Part shown: piece by piece, positions 1 through 34,670 of the stretch | Layout: every line of letters starts with the position of its first letter | Position numbering within the stretch: position 1 is the first letter of the stretch | IMG/VR virus record: IMGVR_UViG_2563366941_000005 | Origin: a virus | Lineage: Duplodnaviria; Heunggongvirae; Uroviricota; Caudoviricetes | Strand: one strand, 5' to 3' | Length of the DNA: 34,670 nucleotides | Position numbers and translations under genes: made by a program | Notes under the pieces: generated by a model | The model's database searches: none | What the model saw: only the letters and a program-made list of their open reading frames with translations | Told to the model about the DNA's origin: nothing

Positions 1-74
1 TCCGTAACGCCTCTGCCACGCGCGTAACGTGACAGGGATTAAGGGTAAACTAACTGATTTTACAAGTTTTTATT

Positions 75-1361
75 TTACCCCACTTTCTTATGGGGCATAC
101 ATGGGACACTTTCAGATAGTCTTTTGTTAAGGAGTTCTATCTGTTCGTGATTGTTGTCTTTCATCCATGCTCCGTAAACATTGAATACCATTTGTGCGTT
201 TGTGTGGCCCATCTGGCTTGCGATAAAACTAGGATTAGCTCCAGCGGCAAGTGACCAGCATGCATAAGTATGCCTGGATTGGTACGATTTTCTGTGTCTC
301 AGACCTGCGCGTTTTAAGATACTTGTCCATGACTCCCTGATGGAGTCAACCTTATAGTGCGGTCCGGAAAACTGCCGCTGTTTTATTACCTGAGGACTAA
401 AAACAAAAGTGCATTTATGCACAGTACTTCTCCCATATTCCCTCTGCTTTACCTCTACAGAATGTTGCTTTCCAAGCATGGTCATTTCCGCCTGACTTTT
501 AAGAGCATCAATAGCTGGTTGAACCAGATGAATTGTCCTTCCGGTGCCAGCATCGGTTTTTGGTGGAGTGAATTCGCCAAGTTTTGTATAATTCCTACGG
601 ATGGTTATAGTCCTTGCTTTAAGATCTATATCTTCCCATGCCAGCGATACCAGCTCCCCGTGACGAATACCCGTGTATACAGCGAGAATCCACAGGTTTT
701 TTGTTTGTTGATGACGGCAAGCCTCAATAAAACGAATAAATTCGTCACGGGTGAGAGGATCTGGTTTTACCTTGGACTTTTTTAAGGGTGCCAGACCGTT
801 AAATGGGTTTCCTGAGGTATAACCATTATCTGTTGCAAATTGAAACATTCCAGCTATGGTTGTCATATAGTAGTTTACTGTGACCACTGAGCGCCCTTTT
901 ATGGAAGAAATCTTTCCATTAGAAAGCTTTTGGTAACCGGTCAACAAATCTCTCCTTGCGAAAAGTAAATCCTCTTTTGTTATGGATGAAACCAGTTTTT
1001 TCTCACCCAACATAGGCAACATGTTTTTAATTACTGACTGGTAACGATTAAGTGCATTCGCACAAATCTCAATTTTCTTAAGGTCCAACCATTTTTCCGA
1101 AAGTGCCTTAACGGTTATCTCTCTTTTTCCCAGACCAAAGTGTTTCAGGTTAGGGGAATTAGGGAACTGTGTGGCGTAGTCGAAACACCCCATTCTGATT
1201 GCAAAACAAACGGAAGTGCGAAGTTCACCTGCGATCTTCCGGTTTTTGGCGGTGTCAGGAACACCGAGGTTTTCTCTGACACGTTTGCCATTATAGTGAA
1301 ACCATATACGGAGTGATCCTCCATGGTTTTCAACGCCTGTCGGGTATGATACGTTACTCAT
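75..1361 (-). CDS. int: Phage integrase, tyrosine recombinase with lambda-Int-like N-terminal arm-binding region
   Basis: 428-aa ORF; C-terminal catalytic region with conserved R..H..R..Y context (HTYACW, GHTNAQM, VYGAWM); GGGAGG RBS 7 nt upstream of ATG at 1361; first gene at prophage left end. Confidence 0.9.
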   Translation of the reverse strand: MSNVSYPTGVENHGGSLRIWFHYNGKRVRENLGVPDTAKNRKIAGELRTSVCFAIRMGCFDYATQFPNSPNLKHFGLGKREITVKALSEKWLDLKKIEICANALNRYQSVIKNMLPMLGEKKLVSSITKEDLLFARRDLLTGYQKLSNGKISSIKGRSVVTVNYYMTTIAGMFQFATDNGYTSGNPFNGLAPLKKSKVKPDPLTRDEFIRFIEACRHQQTKNLWILAVYTGIRHGELVSLAWEDIDLKARTITIRRNYTKLGEFTPPKTDAGTGRTIHLVQPAIDALKSQAEMTMLGKQHSVEVKQREYGRSTVHKCTFVFSPQVIKQRQFSGPHYKVDSIRESWTSILKRAGLRHRKSYQSRHTYACWSLAAGANPSFIASQMGHTNAQMVFNVYGAWMKDNNHEQIELLNKRLSESVPCMPHKKVG

Positions 1362-1394
1362 TAAACCTCCCAGACGTCCAGGAGCATTAACAGG

Positions 1395-1649
1395 TTAACC
1401 GGAACTTGCATTTTTGGCACCTGGTTGTTTCTGGTTTTCGATCCATCGCATAATTTCTTCGATGTTGTACAGGCATTCACTGTAATGCCCAGGATCACCT
1501 TCTACAGCGTAATGGCGGTATTCTTTTCCCTGCATCCATGACTTTCTTCTGGCCCGCTCGATGGTGCCGGGCTTTAGCCCTGTTGATGCAATAAGGACTC
1601 TCTCCGTACACCATTTGCTGGGGGTTATCTGATAGATGATTGTCTGCAT
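1395..1649 (-). CDS. Excisionase-like small protein
   Basis: 84-aa ORF directly upstream of int in the same orientation; size and position typical of Xis; GAGG RBS. Confidence 0.6.
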   Translation of the reverse strand: MQTIIYQITPSKWCTERVLIASTGLKPGTIERARRKSWMQGKEYRHYAVEGDPGHYSECLYNIEEIMRWIENQKQPGAKNASSG

Positions 1650-1667
1650 GCCAACCTCATAAAACTT

Positions 1668-1802
1668 TCATCCACGGCAGTGGCACCACACTTCAAACAT
1701 TCGCTTCACAACTTCACGACAGTAGAAACCGTCAACATCTCGCGTCAGATCATAGCGATTGCCGTAACGCTGGTGGACCCATCGTTCAAATGCTTTATTC
1801 AT
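1668..1802 (-). CDS. Small hypothetical protein (44 aa), below ORF-track cutoff
   Basis: ATG at 1802 preceded by AAGGAAG SD; translation MNKAFERWVHQRYGNRYDLTRDVDGFYCREVVKRMFEVWCHCRG; fills the gap between flanking genes in the same operon. Confidence 0.4.
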   Translation of the reverse strand: MNKAFERWVHQRYGNRYDLTRDVDGFYCREVVKRMFEVWCHCRG

Positions 1803-1805
1803 TGT

Positions 1806-2048
1806 TTACTTCCTTTTCATGGCCCGTAATTTTTTCAGATGAGCTTCCTGTTCTGTTTCAGCCAGGATCTGGTGATATTCTCTGTGATCAATGTGTTCGA
1901 ATAAATTATTGAATTTTCTGATGCACACCCTTCCAGGATAGCCATCCATCCTCTTGAAGAACACTGAGTGATCAGTACTACGAATGATTTTTACTGGATA
2001 GCCAGCGCTATCGGTGTATATCTGACCACGTTGAATCAGAGAGAACAT
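1806..2048 (-). CDS. Hypothetical phage protein (80 aa)
   Basis: ORF tightly packed in the leftward early operon; no recognisable domain. Confidence 0.5.
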   Translation of the reverse strand: MFSLIQRGQIYTDSAGYPVKIIRSTDHSVFFKRMDGYPGRVCIRKFNNLFEHIDHREYHQILAETEQEAHLKKLRAMKRK

Positions 2049-2114
2049 TCGTTTATCCCCAGATAAAAATATAGCAATACCAATTACATAAAATACTTCA
2101 GGCCAAGCATCATT

Positions 2115-3062
2115 TCACCCCTGCGGCGGTTCTGGTAGAGGCATCCAGAACAAGGCGTTCCCTAACCACGATAAAGTGCCGTCGCTCAACTCCACGTATT
2201 CCCCTTGCACCTGGCCTGCCATATACTCACCGTGCTTTGAATAAATTAAAATCCAATCATCTTGATCGGGCATTCGCTCACTACAGCTTATCCAACCATC
2301 CGGAGTTACCGGATAGTTGCCAGCCAGTCTACGCAAAACAGCCTTAACCGCCTCAATACGGTCATCATCGCAACTTTCCAGCGTATCTATGCGATCGAGC
2401 ATGATGATGGCGTTATCAATATCAGGATTGCCGGTCCACTCATTACCGCGATTGGATTCGGCAGCCTGGTTGCCGTGTACTGTTTGATTCTCGGCTTTAC
2501 CCAGTCTGTCGTCGCTGCATGAATGCCCTTCCAGCCAGGCCAATGCTTGTCGCATGAAATACGCAATATGTTTGCCGTGGTAATCGTCTTCATCGATGTG
2601 AAAAGCGATACTGCGGATGTATTCAATTGCGTTTTCAATGGCCTCCGGCGTTATCGGCGCTGACATATTTTGATTTTGGAGTGCCAAGACGCGGCTGGCA
2701 TCCTCAACATCTTTAACTGCATCTGCGCAGTAGTTATAGCGATTGCACTCCACTAACTTCTGCTTGAGATTTTCAATTGCTTGCGCGACATCAGCCTGTA
2801 TTACCGGCACAGGCGGAGCGGCGTACAAAGCAATCAAACTGCCAATTGTTCGCTCTTTCGCATCATCCAGACATGGGTAGGCCGGGGTAGATACAATTGC
2901 ATTATCTCTAAGGTCGTCAGCCATTACCCATGCCACCGGCTCTGCTTCCAGCGAGGCTAACGCTATTTCATAAGCCCGGCGCTCAATATTGTCTCTCACG
3001 TCCAGGCTGCCTATGCGCTCTTTGATTTCTTTAATCAGTTCTTTGTCGGTAAAAGTGCTCAT
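2115..3062 (-). CDS. Phage protein with C-terminal DUF551-like domain
   Basis: ORF ending WMPLPEPPQG (typical DUF551 terminus); start moved to ATG at 3062 with AAGGAG SD 6 nt upstream; N-terminus paralogous to the next gene. Confidence 0.75.
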   Translation of the reverse strand: MSTFTDKELIKEIKERIGSLDVRDNIERRAYEIALASLEAEPVAWVMADDLRDNAIVSTPAYPCLDDAKERTIGSLIALYAAPPVPVIQADVAQAIENLKQKLVECNRYNYCADAVKDVEDASRVLALQNQNMSAPITPEAIENAIEYIRSIAFHIDEDDYHGKHIAYFMRQALAWLEGHSCSDDRLGKAENQTVHGNQAAESNRGNEWTGNPDIDNAIIMLDRIDTLESCDDDRIEAVKAVLRRLAGNYPVTPDGWISCSERMPDQDDWILIYSKHGEYMAGQVQGEYVELSDGTLSWLGNALFWMPLPEPPQG

Positions 3063-3063
3063 A

Positions 3064-3513
3064 TCAATCTCCTTTGGTACCAATGTTTACAGCCTGGCAA
3101 GCCTCTTTGAGCACCCAGTCAACAGCGTCTTTCCATGCTCCGGTTTCGACTGGCGGATTTTCACGCTTAACCTGTTCATAGAAGCGCACTGCTTTAATCA
3201 ATCCTTCTGGTGTCAGTGGCACAGGTGGAGCGGTGAATAACGCCTGAATTTCATAGTTCGGCCTGTCGTTGCAATCCTCTTTTGTCGGTACATATTTCCA
3301 GTCACCAACCCACTGCTCCCCCTGAGAGTCCGTAACGCCTTTTTTCACATAGCGATATCGCCACGCTATCGGCTCTGCTTCCAGCGATGCCTGTGCGATA
3401 CGAAACACATTGGCAAGCAGGCTGTCTGAGGATTGGTTATCGTGCGCTGGGTCGCTCAGGAAGCCATTGATGAATGATTTAATCTTCGAGCTTTCTCTGG
3501 TAATAGTGGTCAT
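3064..3513 (-). CDS. Hypothetical phage protein, N-terminal paralog of the DUF551 protein
   Basis: 149-aa ORF sharing ASLEAEP[IV]AW and APPVP motifs with 2115..3062; AAGGAG SD; stop overlaps the next SD. Confidence 0.7.
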   Translation of the reverse strand: MTTITRESSKIKSFINGFLSDPAHDNQSSDSLLANVFRIAQASLEAEPIAWRYRYVKKGVTDSQGEQWVGDWKYVPTKEDCNDRPNYEIQALFTAPPVPLTPEGLIKAVRFYEQVKRENPPVETGAWKDAVDWVLKEACQAVNIGTKGD

Positions 3514-3514
3514 A

Positions 3515-3540
3515 TCACTCTCCTTTGATGCGAATGCCAG
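3515..3540. repeat. Gene-junction 26-mer TCACTCTCCTTTGATGCGAATGCCAG (copy 1)
   Basis: Exact copy of 4009-4034; encodes the C-terminal GIRIKGE plus stop of the upstream gene and the SD of the next. Confidence 0.9.
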
Positions 3541-4006
3541 TGGTACTCATTCTCCTGATTTCCCAGAGCACACGAGGAACACCACCGTTTCCGACCGGAT
3601 CGCGTTTACTCCGCAGGGCGACGCTTGATTCCGCCCAGCTTTTTCTTGGAGGAAGCTCTTTCACACGAACAAAACCAGCTGCGCGGAGAGATGCTCCTGA
3701 TTCATCTGCCTGGGTGTACGTAATACAACGTTGATAACCCATAGCCTTTGCTGCCCGCCAGACAGCACCATAAAGCGCGCTGTTAGCGTTGCGTTCTCCT
3801 GTGGTACATGTGCGATTTACTTCAAGCGTTAATCCATCGTCCAAATGTCGTGCAACAGGTCTACCGGCTGTCGCCACACCTATCAATTCTCCGGCATCAT
3901 TTCTCAGACCAATGCTGAATTTATGCCCCACCGGGGGTTTATTGTGTCGGTGATGTCTGGATATAAACGCCTTCGCAACACGAAGAGTAACCGGTGAAAT
4001 TTGCAT
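3515..4006 (-). CDS. Hypothetical early-left protein (163 aa), possible acetyltransferase-like fold
   Basis: ATG at 4006 with AAAGGAGAG SD; ends GIRIKGE inside the conserved junction 26-mer; the fold suggestion is a weak pattern impression only. Confidence 0.6.
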   Translation of the reverse strand: MQISPVTLRVAKAFISRHHRHNKPPVGHKFSIGLRNDAGELIGVATAGRPVARHLDDGLTLEVNRTCTTGERNANSALYGAVWRAAKAMGYQRCITYTQADESGASLRAAGFVRVKELPPRKSWAESSVALRSKRDPVGNGGVPRVLWEIRRMSTTGIRIKGE

Positions 4007-4008
4007 TC

Positions 4009-4034
4009 TCACTCTCCTTTGATGCGAATGCCAG
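4009..4034. repeat. Gene-junction 26-mer TCACTCTCCTTTGATGCGAATGCCAG (copy 2)
   Basis: Exact copy of 3515-3540 at the Ea22-like gene terminus. Confidence 0.9.
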
Positions 4035-4734
4035 GGGCGCGTGGCACATTAACTTCCACGATGCGCACTGTTGGTTTGTACATCTCAATCGCTGTCAGCC
4101 AGTCAGCTCCTGTCATGCGCTTTTCCACATCGCCATTAGTCCACTGAACCGGTACACCAATAGCCTTCATCGCGATTTCTATTTCCCCGGCGATGGCGCT
4201 TTTTCCGCAACCAGTAAAACCAGAAACAACGACAAGAACTTCGCCTTTGGCTGGTTTTATTTCCCGTGCTTCCAGTTCTGCAATGCGCTTCTCTGCGGCT
4301 TCCAGCTTCTCGCGCATATCGTCAACGTACTCGACCAGAGATCCGCCAGCAGGAATTTCGCATTCCTCGACCAGTTGGAAGTAGATATCAGCTGCGGCCC
4401 GTGTGTTGCTATGCCTAGCGTCGCCCATCTCACCTTCACGAAGAGCATCGCGTTCGGCGGTAAGATTGGCTATTTTGCTGTCTTTGCCTTCCAGCTCAAC
4501 GCGCAGCCTCCCAACCGTAAGCGCAATATCCTCGTTCTCCTGGTCGCGGCGTTTGATGTATTGCTGGTTTCTTTCCCGTTCATCCAACAATACCAGCGCG
4601 ATATCTGGCGAAAAGTGCTTCATAAAATCGTTAAGCGCATTAATTCGCTGATCGAAAGGCATTACAGGTGCTTCACCAGCAATTTTTGTTTTTTCAGCGA
4701 TTTCACGAAGCTTTTGATAATCAATCTTGCTCAC
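4009..4734 (-). CDS. Ea22-like early-left protein (coiled-coil rich)
   Basis: Start reassigned to GTG at 4734 with AAGGAGG SD 6 nt upstream (GTGA overlap with upstream stop); charged coiled-coil composition; position in the ead/Ea region; ends GIRIKGE. Confidence 0.6.
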   Translation of the reverse strand: MSKIDYQKLREIAEKTKIAGEAPVMPFDQRINALNDFMKHFSPDIALVLLDERERNQQYIKRRDQENEDIALTVGRLRVELEGKDSKIANLTAERDALREGEMGDARHSNTRAAADIYFQLVEECEIPAGGSLVEYVDDMREKLEAAEKRIAELEAREIKPAKGEVLVVVSGFTGCGKSAIAGEIEIAMKAIGVPVQWTNGDVEKRMTGADWLTAIEMYKPTVRIVEVNVPRAPGIRIKGE

Positions 4735-5081
4735 TGGTTGCCTCCTTTGCGAAGCTGTTCCGCCCATTCTTCTAGGGATTTCTCCGCATATTCACCGGAC
4801 AGGCCATCAATCGGGTGTGGTTCATTAGCCAACTCTTCTTTCGCTGACAGAATCATGCGTGTAACGTCGAAAACTTCACGTAAAGACTTATTGATAAATC
4901 CGTGATTGAAAGCCGCAGCAAGACGGCTTGCGGTATAGTTAATACCCTCGTTGCGAGCCTCAGCACGTACTTCATCGAATTTACGCACCAGATACTCAGC
5001 ATTTGTTTCATTCACTTTCAGATCTCGTGGTACACATTTCCCGCGAAGAAACCCTTCCATTTCGAAAACATTCATGCGCAT
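4731..5081 (-). CDS. Hypothetical phage protein (116 aa)
   Basis: ORF translationally coupled to both neighbours; GGAG SD. Confidence 0.5.
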   Translation of the reverse strand: MRMNVFEMEGFLRGKCVPRDLKVNETNAEYLVRKFDEVRAEARNEGINYTASRLAAAFNHGFINKSLREVFDVTRMILSAKEELANEPHPIDGLSGEYAEKSLEEWAEQLRKGGNQ

Positions 5082-5608
5082 TTGCGTAACTCCGATAACT
5101 CGTTAAAACGTTCCATAAACATCCCGTAGGCATGGCCTGGCGACAGTGGAATCACTTTGAACATCTCTGTTGCCGGGATACCTTCCAGTACAGGCCAGAA
5201 AGAGCTATCATCAAGCCCGAGATCGCGACGTTCGGTTGCCAGCATAATGAGATCGGCATATTTCACTGGCGTGCTCATAACAGGAGGTAACCCGTATTTC
5301 TCACGGATTACGGCGTCTATTTTTTCTTCCATCCGTTTATAGTCAGGAAGAAGGCGTTTCAGTGGAGCTGGGATGTCCTGGCAATACGCTTCTGTTGCAT
5401 CATGCATTAACGCTTCAAAAGCAAATTCCTGCGGTACCAGCTGGCTGCAAAGCACCGCATGTTGGGCGACGCTGTAGAAGTGTGAAAGATGTCCTGCAAA
5501 GCGACAGATATTTGAAAGGGAAACCGCGATATCGTTAATCACGATGTCGTCTTTATTTATCTTGTCATAATAAAAATGCTTCCCGGAAAAAGTTTTAATA
5601 AATGACAT
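5072..5608 (-). CDS. HD-domain phosphohydrolase (YfdR-like 5-prime-deoxynucleotidase family)
   Basis: H..(28 aa)..HD motif (AQHAVL ... LMHDATEAY); start moved to ATG at 5608 with GGAGAA SD. Confidence 0.8.
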   Translation of the reverse strand: MSFIKTFSGKHFYYDKINKDDIVINDIAVSLSNICRFAGHLSHFYSVAQHAVLCSQLVPQEFAFEALMHDATEAYCQDIPAPLKRLLPDYKRMEEKIDAVIREKYGLPPVMSTPVKYADLIMLATERRDLGLDDSSFWPVLEGIPATEMFKVIPLSPGHAYGMFMERFNELSELRKCA

Positions 5609-5735
5609 TTTGTTCTCCACGTATATGCGCTGCACCGCGCTGAATTTTGGTTAAAGAAAACCCTCGCCATCAGGCGATTATTGAGTCAATTATGTTTCCA
5701 TAAATGCCCCCGCAGGGGCATTTGCAGTAAGGAAA

Positions 5736-6560
5736 TCAGGCGGTAAAAGTACCAATAAAGGTTTCTACTTTGCTGTCTTTGAATTTCTCAACAAGCAGAT
5801 CACGAAATTCGTTAGCCATTTCTTCCTGCACTGCTTCCAGCTGAATAATGCGCAGAACCAGTACAGGACGATCGCCAGTGATAATGCTGAGGCGTAATTT
5901 AAACGGACGTTCTTGCAGCCCTTCAAACGGAACGCATTTAAATTCAAATGCCACTGGCATAATGTCTTTGGTCTTCGCTTCGACAGATTCCATCAGGGAG
6001 CGTTTGCCGCTGAAGTCATTATCTTCAAAATCAGCGGTCTGGTTTGCTTCAATCGTGATTTTACGGACTGCCGCAGCCGCTTTTGTTGCCTGAATGGCGT
6101 CACCATTAGCATCAAAGCCCACAAGGTAGTCGGCCCAGTCTTCAATCCATTCTGCCAGTGACTTCTGGGAGTTACGCTCGCCGTTAACAGACAACAGGGC
6201 AGAGAACGGTGCTGTCTTTTTCAGTTTGAGAGTGGCGGTGTTATCTGCGTGACCTGGTTCATCAATAGTACCCAGGTTAAGCACACTGACGGCACGCATA
6301 TTATCAGCATCGATAAAGCAGCGGGTGCCTTCATCTGCAAGATCTTTAGAATAACGGGTAAAATCATCGATGCTGGCAGTGGAAAGCGCGCCACGGAAAC
6401 GGAAGCGATTTAAATTAAATTTTTCCAGATCATGAATGCGGAAATTCTCAGGCAATGCCACAGCATCGGCACCAATCTTACTGATAATTTCATTAACACC
6501 CTGAGCAGAAATAAGGGCATGGATTTGATTAATTGCGGTTGCGTCTAAGTTCTGAGACAT
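5736..6560 (-). CDS. DUF2303 / YfdQ-like phage protein
   Basis: 274-aa ORF, same length and position as the YfdQ family next to the HD gene; GAGGA SD. Confidence 0.6.
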
Positions 6561-6625
6561 AATAAGTCCTCACTATATAAAGATATTCAGTGATGAGATA
6601 AATAATCAGTTAATTAAGAACGATA

Positions 6626-6988
6626 TTAATGACCTGCTGCGCGTAGTTTTCCGTCAGGTTCACCGGCAAGAGTCAGTAATTGTCCCTGGTCTTCCTGCAG
6701 AATAGTCAGGCGACCACCGCGATTGACATACATCGGCGTTTCGGTGGTGTCTTCTTCGGAAATTTTCCCGCGGTTAGTCGGGCGAACATATGAGAGTTTG
6801 TGTTTGATTTTCACACGGTTCTCATCAAATGGTTCGATTTCCAGGTTGAGTGAGACCTTACCTTTGGTTTTCGTGTTCATCACACCGGAAGCGACTTCAC
6901 TGAGAACTGCGCCGATTTTGGTTTCAAATACGCCGCCGTCCAGCTCCCCGATAAATGCCTGCACATCAGTACTGCGTTCGCTAGCCAT
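6626..6988 (-). CDS. YfdP-like small phage protein (about 120 aa)
   Basis: Start reassigned to the internal ATG at 6988 (MASERSTDVQ) with GAGGAG SD; the upstream part of the tracked ORF is compositionally non-protein-like. Confidence 0.5.
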   Translation of the reverse strand: MASERSTDVQAFIGELDGGVFETKIGAVLSEVASGVMNTKTKGKVSLNLEIEPFDENRVKIKHKLSYVRPTNRGKISEEDTTETPMYVNRGGRLTILQEDQGQLLTLAGEPDGKLRAAGH

Positions 6989-7133
6989 TTTGCTGCTCCT
7001 CATCATATCGACCCTGCAAGGTCGGTTAGTTTCTCCACAAAACAGAGAAGAACACCTGCGGTGGCAGCCGCCCGGATGGATTGGGTTATGAGCCCGTCGT
7101 CCGGTGATGCTCTTCTCTGTTTTGTAAAAAGAG

Positions 7134-7170
7134 CGGTACCAGCCGGAAGTAAGTGTACAAACTGGTACCG
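7134..7170 (-). terminator. Candidate leader hairpin / intrinsic terminator in the early-left leader
   Basis: 9-bp inverted repeat CGGTACCAG / CTGGTACCG with a 19-nt loop; on the minus strand it is followed by CTCTTTTTAC. Confidence 0.3.
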
Positions 7171-7658
7171 CCAAAGCAGTGGCTGTTGTGGTGCCGGTGC
7201 TGATCTCCGGCTTGCGGTTATTTCAGACTCTCACGGGCGTTTAATTGCCCCGCCGAACAGCTCTTTTCCGCAATAGCTGCAATGTCTTTCGCGCATCAGC
7301 CTGCGCATTCACCACAACGCTGAGAGCATTGCCGGTGTCCGAATCGAACGGACCTTTTCCCTGCCCAACCCTCCCATCTGAATGGGACTGTCTGGAATTG
7401 AACCAGCACTTATGCCTTGCTCGTCAATGCTCTCATCGTTGCGTCCTGGTCTCTTCCCAGGCGTCAAACCGAATCGCCACGCTGGTTAGGCGTCTTATCA
7501 GCATCATCATTGACTTGCACATTCCGGCTACCTGGTTTGTTTGCCCGAGCAAGGAGTGGATTGTCCCCTTTAACGTCCCCAGACCGCTAACGACGCATGT
7601 GCCATACGCCGTGTTACAACCAAATTTTGTTTAATCTTGCCTGTGGCATGTTTCTTTT

Positions 7659-7692
7659 AGATACATTATGTATCTCAAGGGTACATTGTCAA
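7659..7692 (-). promoter_or_regulatory. Candidate pL promoter with overlapping OL operator
   Basis: Minus strand -35 TTGACA (7692-7687), 16-bp spacer, -10 CATAAT (7670-7665); perfect 17-bp palindrome AGATACATTATGTATCT (7659-7675) and operator-like ATGTATC-N5-GGTACAT (7668-7686) overlap it. Confidence 0.55.
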
Positions 7693-7693
7693 G

Positions 7694-7719
7694 TATAAAA
7701 AAACCTGCCGAAGCAGGTT
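7694..7719 (-). terminator. Rho-independent terminator downstream of cI
   Basis: Minus-strand stem AACCTGC, loop TTCG, stem GCAGGTT, then a 7-U tract, immediately 3-prime of the cI stop at 7731. Confidence 0.75.
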
Positions 7720-7730
7720 ATAAATATTGA

Positions 7731-8405
7731 TTAGGCCTTTATTTTGTATCTTCTTGGTTTTCCTGAGAAAATTACTGTACCAATTATAGAGCAATTACCG
7801 TTAATCTTAATGTAAGGCTCAGGCCAGTTTGGGTTTAATGCTTTGAGATAACGCTGTGTTCCATCTTCTATCAATCGCTTGAAGGTGGTTTCGCCTGTAT
7901 CGTGCATCAATGCAATAACGTCGTCACCGTGGCAGGCAGGGACTTCGGGATCAACAAAAATCATGTCTCCCGGGCGGTACTCATCAATCATTGAATCACC
8001 AATCACCCGCAAGATATAAGTCATTTCGCCACAGGGTACAGGGCAGGGATAAGTTTCTGCTGTGCTCAAATCAACCTCAGAATAGCCAACTTCTTTCCAT
8101 GCTCCGGCCTGTACCCATGATATGACAGGGACTAACGTTATTTGTTTGTTAGTAATTGAAACATCAGGTTTTTTTGTGATGTTTGTTGTCTGGTGTTCTT
8201 GATCAAGCCATCCGACAGGCAGGTCGAAACATTTTTCGATGTGCCGTGCCATGCTGTCACCGATATTTTTAGTAGCACCATCTCCCATAAACCTGCTGGT
8301 CTGGGTTGGCTCGCGATCAATCATGGTGGCAAAGGAAGAATTCCCGCCAACACCATCTCTCAGTTTTCTGGCGTTAGACCGCCGGATGTCATGGACTGTT
8401 TTCAT
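7731..8405 (-). CDS. cI: CI-like prophage repressor (N-terminal HTH, C-terminal S24 LexA-like peptidase domain)
   Basis: 224-aa ORF; C-terminal VIGDSM...GD..FVD...K signature of S24 autopeptidase; divergent from the cro-like gene; no SD upstream, consistent with a leaderless transcript. Confidence 0.85.
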   Translation of the reverse strand: MKTVHDIRRSNARKLRDGVGGNSSFATMIDREPTQTSRFMGDGATKNIGDSMARHIEKCFDLPVGWLDQEHQTTNITKKPDVSITNKQITLVPVISWVQAGAWKEVGYSEVDLSTAETYPCPVPCGEMTYILRVIGDSMIDEYRPGDMIFVDPEVPACHGDDVIALMHDTGETTFKRLIEDGTQRYLKALNPNWPEPYIKINGNCSIIGTVIFSGKPRRYKIKA

Positions 8406-8421
8406 AACGAAATTAAAACCT

Positions 8422-8440
8422 TTGTACCGATAGGGTACAA
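8422..8440. promoter_or_regulatory. Operator, perfect 7-5-7 inverted repeat TTGTACC-gatag-GGTACAA
   Basis: Perfect palindrome in the cI/cro intergenic region; the same half-site family recurs at 8472-8490 and 7668-7686. Confidence 0.7.
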
Positions 8441-8445
8441 GTATC

Positions 8446-8490
8446 TTGAAGGTTCATCTCAATCATGTAATATGTATATCGGAGGTACAT
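8446..8490 (+). promoter_or_regulatory. Candidate pR promoter with overlapping operator
   Basis: -35 TTGAAG (8446-8451), 16-bp spacer, -10 TAATAT (8468-8473); operator ATGTATA-tcgga-GGTACAT (8472-8490) overlaps the -10 and the cro SD. Confidence 0.5.
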
Positions 8491-8495
8491 ATTGT

Positions 8496-8696
8496 ATGAA
8501 AGCGTATTGGGACTCTTTAACCAAAGAACAGCAGGGCGAGTTGGCCGGAAAAGTTGGCTCAACACCAGGCTACTTACGGCTGGTTTTCAATGGTTATAAA
8601 AAAGCCAGTTTTGTGCTGGCTAAAAAACTTGAGCAATGCACGTCAGGTGCAATTACGAAATCTGACTTAAGACCGGATATCTATCCGAAAGATTAA
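8496..8696 (+). CDS. Cro-like HTH regulator (YdaS-like)
   Basis: 66-aa ORF starting at ATG 8496 with GGAGG SD; divergent from cI; small HTH protein. Confidence 0.65.
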   Translation: MKAYWDSLTKEQQGELAGKVGSTPGYLRLVFNGYKKASFVLAKKLEQCTSGAITKSDLRPDIYPKD

Positions 8697-8727
8697 CAGA
8701 ACACCTTCAATTTTTAACCACAGAACG

Positions 8728-9297
8728 ATGAGGCTAACCGTGGGTAAGCATCACTGGAAAGTAGAAAAACAGCCTGAGTGGTACGTGAAAGCTGTCAGAA
8801 AAACTATCGCGGCGTTGCCGGGGGGTTACGCTGAAGCTGCTGAGTGGCTGGATGTAACAGAGAACGCATTATTCAACCGCCTTCGTGCAGATGGCGATCA
8901 GATTTTCCCGCTGGGATGGGCAATGGTTTTACAGCGTGCGGCTGGCACTCACTACATTGCGGATGCTGTCGCACAGTCTGCTGGTGGGGTGTTCGTATCG
9001 CTTCCTGAAATTGAGGCAGTAGAGAACGCCGATATAAACCAGCGCCTGCTGGAAGTCATTGAACAGATCGGCAGTTATTCCAGACAGATTCGTTCAGCAA
9101 TCGAAGACGGTGTAGTGGAACCGCATGAGAAGACAGCAATTAACGACGAACTGTATCTTTCAATTTCGAAGCTCCAGGAGCATGCAGCACTGGTCTACAA
9201 AATCTTCTGCGCTCCAGAAAAGAGTAACGCCCGCGAGTGTGCAGCTCCGGGCGTCGTGGCGTCGATTGCTTCTGGTTGTGGAGAAACTAACGCATGA
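8728..9297 (+). CDS. CII-like / YdaT-like regulatory protein
   Basis: 189-aa ORF directly after cro; N-terminal segment AEWLDVTENALFNRLRADGDQIFPLGWAMVL resembles the CII HTH region; start may instead be GTG at 8740. Confidence 0.55.
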   Translation: MRLTVGKHHWKVEKQPEWYVKAVRKTIAALPGGYAEAAEWLDVTENALFNRLRADGDQIFPLGWAMVLQRAAGTHYIADAVAQSAGGVFVSLPEIEAVENADINQRLLEVIEQIGSYSRQIRSAIEDGVVEPHEKTAINDELYLSISKLQEHAALVYKIFCAPEKSNARECAAPGVVASIASGCGETNA

Positions 9298-9622
9298 ATA
9301 GTTTAACGGCAAATAACCGTTTGTCGCAACAGCTGGTGGTCAGCGTCGCTGAACACCTGTTGTTACGGCATGAATGCAGATTACCAAATCACCTGGCTGT
9401 AAGTAACCACAGAGAACTTTACCTGACTGTGGGGGGCGAGTTGTGCAGGAACTTAACCGCTGGTTTCGTGACGGAAGAGGGCTTTATGTCCATGTTATTC
9501 GTTGGGAGCCAGAAACACAGCGCGTTATCTATCTTCGCAAAGACTACCCGCATGAGTGCTTTAGTCCTTTGTGGAAATTCAGGCGTGATTTTGTTGAGTG
9601 TGAAGGACCACCAGCATATTGA
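9294..9622 (+). pseudogene. Possible frameshifted small gene (frame 0 N-terminus joined to a protein-like frame +2 segment at a G6 tract)
   Basis: ATGA overlap with the preceding stop; G GGG GGC heptamer at 9431-9437; downstream frame encodes VVQELNRWFRDGRGLYVHVIRWEPETQRVIYLRKDYPHECFSPLWKFRRDFVECEGPPAY up to a stop at 9620-9622. Confidence 0.3.
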
Positions 9623-9893
9623 TTCTGCAATTCCGGGACGTTACACTGTTCAGGCACCTTATAAAGCGGGTGCCGGGATTGGCGTCCTGAAATTCGCACA
9701 TGCGCATAACCGCGCTTCAGCGGTTTTTTTGCGCACGTTTCCTCACATCCAAATTATGGTGGGGCGTGCAGGGGCATCGAAAGATGCGCCGGGGTCATGT
9801 GCGACCGGTTACGCCAACCCTGTACGTCTCACCACCTCTGTGATTGGCGTCCCATGTGGTGAGTTTTCAAAATTCGCACATGAGGATGTCACT

Positions 9894-10439
9894 ATGGCAA
9901 CCACCCCTACCCAAACTCACCCTAAAATTGATGTTATCCATGGGAAGGCTGTTACCTCTTCTTTGGCCGTTGCCGAATATTTCTGCAAGCAGCACAAAAA
10001 CGTTATTCAAAAAATCCAGACGCTTGAGTGCTCTGTTGAATTCACTGAGCTGAATTTTCAGCCCAGTGATTACACCGATTGCACAGGCCGCAAACTCCCT
10101 TGTTACCAAATCACCCGCGACGGTTTTGCGTTTCTTGCCATGGGCTTCACGGGGAAACGTGCTGCCCGGTTCAAAGAGGCATACATCAATGCCTTTAACC
10201 AGATGGAGAAACAGCTTTCAAATCCCTCTGTACTGAGCGACGTTGCACATAACGCCAGCGTTCTCTATTCCTACATTTCATCAATTCATCAGGTCTGGCT
10301 GCAGCAGCTTTATCCCATGTTGGCAAAAGCCGAATCCCCGCTGGCTGTAAGTCTGTATGACCGCATCAACGACGCGGCGCTACTGGCCAGTCTCATAAAT
10401 TTGTCGCTGAACCCTTCAGAGGTAAGGGGGCGCAAATGA
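9894..10439 (+). CDS. Rha-family phage regulatory protein
   Basis: Rha-like core VTSSLAVAEYFCKQHKNVIQKIQTL ... ITRDGFAFLAMGFTGKRAARFKEAYINAFNQME; internal ATG at 9894 has GAGGA SD; the upstream 600 bp of the tracked 381-aa ORF is not Rha-like. Confidence 0.75.
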   Translation: MATTPTQTHPKIDVIHGKAVTSSLAVAEYFCKQHKNVIQKIQTLECSVEFTELNFQPSDYTDCTGRKLPCYQITRDGFAFLAMGFTGKRAARFKEAYINAFNQMEKQLSNPSVLSDVAHNASVLYSYISSIHQVWLQQLYPMLAKAESPLAVSLYDRINDAALLASLINLSLNPSEVRGRK

Positions 10440-10660
10440 TCCGGAATATTTTCAAACGGTTTACCAATCATACTTTCCGTTGTCCTCGTCCGGGTCAGTG
10501 GTACACCACGCCTGCAGGGCATGTTCTACGTGTTAGCCTGGTTGACCGTGAATGTCAGAAGGTGATTTGTGAACCGCTGGGCCGTAATTACCGCATCAGT
10601 ATGCCGCTTATAGCCTTTTGCTCCGGAAAAAACATGAAGCATCTCGGAGGTGCAGCATGA
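10436..10660 (+). CDS. Small hypothetical protein (74 aa, Cys-containing)
   Basis: ATGA overlaps with both neighbours, suggesting translational coupling. Confidence 0.4.
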   Translation: MIRNIFKRFTNHTFRCPRPGQWYTTPAGHVLRVSLVDRECQKVICEPLGRNYRISMPLIAFCSGKNMKHLGGAA

Positions 10661-11475
10661 GTATGGAGCTGATGGTTAAAGCGATGAAAATTCGAGTGGG
10701 TAATCCATTGCGAAAACTGGTTCTGATCAAGCTGGCTGATAATGCCAGCGATCAGGGTGAGTGCTGGCCCAGCTACCAGCATATTGCTGACCAGTGCGAG
10801 ATTAGCAAACGTTCTGTGATGAATCATATTGCGGCCCTTTGTGAGTCCGGGCTGGTAAAAAAAGTCACCCGGAAAGGTGAAAAAGGTAACTCAAGTAATA
10901 TCTATCTCCTTCATCTTGATGGTGCAGGAGATTCACTAGGGGGTAGTGCAAATAATTCACTATCTGGTGCAGCAAATTCACCAGGTAGTGCAGGAGTTGC
11001 ACCAGGGGGTGGTGCAGGAGATTCACCCAGAACCAGTCACTCTTTTGAACCAGTCAAAGAACCAGTCAATGAACCAATAGCTGTTGGTGCATCTGCTGAT
11101 GAGTCTGTGCGAGTTCGTTCAAACCGACCGGAATACTCTCCGGAGTTTGAGCAGGCATGGCTGGCATACCCCAAACGTGCTGGTGGCAATTCAAAATCTG
11201 CAGCCTTCAAAGCCTGGAAAGCCCGTTTGAATGAGGGGGTAAAACCCGAAACCATGCTGGAAGGTGTGAAACGCTACGCGGGCTGGGTATCTGCGATGGG
11301 TAACAGCGGCACACAATTTGTGAAACAGGCTGTCACGTTCTTTGGTCCGGATCGTCATTTCGAAGAATCCTGGGAAGTTCCTGCGGTATCTGCAGCCAGA
11401 CGCGAGGACCCGTACTTCAAAGCCAGTTACGACAACGTGGACTACAGCCAGATCCCGGCAGGATTCAGGGGGTGA
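10657..11475 (+). CDS. Putative replication initiation protein (N-terminal winged HTH, Gly/Ser/Ala linker, YdaU/DUF1376-like C-terminus)
   Basis: ATG at 10657 with GGAGGTG SD; N-terminal HTH LRKLVLIKLADNASDQGECWPSYQHIADQCEISKRSVMNHIAALCESGLV; C-terminal EFEQAWLAYPKRAGGNSKSAAFKAWKARL. Confidence 0.65.
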   Translation: MSMELMVKAMKIRVGNPLRKLVLIKLADNASDQGECWPSYQHIADQCEISKRSVMNHIAALCESGLVKKVTRKGEKGNSSNIYLLHLDGAGDSLGGSANNSLSGAANSPGSAGVAPGGGAGDSPRTSHSFEPVKEPVNEPIAVGASADESVRVRSNRPEYSPEFEQAWLAYPKRAGGNSKSAAFKAWKARLNEGVKPETMLEGVKRYAGWVSAMGNSGTQFVKQAVTFFGPDRHFEESWEVPAVSAARREDPYFKASYDNVDYSQIPAGFRG

Positions 11476-11477
11476 TC

Positions 11478-11966
11478 ATGAGTCTTTTGAATGAAGTTCA
11501 GAAATTCATTGAAGCCCATCCGGGGTGTACTTCCGGAGACATTGCGGATGCTTTTGCAGGTTACTCACGGCAGCGCGTTCTGCAGTCAGCAAGCAAGTTA
11601 CGTCAGAGTGGGCGTGTGGCTCACCGTTGTGAAGGAGATACACGCAGACATTTCCCGCGCCTGACTGAGAGAGCACAGGAGCCGGAACCACAACCAGTTC
11701 GTGAAACCAGACCTGTGCGCAATTTCTGTGTCGGCACTAACGACCCGCAGGTGATTTTGTGCCTGACTCGCCAGGCGGAAGAACTGGAGTCCAGGGGCTT
11801 ATTCCGTCGAGCTGCAACGGTGTGGATGGAGGCATTCCGTGAAAGCCACTCCCAGCCAGAACGAAACAATTTTCTGGCGCATCGTGAGCGGTGCTTACGG
11901 AAAAGCAGCAAGCGCGCTGCATCGGGTGAAGAGTGGTATCTGTCAGGGAATTACGTGGGGGCTTAA
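11478..11966 (+). CDS. Winged-helix protein with PerC/Pch-like C-terminal motif
   Basis: C-terminal QAEELESRGLFRRAATVWMEAF ... ERNNFLAHRERCL resembles the PerC family signature; family assignment is from memory. Confidence 0.45.
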   Translation: MSLLNEVQKFIEAHPGCTSGDIADAFAGYSRQRVLQSASKLRQSGRVAHRCEGDTRRHFPRLTERAQEPEPQPVRETRPVRNFCVGTNDPQVILCLTRQAEELESRGLFRRAATVWMEAFRESHSQPERNNFLAHRERCLRKSSKRAASGEEWYLSGNYVGA

Positions 11967-12619
11967 TGAGTAATAAATATTGCCAGGCGCTGGTGGAGCT
12001 GCGGAACAAACCAGCCCATGAACTGAAGGAAGTGGGCGATCAGTGGCGCACGCCGGACAACATTTTCTGGGGAATTAACACCCTGTTTGGCCCGTTTGTT
12101 CTGGATCTGTTCACTGATGGTGATAACGCCAAATGTGCCGCTTATTACACTGCGGAAGACAACGCGCTGGCGCATGACTGGTCTGAACGTCTTGCGGAGC
12201 TTAAAGGTGCTGCCTTTGGTAATCCCCCGTACAGCCGCGCCAGTCAGCATGAGGGGCAATACATCACCGGCATGCGTTACATCATGAAACATGCCAGTGC
12301 CATGCGTGATAAAGGCGGGCGCTATGTTTTCCTGATCAAAGCTGCCACCAGCGAAGTGTGGTGGCCGGAAGATGCAGATCATATTGCTTTTATTCGCGGG
12401 CGTATTGGTTTTGAACTGCCTGCCTGGTTTATCCCGAAAGACGAAAAGCAGGTGCCAACAGGTGCTTTCTTCGCTGGTGCTATTGCTGTTTTCGACAAGA
12501 CCTGGAAGGGACCGGCAATCAGCTACATAGGGCGCGATGAACTTGAGGCATGTGGTGAGGCGTTTCTGGCGCAGGTTCGCCAGCAGGCGGAAAAACTGGT
12601 CAGGGAGATGGCGGCATGA
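11966..12619 (+). CDS. Phage DNA N6-adenine methyltransferase (Dam-like)
   Basis: NPPY catalytic motif (FGNPPYS); start at ATG 11966 (TAATG overlap with upstream stop). Confidence 0.8.
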   Translation: MSNKYCQALVELRNKPAHELKEVGDQWRTPDNIFWGINTLFGPFVLDLFTDGDNAKCAAYYTAEDNALAHDWSERLAELKGAAFGNPPYSRASQHEGQYITGMRYIMKHASAMRDKGGRYVFLIKAATSEVWWPEDADHIAFIRGRIGFELPAWFIPKDEKQVPTGAFFAGAIAVFDKTWKGPAISYIGRDELEACGEAFLAQVRQQAEKLVREMAA

Positions 12620-12942
12620 CGACGTTAACTCAATGCCAGCAGCAGGTGCTGGATATGCTGATTTCTTATCAGAAAGAACGTGGCTTCCCGCCAACCAATC
12701 AGGAGGTGGCAACCATGCTGGGATACCGTTCGGTGAATGCAGCGGTGGAGCATCTTCGCGCACTGGAGAAAAAAGGCGTCATCACGATAAAGCGTGGCGT
12801 GGCCCGGGGGATAACGCTTCATACTGCGATGAAGGACGACGACAGCGAGGCGGTCGGGATTATCCGCGCACTGCTTGCCGGTGAGGAAAACGCAAGGCTG
12901 CGTGCAACCCACTGGTTACATGAGAGGGGCCTGAAAGTATGA
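12616..12942 (+). CDS. LexA-like protein with DNA-binding domain only (no S24 peptidase domain)
   Basis: 108 aa; alignable by eye with the E. coli LexA N-terminal winged helix (QQVLDML...GFPPTNQEVATMLGYRSVNAAVEHLRALEKKGVITI..ARGITL); ATGA-coupled to both neighbours. Confidence 0.7.
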   Translation: MTTLTQCQQQVLDMLISYQKERGFPPTNQEVATMLGYRSVNAAVEHLRALEKKGVITIKRGVARGITLHTAMKDDDSEAVGIIRALLAGEENARLRATHWLHERGLKV

Positions 12943-13334
12943 AGCTAATACTGCCTTTTCCGCCCAGCGTGAACACGTACTGGCGACACCCCAACAAAGG
13001 GGCGTTTGCTGGTAAGAGCCTGATAAGCGCGGCGGGGCGAAAATTCCAGAGCGCGGCGTGTGCAGCAATAGTTGAGCAGTTACGTCGTCTGCCGAAACCA
13101 ACGTCGGCACCTGCTTCAGTGGAGATCGTGTTGTTTCCTCCGGATAACCGGATCCGCGATCTGGACAACTATAACAAGGCGCTGTTTGACGCCCTGACCC
13201 ACGCGGGTGTGTGGGAAGACGACAGTCAGGTGAAAAGAATGCTGGTGGAGTGGGGACCGGTTATCCCGGAGGGGAAGGTCGAGATCACTATCAGTAAGTA
13301 CGAAAAAGCGAGTTGCAAATTAGCAACTCGGTAA
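12939..13334 (+). CDS. rusA: RusA-family Holliday junction resolvase
   Basis: 131 aa; PFPPSVNTYWR ... DLDNYNKALFDALT ... DDSQV matches the RusA signature. Confidence 0.85.
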   Translation: MKLILPFPPSVNTYWRHPNKGAFAGKSLISAAGRKFQSAACAAIVEQLRRLPKPTSAPASVEIVLFPPDNRIRDLDNYNKALFDALTHAGVWEDDSQVKRMLVEWGPVIPEGKVEITISKYEKASCKLATR

Positions 13335-13379
13335 CGGAATTGAGCAACACCCTAAATTTGGGTATTACCTCGTTAAAGA

Positions 13380-13399
13380 TACTGTATTTATGAACAGTG
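13380..13399. promoter_or_regulatory. SOS box (LexA operator) TACTGTATTTATGAACAGTG
   Basis: Perfect CTGT-N8-ACAG core with AT-rich spacer, about 100 bp upstream of the KilA-N gene and just downstream of candidate -35 TTGAGC (13340-13345) / -10 TATTAC (13363-13368). Confidence 0.7.
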
Positions 13400-13496
13400 T
13401 ATCCTTGATAACTATTAAAAATCGCAGTAAGTTCATCCTGCATCAACGAAAAGGGAGTGCAGTCCCGCTCGTGGATAAAAATTTGTGGAGAAACCA

Positions 13497-14312
13497 ATGA
13501 ATCAGTTGCTTGTAATTGATGGCGTTTCTGTGCGCCAGTACTTCGAATCTAACTACTGTCTTAACGACCTTCAGAAAGCTGCTCTTCTTGCCGCTGGTGA
13601 GAATCGCTCCTCCCGTTCGCTGGAAGTTCACGAGTTTATGCGTCGTCCTGAAACGAAGGCTCTTGTGGAATTATTGGAAGAAGAAACTACGGGAGATTCC
13701 CGTAGTATTCCTGTCATCACCATTCAGGGGCGCAATGGTGGGACGTATGTCTGTAAAGAGCTGGTCTATGCATATGCAATGTGGATCAGCCCGGCATTCA
13801 GCTTAAAAGTGATACGTACTTTTGATGCGCTTCATAATTCATCACCAGAAGAAACCACATCCGACAAAATTAAATCCGGGGTCATTCTGCTTGAATCAGC
13901 AGCAAAGACTCTAAATCTGTCAAACTCCTCGAAACTTGGTGCATACCAGAAATTATCAAAGGTAGCTGGTCTTCCTGAACTTATGCCGATCTATGCCATT
14001 GATGCACCTGCTGATGCGCCAGATGGTTCAAGCCGCCCTACGCTGTCGCTGAGTGCACTGCTGAAGCAGTATGGTATCCGCCTGACGGCTAATCAGGCAT
14101 ATCACCAGATGGCGAAGCTGGGGATCGTTGAACAACGCGAACGATACAGCCGTACCGCGATTAACAACATCAAAAAATTCTGGTCGCTGACCGCGAAAGG
14201 CTGCATGTTCGGCAAGAACATCACCAGTCCTGCAAATCCGCGCGAGACGCAGCCGCATTTCTTCGAATCCCGATTTCCTGAGCTGTTAAAGCTGCTCGAT
14301 ACCGTTCATTGA
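13497..14312 (+). CDS. KilA-N domain protein (antirepressor-like)
   Basis: N-terminal KilA-N-like segment (GGTYVCKELVYAYAMWISPAFSLKVIRTF); ATG at 13497 with GGAG SD. Confidence 0.7.
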   Translation: MNQLLVIDGVSVRQYFESNYCLNDLQKAALLAAGENRSSRSLEVHEFMRRPETKALVELLEEETTGDSRSIPVITIQGRNGGTYVCKELVYAYAMWISPAFSLKVIRTFDALHNSSPEETTSDKIKSGVILLESAAKTLNLSNSSKLGAYQKLSKVAGLPELMPIYAIDAPADAPDGSSRPTLSLSALLKQYGIRLTANQAYHQMAKLGIVEQRERYSRTAINNIKKFWSLTAKGCMFGKNITSPANPRETQPHFFESRFPELLKLLDTVH

Positions 14313-14313
14313 G

Positions 14314-15309
14314 GTGACTGTGAGAGCACTACTGACCCCTGAAATTGCCCCGCGTATGGGGATCGTATTGTTCAGGCCAGGTTCAGAGCTGATGCCCCTG
14401 TTTATGCAGGGGCGTGTCCTGCTGGAGCCTGAGCCGGAGCGTTATTCATCTTTCGCCAGTGGTGCCGTTCCGGCGGCATCACAACCGCTGGCGGATGATC
14501 CTGCCGTTCGGGCCGTGTTCCGCCATGAGGCAGTGATCCGTCGTGCTGGTGGCGTGGAATGTCTTGAAAGCTGGTTACTTCGTGAAAAAGGCTGCCAGTG
14601 GCCTCATTCCGGATGGCACAGCGAGAACATGACCACAATGCGACACGCTCCGGGTGCAATCCGTCTGTGCTGGCACTGCGATAACCAGCTGCGCGATCAG
14701 TTCACGGAACGGCTGGAATCAATGGCAACGGATAACTGTGCCCGCTGGGTGTTGTCTGTTGTGCGTCGGGATCTCGGTTTTGATGACAGTCACGTTGTGA
14801 CAATGCCGGAACTGTGCTGGTGGCTGATTCGTAATGACCTGGCGGATGCCTTACCGGAAAGTGCAGCCCGTAAGGCACTGAGATTACCGAAGCCTGTTGT
14901 GCCGTCTGTCACCCGGGAAAGTGACCTTGTGCCTTCGGTTCCTGCCACCAGCATCATCCAGGATAAAGCGAAAAAGGTGCTGGCGCTGAAAGTGGATCCG
15001 GAGTCGCCGGAGTCTTTTATGTTACGCCCCAAACGTCGCCGCTGGGTTAATGAAAAGTACACGCGCTGGGTTAAGACGCAGCCGTGTGCATGTTGTGGAA
15101 AGCCTGCTGATGATCCCCACCACCTGATAGGCCACGGTCAGGGGGGAATGGGTACAAAAGCGCATGACCTCTTCGTGCTGCCTTTGTGCAGAAAGCATCA
15201 CGACGAGCTGCATGCGGATACCGTGGCATTTGAAGAGAAGTATGGCTCCCAACTGGAGCTGATATTTCGTTTTATCGATCGTGCGCTGGCAATAGGCGTG
15301 CTGGCCTGA
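14314..15309 (+). CDS. DUF968-like phage protein with C-terminal HNH-like zinc-binding motif
   Basis: 331-aa ORF; C-terminal CACCGK...HHLIGHGQGG...CRKHHDELH; start codon uncertain (GTG 14314 or 14320). Confidence 0.6.
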   Translation: MTVRALLTPEIAPRMGIVLFRPGSELMPLFMQGRVLLEPEPERYSSFASGAVPAASQPLADDPAVRAVFRHEAVIRRAGGVECLESWLLREKGCQWPHSGWHSENMTTMRHAPGAIRLCWHCDNQLRDQFTERLESMATDNCARWVLSVVRRDLGFDDSHVVTMPELCWWLIRNDLADALPESAARKALRLPKPVVPSVTRESDLVPSVPATSIIQDKAKKVLALKVDPESPESFMLRPKRRRWVNEKYTRWVKTQPCACCGKPADDPHHLIGHGQGGMGTKAHDLFVLPLCRKHHDELHADTVAFEEKYGSQLELIFRFIDRALAIGVLA

Positions 15310-15326
15310 TTTTGTGGAGAAAGTTG

Positions 15327-15698
15327 ATGCGTGATATTCAAATGGTTCTTGAACGTTGGGGGGCATGGGTGGCAAATAATCACGAGGATGTGGAATGGTC
15401 ATCTGTTGCTGCAGGTTTTAAGGGATTAATTCCTTCGAAAGTAAAATCCCGCCCGCAATGTAGCGATGACGATGGCCTGATCATTAGCTCTGCGATGACA
15501 GTTCTTAAGAAAAAGGAACCGTATCAATACGAATTACTGGAAATGTATTATGTGTATGGGGTTACATTACGGGTGTTGGGGGTAAAACTGGGGATATCAC
15601 TTAATCAGGTTGTTATCAGACTGCAGAAAGCTGAAGGGTTTATTGACGGTTGTCTGGCAATGTTGGGGGTATCTTTAGAAATTGATTGTTACATATAG
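15327..15698 (+). CDS. Q: Late-gene antiterminator Q
   Basis: MRDIQMVLERWGAWV N-terminus typical of the phage antitermination Q family; GGAG SD; immediately upstream of the late region. Confidence 0.7.
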   Translation: MRDIQMVLERWGAWVANNHEDVEWSSVAAGFKGLIPSKVKSRPQCSDDDGLIISSAMTVLKKKEPYQYELLEMYYVYGVTLRVLGVKLGISLNQVVIRLQKAEGFIDGCLAMLGVSLEIDCYI

Positions 15699-15817
15699 TA
15701 ATAAATTCAATCAAAGTAAATAATCATATTTTATTATAACCTCCTGATGATACCTGTTCATTGGTGATGCTGCCAACTTACTGATTTAGTGTATGATGGT
15801 GTTTTTGAGGTGCTCCA

Positions 15818-16093
15818 GTGGCTTCTGTTTCTATCAGCTGTCCCTCCTGTTCAGCTACTGACGGGGTGGTGCGTAACGGCAAAAGCACCGCCGGACATCA
15901 GCGCTATCTCTGCTCTCACTGCCGTAAAACATGGCAACTGCAGTTCACTTACACCGCTTCTCAACCCGGTACGCACCAGAAAATCATTGATATGGCCATG
16001 AATGGCGTTGGATGCCGGGCAACAGCCCGCATTATGGGCGTTGGCCTCAACACGATTTTACGTCACTTAAAAAACTCAGGCCGCAGTCGGTAA
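15818..16093 (+). CDS. insA: IS1 InsA
   Basis: 91-aa [40 protein letters not shown]..., recognised as IS1 InsA. Confidence 0.95.
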
Positions 16094-16515
16094 CCTCGCG
16101 CATACAGCCGGGCAGTGACGTCATCGTCTGCGCGGAAATGGACGAACAGTGGGGCTATGTCGGGGCTAAATCGCGCCAGCGCTGGCTGTTTTACGCGTAT
16201 GACAGGCTCCGGAAGACGGTTGTTGCGCACGTATTCGGTGAACGCACTATGGCGACGCTGGGGCGTCTTATGAGCCTGCTGTCACCCTTTGACGTGGTGA
16301 TATGGATGACGGATGGCTGGCCGCTGTATGAATCCCGCCTGAAGGGAAAGCTGCACGTAATCAGCAAGCGATATACGCAGCGAATTGAGCGGCATAACCT
16401 GAATCTGAGGCAGCACCTGGCACGGCTGGGACGGAAGTCGCTGTCGTTCTCAAAATCGGTGGAGCTGCATGACAAAGTCATCGGGCATTATCTGAACATA
16501 AAACACTATCAATAA
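16012..16515 (+). CDS. insB: IS1 InsB reading frame (transposase made as InsAB-prime by -1 frameshift)
   Basis: 167-aa frame; A6C slippery motif TTAAAAAACTC at about 16066-16076 in the insA/insB overlap. Confidence 0.9.
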
Positions 16516-16551
16516 GTTGGAGTCATTACCCCTGTTCATTGGGAGGTTATT

Positions 16552-17169
16552 ATGGATAAAAATGTAGAGCATGTATTAGTTGATGCAATTGAAAATAAGC
16601 AATCTTTAACAGTCGTTTACTTAGGAGGGAGCCAGCCCGGAACATTAAGGAATATTTCTCCGATTAGTATAAATGGGGATAAATTGCGGGCAAGATGCCA
16701 TAGTTCTGGAGCAGTAAAGGTTTTCAATCTTGGGAAAATACAGTTACCCAGTGACTCCTGCGCGGTATCTATGCACTATGGAGATTTAGAAGTTAAAGCT
16801 TATGAGACGATGCAGAGCGTAAATGACAACTTTCATGCCCTTTATCCTGAAGGACGATGGGGTGTTGATTTTAATGAGCATCGCTTTGCTTTATTTGATT
16901 TTTTTAAAAACGGGAAACGAAAAAAAACGGCATTTATGGCAATTGAGTTCAGGGAAAGAGATGAAGAGAAAATAATAACAGGTGTAACAATTGATATTGG
17001 TATATCTGGAACAGTGATTTCTGAGAAGTCCCGAATCCCAAAAAGACGACCATGGGTAGTGGTTGGTCCCGAACACGGAGAATACAGTACTTATTCAACT
17101 TTGGACAAGGCTGCTACAGCGTTTTTTGAGAGGCTTTCGTTGATAGCATCCGGCCTGGAAGATAATTGA
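16552..17169 (+). CDS. Hypothetical moron protein (205 aa), unknown function
   Basis: AT-rich ORF with GGGAGG SD directly abutting the IS1 right end; followed by its own intrinsic terminator; no recognisable motif. Confidence 0.6.
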   Translation: MDKNVEHVLVDAIENKQSLTVVYLGGSQPGTLRNISPISINGDKLRARCHSSGAVKVFNLGKIQLPSDSCAVSMHYGDLEVKAYETMQSVNDNFHALYPEGRWGVDFNEHRFALFDFFKNGKRKKTAFMAIEFRERDEEKIITGVTIDIGISGTVISEKSRIPKRRPWVVVGPEHGEYSTYSTLDKAATAFFERLSLIASGLEDN

Positions 17170-17298
17170 TTTTATGTTTGGTATTCAGAGTTCGCCGTGC
17201 TTAAGAAAGTCAAGATTCTAAAAATACTGAATGAGCTACTTGTGTTATAACAAAAATGCTATTAGTGTGTTAAGAGTGGTTACTTCGCCACACAACTT

Positions 17299-17325
17299 AA
17301 ACCCGCCACTGAGCGGGTTTTTTGT
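17299..17325 (+). terminator. Rho-independent terminator after the 205-aa ORF
   Basis: Stem ACCCGC, loop CACTGA, stem GCGGGT, then TTTTTT. Confidence 0.7.
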
Positions 17326-17447
17326 ACCTGTAAACTTGGTGCAGTACAGTAAACACGCTGGTGGTCGTGAATACTGGCTTTTTATCTTGCTGGCTTTTTA
17401 GACAAGAGTTATTGGTATGTCACGTTAACCGGAAAGGGTAAAAAGAC

Positions 17448-17645
17448 ATGCTGAAACAGCAGGATATGACAGAAACCGCCAGAGTTGTGTTTGATGAATT
17501 AAGCGTTACCGAACCGGCGACAGTCGGGGAGATTGCGCAGAATACTTACCTTTCACGCGAACGCTGCCAGTTAATACTGACCCAGCTTGTTATGGCGGGT
17601 CTGGCAGACTATCAGTGCGGTTGTTACAGACGCCTTCAGTCCTGA
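17448..17645 (+). CDS. Small winged-helix DNA-binding protein (65 aa)
   Basis: HTH-like segment TVGEIAQNTYLSRERCQLILTQLVMAGL; AT-rich context upstream of the AraC-like gene. Confidence 0.45.
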   Translation: MLKQQDMTETARVVFDELSVTEPATVGEIAQNTYLSRERCQLILTQLVMAGLADYQCGCYRRLQS

Positions 17646-17779
17646 AGGCTTTTTATTTGTGGTGAATGGGCGGCTGGTGGGGGGGCGACACCTGTCAGTC
17701 CTTTGCTTATGTGTTGATGATAATTTACCTTTTGGGGCTATAATTGAGCTAACCAATTGCTAATGAAAGTAAAATTATA

Positions 17780-18493
17780 ATGGCTGTTGTCTGTTCAGTT
17801 ATCATGGTTTGCTCCCCAATTAATATTTTTCTTGAAAAGGATACGTTGTCACTTAAGCCAGGCTCAGTTGTTCTGGCCACCAAATGCATCAGGGAGCTTT
17901 TCCTTATGCATTATGGCAAAGTTAAAATTGTCGATATAAGCGAATCCGTCGTAAGTCAATATCTGGAAAGTCAGCATAAGCTGACGAGGACTCGTCTGAC
18001 TGACATTCCGCTTTACCTGTTGCTGGAACCCAACAATCCTGCGTTGGCTGCGGCTTTAATTACCAGCCAGGGATTTTCCGGAGAGGCCACGGATATGTTT
18101 CTTATGATGGCCTGCCTGTCTCTGTTTGAAACAGATGAACGGATGTCATTGTTTTTAAGTGGATGTTTATCCAGCATAAGTGCCAAAGTCAGGGCGATAA
18201 TTCAGACAGATATATCAGCAAGCTGGACGCTTGGTGCGATTGCTCTACAGTTGCATATGAGTGAGAGTTTGTTAAAGACAAAACTGAAAAATGAAGGGGG
18301 CATGTTCAGTCGCTTGTTGCTGGAAGAGCGGATGCGTGTTGCTGTAAATATGTTATGTTCCCGGCATGGATATGGACAGGCTATAGCAGAAAAATGCGGT
18401 TATTCAAGCAGGTCCTACTTTATTTCTGTATTTCACCGCTATTATGGCTTCCCGCCAGACAGATATGTATCCAGGCAAGGGCTTGATTATTGA
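17780..18493 (+). CDS. AraC-family transcriptional regulator
   Basis: C-terminal AraC-type HTH (WTLGAIALQLHMSESLLKTKLK ... GYSSRSYFISVFHRYYGFPP); low GC; start codon uncertain. Confidence 0.8.
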   Translation: MAVVCSVIMVCSPINIFLEKDTLSLKPGSVVLATKCIRELFLMHYGKVKIVDISESVVSQYLESQHKLTRTRLTDIPLYLLLEPNNPALAAALITSQGFSGEATDMFLMMACLSLFETDERMSLFLSGCLSSISAKVRAIIQTDISASWTLGAIALQLHMSESLLKTKLKNEGGMFSRLLLEERMRVAVNMLCSRHGYGQAIAEKCGYSSRSYFISVFHRYYGFPPDRYVSRQGLDY

Positions 18494-18521
18494 TTTTCAT
18501 CTGATTATTATTTTTTGGCTC

Positions 18522-18597
18522 GGCCCTTTAGCTCAGTGGTGAGAGCGAGCGACTCATAATCGCCAGGTCGCTGGTTCAAATCCAGCAAGGGCCACCA
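18522..18597 (+). tRNA. tRNA with CAU anticodon (Ile2-lysidine type, ileX/ileZ-like; could be scored as Met)
   Basis: 76-nt cloverleaf: acceptor GGCCCTT/AAGGGCC, D arm GCTC/GAGC, anticodon loop CTCATAA, T loop TTCAAAT, encoded CCA. Confidence 0.85.
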
Positions 18598-18604
18598 TCA
18601 CATA

Positions 18605-18681
18605 CCGCCATTAGCTCATCAGGAAAGAGCGCCAGCCTTCGAAGCTGGTTGCGCGGAGTTCGGGTCCCCGAAGGCGGTTCA
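18605..18681 (+). tRNA. tRNA-Arg-like (anticodon UCG), noncanonical
   Basis: D arm GCTC/GAGC, anticodon stem CCAGC/GCTGG with loop CTTCGAA, T loop TTCGGGT; one acceptor and one T-stem mismatch; 3-prime end TCA instead of CCA. Confidence 0.55.
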
Positions 18682-18694
18682 TTATCTGTATCCT

Positions 18695-18771
18695 GCGTTG
18701 TTAGCTCAGCCGGACAGAGCAATTGCCTTCTAAGCAATCGGTCACTGGTTCGAATACAGTAGAACGCGCCA
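18695..18771 (+). tRNA. tRNA-Arg (anticodon UCU)
   Basis: Acceptor GCGTTGT, D arm GCTC/GAGC, anticodon stem ATTGC/GCAAT with loop CTTCTAA, T loop TTCGAAT, encoded CCA; one acceptor mismatch and a G/A at the T-stem closing pair. Confidence 0.65.
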
Positions 18772-18786
18772 CACTTATTTTCCCTG

Positions 18787-18810
18787 GCTCGCTTTTGCGG
18801 GCTTTTTTTT
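18787..18810 (+). terminator. Rho-independent terminator after the tRNA cluster
   Basis: Stem GCTCGC, loop TTTT, stem GCGGGC (one G-U pair), then T8. Confidence 0.7.
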
Positions 18811-19245
18811 AAATGTCTCACAATTCAGGCGGTTGACTGTTGTCTGGTTTGCGGGGAGTTTGTTAAAAGAAACTGGCATGGTGAATCCCCCTGTGCGGAG
18901 GGGCAATCAGCGAGTAGGTATATGGGATAATCGCGGATTCAGGTGCTGGTACTGAATTCACCGGGAGGCACCCGGCACCATGCAATGGCACATAGTGCCA
19001 CTCTCCAGCCCCTCTCCGGAGGGGCTTTCTTGTGGGCAAAAAAAAGCCCGAGTGGGTTCGGGCAACAGCATGAGATATACATTTTTATAATCGAATGGAT
19101 TTTAACCAGAATTCATAAGGCTGCGCAACTGCGCGGTCTTTTTCGAATTGCGGGCTGTCGTCTCTCTTCTGCCATTGTCCTGTAACTTCCGGACTTCAGC
19201 CCGCTCCTTATTTTACTCACAATATTATCCCGGCCGGGAGGATTC

Positions 19246-21207
19246 ATGGCATTTAAACACTATGACGTGGTCAGGGCGGCATCGCCGTCAGACCTTGCGA
19301 AACGACTGACACAAAAACTGAAGGAGGGGTGGCAGCCATTTGGCAGTCCGGTGGCCATCACGCCTTATACCCTGATGCAGGCCATTGCGGCGGAAGGTGA
19401 TGTCACCACACCTGTGGTGGTGAAGCCGTCGGATGGAGAAGGCGCAGTTATCAGCACTACCAGCAACCCGGAGTATTACTTTGTTGTTGCCCTGGCCGGG
19501 CAGTCAAACGGTATGGCGTATGGTGAAGGGCTTCCGCTGCCGGAGACATATGACCGTCCGGACCCGCGTATTAAACAGCTGGCGCGTCGCAGCACTGTCA
19601 CGCCGGGTGGTGCGTCCTGTAACTACAATGACATTATTCCTGCGGACCACTGCCTGCATGATGTTCAGGATTTGAGTAAGTTTTCACACCCGAAAGCCAG
19701 CGCAGCTCAGTATGGATGCGTGGGGCAGGGATTACATATCGCGAAGAAATTGTTGTCGTTTATTCCGGCGAATGCCGGTATTCTTCTGGTTCCGTGCTGC
19801 CGTGGTGGTTCTGCATTTTTGGCGGGCGATGAAGGTACCTTCAGCGAATCCACCGGCGCAAGCGAGACCTCGGCACGCTGGGGTGTAGATAAGCCACTGT
19901 ACAAGGACCTGCTTACCCGTACTCAGGCCGCACTGAAGGCCAACCCTAAAAATATTCTGCTTGCAGTGGTCTGGATGCAGGGCGAGTTTGATTTGAAACA
20001 GGGTGCATACGCCACTCAGCCGGGGCTGTTTGATTCCATGGTGGAAAAATATCGTTCTGACCTGTCGGAATTCGGAGGTCAGTGTCTCGGGGGCTCTCCG
20101 TCATCAGTTCCCTGGATTTGTGGCGACACGACCTACTACTGGAAGCAGACTTATTCTTCGCAATACGATGCGGTGTATGGTGCATATAAGACGAAATCCG
20201 CAAAAAAAATCTTCTTTGTGCCGTTTATGACGGATGAAAACGGGCGAAATGTGGGTACCAACGAGCCGTCAGAAGATCCGGATGTTGCGGATATTGGGTA
20301 TTACGGAGCCGGTGGTCGAACGGACGCCAAAACCTGGACGACGGCTGACCGTAAAACGCATTTTGGATCATGGGCACGTCGTGGGATTATTTCCGACCGT
20401 CTGGCAACGGCGATTCTTGTGCATGCCGGGAGAACCGCTGAATTCATTACCGGAAAACAGCCTGATACGGTGAAGCCCACCGGACCTTCCGGTGAAGGTA
20501 CGGAGAGAGAGCCGGAAGGTCCGGTCAGTAACCGAACCCTGATGAGTCTGCTGGCGTCCGGCGAAGACCTGGCATCACAGGGCTGGCGCTATTATCACAA
20601 ACCGGCGAGCGGAGACAATGTTAACAAAAACATTGCTGAAGCGGTGGTCAGTGATGCGGGGGCTACGGGAGGTAAGGCCCTGCAACTGAATAAACCGGAA
20701 AACCACATCTGGTTTCTGGAGCATGATGCAGCCGGGCAGGGGGCAGAGTTGCTGAAGAAAGGAGGACGTGTGAGCGTACGGTTTAAGTTGCCGGGTTCAC
20801 TGGTGCCGAATCAGTTTGCCCTGGGCATTTACTGGCAGTTGTCGTCCCTGCCGGAGGGAGTGACGCTGGCAGAGGAAGGCAACGACATGCTGATGTCCTT
20901 CTTCCTGCAGACGGATGCGACGAACCTGAACGCGATGCACCACAAGAAGCCGAATGCGAAGCTGGATACGTTCGGGGTCTTTGATAACGGATGGCACACA
21001 CTGGCTTTTGAGTTTGCCGGAAACAACAGCATTCAGGTGACGCCGGTACTGGATGAGAAACGGGGGACGCCGTTCACACTGGTGAAATCTCCGGCATCAG
21101 GGGCGGCGGACAAACTGCAACTGACAGGCATATCAAAGGCGGCGACATATACGCTGCTGATTGACAGTGTGAAGGTGGAAGTGAACAACGCGGATGCCGC
21201 GGCATGA
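19246..21207 (+). CDS. Prophage sialate O-acetylesterase (NanS-p-like; SGNH/SASA hydrolase)
   Basis: 653-aa ORF; GQSN catalytic motif (VALAGQSNGMAYGEG); GGGAGG SD; located between the tRNAs and the lysis genes as in Stx-phage-like prophages. Confidence 0.75.
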   Translation: MAFKHYDVVRAASPSDLAKRLTQKLKEGWQPFGSPVAITPYTLMQAIAAEGDVTTPVVVKPSDGEGAVISTTSNPEYYFVVALAGQSNGMAYGEGLPLPETYDRPDPRIKQLARRSTVTPGGASCNYNDIIPADHCLHDVQDLSKFSHPKASAAQYGCVGQGLHIAKKLLSFIPANAGILLVPCCRGGSAFLAGDEGTFSESTGASETSARWGVDKPLYKDLLTRTQAALKANPKNILLAVVWMQGEFDLKQGAYATQPGLFDSMVEKYRSDLSEFGGQCLGGSPSSVPWICGDTTYYWKQTYSSQYDAVYGAYKTKSAKKIFFVPFMTDENGRNVGTNEPSEDPDVADIGYYGAGGRTDAKTWTTADRKTHFGSWARRGIISDRLATAILVHAGRTAEFITGKQPDTVKPTGPSGEGTEREPEGPVSNRTLMSLLASGEDLASQGWRYYHKPASGDNVNKNIAEAVVSDAGATGGKALQLNKPENHIWFLEHDAAGQGAELLKKGGRVSVRFKLPGSLVPNQFALGIYWQLSSLPEGVTLAEEGNDMLMSFFLQTDATNLNAMHHKKPNAKLDTFGVFDNGWHTLAFEFAGNNSIQVTPVLDEKRGTPFTLVKSPASGAADKLQLTGISKAATYTLLIDSVKVEVNNADAAA

Positions 21208-21358
21208 TAAAAAAAGGCCGCCAGCAATGAAGGAAAGGGATGAACTGTGTCCACTACATGAATGCTGGCGGCTGGTAAAACGACCACGATGACACCGAAG
21301 TTTGCGATATTTTTCTACAAAAATAAGTAAATCATGTCAACTATCACGGTGAGAAACC

Positions 21359-21541
21359 ATGACATTTCTGAACCAGTTAATGCTGTACTTCTGTACGGCA
21401 GTCTGTGTTATGTATCTTCTTTCGGGTGGGTACAGGGCAGTGCGCGATTTCTGGCGCAGGCAGATTGATAAAAGGGCCGCTGAGAGAATCAGCGCCAGTC
21501 AGTCAGCCGGAAGCAAACCCGAAGATCCGCTCATTCCGTAG
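21359..21541 (+). CDS. Small membrane protein (60 aa)
   Basis: N-terminal hydrophobic helix LMLYFCTAVCVMYLLSGG; GGTGAGAAA SD. Confidence 0.45.
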   Translation: MTFLNQLMLYFCTAVCVMYLLSGGYRAVRDFWRRQIDKRAAERISASQSAGSKPEDPLIP

Positions 21542-21578
21542 TCACTTTCTTGACAACACCTTTCAACGAGAAAATCCC

Positions 21579-21848
21579 ATGTCAGAAATCACATCCCTGG
21601 TCACTGCTGAGGCAGTGAAGGAAGTCCTGCGCTCTGAAGAAGTCCTGAGCGCACTGAAACAGAAACTCCGCCAGAACCTTGAGGCGCGTCTTGATGCAGA
21701 AGTGGATGCCATTCTGGATGAGCTGCTGGGCGTACCAGCGGTTCCGGAGCCGGAAGGCATTGCGGATGACAGTACTGTTTCAGATGGCGTCGGGTCTCAG
21801 CCTGACGGTAGTGAAGAGCCTCAGCCTGACGGCGAAATGATGATGTAA
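21579..21848 (+). CDS. Small acidic hypothetical protein (89 aa)
   Basis: Internal ATG of tracked ORF 21405..21848; weak SD. Confidence 0.4.
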   Translation: MSEITSLVTAEAVKEVLRSEEVLSALKQKLRQNLEARLDAEVDAILDELLGVPAVPEPEGIADDSTVSDGVGSQPDGSEEPQPDGEMMM

Positions 21849-21923
21849 CCATGCGCAGGGGGTGTCGGTGTGAGCTGATGCCCCACTTGTTGTTGTGAGC
21901 TTCCGGATTGCGGGAGACGGGGT

Positions 21924-22139
21924 ATGTACCAGATGGAAAAAATCACAACAGGTGTGTCATACACCACGTCAGCGGTGGGAACGGGCTACTGGTTCCTGCA
22001 GTTGCTGGACAGGGTTTCCCCGTCTCAGTGGGCGGCAATAGGCGTGCTGGGGAGTCTGCTGTTTGGGCTGCTGACATATCTGACTAACCTGTATTTCAAA
22101 ATCAGAGAGGACCGTCGTAAGGCTGCACGGGGAGAGTAA
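21924..22139 (+). CDS. S: Holin, pinholin type (phage 21 S-like)
   Basis: 71 aa, two TM segments, dual-start motif MYQMEK, C-terminal [13 protein letters not shown]; precedes a SAR endolysin. Confidence 0.8.
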
Positions 22140-22143
22140 TTCA

Positions 22144-22488
22144 ATGACTCAAAACTATGAACTGATTGTGAAAGGGATCCGCAATTTTGAGAATAAAGTT
22201 ACGGTAACTTTAGCGTTACGGGACAAAAAACGCTTTGACGGTGAAATTTTTGACCTGGACATCTCGCTGGACCGTGTTGAAGGTGCCGCGCTGGAGTTTT
22301 ATGAGGCAGCAGCCAGAAGGAGCATCAGACAGGTCTTCCTGGATGTTGCTGCCGGGTTATGTGAAGGGGATGAGCAGTCGCCGGAAAAGCGCCCCGTAAT
22401 TTTAGAGGCGCAGGATGTGTTGATAACCTACAGAGGAAAACTACCGGGAATAATTACGGGTTCTCTGAAGAGTCCGCCGAAATGGTAA
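22144..22488 (+). CDS. DUF1327 / YdfR-like protein inserted between holin and endolysin
   Basis: 114-aa ORF 4 nt after the holin stop; family assignment is from memory. Confidence 0.5.
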   Translation: MTQNYELIVKGIRNFENKVTVTLALRDKKRFDGEIFDLDISLDRVEGAALEFYEAAARRSIRQVFLDVAAGLCEGDEQSPEKRPVILEAQDVLITYRGKLPGIITGSLKSPPKW

Positions 22489-22726
22489 TTTTACCAGCAT
22501 ATTTTTCATCCAGTAATACAGCAAGCCGCCTGAAAGAGTCTTGTTGTTCCTGAGACCATTTGGGATTGCATGATTCAAACTGGATTGATGCCAGCGTTGA
22601 TTGCATCTGTTCCCTTGGAATTGAGAATGCCAGATATGAGAAGGCGACGGTAAGGGTATTCACGTCTTCCCGAAGCCTGGAAATGCTGTCGAGCAACTCC
22701 TGTAGAGAAATGGTGTTATTGTCCAT
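22454..22726 (-). CDS. Hypothetical protein (90 aa), antisense to the lysis cassette
   Basis: Protein-like translation in an AT-richer segment; converges on and overlaps the YdfR-like gene by 35 bp. Confidence 0.35.
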   Translation of the reverse strand: MDNNTISLQELLDSISRLREDVNTLTVAFSYLAFSIPREQMQSTLASIQFESCNPKWSQEQQDSFRRLAVLLDEKYAGKITISADSSENP

Positions 22727-22831
22727 AAATAATCCTCATGATTGTATTGACCTGTTAGCAGCCTGAGGCAACAGGCTGGAACTGATAAACATATCCAGGG
22801 CTCAGAAACCGATAAATCCTGATAAATATCC

Positions 22832-23365
22832 ATGAACGCAAAAATCAGATACGGCCTGTCGGCTGCCGTTCTGGCGCTGATTGCCGCTGGTGCGCCTGCG
22901 CCTGACATTCTCGACCAGTTTCTGGATGAAAAGGAAGGTAACCACACCACGGCATACCGTGATGGCGCGGGTATCTGGACCATCTGCCGCGGTGCCATCC
23001 TGGTGGATGGCAAACCTGTCGTTCCGGGCATGAAGTTGTCGAAGGAAAAATGCGACCGGGTTAACGCCATTGAGCGTGATAAGGCGCTGGCATGGGTGGA
23101 GAAAAACATCAGAGTGCCATTGAGTGAACCCCAGAAAGCGGGGATCGCGTCATTCTGTCCGTACAACATTGGTCCCGGTAAGTGTTTCCCGTCGACGTTT
23201 TATAAACGAATTAATGCAGGTGATCGCAGGGGAGCGTGTGAGGCGATTCGCTGGTGGATTAAGGACGGTGGCAGAGACTGCCGTATCCGCTCAAATAACT
23301 GTTATGGTCAGGTATCCCGTCGTGACCAGGAGAGCGCGCTGGCGTGCTGGGGAATCGACAGATAA
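22832..23365 (+). CDS. R: SAR endolysin (T4-lysozyme family with N-terminal signal-anchor-release domain)
   Basis: N-terminal hydrophobic SAR segment YGLSAAVLALIAAGA; catalytic E-8aa-D-5aa-T triad (EGNHTTAYRDGAGIWT). Confidence 0.85.
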   Translation: MNAKIRYGLSAAVLALIAAGAPAPDILDQFLDEKEGNHTTAYRDGAGIWTICRGAILVDGKPVVPGMKLSKEKCDRVNAIERDKALAWVEKNIRVPLSEPQKAGIASFCPYNIGPGKCFPSTFYKRINAGDRRGACEAIRWWIKDGGRDCRIRSNNCYGQVSRRDQESALACWGIDR

Positions 23366-23460
23366 GCAGAATATTTTGCTGAAAAATAAGGTATGGCCAC
23401 GCGGGCGGATAACACGAAATCCTGCGAACTGGCGAAACGTAAGTGAATAAAAGTAAAAAC

Positions 23461-23494
23461 CCCGTTTGTTGGCACCAAGCGGGGTTTTGTGTTT
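23461..23494 (+). terminator. Terminator-like hairpin between endolysin and Rz
   Basis: Stem CCCGTTTG, loop TTGGCAC, stem CAAGCGGG, then GTTTTGTGTTT. Confidence 0.45.
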
Positions 23495-23524
23495 CCTGAC
23501 TCCGGAAAAGTCAAAGGAGAAAGT

Positions 23525-23662
23525 GTGTTTGATTTTAGCAAACTGATTCGGGAGATTCGAGTGATGGCTGAAAAATTATCCACCTGGAAGTTCATTCTTA
23601 TCTGGCTGGTGTTTGTGATTATGGCCTCCGGTTATTTCATCGGTCAGATACGCTGGTGGTGA
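23525..23662 (+). CDS. Small hydrophobic ORF (45 aa) between endolysin and Rz
   Basis: GTG at 23525 with AAAGGAGAAAG SD; one predicted TM segment [20 protein letters not shown]; stop overlaps the Rz start. Confidence 0.3.
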
Positions 23663-23663
23663 A

Positions 23664-24131
23664 ATGAACCGCGTACTGTGCGTGGTCATCATTGCCCTGC
23701 TGGTGGCCTGTGGTGCGCTTAGTCTGGGGCTGAATCATTACCGTGATAACGCCATTACCTACAAAGCCCAGCGCGACAAAAATGTCAGAGAACTGAAGCT
23801 GGCGAACGCGGCAATTACTGACATGCAGATGCGTCAGCGTGATGTTGCTGCGCTCGATGCAAAATACACGAAGGAGTTAGCTGATGCGAAAGCTGAAAAT
23901 GAAACTCTTCGCGCTGACGTTGCCGCTGGTCGTAAGCGCCTGCGTATCAACGCCACCTGTCCAGGTCCCGTGCGTGAAGCCACCGGCACCGCCCGCGTGG
24001 ATAATGCAACCGGCCCCCAACTGGCAGACACCGTTACACGGGATTATTTCACCCTCAGAGAGCGGCTGATGACGATGCAGAAGCAACTGGAAGGGGCGCA
24101 GGAATATATCCGTACTCAGTGCCTGAAATAA
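23664..24131 (+). CDS. Rz: Rz i-spanin
   Basis: N-terminal TM anchor then coiled-coil periplasmic domain; follows the endolysin; Rz1 embedded in +1 frame. Confidence 0.8.
23884..24069 (+). CDS. Rz1: Rz1 o-spanin lipoprotein (embedded in Rz)
   Basis: Lipobox LVVSAC and proline-rich mature region, wholly inside Rz in another frame. Confidence 0.75.
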
Positions 24132-24481
24132 GTTTTGTTGATGCGCCGTATCGTCGCTGTATTCCCTCATTAACAGAGACCGCAGCCCGACAGGGAGACT
24201 CCTCTGCGCGAGTGTGCGGGGATAATCAAAAACGATACACACCGGGGTTTACCGCGTTAACGGAGCGCGGCGTTGTCCCCTCATAGTCGCCTGTCCGGTG
24301 CGATGGTGGAAGAAACCGGATGTTTATCACTATTAATTGATGACACAGAAATGGATTCATTGAATTTCAGCACGTTTTTGTATTCGTGTTATTGAACATC
24401 TGTTTATTTTACTTTTAACATATTGATAATAAAAAGAGCTGTAAATCTTTAGATGAGTCGATTTTGTCCGGGGAAGTTCAA

Positions 24482-24622
24482 ATGGATTTTATGCTGACGG
24501 TTTCTGGTGTGGTTATCCTGTCCATTGCTTATACTGCAGATAAATATGGCTGCCATTTGTTATCACGTATTGGCGCTTATTGTTCGTTGATGCTGATTTT
24601 CTCGTCGCTTTTTTTTGAGTAA
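24482..24622 (+). CDS. Small hydrophobic ORF (46 aa) in the AT-rich island
   Basis: MDFMLTVSGVVILSIAYTADKYGCHLLSRIGAYCSLMLIFSSLFFE; weak SD; below ORF-track cutoff. Confidence 0.25.
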   Translation: MDFMLTVSGVVILSIAYTADKYGCHLLSRIGAYCSLMLIFSSLFFE

Positions 24623-24754
24623 GTTATATTAATTATAACAAATAATTTTCTGTGTTATTTTTTCAGGCTATCCCGTCAGAGGGGAAGCCTGTACTGCCGG
24701 GGAGCGAATGGAAAACTGATGTGTCCGGTAACTGCGTGTTCTGTGAACACCATG

Positions 24755-24940
24755 TTACTTAATTATGTAATTCATACCCGAACTCTCTGTTGACAGCCTT
24801 CTTCTGCAGGCTTCAATAACCCACGCTGAAAAGTTTCCTGAACCTTTCAGATCAAGAGCGATGTTAATTTGTTCAATCATCTGGTTTGGAAATCGGATGT
24901 TGCGGGTTGTTGTTCTGCGGGTTCTGTTCTTTGATGACAT
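24755..24940 (-). CDS. Small ribbon-helix-helix-like DNA-binding protein (61 aa)
   Basis: Basic N-terminus then RFPNQMIEQINIALDLKGSGNFSAWVIEACRRRL, consistent with a beta-strand/helix/helix pattern. Confidence 0.45.
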   Translation of the reverse strand: MSSKNRTRRTTTRNIRFPNQMIEQINIALDLKGSGNFSAWVIEACRRRLSTESSGMNYIIK

Positions 24941-25147
24941 AATGTTTCCCCATATTCAGTGTTGCTGATTTGTATTATCTGAAGTTGCTTTTACGTTAAT
25001 TTGACGCAGATCAATTAATACGATACCTGCGTCATAATTGATTATTTCTCGTGGTTTGATGGCGTACACACATGTTGTGATAAACCTTATATAGATGATA
25101 ATCATTATCATTTTCGTGGGTCCTTTCCGGCGATCCGACCGGTTACG

Positions 25148-25159
25148 GGGCGGCGACCT
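25148..25159. other. cos: cosN cohesive-end site (GGGCGGCGACCT)
   Basis: CGGGGCGGCGACCTCGCGGATTTTCACTATTTATGAAAATTTTCCGG closely matches the lambda left end beginning with the 12-nt cohesive sequence; about 185 bp upstream of the Nu1-like gene. Confidence 0.8.
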
Positions 25160-25196
25160 CGCGGATTTTCACTATTTATGAAAATTTTCCGGGATC

Positions 25197-25304
25197 CATG
25201 TCCGGTTTCTCTGCAAGTTAACCATATGAAAAATATAAAAACATGCTTTCCATGAACCGGACATGCGCAAAAAATAGACACTAAAACCGGACATGACCGG
25301 TTTT
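25197..25304. repeat. Candidate cosB terminase-binding repeats (AACCGGACATG x3)
   Basis: AACCGGACATG at 25255-25265 and 25285-25295 (second inside the palindrome AAAACCGG-ACATGA-CCGGTTTT) and inverted at 25197-25207; between cosN and Nu1. Confidence 0.5.
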
Positions 25305-25343
25305 GTTGTGATTGTGAGGTGAGAGTTTTTTGCGAGGTGAGGA

Positions 25344-25853
25344 GTGGCTACGCAGACTGAAGTTGCCAGGCATTTAAGTCTGACCGATCGCCAGCTTCGC
25401 AGATTGCAGAAATTGCCGGGTGCCCCGATATCGAATAAGCGAGGGCAACTGGATCTGGATGCCTGGCGCGATTTTTACATATCGTATCTGAGAAGAAGTA
25501 AAAACGATGTGCCTGATGGCGATAGCGAAGACGACTATGAGGAGAAATTGCTTATTGCCAGATGGGAACTGACAGCAGAACAGGCTGTTACACAGCAGTT
25601 AAAAAATGAGGTGTCAAAAGGAAAACTTATTGACACCGGGTTCTGTATTTTTGCCCTCAGCAAGCTGGCAATGGCGTTATCCAGTACGCTTGATTCCATC
25701 CCTTTATCCATGCAGCGACAGTTTCCTGATTTAACACCGCGCCATCTTGACCATCTGAAAACCCTTATTGCGAAGGGGGCAAATCAGTGTGCGCGGGCGG
25801 GGGATAAATTACCGGATTTACTCGATGAATATATCAGAGCAACAACTGAATAA
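25344..25853 (+). CDS. nu1: Terminase small subunit (lambda Nu1-like)
   Basis: C-terminal alignment by eye with lambda Nu1 (FCIFALSKLAMALSSTLDSIPLSMQRQFPDLTPRHLDHLK). Confidence 0.85.
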   Translation: MATQTEVARHLSLTDRQLRRLQKLPGAPISNKRGQLDLDAWRDFYISYLRRSKNDVPDGDSEDDYEEKLLIARWELTAEQAVTQQLKNEVSKGKLIDTGFCIFALSKLAMALSSTLDSIPLSMQRQFPDLTPRHLDHLKTLIAKGANQCARAGDKLPDLLDEYIRATTE

Positions 25854-27753
25854 TATGATGAGTGCTGTCACAACAGCATTACAGCCCCTGATAAGGGCAT
25901 TGCCGGTGACGCCAGTTGAATGGGCTGATCAAAATTATTATCTGCCTAAAGAATCTTCATATGGTGAGGGAGAATGGAAAACGCTGCCGTTCCAGATCGC
26001 CATCATGAACAGCATGGGGAATGATCAGATCCGGACTGTTAATCTGATTAAATCTGCCCGTGTTGGCTATACAAAGATGTTGCTGGGAGTCGCCGGGTAT
26101 TTTATTGAGCATAAATCCCGAAACAGTCTGCTTTTTCAGCCCACGGATTCTGCCGCTGAAGATTTTATGAAGTCTCACGTGGAGGCGACGATTCGCGATG
26201 TTCCCTGCCTGAAAAAACTTTCTCCCTGGCTGGGACGTAAACATCGTGATAATACCATCACGCTGAAACGCTTTTCATCGGGTGTGGGCTTCTGGTGCCT
26301 GGGCGGCGCTGCCGCCAAAAACTACCGTGAAAAATCCGTGGACGTGGTCTGCTATGACGAACTTTCCTCGTTCGAGCCGGATGTCGAAAAAGAGGGCTCG
26401 CCAACCCTGCTGGGGGATAAGCGTATTGAGGGCTCGGTATGGCCAAAATCCATTCGCGGCTCGACGCCTAAAATAAAAGGCTCCTGCCAGATCGAAAAAG
26501 CGGCCAACGAGTCGGCGCATTTCATGCGTTTTTATGTGCCCTGCCCGCACTGTGGGGAGGCGCAGTATCTGAAATTTGGCGATGAGTCCACGCCTTTTGG
26601 CCTTAAATGGGAGAAGGACAGCCCCGAAAGCGTTTTCTACCTCTGTGAACATCATGGCTGCGTGATCCATCAGTCTGAGCTTGACCAGAGCAACGGGCGG
26701 TGGATCTGTGAAAACACGGGGATGTGGACCCGTGACGGTCTGACGTTTTTCAGCGCCGCGGATAATGAAATTCCGCCGCCGCGCTCCATCACGTTCCATA
26801 TCTGGACGGCGTACAGTCCGTTCACCACCTGGGTACAGATAGTCTATGACTGGCTGGATGCACTGAAAGATCCCAACGGCCTGAAAACCTTTGTGAACAC
26901 CACGCTGGGCGAGACCTGGGAAGAGGCCGTGGGCGAAAAACTCGATCACCAGGTACTGATGGATAAGGTCGTGCATTACACGGCGGCGGTGCCAGCCCGG
27001 GTGGTTTATCTGACGGCGGGCATTGACTCGCAGCGAAACCGTTTTGAGATGTATGTCTGGGGATGGGCTCCGGGAGAGGAAGCCTTTCTGGTGGATAAAA
27101 TCATCATTATGGGGCGTCCCGATGAGGAAGAGACGCTGTTACGTGTGGATGTGGCGATCAACAAAAAATACCGCCATGCAGACGGAACCGAAATGACCAT
27201 TTCCCGTGTCTGCTGGGACACCGGGGGGATCGATGGCGAAATTGTCTATCAGAGGTCAAAAAAACACGGTGTTTTCCGGGTGCTGCCGGTAAAAGGTGCA
27301 TCTGTTTATGGCAAGCCGGTGATCACCATGCCAAAAACCCGCAATCAGCGGGGCGTGTATCTGTGCGAAGTGGGGACGGACACCGCAAAAGAAATTCTCT
27401 ATGCCCGTATGAAAGCCGATCCCACGCCTGCGGATGAAGCCACGTCGTATGCCATCCGTTTTCCTGATGATCCGGAGATTTTTTCGCAGACAGAGGCGCA
27501 GCAACTGGTGGCGGAAGAGCTTGTGGAGAAGTGGGAAAAAGGAAAGATGCGTCTGCTGTGGGATAACAAAAAGCGGCGTAACGAAGCGCTGGACTGCCTG
27601 GTGTATGCCTACGCGGCATTACGTGTGTCCGTGCAACGCTGGCAGCTTGATCTGGCTGTACTGGCAAAATCCCGGGAAGAAGAGACGACCCGGCCAACCC
27701 TTAAAGAACTGGCAGCGAAGCTGTCCGGAGGAGTGAATGGTTACAGTCGCTGA
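25825..27753 (+). CDS. A: Terminase large subunit (lambda gpA-like)
   Basis: Near-colinear similarity to lambda gpA (VEWADQNYYLPKES, KSARVGYTKMLLGV, FWCLGGAAAKNYREKSVDV, HIWTAYSPFTTWVQIV); start at ATG 25825 overlapping the Nu1 end as in lambda. Confidence 0.9.
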   Translation: MNISEQQLNNMMSAVTTALQPLIRALPVTPVEWADQNYYLPKESSYGEGEWKTLPFQIAIMNSMGNDQIRTVNLIKSARVGYTKMLLGVAGYFIEHKSRNSLLFQPTDSAAEDFMKSHVEATIRDVPCLKKLSPWLGRKHRDNTITLKRFSSGVGFWCLGGAAAKNYREKSVDVVCYDELSSFEPDVEKEGSPTLLGDKRIEGSVWPKSIRGSTPKIKGSCQIEKAANESAHFMRFYVPCPHCGEAQYLKFGDESTPFGLKWEKDSPESVFYLCEHHGCVIHQSELDQSNGRWICENTGMWTRDGLTFFSAADNEIPPPRSITFHIWTAYSPFTTWVQIVYDWLDALKDPNGLKTFVNTTLGETWEEAVGEKLDHQVLMDKVVHYTAAVPARVVYLTAGIDSQRNRFEMYVWGWAPGEEAFLVDKIIIMGRPDEEETLLRVDVAINKKYRHADGTEMTISRVCWDTGGIDGEIVYQRSKKHGVFRVLPVKGASVYGKPVITMPKTRNQRGVYLCEVGTDTAKEILYARMKADPTPADEATSYAIRFPDDPEIFSQTEAQQLVAEELVEKWEKGKMRLLWDNKKRRNEALDCLVYAYAALRVSVQRWQLDLAVLAKSREEETTRPTLKELAAKLSGGVNGYSR

Positions 27754-27943
27754 ACTGCAGGCGCTGCGTCAGGCGCGCCTTGATTTATTAACCGGTAAAC
27801 GGGTGGTGTCTGTCCAGAAAGATGGTCGCAGAATTGAATATACGGCAGCTTCTCTGGATGAGCTTAACCGGGCGATCAATGATGCGGAGTCGGTACTGGG
27901 GACAACCCGCCGTCGCCGTCGTCCGCTGGGAGTGAGGTTATGA
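27737..27943 (+). CDS. W: Head-tail joining protein (lambda gpW-like)
   Basis: 68 aa; LLTGKRVVSVQKDGRRIEYTAASL matches the lambda W pattern. Confidence 0.85.
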   Translation: MVTVAELQALRQARLDLLTGKRVVSVQKDGRRIEYTAASLDELNRAINDAESVLGTTRRRRRPLGVRL

Positions 27944-29532
27944 AACGAACGCCTGTCCTGATTGATGTGAACGGCGTTCCGCTTCGGGAGAGCCTCAGCT
28001 ACAACGGTGGCGGTGCAGGATTTGGCGGGCAAATGGCGGAGTGGTTGCCACCAGCGCAGAGTGCCGATGCAGCCCTGCTGCCTGCGTTGCGTCTGGGGAA
28101 TGCCCGGGCAGATGATCTGGTGCGCAATAACGGGATAGCGGCTAATGCGGTGGCCCTGCATAAGGATCATATTGTCGGGCATATGTTTCTGATCAGCTAC
28201 CGTCCGAACTGGCGCTGGCTGGGGATGCGGGAGACTGCGGCAAAAAGTTTTGTCGATGAGGTGGAGGCGGCCTGGTCGGAATACGCCGAAGGGATGTTTG
28301 GCGAGATCGACGTGGAAGGGAAACGCACGTTTACGGAATTTATCCGTGAAGGTGTGGGCGTTCATGCGTTTAACGGCGAAATCTTTGTGCAGCCGGTCTG
28401 GGATACGGAAACCACGCAGTTATTCCGTACGCGTTTTAAAGCCGTGAGTCCGAAACGGGTGGACACGCCAGGACACGGTATGGGGAACCGTTTTCTGCGG
28501 GCCGGTGTGGAGGTCGATCGATATGGTCGTGCCGTTGCGTACCATATCTGTGAGGATGATTTTCCGTTCTCTGGTAGTGGACGATGGGAACGGATCCCGC
28601 GTGAACTTCCCACCGGGCGTCCGGCCATGCTGCATATTTTCGAGCCGGTGGAGGACGGGCAGACCCGTGGGGCCAATCAGTTTTACAGCGTCATGGAACG
28701 GCTGAAGATGCTCGATTCCCTGCAGGCAACACAGCTTCAGTCGGCCATAGTGAAGGCGATGTATGCAGCGACGATTGAAAGTGAACTTGATACCGAAAAG
28801 GCCTTTGAATATATCGCCGGCGCGCCACAGGAGCAGAAGGATAATCCGCTTATTAATATTCTGGAGAAGTTCTCCACCTGGTATGACACGAATAGCGTGA
28901 CGCTGGGCGGTGTCAAAATTCCGCACCTTTTCCCCGGTGATGATCTGAAACTTCAGACCGCGCAGGATTCAGACAATGGATTTTCGGCGCTTGAACAGGC
29001 GCTGCTGCGGTATATCGCCGCCGGTCTTGGCGTTTCCTACGAACAGTTGTCCCGTGATTACTCGAAGGTCAGTTATTCAAGTGCCCGCGCATCCGCCAAT
29101 GAGTCGTGGCGCTATTTTATGGGGCGGCGAAAATTTATTGCGTCCCGGCTGGCCACGCAGATGTTTTCCTGCTGGCTGGAAGAGGCACTTCTTCGGGGGA
29201 TTATTCGTCCGCCACGGGCACGTTTTGATTTTTATCAGGCGCGATCAGCCTGGTCACGGGCTGAGTGGATTGGAGCCGGAAGAATGGCCATTGACGGGCT
29301 CAAGGAGGTTCAGGAATCAGTGATGCGCATTGAGGCCGGACTGAGCACGTATGAGAAAGAGCTGGCGCTGATGGGCGAGGATTATCAGGACATTTTCCGC
29401 CAGCAGGTCAGGGAATCTGCAGAGCGGGAAAAAGCCGGACTCTCACGTCCGGTGTGGATAGCGCAGGCGTATCAGCAGCAGATAGCGGAGAGTCGCAGGC
29501 CGGAAGAGGAGACAACACCACGTGAGACGTAA
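27940..29532 (+). CDS. B: Portal protein (lambda gpB-like)
   Basis: 530 aa, lambda-B length and position; ATGA overlap with W. Confidence 0.85.
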   Translation: MKRTPVLIDVNGVPLRESLSYNGGGAGFGGQMAEWLPPAQSADAALLPALRLGNARADDLVRNNGIAANAVALHKDHIVGHMFLISYRPNWRWLGMRETAAKSFVDEVEAAWSEYAEGMFGEIDVEGKRTFTEFIREGVGVHAFNGEIFVQPVWDTETTQLFRTRFKAVSPKRVDTPGHGMGNRFLRAGVEVDRYGRAVAYHICEDDFPFSGSGRWERIPRELPTGRPAMLHIFEPVEDGQTRGANQFYSVMERLKMLDSLQATQLQSAIVKAMYAATIESELDTEKAFEYIAGAPQEQKDNPLINILEKFSTWYDTNSVTLGGVKIPHLFPGDDLKLQTAQDSDNGFSALEQALLRYIAAGLGVSYEQLSRDYSKVSYSSARASANESWRYFMGRRKFIASRLATQMFSCWLEEALLRGIIRPPRARFDFYQARSAWSRAEWIGAGRMAIDGLKEVQESVMRIEAGLSTYEKELALMGEDYQDIFRQQVRESAEREKAGLSRPVWIAQAYQQQIAESRRPEEETTPRET

Positions 29533-31027
29533 TCTTTCACACATTATTGCCGCAGCATTCAATGAACCGCTGCTTCTGGAGCCCGCCTATGCGCGGGTTT
29601 TCTTTTGCGCGCTCGGGCGCGAGATGGGGGCAGCAAGTCTTTCGGTACCACAACAGCAGGTACAGCTTGATGCTCCCGGAATGCTGGCTGAAACGGACGA
29701 GTACATGGCCGGAGGTAAACGACCGGCCCGTGTTTACCGGGTGGTGAACGGTATTGCTGTACTGCCGGTGACCGGCACGCTGGTGCACCGGCTGGGCGGT
29801 ATGCGGCCATTTTCCGGAATGACAGGCTATGACGGCATTGTCGCCTGTCTTCAGCAGGCAATGGCAGATAGCCAGGTGCGGGGCGTACTGCTGGACATTG
29901 ACAGTCCGGGCGGGCAGGCCGCCGGCGCGTTTGACTGCGCTGACATGATTTACCGCCTCCGTCAGCAGAAGCCGGTCTGGGCACTGTGCAATGACACGGC
30001 CTGTTCTGCAGCCATGCTGCTGGCGTCGGCCTGCTCCCGACGGCTGGTTACCCAGACATCCCGTATCGGCTCCATTGGCGTGATGATGAGCCATGTCAGC
30101 TATGCCGGTCATCTGGCGCAGGCCGGGGTGGATATCACGCTGATTTATGCCGGGGCGCACAAGGTGGATGGCAATCAGTTTGAAGCCTTACCGGCAGAGG
30201 TGCGTCAGGACATGCAGCAGCGGGTTGATGCGGCGCACCGGATGTTTGCCGAAAAAGTGGCGATGTATACGGGGCTGTCTGTGGAAGCTGTCACGGGGAC
30301 AGAGGCTGCCGTTTTTGAAGGTCAGTCCGCTATTAAGGCCGGACTGGCGGATGAATTAATCAATGCGTCGGATGCCATCAGCGTGATGGCTGCGGCGCTG
30401 AACACTCATGATACAGGAGGCACTATGCCGCAATTAACTGCAACGGAAGCTGCCGCGCAGGAGAACCAGCGAGTGATGGGGATCCTGACGTGTCAGGAAG
30501 CGAAAGGACGTGAACAGCTTGCCACGATGCTGGCAGGACAACAGGGCATGAGCATTGAACAGGCCCGGGCGATTCTGGCCGCGGCGGCACCACAGCAGCC
30601 GGTGGCATCCGCGCAGAGTGAAGCCGATCGCATTATGGCGTGTGAAGAAGCGAAAGGTCGTGAACAACTGGCGGCAACGCTGGCGGCGATGCCGGAGATG
30701 ACGGTGGAAAAAGCCCGCCCGATCCTGGCTGCCTCACCGCAGGCGAATGCCGGGCCCTCACTTCGTGATCAGATCATGGCCCTGGATGAGGCAAAAGGGG
30801 CAGAAGCGCAGGCTGAAAAACTGGCGGCCTGCCCGGGAATGACCGTGGAGAACGCCCGGGCTGTGCTGGCTGCGGGATCAGGTAAGGCCGAACCGGTCTC
30901 TGCATCCACAACCGCCTTGTTTGAACATTTCATGGCGAATCATTCACCGGCAGCGGTGCGGGGTGGCGTGTCACAGACGTCAGCAGACGGTGATGCGGAC
31001 GTGAAAATGCTCATGGCCATGCCATGA
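29522..31027 (+). CDS. C: Head protease / scaffold (lambda gpC-Nu3-like, S49 family)
   Basis: N-terminal NEPLLLEPAYARVFFCAL and S49-like core match lambda C; C-terminal region has three tandem 45-aa repeats (Nu3-like scaffold). Confidence 0.85.
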   Translation: MRRNLSHIIAAAFNEPLLLEPAYARVFFCALGREMGAASLSVPQQQVQLDAPGMLAETDEYMAGGKRPARVYRVVNGIAVLPVTGTLVHRLGGMRPFSGMTGYDGIVACLQQAMADSQVRGVLLDIDSPGGQAAGAFDCADMIYRLRQQKPVWALCNDTACSAAMLLASACSRRLVTQTSRIGSIGVMMSHVSYAGHLAQAGVDITLIYAGAHKVDGNQFEALPAEVRQDMQQRVDAAHRMFAEKVAMYTGLSVEAVTGTEAAVFEGQSAIKAGLADELINASDAISVMAAALNTHDTGGTMPQLTATEAAAQENQRVMGILTCQEAKGREQLATMLAGQQGMSIEQARAILAAAAPQQPVASAQSEADRIMACEEAKGREQLAATLAAMPEMTVEKARPILAASPQANAGPSLRDQIMALDEAKGAEAQAEKLAACPGMTVENARAVLAAGSGKAEPVSASTTALFEHFMANHSPAAVRGGVSQTSADGDADVKMLMAMP

Positions 31028-31063
31028 AGTCAGTGCTGACCATCAATATGAGGTTTTAACAAA

Positions 31064-31411
31064 ATGGTGACGAAAACCATCACTGAACAGCGTGCGGAAG
31101 TACGTATTTTTGCCGGTAATGATCCGGCTCATACCGCCACAGGCAGCAGCGGGATTTCTTCTGCAACACCGGCTCTGACGCCCCTGATGCTGGATGAAGC
31201 CACCGGGAAACTGGTGGTCTGGGATGGACAGAAAGCCGGTAGTGCGGTTGGCATACTGGTACTGCCGCTTGAAGGCACAGAGACGGTGCTGACCTATTAC
31301 AAGTCGGGGACCTTTGCGACGGAGGCAATCCGCTGGCCTGACAGTGTGGATGAACACAAAAAGGCAAATGCCTTTGCCGGCACAGCCCTGAGTCACGCGG
31401 CTCTGCCGTAA
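31064..31411 (+). CDS. D: Head decoration protein (lambda gpD-like)
   Basis: 115 aa; DPAHTATG ... TPLMLD ... YKSGTF ... AFAGTA matches lambda D. Confidence 0.85.
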   Translation: MVTKTITEQRAEVRIFAGNDPAHTATGSSGISSATPALTPLMLDEATGKLVVWDGQKAGSAVGILVLPLEGTETVLTYYKSGTFATEAIRWPDSVDEHKKANAFAGTALSHAALP

Positions 31412-31468
31412 CACGTTATCAGGCCACCATGGCGGCCTGACTGATTTCTGAATGAAAGGAACTGATTT

Positions 31469-32497
31469 ATGGGATTGTTTACGACCCGCCAGTTACTCGG
31501 TTATACCGAACAAAAAGTGAAATTCCGTGCGCTGTTTCTGGAGCTGTTTTTCCGCCGTACGGTGAATTTCCACACCGAAGAGGTGATGCTGGACAAAATT
31601 ACCGGAAAAACGCCGGTGGCGGCCTATGTCTCCCCGATCGTTGAAGGAAAAGTGCTTCGCCATCGCGGTGGTGAAACCCGCGTGTTACGTCCGGGCTACG
31701 TCAAGCCCAAACACGAATTTAATTACCAGCAGGCGGTTGAGCGCCTTCCTGGTGAAGATCCGGCTCAGCTGAACGACCCGGCCTACCGTCGTCTGCGTAT
31801 CATTACCGATAACCTCAAACAGGAAGAGCACGCCATTGTCCAGGTGGAAGAAATGCAGGCGGTGAATGCCGTGCTGTATGGCAAATACACCATGGAAGGG
31901 GATCAGTTTGATACTGTCGAGGTGGATTTCGGGCGCTCTGAAGGAAATAACATTGAGCAGGCTGACGGTAAAAAATGGTCTGAGCAGGACCGTGATACGT
32001 TTGATCCGACGCATGATATTGACCTCTACTGCGATCAGGCCAGCGGCCTTGTGAATATCGCCATTATGGACGGTACGGTCTGGCGTCTGCTGAATGGCTT
32101 TAAGCTGTTCCGCGAAAAACTGGATACCCGTCGCGGCTCAAATTCACAACTCGAAACGGCAGTGAAAGATCTGGGCGCAGTGGTGTCCTTCAAGGGGTAT
32201 TACGGCGATCTGGCCATTGTGGTGGCGAAAACGTCTTATGTGGCAGAGGACGGTACCGAAAAACGTTATCTGCCGGAGGGCATGCTGGTGCTGGGGAATA
32301 CGGCGGCAGAGGGGATTCGTTGCTATGGTGCCATTAAGGATGCACAGGCGTTGTCTGAAGGAGTGGTGGCTTCTTCCCGTTACCCGAAACACTGGCTGAC
32401 CGTGGGCGATCCGTCCTGTGAATTCACCATGACGCAGTCCGCTCCGCTGATGGTGCTGCCGGATCCGGATGAGTTTGTGGTGGTACAGGTGAAATAA
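31469..32497 (+). CDS. E: Major capsid protein (lambda gpE-like)
   Basis: 342 aa; colinear with lambda E (YVSPIV, PGYVKPKHE, TRRGSNSxLETAVKDLG, MTQSAPLM, DPDEFV). Confidence 0.9.
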   Translation: MGLFTTRQLLGYTEQKVKFRALFLELFFRRTVNFHTEEVMLDKITGKTPVAAYVSPIVEGKVLRHRGGETRVLRPGYVKPKHEFNYQQAVERLPGEDPAQLNDPAYRRLRIITDNLKQEEHAIVQVEEMQAVNAVLYGKYTMEGDQFDTVEVDFGRSEGNNIEQADGKKWSEQDRDTFDPTHDIDLYCDQASGLVNIAIMDGTVWRLLNGFKLFREKLDTRRGSNSQLETAVKDLGAVVSFKGYYGDLAIVVAKTSYVAEDGTEKRYLPEGMLVLGNTAAEGIRCYGAIKDAQALSEGVVASSRYPKHWLTVGDPSCEFTMTQSAPLMVLPDPDEFVVVQVK

Positions 32498-32548
32498 TCC
32501 GTGAGCGGGGGCGAAATGCCCCCGTGTCTTTTTTCACAGGAGGCTGAG

Positions 32549-32932
32549 ATGGCAACAAAAGAAGAAAATCTGAATCGTCTTCGTCAACTGGCTGGCCTGC
32601 TGGGGCGCGAGGCGGATATGTCGGGGAGTGCTGCGGATATTGCTCAACGTGTGTCTGAGTGGGAAGAGGAGCTTGCTGTTTCCCCGGAGGGCATTATGCA
32701 CTCTGATGAGAGCGGGGCTGATCAAAATCACACAGACGATGGTGAGCAGTTGAACAACACGGATGCTCCGGATGATGTTAAAGCCGTCCGGGTACGGAAG
32801 TGCCTGCAAGTAATGGGGTATTGCCCGGAGACAGGTCGTCCCGTTGAGCTGGCGTTACGGGGTATGCGTGTTCTGGTGCCATCATCACTGGCAACGGCCA
32901 TGATACAGCACGGAACGGCTGAATATGCGTGA
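32549..32932 (+). CDS. FI: DNA packaging protein (lambda FI-like)
   Basis: Position between E and FII; internal ATG at 32549 with AGGAGG SD; acidic composition. Confidence 0.6.
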   Translation: MATKEENLNRLRQLAGLLGREADMSGSAADIAQRVSEWEEELAVSPEGIMHSDESGADQNHTDDGEQLNNTDAPDDVKAVRVRKCLQVMGYCPETGRPVELALRGMRVLVPSSLATAMIQHGTAEYA

Positions 32933-33278
32933 TTTTCAGAATGCCTTTGATGCTGCCCTCGCCGGGGTAGACAGTACGATCGTTGAAGTGATGGGGCTCT
33001 GTGCGCAGTTCACCTCGGGGGCACAGTGTGGCAGCGAAGTTCAGGGGGTTTTTGACGATCCGGAGTCGCTGGGGTTTGCCGGTGGCGGGGTCCGTATTGA
33101 AGGAAGCAGCCCGTCATTATTTGTGCGGACGGATACGGTTCGTGCCGTGCGGCGTGGTGACACGCTGACCATTAATGGTGAGATATTCTGGGTGGATCGT
33201 GTTTCTCCGGATGACGGGGGCAGCTGTTATCTCTGGCTCAACCGTGGTCAACCACCCGCAGTTAACCGGCGACGATAA
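32925..33278 (+). CDS. FII: Head-tail connector (lambda FII-like)
   Basis: 117 aa; GVFDDPE, GSSPSLFVRTD, FWVDRVSPDDGGSC, PPAVNRRR match lambda FII. Confidence 0.9.
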   Translation: MRDFQNAFDAALAGVDSTIVEVMGLCAQFTSGAQCGSEVQGVFDDPESLGFAGGGVRIEGSSPSLFVRTDTVRAVRRGDTLTINGEIFWVDRVSPDDGGSCYLWLNRGQPPAVNRRR

Positions 33279-33293
33279 ACGCAGGGTGAAATT

Positions 33294-33827
33294 ATGGCGA
33301 TAAAAGGGCTTGATCAGGCGATTGACAATCTGAGCCGGGTTCGTAAAAACGCCATTCCGGCGGCTTCAGCAATGGCCATTAACCGCGTGGCCACAACGGC
33401 GATTAATCAGTCTTCATCACAGGTTGCCCGGGAGACAAAGGTTCGCCGGAAACTGGTTAAGGAACGGTCCAGACTGAAACGGGCGACGGTCAGAAATCCG
33501 AATGCCAGAATTATCGTTAACCGCGGTGATCTCCCTGTGATTAAGCTGGGGATCAGGATGCTGGGGCGTCGCCCGAACAGCATACTTAAAGCCGGTCAGC
33601 ATCGGTATCAGCGGGCATTTATTCAGCGATTAAAAAATGGTCGCTGGCATGTCATGCAGCGTGTGGCCGGGAAAAACCGTTACCCCATTGATGTGGTGAA
33701 AATCCCGATGGCGGCCCCACTGAAACAGGCATTTGATGAGAATGTTGACCGTATCCGGCGTGAACGCCTGCCTAAAGAACTGGCATACGCGCTGAAACAA
33801 CAACTGAGGATTGCGATAAAACGATGA
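33294..33827 (+). CDS. Z: Tail completion protein (lambda gpZ-like)
   Basis: MAIKGL...VARETKVRRKLVKER..LKRATV...LKNGRWHVMQRVAGKNRYPIDVVKIPMA matches lambda Z. Confidence 0.9.
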   Translation: MAIKGLDQAIDNLSRVRKNAIPAASAMAINRVATTAINQSSSQVARETKVRRKLVKERSRLKRATVRNPNARIIVNRGDLPVIKLGIRMLGRRPNSILKAGQHRYQRAFIQRLKNGRWHVMQRVAGKNRYPIDVVKIPMAAPLKQAFDENVDRIRRERLPKELAYALKQQLRIAIKR

Positions 33828-34219
33828 AACACACTGACATTCGTGCCGCAGTGCTGGATGCACTCGAGCAGCATGAACACGGGGCGACGCTGTTTGATGG
33901 TCGCCCCGTTGTTTTTGACGAAGAGGATTTTCCTGCGATCGCGGTTTATCTGACGGATGCAGAGTATACCGGTGAAGAGCTGGATGCAGATACCTGGCGG
34001 GCCACACTGCATATTGAGGTGTTTTTACCGGCACAGGTACCGGATTCAGAGCTCGATCAGTGGATGGAAAGCCGGATTTACCCGGCGATGACCGCGATCC
34101 CGGCACTGGCAGGACTGATTACCACGATGGTTACGCAGGGCTATGAGTATCGTCGTGATGACGATATGGCGTTATGGAGTTCTGCAGATCTGACTTATTC
34201 CATTACATACGAGATGTGA
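33824..34219 (+). CDS. U: Tail terminator (lambda gpU-like)
   Basis: 131 aa; near-identical pattern to lambda U ([15 protein letters not shown], [16 protein letters not shown], SSADLTYxITYEM). Confidence 0.9.
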
Positions 34220-34226
34220 GGACGAT

Positions 34227-34670
34227 ATGGCAACACCAAATCCCCTTGAGCCGGTAAAAGGTGCCGGTACCACTCTGTGGGTTTACAACGGCAAGGGTGA
34301 TGCTTATGCAAACCCGTTGTCAGACGATGACTGGCAGCGACTGGCTAAGGTGAAGGATCTGACGCCGGGCGAGATGACGGCAGAATCCTACGATGATAAC
34401 TACCTGGATGATGAAGACGCGGACTGGACCGCGACCGGGCAGGGGCAGAAATCTGCAGGTGATACCAGTTTTACGCTGGCCTGGAAACCGGGAGAGGAAG
34501 GCCAGAAAGGGCTTATAGGCTGGTTTGAAAGCGGCGATGTCCGGGCCTATAAAATCCGTTTTCCGAATGGCACGGTGGATGTGTTTCGTGGCTGGGTCAG
34601 CAGTATCGGTAAGGCCGTGACGGCGAAAGAAGTGATCACCCGCACGGTGAAAGTCACTAACGTGGGTAAA
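34227..34670 (+). CDS. V: Major tail protein (lambda gpV-like), 3-prime partial
   Basis: ATG at 34227 with GAGGA SD; translation [12 protein letters not shown]...SFTLAW...[40 protein letters not shown] matches lambda V; open to the window edge. Confidence 0.9.

What the first reader, a model, noticed from the sequence alone, without database searches (positions are those of the whole stretch)
16552..17325. Low-GC moron ORF of unknown function in the Q-to-lysis hotspot, immediately behind IS1
A 205-aa ORF with a strong SD and its own intrinsic terminator sits where lambdoid phages carry cargo (stx, defence or virulence genes) downstream of Q. It is markedly AT-richer than the phage backbone and I recognise no motif in it. 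A self-contained gene at this locus is a candidate single-gene anti-phage defence or host-modulating factor.
Basis: inference. Interest (0 to 1): 0.65.

Follow-up and report, generated by a model that had tools for sequence, protein, structure and literature searches.

The report
Orphan WYL-domain gene behind phage Q
The ORF is a real, conserved prophage cargo gene for a small protein that probably binds single-stranded DNA or RNA; it belongs to a large family nobody has studied, found in prophages and anti-phage defence islands, and its function is still untested.

Summary
ORF 16552-17169 (205 aa) is intact, AT-rich (39.6% GC against 50.4% for the window), under purifying selection (dN/dS 0.21 between two E. 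coli alleles), and starts 21 nt after a complete IS1.

It does carry a motif. Residues ~8-64 form a WYL (Sm-like) domain that keeps the Tyr/Ser/Arg residues with which DriD contacts ssDNA phosphates. Residues 87-204 form a family-specific alpha/beta domain with a basic RKRxRPW loop and no detectable relative.

The family has about 950 clusters (50% identity). Nearly all members are ~195 aa stand-alone proteins with no HTH, no WCX domain and no conserved partner gene. They lie in prophage immunity regions, an ICE, and defence islands beside PDC-S06, PDC-S73, dGTPase, PDC-S31 and Old/GajA.

In E. coli (73 of 5426 complete genomes) the gene is always locked between one Q allele and what is probably that Q's own late promoter and tR'. 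So it sits upstream of pR', unlike stx, and "its" terminator is the phage backbone's.

A conserved -19.5 kcal/mol hairpin buries its Shine-Dalgarno sequence. In this window IS1 separates the two arms.

Best reading: a non-enzymatic sensor or binder of single-stranded nucleic acid acting in phage-host conflict. Whether it defends or counter-defends is unresolved.

The parts
16552..17169 (+). Gene for a 205-aa stand-alone WYL-domain protein (identical to RefSeq WP_000360285.1)
   Evidence: ORF. Annotated 'WYL domain-containing protein' or 'hypothetical protein' in S88 and others. dN/dS 0.21 between alleles. Family of 954 cluster representatives.
16573..16743 (+). N-terminal WYL (Sm-like SH3 barrel) domain, aa ~8-64, with Y23, S27, R33, R48, C49, K56 and K62
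16810..17163 (+). C-terminal family-specific alpha-beta5-alpha domain, aa 87-204 (motifs GW, FKNGK, RKRxRPW; long terminal helix; E. coli-specific low-confidence insert at aa ~134-165)
16536..16549 (+). Right arm of the leader hairpin, containing the Shine-Dalgarno sequence GGGAGG (16541-16546)
   Evidence: In IS-free prophages this arm pairs with the left arm in a 14-bp stem (dG -19.5 kcal/mol, z -4.5). The stem is kept in all five intact IS-free allele variants seen, by wobble-to-Watson-Crick changes.
15737..15750 (+). Left (anti-SD) arm of the same hairpin, now 786 nt upstream because of IS1
   Evidence: Window compared with S88. The window's own leader no longer folds over the SD (dG -7.5 kcal/mol, z +1.9).
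15763..16530 (+). IS1 (768 bp), inserted between the hairpin arms; target duplication CCTGTTCATT at 15753-15762 and 16531-16540
   Evidence: None of the 51 allele-A genomes in the E. coli collection has IS1 here. Only IMG/VR contig L033 shares the insertion.
15312..15698 (+). Antiterminator Q gene (Q21/Q933W family, PF06530) whose 3' half is found only together with the ORF
   Evidence: Pfam E 1.5e-47. The family assignment of PF06530 follows 10.1101/651190. Q 3' half, spacer and ORF occur together in 73 of 75 matching genomes.
17240..17268 (+). Probable late promoter pR' with the Q-binding region: TTGTGT - 17 nt - TAGTGT (inferred)
   Evidence: At the same distance from the conserved leader, other prophages have TTTACG/TTTACA-16-TATGCT, TATCCT or TAATCT. 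The TAnnnT pattern is always kept, and the spacer type co-varies with the Q type. A lambda-Q-type prophage has a lambda-like pR' at this position. The consensus scan did not list the site.
17269..17324 (+). Conserved short leader plus intrinsic terminator (stem 17299-17306 / 17313-17320, then T-run): probable tR' of the backbone
   Evidence: The fold gives -13.8 kcal/mol. The core 17268-17322 matches in 4389 of 5426 E. coli genomes, including DLP12 of K-12 upstream of essD.

Best explanation
The ORF encodes a two-domain, non-enzymatic protein that senses or binds single-stranded nucleic acid and is carried as cargo by mobile elements. The N-terminal WYL barrel binds ssDNA (possibly ssRNA) through the same Tyr/Ser/Arg phosphate contacts that DriD uses. 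The family-specific C-terminal domain, with its basic RKRxRPW loop and long terminal helix, adds a second nucleic-acid or partner contact and probably mediates dimerisation. The protein acts alone, without an HTH and without a partner gene, in phage-host conflict. I lean towards protection of the lysogen or host: superinfection exclusion or an abortive response triggered by the ssDNA of an invading or replicating phage. In E. coli lambdoid prophages the gene is trapped between Q and Q's cognate pR'/tR', and a stable hairpin over its Shine-Dalgarno sequence keeps translation low. In this window IS1 has separated the hairpin arms and cut the gene off from Q. Shown: gene reality, the WYL fold and motif, the family and its contexts, the linkage to Q, the hairpin, and the IS1 geometry. 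Inferred: ligand, mode of action, direction of the conflict role, and the pR'/tR' assignment.
Against: There are no functional data of any kind. The protein matches no known defence family. The C-terminal domain has no informative relative, so the effector step is a guess. In E. coli the gene follows Q directly, with no convincing sigma-70 promoter of its own. That suggests co-transcription with Q during lytic growth, which fits a counter-defence or lytic-phase role at least as well. Other cargo in the same Q-pR' slot (CPBP, lipoprotein, porin, ORF6N) gives no significant PADLOC hit, apart from a marginal PDC-S05 match for the ORF6N protein (E 6.5e-5). Some relatives lie in arrays of small unknown genes with SUKH immunity proteins, which hints at other roles. 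Inter-domain geometry in the model is uncertain (pTM 0.58).
Confidence: 0.4

Rival explanations
1. Counter-defence or lytic-phase helper. The protein is made with Q from the delayed-early transcript. It coats or sequesters phage ssDNA intermediates, or short ssDNA signals. Host sensors that respond to ssDNA (WYL repressors such as CapW or BrxR that derepress CBASS or BREX, or other ssDNA-triggered systems) would then not be activated.
For: The gene lies directly after Q, with no strong promoter of its own, and upstream of pR'. The WYL domain is of the same ssDNA-binding type as CapW and DriD (PMC11662680 abstract). In phage contig L070 it is the second gene of an early operon. A distant member occurs in a 209-kb cyanophage.
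Against: It is almost absent from sequenced phage genomes (2 of 50,697). It is present in chromosomal defence islands of Bacteroidota and other bacteria, away from phage genes. In L075 it is an independent unit next to the repressor. The buried SD argues for restrained rather than massive expression.
Confidence: 0.2
2. Prophage-internal regulator. The protein is a DNA-damage (ssDNA) sensor that tunes the lysis-lysogeny switch or the Q/pR' late switch by binding a phage regulator or the paused late transcription complex, independently of RecA and LexA.
For: All characterised ssDNA-binding WYL proteins couple DNA damage to regulation. The gene sits next to the repressor/Cro region in four phages and between Q and pR' in E. 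coli, strictly linked to one Q type. It is followed by rha in two phage contigs.
Against: The same family occurs in non-phage islands and an ICE with no phage regulators nearby. The linkage to Q is explained more simply by hitch-hiking between Q and its cognate promoter. There is no DNA-binding HTH.
Confidence: 0.1
3. Hfq-like RNA-binding accessory protein that acts on prophage or host small RNAs, or a cargo gene with some other role unrelated to phage conflict.
Against: The closest sequence and structure matches are the ssDNA-binding WYL domains, not Hfq. There is no evidence for a hexameric ring. The recurring defence-island and immunity-region contexts point to conflict.
Confidence: 0.1

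Closest known systems
DriD, PafBC, CapW and BrxR (HTH-WYL-WCX transcription factors that sense ssDNA)
   Different: There is no N-terminal (w)HTH, because the barrel starts about 15 residues from the N-terminus. There is no ferredoxin-like WCX dimerisation domain: the C-terminal domain is alpha-beta5-alpha and unrelated by sequence. It is not placed next to an operon that it could regulate. It therefore cannot act as a transcription factor in the same way.
WYL1 (accessory protein of Cas13d) and WYL domains fused to helicases or nucleases
   Same: A WYL domain is used outside a classical transcription factor (architectures listed in PMC4012209).
   Different: WYL1 has an RHH domain and works with Cas13d. 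Here there is no fused enzyme, no RHH domain and no cas neighbour.
Cargo ('moron') genes of the lambdoid late-region junction: stx downstream of pR'/tR', and lc/nmpC porin, CPBP and others between Q and the late leader
   Same: The same chromosomal neighbourhood. The slot between Q and the conserved leader holds different genes in different prophages: CPBP, a lipoprotein-like ORF, an ompC-like porin, an ORF6N protein, or nothing.
   Different: Unlike stx, it lies upstream of the probable pR'/tR', so Q antitermination would not control it. Unlike freely exchanging morons, it is fixed to one Q type.
Frataxin/CyaY fold (C-terminal domain only)
   Different: The score is marginal, sequence identity is 8-15%, and there is no sequence-profile match. 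The conserved residues are basic rather than the acidic ridge typical of frataxin (own knowledge). I treat this as fold resemblance only.

Membership tests
WYL domain superfamily (Pfam PF13280) | Sm-like SH3 five-stranded beta-barrel fold | tested here: met
WYL domain superfamily (Pfam PF13280) | Sequence match to the Pfam WYL model at the gathering score | tested here: inconclusive
   The window protein scores 16.5 bits against a cut-off of 21.8 (E 0.0085). At family level, 72 of 105 members match at E<=0.5, best 4.8e-8. The family profile hits DriD chains at E 1.3e-4.
WYL domain superfamily (Pfam PF13280) | Conserved basic residues plus a frequent cysteine lining the ligand groove (Makarova et al. 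2014, PMC4012209) | tested here: met
   R33, R48, C49, K56 and K62 are conserved. Y23, G26, R33 and K56 are invariant in 105 sequences.
WYL domain superfamily (Pfam PF13280) | Binds a negatively charged ligand (ssDNA, ssRNA or nucleotide) | not testable with these tools
   Only inferred, from conservation of the equivalents of DriD Tyr168, Ser172 and Arg178.
HTH-WYL-WCX transcription regulators (PafBC, DriD, CapW, BrxR) | [quoted passage not shown] | tested here: not met
   Only a 12-residue helix precedes the barrel. There is no HTH hit in Pfam or NCBIfam.
HTH-WYL-WCX transcription regulators (PafBC, DriD, CapW, BrxR) | [quoted passage not shown] | tested here: not met
Known anti-phage defence systems (PADLOC-DB v2.0.0) | Significant match to a model of a known or candidate defence protein | tested here: not met
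   There are only two weak hits, to Cas-associated WYL models (E 0.0014 and 0.0066).
Classical phage moron (self-contained promoter-gene-terminator unit) | Own promoter and own terminator | tested here: inconclusive
   The scan lists no + strand promoter in the 75-bp spacer. Only a -10-like hexamer is present, at a conserved position (TATTAT, TATAAT or TACAGT). The terminator is the shared backbone terminator.
Q-dependent late-operon cargo (stx-type position) | Located downstream of pR' and tR', so expressed by Q antitermination | tested here: not met
   The probable pR' (17240-17268) and the terminator (17299-17324) lie downstream of the ORF. The assignment of pR' is an inference from comparative sequence, not from mapped transcripts.

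The most novel reading that the evidence does not exclude
The ~195-aa 'WYL plus C-domain' proteins are a new, widespread family of single-gene immune effectors. The WYL barrel detects phage single-stranded DNA directly. The previously unseen C-terminal domain then executes the response without any enzyme domain, for example by oligomerising on and blocking replication or recombination intermediates. The protein is toxic enough to need a translational lock, the SD-sequestering hairpin. The IS1 insertion in this window has opened that lock.
Probability: 0.2. Interest if true: 0.75.

Novelty: new variant of a known kind. Interest (0 to 1): 0.5.

Why it matters
Every WYL protein studied so far is either a transcription factor (HTH-WYL-WCX) or an accessory to an enzyme. 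A large family in which the ssDNA-sensing barrel is joined only to a small unknown domain, and which travels alone through prophages, ICEs and defence islands, would show a new way of turning 'ssDNA is present' into a biological output. It would also add either a single-gene defence or a counter-defence to the catalogue.

For lambdoid phage biology, the analysis separates two cargo positions that are usually lumped together. One lies between Q and pR' and is not Q-controlled. The other lies after tR' and is Q-controlled, like stx. The analysis also shows how a gene can become fixed by being caught between an antiterminator and its cognate promoter.

Tried and rejected
- **Sequence searches against curated libraries.** Pfam, NCBIfam, PHROGs and PADLOC gave only a weak WYL hit and PHROG families of unknown function.
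- **PDB by sequence.** The single protein found nothing. The family profile found only WYL domains. A profile of the C-terminal domain found nothing credible.
- **C-terminal domain as a second, degenerate WYL/Sm domain.** Rejected at the sequence level: hhalign probability below 1%.
- **C-terminal domain fused to other domains elsewhere.** Not found. All hits are members of the same ~195-aa family. The few longer members add only zinc ribbons, membrane anchors or unassigned sequence.
- **ORF between pR' and tR', expressed constitutively from pR'.** This was my first idea. I dropped it after comparing prophages that carry other Q types and other cargo.
- **Conserved leader as a known RNA family.** No Rfam match at threshold.
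- **Literature.** No paper mentions WP_000360285, a WYL protein next to an antiterminator, or a phage-encoded stand-alone WYL factor.
- **Broad alignment for locus retrieval.** A2 was too divergent for the search for related loci. The narrower alignment recovered only 7 genome loci.

Full report
**1. Observation**

It is preceded by GGGAGG at 16541-16546. It is AT-rich, at 39.6% GC (GC3 32%) against 50.4% for the window.

IS1 (768 bp, 15763-16530, insA/insB on the + strand) ends 21 nt before the ATG. It is flanked by a 10-bp duplication, CCTGTTCATT. A hairpin followed by a T-run lies at 17299-17324 (dG -13.8 kcal/mol).

The gene is real:
- The identical protein (RefSeq WP_000360285.1, labelled 'WYL domain-containing protein' or 'hypothetical protein') is on at least 1000 public contigs.
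- A second E. coli allele, 72% identical, gives dN/dS 0.21.
- An exhaustive profile search finds 954 cluster representatives (50% identity) at E<=1e-3 and 608 at E<=1e-10.

**2. What the protein is**

With a 105-sequence alignment, AlphaFold2 gives a confident two-domain model (pLDDT 86).

*Residues ~8-64: a WYL (Sm-like SH3) barrel.*
- 72 of 105 family members hit Pfam WYL, best E 4.8e-8. The window protein itself is below the gathering score.
- The family profile aligns its most conserved motif, Y-x-G-G-S-Q-P-G-x-x-R-x-I-x-P, to DriD's Y-E-G-G-S-T-P-G-R-T-R-E-V-T-P.
- In DriD crystal structures, Tyr168, Ser172 and Arg178 of that motif hydrogen-bond the phosphates of bound ssDNA (PMC9186387).
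- The equivalents here are Y23, S27 and R33. Y23 and R33 are invariant and S27 is at least 90% conserved.
- The 'basic residues plus cysteine' signature described for the superfamily (PMC4012209) is present as R33, R48, C49, K56 and K62.

*Residues 87-204: an alpha-beta5-alpha domain.*
- Conserved motifs are GW, FKNGK and a strongly basic RKRxRPW loop, followed by a long terminal helix.
- It has no Pfam match and no PDB relative by sequence profile.
- It has no similarity to the N-terminal half.
- It is never found without the WYL domain.

*What is absent.*
- There is no HTH.
- There is no ferredoxin-like WCX domain as defined for PafBC (PMC6789036).
- There is no enzyme domain.

More than 90% of WYL proteins carry an HTH. 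This is therefore an unusual and uncharacterised architecture.

**3. Where relatives live**

Members occur in Gamma- and Alphaproteobacteria, Flavobacterium and other Bacteroidota, and two sequenced phages. No neighbour is conserved.

| Context | Example |
|---|---|
| Prophage immunity region, next to Cro, repressor or the early-left operon | L070, L075, L066 |
| Between integrase and LexA-like repressor | Pseudoalteromonas phage PY3 (369-aa form) |
| After tail genes or terminase, followed by rha | L012, L068 |
| Before terminase | L081 |
| Large (209-kb) cyanophage, among hypothetical genes | Dolichospermum phage Dfl-JY45, L004 (183-aa form) |
| ICE | L074 |
| Defence island with PDC-S06 (E 2e-268) and PDC-S73 (E 6e-165) | L072 |
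| Defence island with dGTPase (E 2e-118), PDC-S31 and Old/GajA-like | L079 |
| Island with an IetA-like ATPase | L092 |
| Islets of small unknown genes, one with a SUKH immunity protein or a DUF2283 gene | L069, L077, L091 |

Only 2 of 50,697 sequenced phage genomes encode a relative.

**4. Local architecture in E. coli**

The gene is present in 73 of 5426 complete genomes. About 51 carry allele A and 22 carry allele B. In every case the order is DUF968 - Q - 75-91 nt - ORF - about 100 nt - conserved leader and terminator.

The 3' half of this Q type, the spacer and the ORF occur only together (73 of 75 matching genomes). The first ~150-175 nt of Q are shared with 778 genomes.

Downstream of the terminator the content varies. 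A 65-aa TrmB-like wHTH plus an AraC-like regulator plus tRNAs appears in about one third of loci, and other genes elsewhere.

The core 17268-17322 (leader plus terminator) is in 4389 of 5426 genomes. That includes DLP12 of K-12, 120 nt upstream of essD.

Immediately upstream of this core, all prophages examined carry a promoter-like element at the same register:
- TTGTGT-17-TAGTGT in the window (17240-17268)
- TTGTGT-17-TAATCT in allele B
- TTTACG or TTTACA-16-TATGCT or TATCCT in O157, Q5, SCU-125 and DLP12

The TAnnnT pattern is always kept. The spacer sequence co-varies with the Q type even though unrelated genes lie in between.

A prophage with a lambda-type Q has a lambda-like pR' about 60 nt before the homologous terminator, with no cargo in between. 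That promoter reads TTGATT-17-TAAATT followed by AACGAT. The resemblance to lambda pR' is from my own knowledge of the lambda sequence.

The canonical cassette is Q, then pR', a sigma-dependent pause element and a terminator, with the Q-binding element in the promoter region (10.1101/651190). I therefore infer two things:
- 17240-17324 is pR' plus a short leader plus tR'.
- The ORF occupies a cargo slot between Q and pR'.

In other prophages that slot holds a CPBP/Abi-like protease, a lipoprotein-like ORF on the other strand, an ompC/nmpC-type porin, an ORF6N protein, a two-gene pair, or nothing.

Two consequences follow. The gene is not in the stx position, so Q antitermination would not drive it. 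Its strict linkage to one Q type is explained by being caught between Q and Q's cognate promoter. These inferences rest on comparative sequence only. The promoter was not picked up by the consensus scan and no transcript data were available.

**5. Leader hairpin and IS1**

In IS-free prophages the 35 nt before the AUG fold into a 14-bp stem. It reads UAACCUCCUGAUGA / UCAUUGGGAGGUUA, with dG -19.5 kcal/mol and z -4.5, and it contains the whole Shine-Dalgarno sequence.

Five intact IS-free allele variants among about 50 loci all keep the stem. The differences between them preserve or strengthen pairing:
- U.G to C-G
- U.G and G.U to U-A and G-C
- C-G to U.G
- a T-to-A change that lengthens the stem

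The wobble pairs show that the constraint acts on RNA rather than DNA.

A -10-like hexamer (TATTAT, TATAAT or TACAGT) sits just upstream at a fixed position, but there is no convincing -35. It is open whether the gene has a weak promoter of its own or is read from the Q transcript.

In the window, IS1 is inserted after the fifth base of the right arm. The target duplication regenerates a complete right arm next to the SD. The anti-SD arm (15737-15750) is left 786 nt upstream, and the window's leader no longer folds over the SD (dG -7.5 kcal/mol, z +1.9). IS1 also separates Q from the ORF and from pR'.

Only one public viral contig (L033) shares this insertion, and none of the 51 complete allele-A genomes does. 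Other inactivating events exist: an IS5-sized insertion inside the ORF (L064) and a frameshift (L063).

**6. Mechanism**

The best-supported reading is a non-enzymatic protein that binds or senses single-stranded nucleic acid through the WYL barrel. The basic C-terminal domain would supply a second contact and probably dimerisation. The protein would act alone in conflicts between mobile elements, phages and hosts.

*Direction of the conflict role.*
- Defence islands, repressor-proximal positions and rarity in sequenced phage genomes favour protection of the lysogen or host.
- The position directly behind Q, with no clear promoter, favours a lytic-phase or counter-defence role.
- I put defence-type function at about 0.3 within an overall 0.4 for the general statement.
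- I put counter-defence at 0.2, a prophage-internal ssDNA-responsive regulator at 0.1, and an RNA-chaperone-like or other role at 0.1.
- The remainder is unassigned.

**7. Comparison and novelty**

The protein is a member of the WYL superfamily. The fold, the motif and the basic-plus-Cys signature are met. The Pfam score is met at family level only.

It is not a member of the HTH-WYL-WCX regulators (HTH and WCX tested, not met). It is not a member of any PADLOC family (tested, not met).

No paper or database entry assigns it a function. I classify it as a new variant of a known kind: a known sensor domain in an undescribed, widespread, stand-alone architecture.

Interest is moderate, at 0.5. 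The family is large, uncharacterised and well placed to be a conflict gene, and the Q-pR' slot and SD-lock features give concrete experiments. Nothing here demonstrates a phenotype, however.

Noticed in passing
window 15737-15762 and 16531-16549 (IS-free form: L001:8985-9040): A conserved 14-bp RNA hairpin (dG -19.5 kcal/mol) buries the ORF's Shine-Dalgarno sequence in IS-free prophages. IS1 in this window separates its two arms. Allele variants keep the stem through wobble-to-Watson-Crick changes.
   Followed up: partly
window 17240-17324: A promoter-like element, short leader and terminator whose core is present in 4389 of 5426 E. coli genomes, including DLP12 upstream of essD. It is probably the pR'/tR' late-switch cassette of many lambdoid prophages. 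Its predicted ~50-nt terminated RNA matches no Rfam family.
   Followed up: partly
window 18847-19037 (+) and 19041-19093 (-): Rfam matches to the sRNA STnc100 (137.8 bits, E 1.9e-31) and, on the opposite strand, to the anti-sRNA AsxR (63 bits, exactly the gathering score; also AgvB below threshold). They lie between the tRNA genes and the esterase gene.
   Followed up: no
window 17448-17645, 17780-18493, 18522-18771: A 65-aa TrmB-like winged-helix ORF, a 237-aa AraC-family regulator and three tRNA genes (Met-CAT, Arg-TCG, Arg-TCT) form a separate cassette downstream of the terminator. It is present in only about a third of the prophages that carry the WYL gene.
   Followed up: partly
window 15312-15698: The Q gene is mosaic. 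Its first ~150-175 nt are shared with 778 E. coli genomes, while its 3' part occurs only with the WYL gene (75 genomes).
   Followed up: partly
L064:4388-5831 and L063:4865-5483: Independent inactivations of the same gene in other E. coli prophages: an IS5-sized (~1.2 kb, 4-bp duplication) insertion inside the ORF, and a 1-nt frameshift.
   Followed up: partly
L087:61-2432 (strain 24AR0142): The same Q-pR' slot holds a minus-strand gene pair, a 408-aa hypothetical protein plus a 382-aa 'nucleoid-associated protein', with no PADLOC match. In O157:H7 the slot holds a CPBP/Abi-like intramembrane protease (L083:2575-3393).
   Followed up: partly
L012:8001-9667 and L068:5998-7687: In two phage contigs the WYL-family gene is followed about 270 nt later by a rha (Phage_pRha) gene, a possible recurrent pairing.
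   Followed up: no

Follow-up and report, generated by a model that had tools for sequence, protein, structure and literature searches.

Does the AraC-like gene located between the antiterminator gene Q and the tRNA genes of this E. coli prophage act on the host or on the phage cycle, and does the small open reading frame (ORF) preceding it belong to the same unit? The DNA in which this gene is found, called the window below, is the whole stretch of 34,670 nucleotides that was analysed; it represents a lambdoid E. coli prophage in which Q, lysis, and terminase genes are present. A first-pass annotation, made from the nucleotide sequence, had described the interval of 17448-18493 as an AT-rich regulatory cargo consisting of a small winged-helix protein and an AraC-family regulator, the latter possibly directed at the host.

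Layout of the prophage region

The features of the window for which coordinates are given here lie on the plus strand. The first 24 kb are covered for 97% at 100% identity by a prophage of the human isolate 19AR1724; the part that is not covered includes a copy of IS1. A gene for a DUF968 protein (14314-15309) directly precedes Q (15312-15698; Pfam Phage_antitermQ, E 1.5e-47), which forms the left border of the slot. On the right side, ARAGORN and the Rfam tRNA model gave three tRNA genes at 18522-18771, tRNA-Met(CAU), tRNA-Arg(UCG), and tRNA-Arg(UCU). The first of these is labelled Ile by RefSeq. The two ORFs that had been placed between Q and the tRNAs are indeed located there, on the same strand, and their ends coincide exactly with 17448-17645 (65 aa; a predicted winged-helix protein) and 17780-18493 (237 aa; the AraC/XylS regulator gene, here called psr). 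Two other occupants of the slot had been overlooked. One is an IS1 insertion with its InsA and InsB ORFs (15763-16530), the junctions of which were defined using the IS1-free prophage of 19AR1724, which is uninterrupted at this site and otherwise 100% identical. The target duplication of 10 bp, CCTGTTCATT, is present at 15753-15762 and at 16531-16540. The other is an ORF of 205 aa (16552-17169), the cargo between Q and the conserved block described below. Its N-terminal WYL-like match is weak and below threshold (Pfam WYL, E 0.0085), and it belongs to phrog_8498, a family without assigned function. With only nine homologue clusters, it is one of the rarer cargo genes. A role of the region in a defence system was rejected, as PADLOC returned sub-threshold WYL/SWIM matches only.

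The tRNA genes are followed by STnc100 and AsxR-like sRNA genes and a gene for a 653-aa esterase of the SASA/NanS-p type (19246-21207), after which the lysis genes are found. Toxin genes are absent from the window. Psr regulators as a group are associated with type III effector loci and Pch regulators of their own prophage. The window prophage carries an ORF of the PerC family (yfdN-like), which does not imply identity with Pch. The window stops in the head genes, short of where type III effector loci normally sit.

The description of the interval as AT-rich holds modestly for psr (43.8% GC) and does not apply to the 65-aa ORF, which at 50.5% is average for the window (50.4%). The 22 backbone ORFs have a GC content of 52.7 +/- 3.9%, which puts psr at approximately 2 SD, and the 1046-bp interval as a whole (44.7%) is among the lowest 12% of windows of the same size. 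The most AT-rich gene of the region is the 205-aa ORF, with 39.6% GC and a GC3 of 32%.

The AraC-family protein and its relation to PsrB

The assignment of the 237-aa protein to the AraC family is borne out by Pfam, in which both HTH_AraC (two stretches, E 2.4e-13, 50.3 bits versus a cutoff of 26.6) and HTH_18 (39.8 bits versus a cutoff of 33.6) score above threshold. The DNA-binding domain of GadX (PDB 3mkl) aligns to residues 134-233 of the protein (E 7e-19). The best NCBIfam model is that of YdeO, covering residues 1-229, followed by that of GadX. The scores of 108.5 bits for YdeO and 87 bits for GadX fall far below the NCBIfam equivalog cut-offs of 348 and 500, respectively; by these scores, the Psr product is a member of the YdeO/GadX subgroup and an orthologue of neither. 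Full-length BLASTP identities are 35% with GadW, 31% with YdeO, and 29% with AppY, and GadX is 41% identical in its C-terminal DNA-binding half only. The protein is 37% identical to ECs_0287 of the Sakai prophage Sp1, which is presumably PatE, the percentage referring to ECs_0287 itself, and 39% identical to the product of a gene between Q and the holin gene in lambda-like phages such as 1H12.

An N-terminal motif, M..VCSVI, is common to the Psr product, GadW, YdeO, AppY, and the PatE candidate, and the alignments run from residue 1. This supports the 237-aa start and not the 195-aa form given in many database entries. By homology, the N-terminal part constitutes a companion domain for dimerisation or sensing of the type present in GadW, YdeO, and AppY, and the C-terminal part, a domain of about 100 residues, holds a double helix-turn-helix. 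The 237-aa ORF encodes an AraC/XylS protein of full length that belongs to the GadW/YdeO/AppY/PatE subgroup.

The match to a gene of O157 is of another order. Over the full length, 234 of the 237 residues (98.7%) are identical to those of the AraC protein WP_000301797.1, encoded by O-island 57 (OI-57) of the O157:H7 strain EDL933, and psr of the window is 99.2% identical to the O157 OI-57 copy at the nucleotide level. The three substitutions relative to the O157 copy, A103V, H196Y, and I202V, leave the recognition helices predicted from the GadX alignment (residues 161-172 and 211-223) unchanged; H196Y and I202V are situated near the second helix-turn-helix. OI-57 was read over 80 kb of resequenced EDL933, from the integrase gene beside ompW onward, and exactly one AraC gene, that of WP_000301797.1 (1905274-1905987), is present in this stretch. 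The gene order in EDL933 OI-57, Q, 65-aa ORF, AraC gene, and tRNAs, is that of the window, and both WP_000301797.1 and its gene context were also found in the O157:H7 strains TW14359 and Z1767.

[quoted passage not shown] Both PsrA and PsrB reduce type III secretion via GadE and YhiF, and secretion in O157 was hardly affected when only psrB was deleted (PMC10877973, PMC8565820). Six further Psr homologues are reported from EHEC, EPEC, and meningitis-associated strains (PMC10877973, PMC8565820). The equation of the OI-57 AraC gene with z2104 and PsrB was made via the two reviews and gene order, not via a record so named, and on this footing the 237-aa gene of the window is filed as a psrB allele, near-identical to the OI-57 gene. 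The z2104 ORF is also listed in the HReVAP supplement, where primer sequences are lacking.

Using tblastn, psrA was not located: no Psr homologue turned up in the potC/potB prophage, either in resequenced EDL933 (CP-933N) or in Sakai (Sp6), so that the published psr locus assignments were not fully reproducible here. Searches with two other Psr alleles recovered the PsrB copy again in O157. O157 genomes carry two copies of the psr family, and alleles that are approximately 90-92% identical to the window protein do exist.

The best homologues of the AraC-like protein are of the PsrB type and are not regulators of the phage cycle. The near-identity to the OI-57 protein supports the earlier suggestion of a host-directed regulator of the Psr/PatE kind, which is already known; the AraC gene is real but ordinary, a rediscovery of a described regulator. 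The value of the assignment lies mainly in correct annotation, as the name given by RefSeq to the identical protein (WP_000301785.1), "helix-turn-helix domain-containing protein," can be replaced by PsrB allele.

Distribution of psr

In the public protein collection, at least 1000 contigs encode the exact window protein; O104:H4 is among the sources. A gene of the psr family was found in 726 of 5426 complete E. coli genomes (13%), with a median of two copies, and 595 of the 5426 carry psr with at least 99% nucleotide identity to that of the window. The latter carriers include O104:H4, O157:H7, O111, O145, O103, and the neonatal-meningitis strain S88, which has a 99.2% identical copy inside the same cassette. 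The Psr family is essentially confined to E. coli and Shigella. Nearly all places of psr (1323 of 1324) are chromosomal, and the approximately 20 contexts that were read are all Q-to-lysis regions of prophages. Phages with Stx2k or subAB carry psr as well, and no type III effectors were seen in these. The genomes closest to the host of the window prophage are those of human isolates of 4.8-5.3 Mb that are probably without LEE. The presence of psr in non-EHEC human isolates suggests that a prophage-borne increase in acid resistance extends beyond EHEC.

The small winged-helix gene and the conserved block around it

Comparison with nine homologues gave dN/dS values of 0.055-0.29 for the 65-aa ORF, which by this measure is a real protein-coding gene; synonymous sites were nearly saturated where the homologue came from Salmonella or Klebsiella. 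The winged-helix fold that had been proposed for its product is upheld by prediction with AlphaFold2 and finds no support in Pfam, in which all matches are below threshold (TrmB, E 0.003, 17.8 bits versus 25.6; MarR_2, 14.1 bits versus 27); NCBIfam gave no match. The label of TrmB/MarR-type regulator given by NCBI was rejected, as the Pfam gathering scores are not reached and only a generic winged-helix fold is supported. The AlphaFold2 model, built with 32 homologues, has a pLDDT of 82.6 and shows a helix, a short strand, two helices, and a beta-hairpin wing, which is the canonical winged-helix order. The best PDB matches, with TM scores of 0.7-0.8 yet weak E values (at least 1.5e-3), are the winged-helix domains of IclR/MarR regulators and of O-methyltransferases. 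The protein is predicted, on the basis of the model, to be a stand-alone winged-helix fold. It belongs to PHROG 331 (E 6e-37, residues 1-64), a family of unknown function. The family is compact, with 61 clusters among 1.84 billion representatives, all of which are close relatives. An analogy with SafA, a protein of 65 aa the gene of which precedes ydeO in K-12, was discarded, since SafA is a membrane protein of unrelated sequence.

Homologues of the 65-aa ORF form 295 clusters in E. coli, Shigella, Salmonella, Klebsiella, Citrobacter, and Buttiauxella. The ORF is always located downstream of Q, and the gene that follows it varies (psr, a DNA methyltransferase gene, or TerB). It is, from these comparisons, a conserved backbone gene separate from the Psr cargo. 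The view of the first-pass annotation that the small ORF is itself cargo had to be abandoned, as many prophages have kept it at this place.

The gene is part of a conserved block, at approximately 17268-17705, that comprises a terminator, the 65-aa ORF, a hairpin with a T-run, and a second stem-loop, and the sequence of which is kept from E. coli to Klebsiella. At the left edge of the block and approximately 120 nt upstream of the ORF lies an intrinsic terminator (17299-17326; fold of -13.8 kcal/mol, z -2.85), the stem and T-run of which are kept in other genera despite changes in the stem and loop bases. A terminator scan revealed the terminator-like hairpin with T-run at 17632-17659 (fold of -10.5 kcal/mol, z -2.3). 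It overlaps the stop codon of the 65-aa ORF and separates this ORF from psr; its position is constant across genera, and some compensatory changes are seen. The second stem-loop after the small ORF (17661-17707) contains the block AATGGGCGGCTGGTGGG...CACC..CCAGCC, conserved from E. coli to Klebsiella. It is partly degraded in the psr-bearing version, and in the window its fold is no better than that of shuffled sequences (z -0.66). Analysis of covariation in both stem-loops after the small ORF gave compensatory changes in only 2 of 28 pairs. The small ORF and its flanks were also compared with known RNAs and nothing scored above the Rfam threshold; a match to STnc130 (28 bits versus 55, E 0.23) was taken as chance.

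Comparison of about forty loci revealed three exchange points after Q, around the one conserved block. The first cargo, between Q and the block, is the WYL-like 205-aa ORF in the window and elsewhere a TfpB-like gene, ORF6N, an Rce1-like gene, or two genes in reverse orientation. The second consists of psr, a gene for a 350-aa N6_N4 DNA methyltransferase, or TerB, with the tRNAs after it. In the other OI-57 prophage and in prophages of Salmonella and Klebsiella, the methyltransferase gene occupies the slot of psr; for the Psr alleles of 58-63% identity, the second cargo is the methyltransferase gene followed by psr. The third comes after the tRNAs and is nanS-p in the window, stx2 in phiSTEC1575-Stx2k and contigs related to it, and subAB in a further group. 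The Q gene upstream of this one block belongs to any of four unrelated families (PF06530, PF06323, PF03589, and DUF1133). This pattern of cassette exchange indicates that the small ORF and psr are neighbours by arrangement and not a dedicated pair.

The 65-aa winged-helix gene with its flanking hairpins is the only uncharacterised element of the region. There is a slender chance that the protein, the upstream terminator, and the two following stem-loops act together as a conserved control module where the late or "moron" region of enterobacterial lambdoid prophages begins, and that this module gates the downstream cargo, i.e., psr, the DNA methyltransferase gene, the tRNAs, and stx2 or subAB. 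Such a module might operate through a DNA-binding protein of the controller type or through modulation of termination and read-through. If this were the case, the expression of toxins and regulators in many prophages would share one unrecognised switch.

Expression and proposed function of psr

A consensus scan revealed a promoter-like site for psr at 17717-17744 (ATGATA, 16 nt, TATAAT; 10 of 12 matches), 36 nt upstream of the ATG; over the region, such scanning gave eight promoter-like sites versus 6.7 expected by chance. The -10 box, TATAAT or TATACT, is at a constant distance from the ATG in all ten aligned Psr alleles and is kept even in the alleles of 58-63% identity, which have different upstream contexts. 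The psr cassette begins near 17705 and brings its own promoter-like site with it. We infer from these signals that psr is transcribed from its own upstream promoter. No confident assignment could be made of the late promoter pR', as the sequence between Q and the small ORF varies with Q type and cargo.

The gene is probably a psrB allele that activates the acid resistance of the host, with the 65-aa gene as a separate unit, a reading to which comparison of sequences and analogy with PsrB both lead. In the lysogen, psr would most likely be transcribed from the sigma-70 promoter just upstream of it. By analogy with PsrB, its product would bind to the host gadE and hdeA promoters, by which the glutamate-dependent acid-resistance island would be raised in expression and survival in acid increased. 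In a host carrying LEE, Psr would in addition reduce type III secretion via GadE/YhiF. The closest hosts are probably without LEE, so the secretion arm may not apply here, and in such a host the acid-resistance arm of the circuit alone would be expected to operate. During lytic growth, additional read-through into psr may come from the Q-dependent late promoter. The 65-aa gene would lie apart between its conserved hairpins, while the cargo behind it (psr, DNA methyltransferase gene, or TerB) is exchanged.

Every examined psr allele of at least 74% identity, across four Q types, has the small ORF next to it in the same orientation, and the short T-run after the hairpin in some relatives could allow read-through into psr. 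These observations might suggest one co-transcribed module of two genes, in which the small protein is a partner, anti-activator, or controller of the AraC protein. We consider this quite unlikely, however, as the small ORF is distributed far more widely (295 clusters in six genera) than Psr, which is limited to E. coli and Shigella, and is most often followed by the methyltransferase gene or TerB. The methyltransferase gene even comes between the small ORF and psr in the alleles of 58-63% identity, and homologues of the PatE type and of the phage 1H12 type have no 65-aa neighbour. The two genes are set apart by a hairpin with T-run and by the conserved -10 box of psr, and they also differ in GC content (50.5% versus 43.8%). 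Still less credible, and in our view very improbable, is that the AraC-like protein regulates the phage cycle through targets inside the prophage such as lysis, late, or immunity genes. Its gene is located in the late region, where co-transcription with the late genes is expected after induction, its product belongs to PHROG 1450, to which no function has been assigned, and the majority of prophage transcription factors in K-12 are believed to act on genes of the phage (PMC10057817). Nevertheless, psr is exchanged at the same position for unrelated cargo in otherwise similar prophages; its replacement in these sister prophages indicates that the phage cycle can proceed without it. Of the complete E. 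coli genomes, only 13% carry psr, and binding to the hdeA and gadE promoters of the host has been reported for a protein that is near-identical to its product. Among chromosomally encoded proteins, this product is most closely related to GadW, GadX, and YdeO, all regulators of the GAD island.

It is also unlikely, if slightly less so than a two-gene module, that psr is a silent or neutral passenger in a LEE-negative host, linked to the tRNA module and repressed in the lysogen. Hitch-hiking could be explained by the distance of approximately 28 nt between the psr stop codon and the first tRNA, which is found in all alleles of at least 77% identity. The moderately AT-rich psr may represent the kind of DNA that is silenced by H-NS; AraC-type regulators have been described as acting on AT-rich, H-NS-repressed genes (a review among PMC10877973, PMC8565820). 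The weak effect of the psrB deletion on secretion in O157 would fit a passenger as well (PMC10877973, PMC8565820). On the other hand, the psr ORF is intact and identical in distant lineages (O104:H4 and human isolates) and is under purifying selection, with dN/dS values of 0.21-0.29 among the alleles. The effects of induced PsrB on acid survival and stomach passage in the mouse, mentioned above from the review literature, also speak against a passenger. The target locus, hdeA-hdeD-gadE, is present in essentially every E. coli (5411 of 5426 complete genomes). A psrB allele acting on host acid resistance thus remains the preferred reading.

Comparison with known systems

The PsrB locus in OI-57 (CP-933O) of EDL933 resembles that of the window most closely. 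The order of Q, 65-aa ORF, AraC gene, and tRNAs, with a NanS-p-type esterase gene further on, is the same, and the 98.7% amino acid identity extends over all 237 residues with identical predicted recognition helices. The loci differ in the Q family, which is PF06530 in the window and DUF1133 in O157, in the number of tRNAs (three versus two), and in the extra 205-aa ORF and IS1 that the window carries between Q and the small ORF. Furthermore, the host of the window prophage is apparently not an EHEC and may lack that part of the published circuit which involves LEE. PsrA (z1789, O-island 50), reported to be 90% identical to PsrB, acts via GadE/YhiF (PMC10877973, PMC8565820).

PatE (z0321, O-island 8), a prophage AraC-like activator of acid resistance located at the end of prophage CP-933H/Sp1, belongs to the same subfamily and length class and has the same N-terminal motif. 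It activates gadE and hdeAB via the same segment of the hdeA promoter as PsrB does (a review among PMC10877973, PMC8565820). The gene of the PatE candidate, ECs_0287, is located at the right end of prophage Sp1 and not in the slot between Q and the tRNAs, and lacks a 65-aa neighbour; with this different prophage position and the identity of 37% to ECs_0287, the window gene was rejected as a PatE orthologue. AppY from DLP12 of K-12 and the chromosomally encoded GadW, GadX, and YdeO are homologous to the Psr product and are specified by different loci. All four are activators of the GAD acid-resistance network (PMC10057817 and a review among PMC10877973, PMC8565820).

The Q-to-lysis "moron" slot is known from other phages too. 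Alleles of psr are located directly upstream of the tRNAs and stx2 in phiSTEC1575-Stx2k and L024, and others occur together with subAB, whereas the window has nanS-p and no toxin genes at this place. One exchangeable slot is thus common to psr and to the stx2 and subAB phages.

Cargo exchange behind the small ORF

The gene that follows the 65-aa winged-helix ORF is exchanged even inside a single genome. Two tandem prophages of E. coli O157:H7 EDL933, both belonging to O-island 57 (L039, 21682-23088, and L007, 38942-39988), carry a DUF1133-type Q followed by the same 65-aa ORF, behind which a DNA methyltransferase is found in one prophage and psrB in the other. This pair thus represents cargo exchange behind the 65-aa ORF within one genome. 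The sequence of a second stem-loop, located 3' of the small ORF in the window (17661-17707), shows strong conservation that extends from E. coli to Klebsiella. Comparison of the equivalent position in loci L012-L023, L033, L034, and L039 revealed a perfect 12-bp stem (GGCTGGTGGGTG ... CACCCACCAGCC) in the loci bearing a methyltransferase; the stem-loop is partly degraded in those bearing psr. The stem-loop matched no Rfam family, and its covariation is weak.

psr alleles and their neighbors

In the lambdoid subAB prophages on E. coli contigs L028-L032, a psr allele 92 % identical to that of the window lies directly upstream of the subtilase cytotoxin genes subA and subB; the genes are located at about 6968-8430. 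The toxin genes were identified by the similarity of their products to known structures (SubA to PDB 2iy9, E = 2.7e-158; SubB to 4bwg, E = 3e-48). Another psr allele is located upstream of stx2 in phage phiSTEC1575-Stx2k (L003) and in locus L024. The slot is therefore often common to psr and AB5 toxin genes. The window allele differs from that of phiSTEC1575-Stx2k at 20 residues, five of which (T167K, N171D, G174L, M175R, and R178N) are grouped within the first predicted recognition helix or immediately behind it. DNA specificity may differ among psr alleles.

Reviews assign psrA (z1789) to O-island 50 (PMC10877973, PMC8565820). The prophage corresponding to this island, which bears espK, espN, and nleL, is located between potC and potB in strain Sakai (Sp6) and in the resequenced genome of EDL933 (CP-933N). 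A tblastn search detected no Psr homologue in this potC/potB prophage of either strain. Two copies of the psr family are present in O157 genomes.

The 205-aa ORF and the IS1 insertion

Less is understood about the 205-aa ORF (16552-17169) than about the AraC gene. This ORF is strongly AT-rich (39.6 % GC, GC3 of 32 %), its product shows a weak, N-terminal WYL-like match, and it belongs to PHROG 8498, a family without assigned function. Only nine homologue clusters were obtained, and no sequence-based relative with a solved structure was found. The complete cassette (16531-18900) is present in only 27 of 5426 complete E. coli genomes.

A complete IS1 (15763-16530), flanked by the 10-bp target duplication CCTGTTCATT (15753-15762 and 16531-16540), is inserted 54 nt past the stop codon of Q, leaving 12 nt between the element and the ATG start codon of the 205-aa ORF. 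No IS1 is present here in the prophage of strain 19AR1724, which is identical in other respects. The insertion may separate the 205-aa ORF from upstream signals or may disturb late transcription.

RNA genes

The first tRNA of the array (18522-18597) was called Met (anticodon CAU) by ARAGORN, and RefSeq labels this gene tRNA-Ile or tRNA-Met, depending on the genome. It is presumably the ileZ-type tRNA of the arrays in Stx phages, a tRNA that lysidine modification converts to Ile identity. Directly behind the array, Rfam places the STnc100 sRNA (18847-19037, plus strand, 137.8 bits), followed on the minus strand by an AsxR-type anti-sRNA (19041-19093) scoring 63 bits, exactly the gathering score; AgvB gave a sub-threshold match as well. 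AsxR was described from Stx2 phages, and despite the AsxR-type match the window prophage carries no stx. Elsewhere in the window, at 9654-9839, Rfam matched two adjacent stretches, one to isrK (62 bits) and the other to the C4 antisense RNA (75 bits). Both fall early in a 381-aa ORF (9294-10439). Lying side by side, they point to a c4-antirepressor immunity module of the P1/P7 type in this lambdoid prophage.

Follow-up and report, generated by a model that had tools for sequence, protein, structure and literature searches.

Tree et al. 2014 (PMC4104026) describe the sequence 3' of the Q-antiterminated PR' as tolerant of 'morons' and as the location of convergent sRNA genes. In prophage Sp5, EcOnc02 (AsxR) and EcOnc27 are found 3' of stx2B, and the organization of Sp3, 4, 9, 10, 11, 15 and 17 is similar to that of Sp5 (PMC4104026). 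The anti-sRNAs measure 51-60 nt; their 3' part is conserved, and 14-18 variable nt at the 5' end set the target. AsxR destabilises FnrS, and AgvB is a mimic of a GcvB target (PMC4104026). STnc100 is the Hfq-bound EcOnc27/sRNA103, encoded just 3' of stx2B (PMC12711010), 75 nt past the stx2 operon (PMC12370729). It is related to PasD, which lies directly 5' of a sialate esterase gene, and fewer than 3% of chromosomal PasA genes adjoin stx genes (Zhu et al. 2026, doi 10.64898/2026.05.13.724894). The nanS-p esterase gene is also found in non-Stx prophages (PMC10462455). In 933W and Sakai Sp5, the complete order at the stx2 locus is Q - PR' - ileZ argN argO - stx2AB - EcOnc27/STnc100 - AsxR - nanS-p - S - R - Rz.

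Several described prophages resemble the locus analysed here and carry no toxin. The stx-less Sakai prophages Sp3, 4, 9, 10, 11 and 17 (PMC4104026) have, like it, a convergent pair of an anti-sRNA and a plus-strand sRNA downstream of PR'; they differ in that the 5' seed of the anti-sRNA studied here has neither the AsxR nor the AgvB sequence. In the Stx-negative phi296, phi315, phi367, TL-2011a, PPwrbA and PhiR49_2, the tRNA trio is likewise followed by STnc100 without stx. However, phi296 has approximately 33 extra nt at the junction and no recognisable anti-sRNA, and PhiR49_2, an induced phage with the same empty junction (96% identity), lacks nanS-p. EPEC and EHEC prophages have the order PasD/STnc100 - sialate esterase - holin - lysozyme (Zhu, Shabalina, Storz 2026 preprint), with the sRNA directly 5' of the esterase as in our case.

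Late region and flanks of the stx position

The DNA analysed (hereafter the window) is a stretch of 34,670 nucleotides of viral origin, the features of which are collected in Table 1. In the reading that we consider highly probable, it is a lambdoid prophage with a late region of the Stx-phage type, its moron site is unoccupied, the 475 bp between the tRNAs and the esterase gene are an RNA island, and the empty allele was most likely inherited.

Table 1. Features of the late region, by position in the window; the last row refers to comparator loci.
Feature	Position	Strand	Evidence
Q	15312-15698		PF06530
IS1, intact, 768 bp	15763-16530		perfect left inverted repeat, InsA/InsB frames
PR'-proximal qut/tR'-like segment with terminator hairpin	17268-17328	+	80% identical to 933W locus 1694-1754
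tRNA, CAU anticodon, ileZ-type (tRNA-Ile in related records)	18522-18597	+	ARAGORN; Rfam tRNA 72.5 bits
tRNA-Arg (UCG), argN-type	18604-18680	+	ARAGORN; Rfam 43.4 bits
tRNA-Arg (UCU), argO-type	18695-18771	+	ARAGORN; Rfam 53.4 bits
Intrinsic terminator 3' of argO, left border of slot	18786-18810	+	terminator scan; fold z-score -3.5
Actual cargo (moron) junction, unoccupied	about 18806-18813	.	BLAST break points vs 933W, KE26, Stx2a_1447; junction sequences; surveys
5' border of STnc100 module, right border of slot	18814-18846	+	motif AAATGTC-TCACAATTCAG-GCGG-TTGACT, 18811-18838
STnc100-family sRNA	18847-19037	+	Rfam RF02076, 137.8 bits, gathering score 47, E = 2.8e-31
STnc100 own terminator	19007-19026	+	terminator scan
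AsxR/AgvB-family anti-sRNA, convergent with STnc100	19093-19041	-	Rfam AsxR RF02703, 63.0 bits, E = 1.4e-08
Anti-sRNA terminator stem	19063-19046	-	terminator scan
Terminator-like GC-rich hairpin and T-run, about 100 nt 5' of nanS-p	19117-19145	+	fold
nanS-p 5' leader with long-range stem	19146-19245	+	fold; invariant alignment columns
NanS-p-type sialate O-acetylesterase, 653 aa	19246-21207	+	Pfam DUF1737 + SASA + DUF6645
P21-S-family holin	21924-22139		
Phage lysozyme	22832-23365		N-terminus MNAKIRYGLSAAVLALIAAGAPAP, hydrophobic, Ala/Gly-rich
Tandem STnc100 modules	L005 3586-3791, 4069-4278; L007 2827-3017, 3295-3504		

A first-pass annotation had recognised a Stx-phage-like scaffold from the order Q, tRNA trio, esterase, pinholin and SAR endolysin, and had placed stxAB of Stx phages between the tRNAs and the esterase. 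This order is correct, as the tRNAs, the esterase (homologous to 933W L0105 and BP-4795 yjhS), a P21-S-family holin, a lysozyme and an Rz homologue were all found in the sequence; a DUF1327 protein is also encoded downstream of the esterase. Q, however, does not adjoin the tRNAs, but is separated from them by 2.8 kb.

The likeness to Stx phages was borne out at the nucleotide level, beyond a lambdoid gene order. By BLAST, window 18518-18809, comprising the three tRNAs and the terminator, is 92% identical to the 933W DNA directly 5' of stx2A, and 18814-19353 is 80% identical to 933W DNA in a match starting 42 nt past the stxB2 stop codon. A segment of 1,335 bp of 933W (promoter, stxA2, stxB2) has no counterpart in the window, where the two cassette flanks abut; because these flanks match on either side of the junction, the stx2 cassette is cleanly absent. 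Homologous tRNAs and terminator, STnc100, anti-sRNA, a conserved hairpin, nanS-p leader, nanS-p and lysis genes follow each other in the order of 933W and Sp5, whereas the interval from Q to the tRNAs holds other cargo, namely IS1, a 205-aa ORF and an AraC-family regulator. The PR'/tR'-like segment and then a 65-aa ORF are found between the 205-aa ORF and the regulator.

Other Stx phages share one or both sides. Break points in Stx2a_1447 were the same as those of 933W on both sides, and a Stx2k phage has the left one in common with the window. BP-4795, a Stx1 phage without the tRNAs, shares the right side alone: its BLAST match begins at window 18876, after stxB1, and its border motif aligns from 18818. 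For the first 25 kb of the window, the best sequenced phages were Stx2a, Stx2c and Stx2k converting (45-63% coverage, 92-94% identity; 63% and 92% for Stx2a_1447/WGPS2, 55% and 93% for the Stx2c phages). Stx phages are strongly over-represented in the phage collection, which inflates their rank. The window has the late architecture and flank homology of a Stx-converting phage (tRNAs, terminator, STnc100, nanS-p, P21-type holin, lysozyme), and no stxAB operon in its late region. Comparison of the stx1 and stx2 cassettes with the whole window by blastn and tblastx gave matches at chance level only. Neither a stx promoter nor any other stx remnant or linker was detected; the argO terminator, homologous to that of 933W, is kept.

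This terminator consists of a stem (18786-18803) and a run of eight T up to 18810; its homologue in 933W bears the annotation 'terminator upstream of the stx genes'. Of the tRNAs that precede it, the CAU one has zero differences from those of 933W, phi296, KE26 and FDAARGOS_1301. The argN-type tRNA encodes TCA in place of CCA at its 3' end, and its Rfam score is 43.4 bits versus 54-56 bits in 933W, KE26 and Stx2a_1447. For the argO-type tRNA, the score is 53.4 bits versus 68-70 bits in eight comparators; aligned with four loci, it shows two substitutions absent from them, one at the base that opens the 3' strand of the T stem and one at a C of the acceptor stem, each of which breaks a pair of the cloverleaf. 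These two tRNAs may be decaying in the prophage.

The segment 16552-18493, between Q and the tRNAs, is accessory cargo of the prophage. Its 205-aa protein (40% GC) belongs to phrog_8498 and its 65-aa TrmB-like protein to phrog_331. The best matches of the 237-aa AraC-family regulator are YdeO and GadX, far under the cut-offs (108.5 vs 348 bits), and we take it to resemble the prophage-encoded PatE/Psr class. The block made of the 65-aa ORF, the regulator and the tRNAs is common to the window and the Stx2k phage phiSTEC1575, at 92%. The qut/tR'-like segment, 61 nt long and ending in the intrinsic terminator AAACCCGCCACTGAGCGGGTTTTTT, does not follow Q directly but lies approximately 1.6 kb further downstream, a separation also seen in Stx2a_1447; in 933W, the matching locus is annotated as the end of pR', qut and terminator. 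The qut/tR' leader region of 933W gives rise to the StxS sRNA.

The IS1 copy is flanked by the direct repeat CCTGTTCATT and lies 22 nt 5' of the ATG of the 205-aa ORF. Its insertion looks recent, because the prophage region of strain 19AR1724 (L001) is approximately 780 bp shorter at this site and has no annotated transposase. Since the PR'-like segment lies beyond IS1, late transcription would not necessarily be blocked by the insertion. 19AR1724 is the best genomic match; identity of the window with it was considered and rejected, as the coordinate offset failed owing to IS1, present in the window alone. The late region and the first 200 bp of the window are common to both, and the 19AR1724 integrase adjoins mlrA (yehV) (L001 annotation; window 1-1400), which we take to be the integration site of the O157:H7 Stx1 prophage.

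The cargo junction and its occupants

The whole interval of 475 bp had been equated with the stxAB slot. The position equivalent to stxAB is instead a junction of a few bases, between the T-run of the argO terminator and the 5' border of the STnc100 module. This border motif is kept 3' of stxB2, of stxB1 and of TerB/DUF3927, as well as at empty sites. In KE26, a TerB-family gene and a DUF3927 gene (749 bp) are inserted at the exact two break points of the window, and in E-1246, DUF3927 is followed by a STnc100 allele 98% identical to that of the window, with iraM in place of the anti-sRNA. The site thus behaves as a moron insertion site in the sense of Juhala and Hendrix: flanks that adjoin here are parted in relatives by an autonomous unit, be it stx2, TerB+DUF3927, phrog_2873 or a methyltransferase-like ORF, and for stx2 the base composition is 44% GC vs 50%.

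Two collections were surveyed. Among 5,426 complete E. coli genomes, a 91-nt probe across the window junction was intact in 1,026, a stx2-type junction probe in 599 and a TerB-type one in 914. These frequencies are indicative only, since clinical strains are over-represented in the collections of complete genomes and phages. At 100% identity, the window junction is present in ATCC 11775, the type strain, and a chicken isolate named ST95 also has the empty junction. In IMG/VR, the exact border motif was present in at least 120 contigs, and 94 motif sites with argO within 6 kb were sampled. Of these, 48 were empty, ten with the exact 46-nt spacer of the window; the others held a 108-aa phrog_2873 protein (26/94), stx2 (13/94), TerB+DUF3927 (4/94), a methyltransferase-like ORF, an IS3 insertion or an uncharacterised sequence (1/94 each). 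Alternative cargo, for which a survey of related genomes had been proposed, is found at this very point. The architecture of a toxin-free Stx-phage relative is published and extremely common.

In the IMG/VR sample, no other occupant of the stx-equivalent position is as common as the phrog_2873 protein. It matched no family of Pfam or NCBIfam. Identity with IraM was discarded when BLASTP against annotated IraM gave nothing. At one IMG/VR locus of this kind (L013), the distance from argO to the STnc100 border is 667 bp.

It could be that the empty allele goes back to a past deletion of non-toxin cargo of the TerB+DUF3927 type, by slippage or recombination between the T-run of the terminator and the TTTTTAAAT ahead of the STnc100 module. 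Such a T-run-mediated loss is possible because T-runs flank this cargo on both sides and, at the T-run, the BLAST segments for KE26 have 4 nt in common. The cargo end in KE26 and E-1246 reads ...GAAATTTTTAAATAC(C/T)TCACAATTCAGG, and the window reads ...GCGGGCTTTTTTTTAAATGTCTCACAATTCAGG; in empty sites, the length of the T-run ranges between 7 and 9, and the E-1246 allele of STnc100 next to DUF3927 is, as said, nearly that of the window. However, all these sequences fit an insertion of cargo into an empty site equally well, and no intermediate or remnant was seen. We regard a deletion of this kind as rather unlikely, and prefer an empty allele that was inherited as such.

RNA genes between the tRNAs and nanS-p

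What had been called an empty toxin slot contains two known sRNA genes and terminators, which Stx phages also carry 3' of stxB. The match of the first to the STnc100 family scores well above the gathering score and is full length (model positions 1-206 of 206), with a fold z-score of -2.55, and the allele is 80% identical to that of 933W. Judged by its sequence, this candidate gene overlaps with EcOnc27/sRNA103, an RNA that has been detected experimentally, and is related to PasD. Its 5' border is presumably the promoter region of the sRNA. A sigma-70 consensus scan of 18800-18850 gave no promoter match for STnc100. The conserved TTGACT, considered by eye as a -35 element, was rejected for want of a -10 element at 16-18 nt spacing, and a CRP-like half-site and a sigma-54-like motif near STnc100 were dropped as unconvincing.

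In the eight comparator loci fetched, STnc100 is directly 3' of the cargo (8/8). That it follows every cargo examined suggests STnc100 modules as the homology through which cargo is shuffled. KE26 and FDAARGOS_1301 each have two diverged modules in tandem, and each module opens with the TCACAATTCAG...TTGAC border soon after the preceding terminator.

The second gene, on the opposite strand, encodes a putative anti-sRNA of the AsxR/AgvB family. Its AsxR score equals the gathering threshold of 63 exactly, the AsxR of 933W itself scoring 88.1 bits. The AgvB score (Rfam RF02702, 43.4 bits) is under the gathering threshold of 56; the alignment has a 7-nt gap inside the CA-rich AACAACACAACA GcvB-mimic motif, which is unrecognisable in the window. 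Six of the 53 positions differ from 933W AsxR, four of them in the first 18 nt, and the last 24 nt (terminator stem-loop and U-tail) are identical. The RNA thus has the marks of the class of Tree et al. 2014, namely its length, a conserved 3' part with terminator, a variable 5' end and convergence with a plus-strand sRNA; a convergent anti-sRNA is also present in 933W, BP-4795 and KE26. Having a distinct seed, it may be functionally distinct and titrate a different host sRNA. With RNAduplex, pairing to the FnrS terminator reached -5.0 kcal/mol (25% of shuffles equal), compared with -8.5 kcal/mol (8%) for AsxR, a measure weakly discriminating even for AsxR. Against full-length FnrS, the 5' 26 nt paired no better than shuffles for all variants, AsxR included.

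Several GC-rich hairpins had been noticed in the interval. They are real and all could be assigned: the argO terminator, those internal to STnc100, the STnc100 terminator, the anti-sRNA terminator, the hairpin at 19117-19145 and structures of the nanS-p leader. The hairpin 19117-19145 folds at -18.3 kcal/mol (z-score -4.2, 0/200 shuffles equally stable) and is near-invariant in the window, 933W, BP-4795 and phi296, though the anti-sRNA region of phi296 differs. Weak Rfam matches (Leu_leader, OmrA-B and others) merely reflect this hairpin and were set aside. A CCCGGCCGGG palindrome (19229-19238) overlaps the Shine-Dalgarno sequence of nanS-p and does not vary among the four sequences aligned. 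Transcriptional or translational control of nanS-p by the hairpin and the palindrome is possible.

With four terminator-like hairpins within 475 bp ahead of the late genes, the interval could conceivably act in cis only, as stacked terminators and a leader for nanS-p and the lysis genes, the similarity to sRNA families being without trans function here. That STnc100 had no sigma-70 promoter match in our scan, and that the anti-sRNA seed paired with FnrS no better than shuffles, are consistent with this. But late transcription cannot be terminated in cis by a minus-strand RNA, the match to the STnc100 structure is full length and high-scoring, and the O157 counterparts are described, in PMC4104026 and in PMC12711010 (which cites EDL933 work), as Hfq-bound transcripts with trans effects. 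A purely cis role therefore appears improbable, and we retain the reading of an RNA island with two sRNA genes.

Origin of the empty state and its meaning

The first-pass annotation had left open whether the locus was a toxin-less relative of Stx phages or a site that had lost its cargo. For the latter, a Stx-converting ancestor would have undergone a precise deletion of the stxAB cassette, with rejoining of the flanks. The nearest sequenced phages of the backbone are indeed Stx2a, Stx2c and Stx2k converting, the Stx2k phage has the left flank with AraC-family regulator and tRNAs at 92-93%, and repeated stx loss is deemed possible by Zhu et al. 2026 (doi 10.64898/2026.05.13.724894). However, no remnant of the cassette is left, and even the approximately 14-nt ATATCTGCGCC linker of occupied sites is missing. 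On the right flank, identity is 98% with alleles of stx-free comparator loci, but just 70-80% with those next to stx in Stx phages. Moreover, the identical junction in 1,026 genomes, including that of the E. coli type strain, is spread across very different E. coli lineages, non-STEC ones among them. Loss of stx from this prophage is thus very improbable, and the toxin-less relative is favoured. The empty state is most likely an inherited, widely circulating allele of a mosaic locus, and probably did not arise through a recent loss of stx.

The interval had also been described as non-coding, which holds, as no credible protein gene was found in 18772-19245: ORFs of 40-80 aa are present and hypothetical proteins are annotated at the locus in some records, but it is scarcely credible that a small protein is encoded (by the 80-aa GTG ORF at 18943-19185, or by a minus-strand fragment marked as a pseudogene by PGAP), since neither the 80-aa nor the 57-aa ORF matched a Pfam family, indels of 1, 2, 4 and 14 nt among homologues break the 80-aa frame, and structured RNAs account fully for the region.

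The slot is the gap between two independently selected units, the tRNA-cluster terminator on the left and the STnc100 5' border on the right, which touch here. The RNA island comprises a STnc100/EcOnc27-type sRNA of approximately 190 nt on the plus strand, an AsxR/AgvB-family anti-sRNA of approximately 53 nt on the minus strand, their back-to-back terminators, a further hairpin and the nanS-p leader. The locus may work as follows. By analogy with their homologues, each sRNA would be expressed in the lysogen from a promoter of its own and act in trans via Hfq, and the anti-sRNA would use its variable 5' end to titrate a host sRNA. In the lysogen, nanS-p and the lysis genes would be kept silent by the stacked terminators; upon induction, Q-modified polymerase starting at PR' (approximately 17.2 kb) would pass all of them into nanS-p, holin, endolysin and Rz.

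Two further readings are proposed jointly, and tentatively: the anti-sRNA would have a new host-sRNA target, and the STnc100 modules would be portable homology arms for cargo. If this is true, STnc100 modules and the T-run of the tRNA terminator let stx, TerB/DUF3927 and phrog_2873 swap at one point, with no dedicated recombinase.

In lambdoid prophages, what looks like a 'gap' from the tRNAs to nanS-p is not to be taken for an empty or decayed toxin site. With the junction unoccupied, this well-known cargo hotspot is in its normal and most frequent state; annotation pipelines usually miss its two regulatory RNA genes. The borders, the argO terminator T-run on the left and TCACAATTCAG...TTGAC on the right, offer a simple means to list the cargo that prophages carry at the Shiga toxin position.

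Follow-up and report, generated by a model that had tools for sequence, protein, structure and literature searches.

NanS-p proteins are commonly cited as textbook prophage cargo that feeds the lysogen. The closest described proteins are those of Stx and non-Stx EHEC prophages (933W L0105/z1466, phi24B vb_24B_21/gp84, O104:H4). Esterase activity has been demonstrated for seven EDL933 and five O104:H4 NanS-p alleles, some of them from non-Stx prophages; the substrates of the assayed proteins were free Neu5,9Ac2 and mucin glycans, and mucin de-O-acetylation data exist for NanS-p alleles (PMC8065619). The gene order Q-stx-nanS-p-S has been described for relatives (PMC10462455), and nanS-p expression increases upon prophage induction, together with the late genes and stx (PMC10462455; PMC8065619). 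An unreviewed preprint (10.64898/2026.04.10.717836) identified phi24B gp84 as a virion protein that decorates the capsid, with its DUF1737 resolved by cryo-EM as a hexamer seated in the hexon pores and anchored by a loop carrying Tyr42. Only the flat hexon in the middle of each facet was bound, and capsid binding is known only for phi24B, a podovirus with a T=9 head (preprint 10.64898/2026.04.10.717836).

The chromosomal esterase NanS (YjhS, PDB 3PT5) is a 326-aa single-domain protein of the nanCMS operon, and nanS lies beside nanM and nanC in K-12. Its catalytic residues are Ser19 and His301 (PMC10792757). The oxyanion arrangement specific to SASA esterases consists of a Block I Gln beside the catalytic Ser and a Block III (H)QGE (PMC9487903).

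The 34,670-nucleotide stretch of DNA analysed here (the window) carries a nanS-p-type gene, whose parts are listed below by window coordinates and strand.

19236..19242, plus strand: strong Shine-Dalgarno sequence GGGAGGA, 3 nt 5' of the ATG (read from the sequence)
19246..21207, plus strand: nanS-p-type gene, 653 aa plus stop, ATG at 19246 and stop codon at 21205-21207 (ORF listing, Pfam domains, PDB matches)
19246..19398, plus strand: DUF1737 domain (aa 1-51), putative capsid-binding module (PF08410, aa 3-50, E 9e-16)
19339..19398, plus strand: variable anchor-loop segment (aa 32-51, FGSPVAITPYTLMQAIAAEG, variant A, Tyr41; alignment to the phi24B Tyr42 loop)
19399..19467, plus strand: linker 1 (aa 52-74), rich in Thr/Pro/Val (variable, gapped in alignments)
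19468..20430, plus strand: SASA/NanS-like catalytic domain (aa 75-395; NanS identity, 3PT5 match)
19498..19509, plus strand: Block I GQSN (aa 85-88; Gln86 of the oxyanion hole, Ser87 nucleophile; motif position)
20350..20364, plus strand: Block V RKTHF (aa 369-373), with the codon of catalytic His372 at 20359-20361 (aligned to RSSHF of NanS)
20431..20631, plus strand: linker 2 (aa 396-462), Pro/Gly/Glu-rich and variable (alignment)
20632..21204, plus strand: C-terminal lectin-like jelly-roll domain, DUF6645 (aa 463-653; PF20350, 6YP6 match)

All three domain families (PF08410, PF03629 and PF20350) exceeded their Pfam cut-offs. The SASA profile PF03629 matched aa 83-274 with 37.0 bits (cut-off 24.8), DUF6645 (PF20350) matched aa 503-616 with an E-value of 2e-43, and PHROG 143 covered the protein end to end. 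Sequence searches of the PDB paired aa 73-391 with NanS/YjhS 3PT5 (E 2e-117) and aa 464-648 with the NanS-p C-terminal domain 6YP6 (E 4e-61). These matches far exceed chance, and aligning the whole protein to those of phi24B, 933W and 434 confirmed the three-domain architecture. In NCBIfam no specific model matched the protein, and only sub-threshold LysJ noise was returned. The PDB sequence matches constitute the structural evidence; an AlphaFold2 model of the full-length protein, built on a 27-sequence alignment whose full-length rows were 81-90% identical, was discarded (mean pLDDT 39, pTM 0.38). The ORF listing gave no earlier in-frame start for the ORF at 19246-21207, and the short reading frames that overlap it in either orientation were unsupported and were taken as chance.

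An earlier note on this DNA had called the gene a prophage-borne, NanS-p-like esterase of the SGNH type with a GQSN motif. The name was borne out by the Pfam matches, the 3PT5 and 6YP6 matches and the lambdoid context, and the class by the GQSN at aa 85-88 and the PF03629 match; the SASA/SGNH and DUF1737 profiles that the note had proposed to search for were both found. It had also pointed to the catalytic Ser and His of NanS as the place where the identification might fail, and both residues are there as Ser87 and His372, invariant across 146 distinct homologues. The remaining blocks of the window protein are RGGSAF (aa 186-191) and MQGEFD (aa 244-249), and all four (GQSN, RGGSAF, MQGEFD, RKTHF) agree with the NanS blocks of PMC10792757. 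The oxyanion features of SASA/CE6 esterases are present as G85-Q-S-N and M244-Q-G-E-F-D. By sequence, Gln86 and the Q245-G-E block make up the inverted oxyanion hole, His372 is the base, and Block V has no Asp.

Over aa 67-391 the catalytic domain is 55% identical to K-12 NanS (E 7e-129), with matching Block I, II, III and V motifs. In contrast to NanS, the 653-aa window protein has an additional DUF1737 and lectin-like domain and is encoded in a prophage late operon. By this comparison it is not a NanS orthologue but a paralogue-like relative, presumed to carry out the same chemistry (Neu5,9Ac2 to Neu5Ac). In family and chemistry the gene is almost certainly a NanS-p-family sialate O-acetylesterase, an ordinary identification of a gene type already well known. 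Overall identity to the assayed NanS-p proteins is only 60-65%. By homology to these proteins, the window protein would take 9-O-acetyl groups off Neu5,9Ac2 and off O-acetylated mucin sialoglycans. Its C-terminal domain would direct it to glycans, and the de-O-acetylated sialic acid would become usable by the NanATEK pathway.

The host element is an stx-less lambdoid prophage with its integrase adjoining mlrA, and the gene order is integrase, Q, tRNAs, nanS-p, DUF1378, DUF826, holin, endolysin, Rz and a lambda-type head. The neighbouring features were as follows.

15327..15698, plus strand: Q antiterminator, intact (PF06530, E 1e-47; RefSeq annotation of the identical region)
15763..16530, plus strand: IS1, 768 bp, with target duplication CCTGTTCATT (InsA/InsB Pfam matches; junctions read directly)
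18522..18771, plus strand: tRNA cluster Met/Ile2(CAT), Arg(TCG), Arg(TCT) (ARAGORN, Rfam)
18847..19037, plus strand: STnc100-family sRNA in the nanS-p leader (Rfam RF02076, 137.8 bits)
19041..19093, minus strand: AsxR-like anti-sRNA element (Rfam RF02703, 63.0 bits, which is exactly the gathering score)
21924..22139, plus strand: P21-type holin, first gene of the lysis cassette (PF04971, E 9e-33)
22832..23365, plus strand: endolysin, a phage lysozyme (PF00959, E 1e-23)
31064..31411, plus strand: lambda gpD-family head decoration protein (PF02924, E 6e-25)
31469..32497, plus strand: lambda gpE-family major capsid protein (PF03864, E 2e-65)

The gene occupies the canonical slot between Q, the tRNAs, the missing stx and the lysis genes, and the stx site is exactly empty relative to 933W. 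Domains, catalytic blocks and slot are thus shared with the EHEC NanS-p proteins, from which the window differs in the lack of an stx operon and in the sequence divergence given above. The tRNA cluster shares 92% identity with its counterpart in phi24B/933W. The esterase of phage 434 (CPT_434_71) has the same architecture, slot (Q, esterase, holin) and loop type A, and 434 has a lambda-type terminase and portal, as does the window. The 434 protein is however only 55-58% identical, its linker 1 is shorter and its C-terminal domain has diverged further, and no tRNA block precedes the esterase gene in 434.

Three terminator-like hairpins lie 5' of nanS-p (stems at 17632-17649, 18786-18803 and 19007-19026), and the STnc100-family sRNA ends at the last of them. 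No sigma-70-like site was predicted on the plus strand between 18511 and 19246, no hydrophobic signal-peptide-like stretch was found at the N-terminus of the protein, and a consensus scan for the pR'/qut site returned none. Because of the gene order, the terminators and the lack of a predicted promoter or signal-peptide-like stretch, we infer that nanS-p is transcribed with the late genes via Q antitermination and that its product exits the cell only upon lysis by holin and endolysin; this late expression and release by lysis are held with high confidence. If the lysogens as a population gain from the enzyme, it would be through a public good provided by an induced, lysing minority.

The earlier note had seen in the gene metabolic cargo that lets the host use O-acetylated sialic acids and gives the lysogen a fitness role outside the lytic cycle. 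Such a pure metabolic moron would be expressed in the lysogen whether or not the lytic programme runs, it would feed the host, and its DUF1737 would have no virion role. NanS-p-dependent growth on Neu5,9Ac2 has been published for other alleles, non-Stx and possibly defective prophages included (PMC8065619), and to that extent host use of these sugars stands. The window gene is moreover intact and conserved across many genomes, with near-identical genes in more than 100 complete E. coli genome records and a median of 3 matching places in those genomes that have any match, and it was retained despite an IS1 in the late-control region of its prophage. Set against the idea are the three upstream hairpins, the lack of a predicted promoter of its own or a signal-peptide-like stretch, and the published co-induction with late genes. 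The role as metabolic cargo outside the lytic cycle is poorly supported and fits ill with a place in the Q-dependent late operon, and we consider it unlikely that the gene is a moron of this kind.

The IS1 element is located 64 bp past the Q stop codon and 21 bp ahead of the ATG of the next gene, and positions 16105-16476 matched IS1 transposase in Pfam. An element at this site, with Q on one side and the late genes on the other, could be polar on all downstream genes, and this copy may be expressed weakly or not at all. Because IS1 parts Q/pR' from the late genes, the prophage could be defective and the gene in it a silent passenger, not usefully expressed and kept as a recombination reservoir for nanS-p alleles. 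Such a reservoir would fit the mosaic exchange among nanS-p alleles that is evident from the alignments, in which the SASA and C-terminal domains are up to 100% identical between loci of different head types. However, the ORF and every motif are intact, and the rest of the prophage, including the lysis, terminase, portal and capsid regions, is ~99.99% identical to an IS1-free copy. Q-modified RNA polymerase normally passes terminators, so IS1 need not stop late transcription. The insertion was found at this position in 0 of 5426 complete genomes and is not in the copy of the prophage in strain 19AR1724 (NZ_CP195804); it is lineage-private and therefore probably recent. A silent passenger is accordingly rated as very improbable, the least probable of the explanations weighed here.

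Over its first 31 residues the window protein differs from phi24B gp84 at one position (L21 in the window, I21 in gp84). The loop that follows is three residues shorter and otherwise unlike (ITPYTLMQ with Tyr41 in the window, TAGYGAEF with Tyr42 in gp84); it belongs to variant A and not to the variant B of phi24B. The heads differ as well, the window having a lambda gpE/gpD/gpB/gpA-type module in place of the T=9 head, and no homologues of phi24B TerL, portal or MCP were found in the window.

Covariation between loop variant and head type was assessed in 66 deduplicated loci with classifiable heads. Variant A accompanied lambda-type heads (21 loci) and H4 heads (7 loci), variant B phi24B-type heads (18 loci) and variant C H3 heads (18 loci), with two exceptions among the 66 (L081 and L132). 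Among named phages, 434 and an Stx1a phage combine variant A with lambda-type heads, and an Stx2c phage and another Stx1a phage combine it with H4 heads; the Stx2a phage JNE130812 and the 109-kb CMS-2020a had no assignable head type. The window protein has variant A, the variant accompanying lambda-type heads, which is common to two differing head types.

The AMI between loop variant and head type was 0.67-0.80 in the 66 loci. The corresponding values were 0.03-0.15 for the SASA domain, 0.18-0.22 for the C-terminal domain, 0.11-0.21 for the upstream DNA and 0.00-0.20 for the 3 kb between nanS-p and the head genes. In permutations stratified by similarity over aa 75-653, none of 5000 attained the observed loop AMI of 0.80, and the loop changed with head type even within clusters at least 90% identical over those residues. 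Linkage or a shared phage backbone was rejected as the cause, the flanking DNA being almost without head-type signal. The covariation is taken to indicate functional coupling of DUF1737 to the head module, physical binding being a separate claim, and it suggests that head-specific anchoring extends beyond phi24B to the lambda type and two more head types. A gene that merely feeds the lysogen leaves unexplained why the DUF1737 loop alone, and not the enzyme or the flanks, follows head type, and gp84 is present in phi24B virions. Taken together, the late-operon anatomy, the induction data and the head-specific DUF1737 suggest that the window protein probably serves the lytic programme and belongs to the virion, and is not a moron of the lysogenic phase.

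On the covariation and the phi24B cryo-EM preprint rests the proposal that DUF1737 docks NanS-p onto the phage's own lambda-type (gpE/gpD) capsid, with the gpE-family capsid protein at 31469-32497 as the candidate docking partner of variant A. We rate tethering to this capsid as only slightly more probable than its absence. In the literature searched, no virion proteomics of siphovirus-type carriers was found. Against tethering, the flat facet-centre hexon of phi24B has no counterpart on a T=7 lambda-type shell. If docked, the virion would display a mucin-sialate esterase together with a lectin, and both might later be shed by linker cleavage. Autoproteolysis of gp84 has been reported in the region corresponding to linker 2 of the window protein, and a SISSP motif has been proposed as a cleavage site (preprint 10.64898/2026.04.10.717836). 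The SISSP motif is absent from linker 1 of the window protein, and SSP motifs are absent from its linkers.

A coupling of DUF1737 to the head would suit any activity displayed on the virion, including an esterase that de-O-acetylates bacterial surface polysaccharides (O-antigen, K1 polysialic acid) and, like a receptor-destroying enzyme, exposes receptors or keeps progeny from being trapped. This possibility was raised in a review (PMC8065619). Among the domains of NanS-p, the C-terminal carbohydrate-binding one varies most, and alleles 99.7% alike are present in, for example, E. coli S88, which we take to be a K1 strain. On the other hand, the relatives assayed act on free Neu5,9Ac2 and mucin glycans, and a site on the capsid rather than the tail would be unusual for a receptor-modifying enzyme. 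A role in adsorption or egress is thus quite improbable, somewhat less so than the silent copy.

A late-expressed, lysis-released and capsid-tethered mucin-sialate esterase is the overall reading that we favour, with moderate confidence. More broadly, the NanS-p family may be a modular capsid-decoration enzyme and not a lysogenic-conversion moron, with the window protein placed on a lambda-type T=7 capsid; for this wider claim we judge the balance to be even. Under it, a DUF1737 anchor of ~50 residues would have been exchanged repeatedly to suit at least four head architectures (the lambda gpE type, the HK97-like type, the ClpP-MCP fusion type and the phi24B T=9 type), and the esterase-lectin payload would swap freely among head types. 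The proposed logic is like that of T4 Hoc and T5 pb10, in which a capsid-anchoring module is joined to an outward glycan-directed domain, with no sequence kinship claimed. Hoc and pb10 bind as monomers, in contrast to the hexamer of phi24B DUF1737 (preprint 10.64898/2026.04.10.717836). Viral haemagglutinin-esterases carry a sialate O-acetylesterase of the SGNH fold and a lectin on one particle (PMC9487903). For the window protein, anchoring is a proposal drawn from the covariation and from phi24B gp84.

If DUF1737 is a head-specific anchor, NanS-p would be primarily virion equipment, from which bacteria profit only secondarily, through lysis. That it is so common in gut E. coli, pathogens and non-pathogens alike, would then bear on how phages behave in mucus. 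A lambda-type virion equipped with this esterase would be the phage counterpart of the haemagglutinin-esterases, and would adhere to mucus as Hoc-bearing phages do, but by means of an enzyme. The modularity of anchor and payload would amount to a natural display system for lambda-type capsids, and the step from loop variant to head type would offer a simple sequence rule by which fragmentary prophages could be typed.

With the 60-aa N-terminus as query for DUF1737 homologues, almost only E. coli and Shigella fragments were returned, and a species-level genome scan added no full-length carriers outside Escherichia. The window gene is 100% identical at the nucleotide level to the gene for WP_016230883.1 in E. 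coli 19AR1724, and its near-identical copies came chiefly from human isolates.

The open reading frame located by the earlier note at 19246-21207, and described there as NanS-p-like, was confirmed with exact coordinates. Its 653-aa product carries three Pfam domains, each above the curated cut-off, and the SASA and DUF1737 profiles proposed as a check are both among them.

19246 (ATG) to 21205-21207 (stop), + strand: nanS-p-type ORF, 653 aa, from the ORF reading
19236-19242, + strand: Shine-Dalgarno sequence GGGAGGA before the ATG, read from the sequence
aa 3-50: DUF1737
aa 83-274: SASA
aa 503-616: DUF6645

A profile search matched PHROG 143 over the full length of the protein, and an NCBIfam search returned no specific model for it. 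PDB sequence searches paired aa 73-391 with NanS/YjhS (3PT5, E 2e-117) and aa 464-648 with the crystallised C-terminal domain of NanS-p (6YP6, E 4e-61), which together with the three domains bears out the NanS-p-like identity.

The SGNH/SASA blocks of NanS are GQSNA (17-21), RGGSAF (120-125), MQGEFD (178-183) and R-x-SHFS with His301 (PMC10792757). All four were found in the window protein, as GQSN (85-88, the motif reported earlier), RGGSAF (186-191), MQGEFD (244-249) and RKTHF (369-373), and Ser87 and His372 were invariant across 146 distinct homologues; the catalytic Ser and His, whose absence from a NanS alignment had been named as evidence against the assignment, are therefore both in place. 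The Gln next to the nucleophile and the QGE block are the mark of the inverted oxyanion hole of the SASA family, and the Block V Asp is absent from NanS (PMC9487903). K-12 NanS, a single-domain protein of 326 aa encoded in the nanCMS operon, shares 55% identity with the catalytic domain; the window protein has 653 aa and three domains.

The identification is correct and of a known kind, since the family has been described in reviews and a survey (PMC8065619, PMC10462455). Seven EDL933 and five O104:H4 nanS-p alleles, non-Stx prophage alleles among them, are active Neu5,9Ac2 esterases; nanS-p alleles permit growth on Neu5,9Ac2, and mucin glycans are de-O-acetylated (PMC8065619). The 2023 survey found the order Q-stx-nanS-p-S conserved and allelic diversity in all three domains (PMC10462455). 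Judged by sequence, the window gene is a correctly named member of this characterised family and a new allele, carried by an stx-less, lambda-headed prophage. E. coli 19AR1724, isolated in a human rectal screen, carries the gene at 100% nucleotide identity under the annotation 'SASA family carbohydrate esterase'. Among complete-genome records, 102 contain copies with an identity of 99% or more, and 1177 of 5426 genomes have some homologue (median of 3 places per genome having any). Identity of the protein is 60-65% to the NanS-p alleles of Stx phages and 55-58% to the phage 434 homologue.

The prophage is lambdoid, with its integration site beside mlrA (annotated record of the identical region). 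The gene order is integrase, early genes, Q, three small or regulatory genes, three tRNAs, esterase, DUF1378, DUF826, holin, endolysin, Rz and a head module with the lambda gpA, gpB, gpD and gpE families (Pfam). The tRNA block (18518-18809) runs straight into the conserved nanS-p leader (18814-19260; junction 18809-18814), whereas in 933W about 1.3 kb, at the stx2 operon position, separates them. Because the two adjoin here, the prophage is a counterpart that lacks stx and has an exact empty stx site. The following features lie between Q and the esterase.

15327-15698: Q antiterminator gene, intact
15763-16530: IS1, 768 bp, insA/insB on the + strand, from comparison with 19AR1724
16552-17169: 205-aa ORF between Q/IS1 and the tRNAs, no Pfam hit
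17448-17645: 65-aa ORF between Q/IS1 and the tRNAs, no Pfam hit
17780-18493: AraC-family regulator, 237 aa, between Q/IS1 and the tRNAs
18847-19037, + strand: STnc100-family sRNA, Rfam RF02076, 137.8 bits, full-length match
19041-19093, - strand: AsxR-like element ('anti-stx2' sRNA family), Rfam RF02703, 63.0 bits, exactly the gathering threshold

The IS1 element is bounded by the target duplication CCTGTTCATT (15753-15762 and 16531-16540) and lies 64 bp past the Q stop codon and 21 bp ahead of the ATG of the first late-region gene. The remainder of the prophage is ~99.99% identical to the IS1-free copy of 19AR1724. The same junction was found in one IMG/VR contig (L006) and in 0 of 5426 complete E. 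coli genomes. The insertion may be polar on late transcription and hence on esterase expression; a consensus scan located no pR'/qut site.

Several smaller features were observed. The AsxR-like 'anti-stx2' element sits in a prophage without stx genes. A promoter-like site (17717-17744, 10/12 matches) precedes the AraC-family regulator gene. Prophage AraC-like regulators are known to influence host virulence and acid-resistance genes. The first tRNA (18522-18597) was called Met(CAT) by ARAGORN versus tRNA-Ile in RefSeq for the identical gene; a lysidine-modified Ile2 would fit, comparable to the phi24B tRNA for which reading of AUA is annotated. Adjacent Rfam matches in the early/immunity region at 9654-9839 (+), to isrK (RF01394, 62.3 bits) and C4 antisense RNA (RF01695, 75.1 bits), suggest a putative P1/P7-type antirepressor control module.

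The earlier note treated the esterase as metabolic cargo acting for the lysogen outside the lytic cycle, a reading that is less well supported and that the late-region anatomy speaks against. No + strand sigma-70-like site was predicted from 18511 to the esterase ATG, and three terminator-like hairpin stems lie upstream (17632-17649, 18786-18803 and 19007-19026), the last ending the STnc100-family sRNA that sits between the tRNAs and the esterase. Export by a route other than lysis would be unlikely, because the N-terminus lacks a hydrophobic stretch (Kyte-Doolittle maximum 1.23 over 12 residues, first 50 aa). After norfloxacin treatment, z1466 (nanS-p) ranks with the late genes showing the strongest induction (PMC8065619), and mitomycin C induces nanS-p in parallel with stx2a (PMC10462455). 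Given the missing promoter-like site, the hairpins and the N-terminus, Q-dependent expression with holin-dependent release is most simply inferred from position and the published data on other alleles.

A structural role has been described in a bioRxiv 2026 preprint (10.64898/2026.04.10.717836), in which gp84, the NanS-p of phi24B, is an abundant virion protein, ~70 kDa when freshly prepared, that undergoes processing during storage. Its residues 2-57 (DUF1737) form a hexamer that plugs the hexon at the centre of each T=9 facet, anchored by a loop bearing Tyr42, and DUF1737 is assumed to mark phi24B-like particles (10.64898/2026.04.10.717836). Physical evidence for capsid binding is confined to this one unreviewed study of phi24B, a T=9 podovirus in which binding is specific to the facet-centre hexon, whereas a T=7 shell has no such hexon. 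On alignment, the first 31 residues of the window protein and gp84 differ once (L21 versus I21). The anchor-loop region reads ...PVAITP-YTLMQ... in the window protein and phage 434, with Tyr41, 3 residues shorter than ...ALISTAGYGAEFIQ... in phi24B and 933W. The SISSP motif, the proposed cleavage site, is absent from the window protein.

From IMG/VR and reference phages, 253 loci were collected, giving 185 complete genes, 146 once duplicates in the protein and the 3 kb of DNA behind it were removed, and 66 with downstream DNA sufficient for head-module classification, in which downstream ORFs of 400 aa or more were clustered de novo. Across these 66 loci the DUF1737 loop falls into discrete variants, all three retaining a Tyr.

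Head types and DUF1737 loop variants in the 66 classified loci
LAM: lambda-type head, the window's type, 21 loci
P24B: phi24B-type head, 18 loci
H3: gpA-type terminase, lambda-family portal, ClpP-capsid fusion, 19 loci
H4: HK97-like (TerL_ATPase, PF04860 portal, protease-capsid fusion), 8 loci
Loop A (PVAITPYTLMQ): LAM 21, P24B 0, H3 1, H4 7
Loop B/B' (AGYGAEFIQ): LAM 0, P24B 18, H3 0, H4 1
Loop C (PFSSYTDDGAALIQ): LAM 0, P24B 0, H3 18, H4 0

Variant A is shared by two head types, LAM and H4. Named phages fit this pattern: variant A occurs with a lambda-type terminase and portal in phage 434 and the Stx1a phage Stx1_9793, and with H4 heads in an Stx2c phage and another Stx1a phage. The two exceptions, L081 (variant A, H3 head) and L132 (variant B, H4 head), could represent recombinant prophages or defective ones.

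Adjusted mutual information (AMI) with head type was 0.67-0.69 for identity clusters of the DUF1737 loop and 0.80 for the named variants, 0.03-0.15 for SASA and 0.18-0.22 for the C-terminal domain. SASA and the C-terminal domain were each up to 100% identical between loci with different heads, and as little as 68% and 39% identical, respectively, between loci with the same head. Loop and head switch together inside individual clusters of 90% or more identity over aa 75-653; the window's own cluster comprises A/LAM 10, A/H4 3 and C/H3 5. When head labels were shuffled within these clusters, 0 of 5000 permutations reached the observed AMI (permutation maximum 0.47). Counting each distinct cluster/loop/head combination once gave A-LAM 6, A-H4 4, B-P24B 5, C-H3 5 and 2 exceptions.

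At the nucleotide level, AMI with head type was 0.11-0.21 for 3 kb of upstream DNA (leader included), 0.50-0.68 for the first 165 nt (DUF1737; identity thresholds 0.90/0.95) and 0.00-0.20 for the 3 kb between the stop codon and the head genes. Plain linkage or a shared phage backbone was rejected as the cause of the association, the AMI of the flanking DNA being at most 0.21. SASA, the C-terminal domain and the lysis cassette all lie closer to the head genes than the DUF1737 segment does. Such an isolated peak of association points to selection for an anchor/head match, i.e. a functional interaction. The covariation shows coupling and falls short of binding. The dataset is phylogenetically narrow, because a species-level scan outside Escherichia returned single-domain NanS-like genes only.

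The most likely mechanism is that the sialate O-acetylesterase is expressed late, set free by lysis and held on the capsid of its own phage through a DUF1737 anchor matched to the head; any benefit to the bacterial population would be a by-product of lysis. With the anchor/head covariation, the choice between moron and structural protein can be tested directly. The results indicate that DUF1737 may be a swappable adaptor on several head types, contrary to the phi24B-only marker view of the preprint; no report of such an adaptor was found in the literature searched.

Natural chimeras at L035:10001-11950 and L033:10001-11968 are 94-96% identical overall to the window protein with the loop replaced, by variant B' in L035 and by variant C in L033, L034 and L039; these four loci are direct evidence of N-terminal domain swapping. 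A divergent homologue (47% identity) in Escherichia phage CMS-2020a, an unusually large 109-kb element (L258:12001-13905), has a DUF1737 loop, FESPNIVEPSKGGPNAYNQ, of a fourth kind, and none of the four head types was detectable within 12 kb of it. Phage vB_EcoS-640R1 (L254:6986-7189) encodes, in the nanS-p slot, a stand-alone 67-aa DUF1737 protein of variant A with no esterase or lectin domain, either what a deletion left behind or a minimal decoration protein.

Follow-up and report, generated by a model that had tools for sequence, protein, structure and literature searches.

The 90-aa open reading frame that lies antisense between the holin and endolysin genes, referred to here as X, is probably an independent accessory gene (a moron) which was recombined into a hot slot of a phage-21-type lysis cassette, where it separates ydfR from the endolysin gene. 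The window, namely the whole stretch of 34,670 nucleotides that was analysed, is a lambdoid prophage, and the features relevant to this study are collected in Table 1. X fits the definition of a lambdoid moron given in PMC2629481; it is absent from close relatives at the same position, its junctions are sharp, and its base composition deviates from that of the surrounding DNA.

A sequence-only reading of the window had described a holin, a YdfR-like ORF, a convergent 90-aa ORF and an endolysin in this cassette, and that anatomy was confirmed. The gap between holin and endolysin, given there as about 700 bp, was measured as 692 bp from the holin stop to the lysozyme start, the overlap of 35 bp between the convergent ORFs was borne out, and the AT-richer patch proved to be real but modest, with a GC content of 0.435-0.47 at 22400-22899 versus 0.50-0.57 in both flanks. 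The region upstream of the holin (19246-21848) holds the usual late-region cargo of Stx phages in the order phrog_143 ORF, DUF1378 and DUF826, with the lysis genes next in line, and the phrog_143 ORF occupies the position of the annotated YjhS or SASA-family esterase genes of Stx2-phage 86 and BP-4795.

Table 1. Coordinates of the lysis cassette, of X and of other landmarks in the window
Feature	Position	Strand	Basis
Integrase	75-1361	-	
CI-like repressor	7731-8405	-	
NanS-p/YjhS-like ORF, 653 aa	19246-21207		phrog_143 match and synteny
P21-type holin (class II, phage 21 S-type), 71 aa, dual Met1/Met4 start	21924-22139	+	Pfam PF04971 Phage_holin_2_1 'P21 holin S', E 9e-33; phrog_9876 and phrog_20 'holin'
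YdfR-family (DUF1327) gene, 114 aa	22144-22488	+	Pfam PF07041, E 7e-43
ORF X, 90 aa (phrog_2411; UniRef name Ybl58)	22454-22726	-	
Convergent overlap of X and ydfR, 35 bp	22454-22488		
Inserted segment (moron), ~295 bp	22480-22775		DNA alignments and GC dip
Shine-Dalgarno GAGGA of X	22733-22737	-	Sequence
Candidate weak promoter of X	22741-22771	-	Read from the sequence, inferred
Lysozyme R, 177 aa, hydrophobic N-terminal segment (SAR-like)	22832-23365	+	Pfam PF00959, E 1e-23; phrog_7
Rz spanin	23664-24131	+	Pfam PF03245, E 4e-51
Rz1 lipoprotein ORF embedded in Rz	23884-24069		ORF list

Comparative data argue that X is a genuine protein-coding gene under purifying selection at the protein level. 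The antisense ORF had been judged protein-like from its composition, and this judgement was upheld by the profile match and by the selection analysis. The homology search that had been proposed for the 90-aa product was conducted, and residues 1-90 of X matched positions 1-90 of the 90-position phrog_2411 profile with an E value of 1.1e-58, while a profile search returned 238 homologues; from a profile search of 1.8 billion proteins, two long repetitive proteins were discarded as spurious. Selection was assessed on five copies of 273 nt each, derived from the window, phage Chlobot, BL21, strain S88 and a locus adjacent to iha, which gave dN/dS values of 0.17-0.32 together with an excess of third-position changes, at dS values reaching 0.9-1.1. 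The frame of X was devoid of stop codons in all five copies, and every other frame was closed in at least one of them. One antisense frame also displayed low dN/dS, yet it contained stops in three of the five copies, and its low value is attributed to the fact that its codon phase is linked to the frame of X. The Shine-Dalgarno motif GAGGA, located 6 nt before the ATG of X, was kept in Chlobot, in S88 and in the iha-adjacent copy.

The insert DNA was carried by 1221 of the 5426 complete E. coli genomes scanned (about 22%), BL21 included, at 1354 places, and at least 1000 contigs encoded the exact protein, which in some entries bears the UniRef name 'Ybl58'. The copy of BL21 is 85% identical, and ST131-type strains possess the identical one. 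Frameshifted and truncated alleles circulate as well, and selection is thus not universal; such broken alleles are as expected for prophage cargo.

The interval between ydfR and R emerged as a defined recombination slot with sharp junctions, which harbors different reverse-oriented cargo in different phages. In phages vB_EcoS-640R1 and BP-4795, which otherwise share the same holin-ydfR-R cassette, the slot is empty and ydfR is directly followed by R. DNA alignment placed the left junction right after codon 112 of YdfR (...SLKxPP; window 22479/22480) and the right junction near window 22775, with about 55-60 nt left to the start codon of R; the 55 nt upstream of R were conserved whatever the slot contained. 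The slot of PhiR5_1 is occupied by a reverse small ORF of phrog_2572 and that of Stx2-phage 86 by a reverse small ORF of phrog_1853, and BLASTP gave no alignment between X and either of them, indicating unrelated proteins. All three slot occupants known here are reverse-oriented. In a collection of 50,697 phage records, 370 matched the cassette and just 3 encoded X; in E. coli, ydfR-like DNA was present at 8354 places in 4305 genomes, versus the 1354 places of the insert. Where X does occur, the order Rz-R-[X reversed]-ydfR-holin is constant, as observed in 80 of 80 loci among the best 80 of the 208 IMG/VR contigs that encode X. Direct repeats on either side of the insert, as site-specific insertion would leave them, were sought, and only chance matches of 8 nt turned up. 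By these comparisons X is dispensable for the cassette.

The C-terminus of YdfR varies along with the slot. The protein is conserved to codon 112 (...SLKSPP), and the insert supplies its final two codons (KW) and its stop; after codon 112 it ends with KW in the window, ESQP in 640R1 and LA in BP-4795. Longer forms were found in PhiR5_1 (locus 1743-2586) and Stx2-phage 86 (locus 1745-2875), which comprise 211 and 268 aa in total owing to extensions of about 100-155 aa. The two extensions differ from each other, yet both start with a similar (S/T)xLRSE linker, and each long form is followed by its own reverse small ORF, of phrog_2572 and phrog_1853, respectively.

The same junction accounts for the overlap of X with ydfR. 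The stop codon of X and its last 8 codons (SADSSENP, residues 83-90) fall to the left of the insertion junction and so correspond to the conserved 3' end of ydfR read in antisense. Residues 80-89 had pLDDT values below 50, were disordered in the model and were not conserved in the family. The overlap is a by-product of the junction, in which X reads into antisense ydfR until a stop codon is encountered, rather than a designed antisense interaction.

The cassette is interrupted a second time, in the R-Rz interval (23366-23663), which contains a strong terminator-like hairpin (23456-23488) with a 13-bp stem followed by a T-rich tail, and a 57-aa ORF (23489-23662) with a GTG start, a C-terminal hydrophobic segment and a match to phrog_6632 (E 1e-29). 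In relatives this interval is either empty (640R1) or occupied by an ant gene (BP-4795 and Stx2-phage 86). About 600 bp downstream of Rz lies a reverse 61-aa ORF (24755-24940, minus strand) of phrog_949, the equivalent of which in phage 783R2 is annotated as DUF3950; relatives carry a reversed bor shortly after Rz.

The product of X has a mass of 10.2 kDa, a pI of 4.5 and a GRAVY of -0.43, and it is predicted to be a soluble, acidic three-helix protein. AlphaFold2, supplied with an alignment of 67 sequences, placed helices at residues 8-34, 38-52 and 59-76 with a mean pLDDT of 83, and the motifs ELLxxI, AFSYLxF, LE(S/A)QN and QxxFxxLA were common to 66 aligned homologues. Neither a transmembrane segment nor a signal peptide was detected, the highest Kyte-Doolittle hydropathy over 19 residues being 0.75. 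Pfam and NCBIfam contained no family that matched, the PADLOC defence models gave nothing at E <= 0.1, and comparison of the fold returned generic helical matches alone, none of which was informative. YibL, the best PDB candidate in a profile-based sequence search, was rejected as not credible at E 0.1. The family phrog_2411 itself has no functional annotation, all the source names returned were 'hypothetical' or 'uncharacterised', and the name 'ybl58' was nowhere found in a full-text search of the literature. For a protein this small, acidic and helical, the most plausible mode of action would be the binding of another protein.

Homologues of X persist in several contexts outside the lysis cassettes of E. 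coli prophages, and those of a Citrobacter prophage, the iha island, a plasmid and Serratia chromosomes all match phrog_2411. The iha-adjacent copy of E. coli F11 (locus 2946-3218) is intact, shares 72% nucleotide identity, and lies among IS remnants, divergent from the iha adhesin / siderophore-receptor gene. It keeps a degenerate remnant of the flank upstream of R, which implies that this copy descends from a lysis cassette and has outlived it. Another intact but diverged homologue is located downstream of an autotransporter gene on the IncF plasmid pE21845IncF (locus 2971-3249). In a Citrobacter freundii prophage, a homologue with 59% protein identity is situated just upstream of a holin of a different type (Phage_holin_2_3), among other reverse ORFs and likewise antisense to late genes.

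More distant homologues of 89-97 aa, with 25-40% identity, were recovered from Serratia, Chimaeribacter, Sodalis, Acerihabitans, Biostraticola, Mixta, Pantoea, Erwinia, Winslowiella and Izhakiella. A genome scan based on an alignment of this chromosomal subgroup disclosed the order pyrC-dinI-X-bssS-solA in all 80 species genomes sampled, which represent at least 10 genera. The chromosomal branch of the family is a syntenic dinI-bssS gene in Yersiniaceae, Erwiniaceae and Sodalis-group bacteria. At these loci dinI has its LexA box, and a conserved intrinsic terminator separates it from X, which is preceded by about 100-180 nt of its own and by a strong Shine-Dalgarno sequence. SOS regulation of X was considered and rejected, the LexA box being found at dinI alone and CTG-N10-CAG preceding X in 23 of 77 loci at positions that are not conserved. 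The 286-bp dinI-bssS interval of E. coli K-12 contains no relic of X, so that E. coli would obtain this family solely via mobile elements, namely prophages, islands and plasmids; a search of the window for a dinI or bssS homologue found none. The dinI-X-bssS branch was absent from the annotations and papers retrieved and is modestly new, as is the defined ydfR-R slot.

As regards transcription, a candidate promoter of X was recognized, which consists of TTGCCT (22771-22766), a 19-nt spacer and TACAAT (22746-22741) and matches the consensus weakly; a promoter and terminator scan called neither element for X. The candidate -10 hexamer is kept as TACAAT, GACAAT or TATAAT in homologues, with the perfect TATAAT in the iha-adjacent copy. 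The scan disclosed no intrinsic terminator after X on the minus strand until about 21965-21951, and with no terminator nearby, transcription of X could extend in antisense through ydfR towards S and into it. A perfect palindrome, CAGCCTG-N6-CAGGCTG (22759-22778), lies just upstream of the ribosome-binding site of X, overlaps the candidate -35 hexamer and is partly kept (GCCTG-N6-CAGGC) in Chlobot and S88. Its interpretation as an intrinsic terminator was discarded, for no T-run follows it on either strand; it could be a protein-binding site.

Taken as a moron, X would have been placed into the ydfR-R slot by recombination, and a weak promoter of its own would drive its transcription, chiefly in the lysogen and opposite to the Q-dependent late operon, as for lambda bor. 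Its product might then bind a host protein of stress or physiology rather than one concerned with lysis.

Several other explanations of X were weighed against this one. One of them, that the frame of X is open by chance in non-coding spacer DNA read from the antisense strand, gains from the abundance of short ORFs (51 with at least 30 aa within 4.5 kb) and from the lack of a matching Pfam family; it is contradicted by the full-length PHROG match, by the 238 homologues, which retain the conserved motifs down to 25-30% identity, by the dN/dS of about 0.2-0.3 and by the confident AlphaFold2 fold, and the comparative data refute it. Nor is X part of the holin-endolysin-spanin machinery: a transmembrane segment, a signal or SAR sequence and a lipobox were all lacking, and no PHROG or Pfam family of lysis proteins matched it. 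The suggestion of the sequence-only reading that an antisense gene inside the lysis operon could modulate lysis timing went unsupported. Selection acts on the protein sequence of X (dN/dS 0.17-0.32), which does not behave like an antisense RNA; its overlap lies away from the starts of S and R, and Rfam gave only chance matches below threshold across 21000-25000. A related possibility is that convergent transcription, through collision or through pairing with the late mRNA over ydfR and S, damps leaky expression of holin and endolysin in lysogens or delays lysis. The potential run of the X transcript into ydfR and S is in keeping with it, as are the reversed orientation of three unrelated slot occupants, which could mean that orientation in itself matters for the cassette, and the Citrobacter copy, itself antisense to the late operon; the ant moron of P22 offers a precedent for accidental modulation (PMC2629481). 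Against this stand the selection on the protein, an overlap that touches just the last 35 nt of ydfR and is an artefact of the junction, the majority of related cassettes, which work without the insert, and the homologues that persist far from lysis genes, at iha, on the IncF plasmid and at the dinI-X-bssS loci. Q-modified late transcription, as in lambda, is in addition highly processive. Control by convergent transcription is therefore considered unlikely.

The proximity of ydfR raises the question of a functional partnership. The YdfR of K-12 was reported in 2026 to bind the N-terminal catalytic half of RNase E (residues 1-598) in two-hybrid and co-purification experiments, residues 1-72 being sufficient, and to co-purify with RNA, which it may bind (PMC13232886). 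A DUF1327 gene between holin and endolysin may accordingly affect RNA decay in the host at a late stage of infection. A literature search for 'ydfR' together with 'holin' gave nothing, and one for 'DUF1327' gave a single incidental mention. X might be imagined as a functional counterpart to YdfR, such as an antagonist or immunity-like factor, given this reported activity, the variation of the YdfR C-terminus along with the slot occupant, and the arrangement in E. coli prophages, where X always adjoins and overlaps ydfR (according to the annotated features at the E. coli genome matches, and in 80 of 80 among the best 80 of the 208 viral contigs). However, the two genes do not strictly co-occur as an obligate module would: ydfR-like DNA is far commoner than X, four settings have X but no DUF1327 gene, namely the Citrobacter prophage, the iha island, the IncF plasmid and the 80 chromosomal loci, and the insert leaves the conserved portion of YdfR as it is. 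Such a partnership is accordingly regarded as very improbable. In a broader and more speculative proposal, the ydfR-R slot would be a dedicated docking site for lysogen-expressed reverse small genes, whose products or convergent transcription might restrain the pinholin and SAR-endolysin or act on YdfR and RNase E. This is held to be quite unlikely; if true, X would be a member of a new class of phage-borne modulators of lysis or RNA decay, borrowed from the dinI-X-bssS stress locus.

With the moron interpretation preferred, X is a routine element of this window, since morons abound in the late regions of lambdoid phages, and the view of the lysis cassette is unchanged. The analysis nevertheless links a prophage gene to a strictly syntenic chromosomal gene of other Enterobacterales, and BL21 or Serratia would afford a cheap genetic handle on what the X protein does.

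Comparison with known systems places X among familiar elements, none of which it resembles in full. DinI and BssS, the chromosomal neighbours of X, share no sequence similarity with it, nor is X preceded by a conserved LexA box; their likeness is one of kind, all being small (80-95 aa), acidic, soluble proteins encoded by stand-alone genes. The bor gene of lambda and other lambdoid morons are likewise present in just some close relatives at one position, run against the late operon beside the lysis genes, and differ in base composition from their flanks. Bor is an outer-membrane lipoprotein with a serum-resistance phenotype, whereas X is predicted to be a soluble acidic helical protein; bor is reversed just after Rz in 640R1 and Stx2-phage 86, and thus follows the cassette, whereas X sits inside it between ydfR and R. 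With respect to the classical moron layout of promoter, gene and terminator, that of X is incomplete, no terminator being found after it. Finally, Stx and BP-4795-type phages carry the antirepressor gene ant in their R-Rz interval, which demonstrates that such cassettes tolerate foreign genes among their components; unlike X, which is reversed and unrelated in sequence, ant runs in the direction of the late operon and plays a known part in regulation.

What the first reader, a model, noticed from the sequence alone, without database searches (positions are those of the whole stretch)
25141..25343. Lambda-identical cosN with a distinct set of putative cosB repeats
The 12-nt cohesive-end sequence and its flanks are almost the same as lambda, so the virion DNA end lies inside this window and the map can be permuted precisely. 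The candidate small-terminase binding repeats (AACCGGACATG, three copies, one inverted, one inside a perfect 8-6-8 palindrome) differ from lambda R sites, suggesting different packaging specificity despite a shared nicking site.
Basis: partly seen in the sequence, partly recalled or inferred. Interest (0 to 1): 0.4.

Follow-up and report, generated by a model that had tools for sequence, protein, structure and literature searches.

The report
Lambda-type cos site, swapped recognition repeats
This is the site where a lambda-like E. coli prophage cuts and starts packaging its DNA: the cut site is lambda's, but the neighbouring repeats and the DNA-binding head of the small terminase have been swapped together for a different, very common type, which is an ordinary way for related phages to avoid packaging each other's DNA.

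Summary
GGGCGGCGACCT lies at 25148-25159, with cosQ (GGGTCCT) 30 bp upstream. From bp -30 to +45 the sequence differs from lambda at four positions, and identity collapses from bp 46.

AACCGGACATG occurs exactly three times (25197-25207 inverted, 25255-25265, 25285-25295). A fourth, one-mismatch copy completes the 8-6-8 palindrome.

The layout matches lambda's cosB. R3 sits at bp 50-61, an IHF-like site at bp 72-84, inverted R2 lies 53 bp after R3, and R1 follows 30 bp later.

The adjacent small terminase is Nu1-like only from about residue 50. Its N-terminal 55 residues are a different sequence family, predicted to have the same MerR-like winged-helix fold as lambda-type TerS and Rpp.

All 30 loci examined that encode this domain carry a CCGGTT site at the same distance from cosQ. 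These loci come from E. coli, Klebsiella, Salmonella, Citrobacter, Enterobacter, Pseudomonas, Aeromonas and Microbulbifer. Residue 20 of the recognition helix tracks the base two positions upstream of CCGGTT: Arg with G, Asp/Asn/Ser/Thr with T.

The cassette occurs in about 22% of complete E. coli genomes and in plaque-forming PhiR12 phages.

Verdict: a real cos site with a third common cosB/TerS specificity cassette, and a new member of a known kind. Binding and specificity remain untested.

The parts
25118..25124 (+). cosQ heptamer GGGTCCT (packaging-termination subsite), bp -30..-24
   Evidence: Same sequence and same distance from cosN as the cosQ annotated in phage 21 (OL657228) and as in lambda. 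Invariant in 12 enteric relatives.
25148..25159 (+). cosN: the 12-nt cohesive-end sequence GGGCGGCGACCT. The predicted left end of virion DNA is base 25148.
   Evidence: Single exact match in the window. Identical to the first 12 bases of lambda and phage 21.
25170..25189 (+). Conserved cosN-cosB spacer block CACTATTTATGAAAATTTTC (bp 23-42)
   Evidence: Near-identical in lambda, phage 21 and all enteric relatives, and recognisable in N15 and the Aeromonas phage. Its role was not examined.
25197..25208 (+). R3-equivalent CATGTCCGGTTT (bp 50-61; core CCGGTT at bp 55-60)
   Evidence: Lies where lambda and phage 21 R3 (bp 50-65) and N15 R3 (bp 48-59) lie (PMC4669245, PMC9026076). Invariant in E. 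coli variants. The cosQ-to-CCGGTT distance is 83-86 bp in 21 of the 23 loci measured; one more gives 79 bp, one 93 bp.
25219..25231 (-). I1-equivalent IHF-like site (minus strand TTTCATATGGTTA, 2 mismatches to WATCAANNNNTTR) followed by an A/T tract
   Evidence: Relatives have 0-1-mismatch IHF consensus sites at the same offset (17 bp from the CCGGTT start) and on the same strand; Klebsiella and E. coli P0013 match perfectly. Same place and strand as I1 annotated in phage 21. The pattern is not enriched window-wide.
25254..25265 (-). R2-equivalent (minus strand CATGTCCGGTTC), inverted relative to R3
   Evidence: The R3-to-R2 spacing is exactly 53 bp in all 16 enteric loci, although the spacer sequence has diverged.
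25284..25295 (-). R1-equivalent (minus strand CATGTCCGGTTT), in the orientation of R2 and 30 bp after it
   Evidence: A third site in the same orientation is present in E. coli RM8082 and Enterobacter (30 bp after R2) and in Klebsiella (42 bp). It is absent from several Salmonella and Citrobacter loci.
25292..25303 (+). R1' : a one-mismatch copy CATGACCGGTTT in the R3 orientation. It overlaps R1 through the shared CATG and creates the palindrome at 25283-25304.
   Evidence: Kept in ST131, where R1 itself carries a substitution. Lost in RM8082, Klebsiella and Enterobacter.
25344..25853 (+). terS (small terminase, 169 aa, GTG start). Residues 1-55 are a non-Nu1 winged-helix DNA-binding domain. 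Residues ~50-166 form the Nu1-like oligomerisation and TerL-binding part.
25825..27753 (+). terL (large terminase, gpA type), overlapping the end of terS
   Evidence: 66% identical to lambda gpA over 639 residues. Pfam GpA_ATPase and GpA_nuclease. RefSeq uses this start in the identical prophage.

Best explanation
The region is the cos site of a lambda-like prophage that lies next to mlrA in E. coli.

The large terminase, a gpA homologue, would nick at cosN (25148-25159) and produce lambda's 12-nt cohesive ends. cosQ (25118-25124) would serve packaging termination.

The CATGTCCGGTT repeats are the cosB sites read by the winged-helix N-terminal domain of the small terminase encoded immediately downstream. 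A dimer of that domain would bridge R3 (bp 50-61) and the inverted R2 (53 bp away) across an IHF-induced bend at bp 72-84. This would anchor TerL at cosN. R1 (with R1') would be an accessory site on the same DNA face as R2.

Relative to lambda, cosB from bp 46 and the first ~60 codons of terS have been replaced as one cassette. The phage therefore keeps lambda's cutting chemistry and head machinery, but should recognise only DNA carrying CCGGTT-type R sites.

Status of each step: the sequence anatomy, the conservation, the co-occurrence and co-variation with the TerS domain, and the predicted fold are shown here. DNA binding, IHF bending, the position of the virion ends and discrimination against lambda or phage 21 DNA are inferred.
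For: 1. The cos backbone is lambda-like. The cohesive end is identical, only 4 differences occur between bp -30 and +45, and identity breaks sharply at bp 46.

2. The positions match the curated phage 21 annotation (R3 50-65, I1 74-86, R2 107-122, R1 150-166) and published lambda and N15 data. In those phages R3 bp 54/55-60/63 are contacted by TerS and the cosN-R3 distance is critical (PMC9026076, PMC4669245). The conserved CCGGTT core here lies at bp 55-60.

3. Phylogenetic footprint: in E. coli variants 83-96% identical, the R sites are invariant while the spacers change. Across 12 enteric loci the conserved blocks are cosQ, cosN, the spacer block, R3, the IHF site and R2.

4. All 30 loci encoding this N-terminal domain carry CCGGTT sites. 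The cosQ-to-site distance is 83-86 bp in 21 of 23 loci measured (79 and 93 bp in the other two). The R3-R2 spacing is exactly 53 bp in 16 of 16 enteric loci.

5. Residue 20 of the predicted recognition helix (residues 15-22) is Arg in the 11 loci whose sites read atGtCCGGTT. It is Asp, Asn, Ser or Thr in the 19 loci whose sites read t/cTtCCGGTT. There is no exception.

7. The TerS C-terminal part and TerL are clear Nu1 and gpA homologues.

8. PhiR12_1 to PhiR12_5, deposited as phages grown on K-12 or E. coli C, carry the same cos region (97.7% identical) and the same TerS (99.4%). The cassette therefore works in viable phages.
Against: No physical data exist. The PhiR12 records are not permuted at cos, so their ends were not reported.

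The window's own IHF-like site has 2 mismatches, and such matches are not enriched in the window.

The Arg20/G co-variation may rest on only one or a few evolutionary events, because the Arg20 domains are each other's closest relatives.

R1 is oriented opposite to lambda's R1 and is missing in several relatives, so its role is uncertain.

The 5' half of the R site equals that of phage 21, and N15 terminase is known to package lambda DNA (PMC4669245). Full exclusivity of specificity therefore cannot be assumed.

Sequence-level homology of the N-terminal domain to Nu1 is not established (hhalign probability 19%).
Confidence: 0.8

Rival explanations
1. The repeats are diverged phage 21-type R sites, so the phage shares phage 21's packaging specificity rather than having its own.
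For: The phage 21 R sites are CGTGTCGGTACT, CATGTCGGACCT and CATGTCGGGCCT. They share CATGTC and 8-9 of 12 positions with CATGTCCGGTTT. The R3-R2 spacing is similar, 55 versus 53 bp. In the weak hhalign register (window residue n = lambda residue n+1), phage 21 gp1 also has Arg at the residue matching Arg20, while lambda has Asn (sequences).
Against: The TerS N-terminal domains show no BLASTP similarity; the alignment with gp1 starts at residue 64. When aligned by distance from cosN, the shared CATGTC is shifted 3 bp, and the 3' halves differ (CGGTTT versus GGnCCT). In lambda and phage 21, single changes at bp 56 and 59 and shifts of 3 bp are severe (PMC4669245, PMC9026076). The invariant core of this family, CCGGTT, is absent from phage 21 sites.
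Confidence: 0.08
2. The palindrome at 25283-25304 is primarily a transcript feature, such as a weak bidirectional intrinsic terminator or an RNA hairpin ahead of terS, rather than a protein-binding site.
For: The consensus scan scores it as terminator-like on both strands, with 8-9 pairs, 4 G-C pairs and a 6-nt loop. The RNA fold contains this hairpin, at -16.8 kcal/mol for the 76-nt stretch.
Against: The fold is not exceptional: z = -1.76, and 10 of 200 shuffles fold as well. The T run is mostly inside the stem. The palindrome is destroyed in RM8082 and absent in Klebsiella and Enterobacter, while the R1 copy itself is kept. Late transcripts are Q-antiterminated; a Q gene is present upstream.
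Confidence: 0.12
3. The repeats bind a protein other than TerS, for example the small ribbon-helix-helix-like YlcI/YnfO protein encoded on the opposite strand at 24755-24940, or a host regulator.
For: The YlcI/YnfO (DUF3950) gene lies about 200 bp from cos, and such genes lie next to cos in many prophages.
Against: The CCGGTT sites follow the TerS N-terminal domain into Pseudomonas, Aeromonas and Microbulbifer loci, where the region just upstream of the site looks unrelated. Gene content there was not annotated, so a YlcI/YnfO homologue is not formally excluded. The sites co-vary with a TerS residue. The ST131 and RM8082 loci keep the sites with no YlcI/YnfO gene annotated next to them.
Confidence: 0.04
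4. The site is an inactive relic: the prophage is defective and this cos is no longer used.
For: Many E. coli lambdoid prophages are cryptic. One O157 copy has a frameshifted terL.
Against: In this window terS, terL and the downstream head genes are intact, and the prophage has int, xis, a repressor, Q and lysis genes. Near-identical cassettes occur in plaque-forming PhiR12 phages.
Confidence: 0.1

Closest known systems
Bacteriophage lambda cos (cosQ-cosN-cosB with R3-I1-R2-R1) and terminase Nu1/gpA
   Same: The 12-nt cohesive end is identical. cosQ is identical and at the same distance. bp -30..+45 are nearly identical. R3 sits at about bp 50-61, with an IHF-like site between R3 and an inverted R2. 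terS starts about 195 bp from the end. The TerS C-terminal part is 46% identical to Nu1 and TerL is 66% identical to gpA.
   Different: The R sequence is CATGTCCGGTTy, not CGTTTCCkTTCT. The TerS N-terminal domain is not matched by the Nu1 Pfam model or by BLASTP. R1 has the orientation of R2, not of R3. An extra overlapping copy forms a palindrome.
Phage 21 cos and gp1, the classic case of the same cosN with a different cosB specificity
   Same: cosQ and cosN are identical. The layout is R3-I1-R2-R1 with similar spacings. The 5' half of the R site (CATGTC) is shared. This is the same logic of specificity switching by exchange of cosB plus the TerS DNA-binding domain (PMC4669245).
   Different: The 3' half of the R site differs, and the shared part is shifted 3 bp. 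The N-terminal domain shows no detectable sequence similarity. The R1 orientation differs.
N15 / Monarch group: one TerS specificity with a simple cosB (single R3 plus a remote rR2 inside terS) in some phages and a complex cosB in others
   Same: The CCGGTT family shows the same split. Enteric members have a complex cosB. Pseudomonas, Aeromonas, Microbulbifer and E. coli 705R4 members have one site or a tandem site just before terS. Nine of 13 of these also have an inverted copy inside terS about 195-205 bp away, compared with 201 bp in N15 (PMC4669245).
   Different: The R sequence is unrelated to N15's GAGGTTGTTGTT, and the DNA-binding domain belongs to a different sequence family.
PICI cos sites and Rpp proteins (EcCICFT073 and relatives)
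   Different: Here the domain is part of a full-length TerS with a TerL-binding C-terminus, inside a complete prophage with its own head genes. There is no separate Rpp gene. Sequence identity to RppC is only 16%.

Membership tests
Lambda-like cos site (as defined by Feiss: 12-base 5' cohesive ends similar to lambda's, with cosQ, cosN and cosB subsites) | [quoted passage not shown] | tested here: met
   12 of 12 identical at 25148-25159. That the ends are actually cut here is not testable with these tools.
Lambda-like cos site | Conserved 7-bp cosQ about 30 bp left of cosN | tested here: met
   GGGTCCT at 25118-25124, the same offset as in lambda and phage 21.
Lambda-like cos site | cosB: TerS-binding R3 at about bp 48-65, IHF site I1, inverted R2, and R1 | tested here: met
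   R3 at bp 50-61, I1-like at bp 72-84, R2 at bp 107-118 inverted, R1 at bp 137-148. The R1 orientation differs from lambda. Binding itself was not tested.
Lambda-like cos site | Virion DNA with unique cohesive ends (not headful packaging) | not testable with these tools
   Inferred from the gpA-type TerL (66% identical) and from the conserved cosQ and cosN.
Nu1-family small terminase (Pfam PF07471) | Match to the whole Nu1 model, including the N-terminal wHTH domain | tested here: not met
   The match passes the cut-off (67.9 bits) but covers only residues 49-150 = model positions 62-163. BLASTP to Nu1 and gp1 starts at residues 73 and 64. The protein is therefore a chimera: Nu1 family in its C-terminal two-thirds only.
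Winged-helix (MerR-like) TerS DNA-binding domain fold, as in lambda gpNu1 and Rpp | Helix-turn-helix, wing and third helix, superposable on solved TerS and Rpp domains | tested here: met
Lambda packaging specificity | R sites matching CGTTTCCkTTCT | tested here: not met
   1 of 13 identical at bp 48-60 when aligned by distance from cosN.
Phage 21 packaging specificity | R sites matching CaTGTCGGnCCT, read by the gp1 recognition helix | tested here: not met
   Only the 5' CATGTC is shared, and it is displaced 3 bp. The TerS N-terminal domain shows no similarity. Functional cross-packaging was not tested.
N15/Monarch packaging specificity | R3 matching GAGGTTGTTGTT at bp 48-59 | tested here: not met
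   No resemblance. N15 TerS aligns only from residue 59.

The most novel reading that the evidence does not exclude
The CCGGTT-type TerS domain and its sites form a distinct, undescribed packaging-specificity group of lambda-like phages. In E. coli it is about as common as the phage 21 type. It extends to Pseudomonas, Aeromonas and Microbulbifer.

It has a readable one-residue/one-base recognition rule: Arg20 with G two bases 5' of CCGGTT, and Asp/Asn/Ser/Thr20 with T.

It also independently repeats the N15/Monarch split into complex and simple cosB forms, including a remote inverted site inside terS. This would argue that the N15 rR2 type of element is functional rather than accidental.
Probability: 0.5. 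Interest if true: 0.45.

Novelty: new member of a known kind. Interest (0 to 1): 0.3.

Why it matters
It fixes the predicted genome end of a prophage type present in roughly a fifth of complete E. coli genomes, including O157:H7 and ST131, so these prophages can be mapped in virion orientation.

It adds a third common cosB/TerS cassette beside the lambda and phage 21 types. Strain AR_0013 carries both this type and the 21 type. That fits the idea that co-resident lambdoid prophages share the cutting site but keep separate recognition.

The comparative data give a concrete, cheap test of a protein-DNA recognition rule (Arg20 with G). They also give a second natural example of the simple versus complex cosB split known from N15 and Monarch.

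It is not a new mechanism.

Tried and rejected
- Searching the paper library for the repeat sequence found only unrelated hits such as p53 sites and primers.
- Searches for the source paper of the PhiR12 phages found nothing.
- The most relevant Feiss-laboratory papers are not held (Sippy 2015, Feiss 2010, Feiss 2015 Virology, Vahanian 2017). Prior description of this cosB type therefore cannot be excluded.
- phmmer of TerS against PDB sequences gave no meaningful hit.
- NCBIfam gave none.
- Pfam on residues 1-61 gave only a sub-threshold Sigma70_r3 hit.
- The IHF consensus with up to 2 mismatches is not enriched in the window, 314 matches against 301 expected. The I1 assignment therefore rests on position and on better sites in relatives.
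- The genome-contig scan returned only 10 loci, mostly Pseudomonas. Enteric relatives had to be fetched one by one.
- Chance was considered and rejected as the origin of the repeats. YlcI/YnfO was considered and rejected as the binder (see rivals).

Full report
OBSERVATION. The window contains one copy of lambda's cohesive-end sequence, GGGCGGCGACCT, at 25148-25159. Taking 25148 as bp 1, the cosQ heptamer GGGTCCT lies at bp -30..-24 (25118-25124). This is the same place as in lambda and in the curated phage 21 record. Between bp -30 and +45 the window differs from lambda at four positions only (-17, -8, +18, +24). From bp 46 identity collapses, to 1 of 13 at bp 48-60.

The 11-mer AACCGGACATG occurs exactly three times: 25197-25207 on the minus strand, 25255-25265 and 25285-25295. 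A fourth copy with one mismatch lies at 25292-25302 on the minus strand. None of 100 shuffles reached four matches. The fourth copy overlaps the third through CATG and produces the 8-6-8 palindrome at 25283-25304.

CONTEXT. The window is a lambdoid prophage integrated next to mlrA in E. coli. It carries int/xis, a repressor, Q, three tRNA genes and lysis genes. After cos come terS, terL, W, portal, protease, D, E, FI and tail genes, as annotated in the 100%-identical prophage of strain 19AR1724. TerL (25825-27753) is 66% identical to lambda gpA over its whole length and has both gpA Pfam domains.

ANATOMY COMPARED WITH KNOWN cos SITES. The phage 21 record annotates R3 at bp 50-65, I1 at 74-86, R2 at 107-122 (inverted) and R1 at 150-166. 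Here the copies lie at bp 50-61 (R3 orientation), 107-118 (inverted), 137-148 (inverted) and 145-156 (R3 orientation, one mismatch). terS starts at bp 197, against 191 in lambda and 189 in phage 21.

Published work shows that lambda TerS contacts R3 bp 55-63 and that N15's critical bases are bp 54-59. It also shows that shifting R3 by 3 bp is severely deleterious (PMC9026076, PMC4669245). The invariant CCGGTT core identified below lies at bp 55-60.

Between R3 and R2, at bp 72-84 (25219-25231), the minus strand reads TTTCATATGGTTA. This has two mismatches to the IHF consensus and is followed by an A/T tract. On its own this means little, because such matches are not enriched in the window. However, relatives carry 0-1-mismatch sites at exactly the same offset and on the same strand. 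It is also the position and strand of I1 in phage 21.

THE SMALL TERMINASE IS A CHIMERA. The Pfam Nu1 model matches only residues 49-150. BLASTP to lambda Nu1 aligns residues 73-164 (46% identity), and to phage 21 gp1 residues 64-166 (40%). Nothing aligns in the N-terminal part.

In the phage collection, lambda, 434, phage 21, phi80, N15 and Gifsy-1 match only the C-terminal part. Full-length matches are limited to the PhiR12 phages, Pseudomonas phage LPPA33, Aeromonas phages phiARM81ld and PhAER-1, E. coli phage 705R4 and Vibrio phage HY01.

The N-terminal domain (consensus MATQxEVAxHLxL[ST]xRQ[LV]RxL ... RG..D.DA[WC]R..YI.YL) is thus a separate module. It is joined either to a Nu1-like C-terminus or to a different one.

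DO THE REPEATS BELONG TO THIS DOMAIN? Three lines of comparative evidence say yes.

First, in E. coli variants of the region the R sites are unchanged while the spacers carry the substitutions. These variants are 83-96% identical and include O157:H7, ST131 and a murine isolate. In a 12-sequence alignment of enteric loci, the conserved blocks are cosQ, cosN, the bp 23-42 block, R3, the IHF site and R2.

Second, every one of 30 loci that encode this N-terminal domain has a CCGGTT site. The loci are from E. coli, Klebsiella, Salmonella, Citrobacter, Enterobacter, Pseudomonas, Aeromonas, Microbulbifer and Escherichia whittamii. In 21 of the 23 loci measured, the first CCGGTT lies 83-86 bp from cosQ; the two exceptions give 79 and 93 bp. 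In all 16 enteric loci the inverted second site is exactly 53 bp further on, although the intervening sequence has diverged.

Third, the base two positions 5' of CCGGTT follows residue 20 of the predicted recognition helix. It is G in the 11 loci with Arg20 (sites a-t-G-t-CCGGTT). It is T in the 19 loci with Asp, Asn, Ser or Thr (sites t/c-T-t-CCGGTT). There is no exception. Arg-guanine contacts are a standard major-groove read-out. The direction also fits: the C-terminal half of the helix faces the 5' side of the site, as published for lambda TerS (PMC9026076).

One caveat applies to the third point. The Arg20 domains are each other's closest relatives, so the number of independent switches may be small.

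COMPLEX AND SIMPLE FORMS. Enteric members have R3-I1-R2, sometimes with R1. When present, R1 has the orientation of R2 and lies 30 bp (this window, RM8082, Enterobacter) or 42 bp (Klebsiella) after it, that is three or four helical turns. Lambda's R1 has the orientation of R3 (PMC4669245, PMC9026076), so this is a real architectural difference.

The Pseudomonas, Aeromonas, Microbulbifer and 705R4 relatives have only one site, or a tandem TTCCGGTTCCGGTT, 12-27 bp before the terS start codon. In 9 of 13 of them an inverted TTCCGGTT lies inside terS at nucleotides 173-182, about 195-205 bp from the first site. This mirrors N15's R3 and rR2, which are 201 bp apart (PMC4669245).

THE PALINDROME. 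A consensus scan calls it terminator-like on both strands, but the RNA fold is unremarkable, with z = -1.76. The palindrome is not conserved: RM8082, Klebsiella and Enterobacter keep the R1 copy without its partner, while ST131 has a substitution in R1 but keeps R1'. I read it as two overlapping R half-sites rather than a transcript signal, with modest confidence.

RELATION TO PHAGE 21. The phage 21 R sites (CGTGTCGGTACT, CATGTCGGACCT, CATGTCGGGCCT) share CATGTC with the repeat here. The 3' halves differ, and the shared part lies 3 bp closer to cosN in this window. The two DNA-binding domains have no detectable sequence similarity.

The sites of the Asp/Asn20 subgroup (CATTTCCGGTTT) resemble lambda R3 (CGTTTCCGTTCT) at 9 of 12 positions. 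All these R sites may therefore descend from one ancestral site. That is inference only.

DISTRIBUTION AND FUNCTION. The cosB plus 5'-terS cassette is found in 1186 of 5426 complete E. coli genomes. With cosN and all of terS included, the count is 1314. The lambda-type cassette is found in 4022 genomes and the 21-type in 1450. Strain AR_0013 carries both this type and the 21 type.

Five PhiR12 phages, deposited as complete genomes with K-12 or E. coli C as host, carry the cos region at 97.7% identity and TerS at 99.4%. This indicates that the system supports viable phage. Their records are not permuted at cos, so they give no evidence about the ends.

LITERATURE. The papers I could read describe the lambda, phage 21, N15/Monarch, phi80 and Gifsy-1 cosB types and the PICI cos sites (PMC4669245, PMC9026076). 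Neither paper names a CCGGTT-type cosB in the sections and passages I read, which covered only part of each. Full-text searches for the repeat sequence returned nothing relevant. Several key papers are not held, so prior description cannot be excluded.

VERDICT. The mechanism proposed is the established lambda one. The new elements are the identity of the specificity cassette, its breadth, and a candidate recognition rule. It is a new member of a known kind. Interest is modest.

Noticed in passing
L012:337-346, L013:251-260, L014:251-260, L015:882-891, L017:1373-1382, L022, L023, L024, L025 (about nt 173-182 of terS): In relatives with a single upstream CCGGTT site, an inverted TTCCGGTT lies inside terS. 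It encodes a Pro-Glu pair in the otherwise variable linker, about 195-205 bp from the upstream site. This is the arrangement described for N15 R3 and rR2. It is present in 9 of 13 such loci and absent from the window's terS.
   Followed up: partly
window 25139-25144: A window-specific A-to-C change at bp -8 creates an extra CCGGTT in the left flank of cosN (GACCGGTTACG; lambda has GACAGGTTACG). It is not present in the other E. coli variants examined, so it is probably coincidental.
   Followed up: partly
window 25312-25323 and 25330-25341: There is a direct repeat TTGTGAGGTGAG / TTGCGAGGTGAG just upstream of the GTG start of terS. The second copy contains the likely ribosome-binding site. The first is conserved in E. 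coli variants, and its function is unknown.
   Followed up: no
window 24755-24940 (minus strand): A 61-aa YlcI/YnfO-family (DUF3950) ORF lies about 200 bp left of cos. Similar genes sit next to cos in other copies of this cassette, but not in all.
   Followed up: partly
L030 (Citrobacter, P0034 locus) bp ~600-640; L007 (E. coli RM8082) 588-600: cosN and cosB reassort independently. The Citrobacter prophage combines N15's cohesive end and flank (GGGCGGCGTCCGCGCAGATTCTCGCTAT) with CCGGTT-type R sites. RM8082 has GGGCGGCAGCGG with the same R sites as the window.
   Followed up: partly
window 25170-25189: The block CACTATTTATGAAAATTTTC between cosN and cosB is conserved in lambda, phage 21, all enteric relatives and, in recognisable form, in N15 and the Aeromonas phages. 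This is more conserved than a mere spacer would need to be.
   Followed up: no
L026 (Endozoicomonas MAG) 770-990: Immediately upstream of a gene with this N-terminal domain lies an ORF beginning MLVNQKQLAEILGNTTRHIRRMTDEGMPIHGRKGKE. This resembles the lambda Nu1 DNA-binding domain, so two different TerS-type DNA-binding domains may sit in tandem.
   Followed up: no
window about 18520-21210 (from the annotation of the identical prophage, L033 18646-21331): Downstream of the Q antiterminator gene, and upstream of the lysis genes, lie three tRNA genes (Ile, Arg, Arg) followed by a SASA-family carbohydrate esterase gene. The prophage sits next to mlrA. From my own knowledge, not checked here, this layout and this integration site are typical of Stx-phage-like prophages. 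No toxin gene is annotated.
   Followed up: no
(E. coli genome collection): nohD and nohA annotated in many E. coli genomes match the lambda cosB/Nu1 cassette at 99.7% identity. The lambda-type cassette is present in 74% of complete genomes, the 21 type in 27% and the type described here in 22%.
   Followed up: partly
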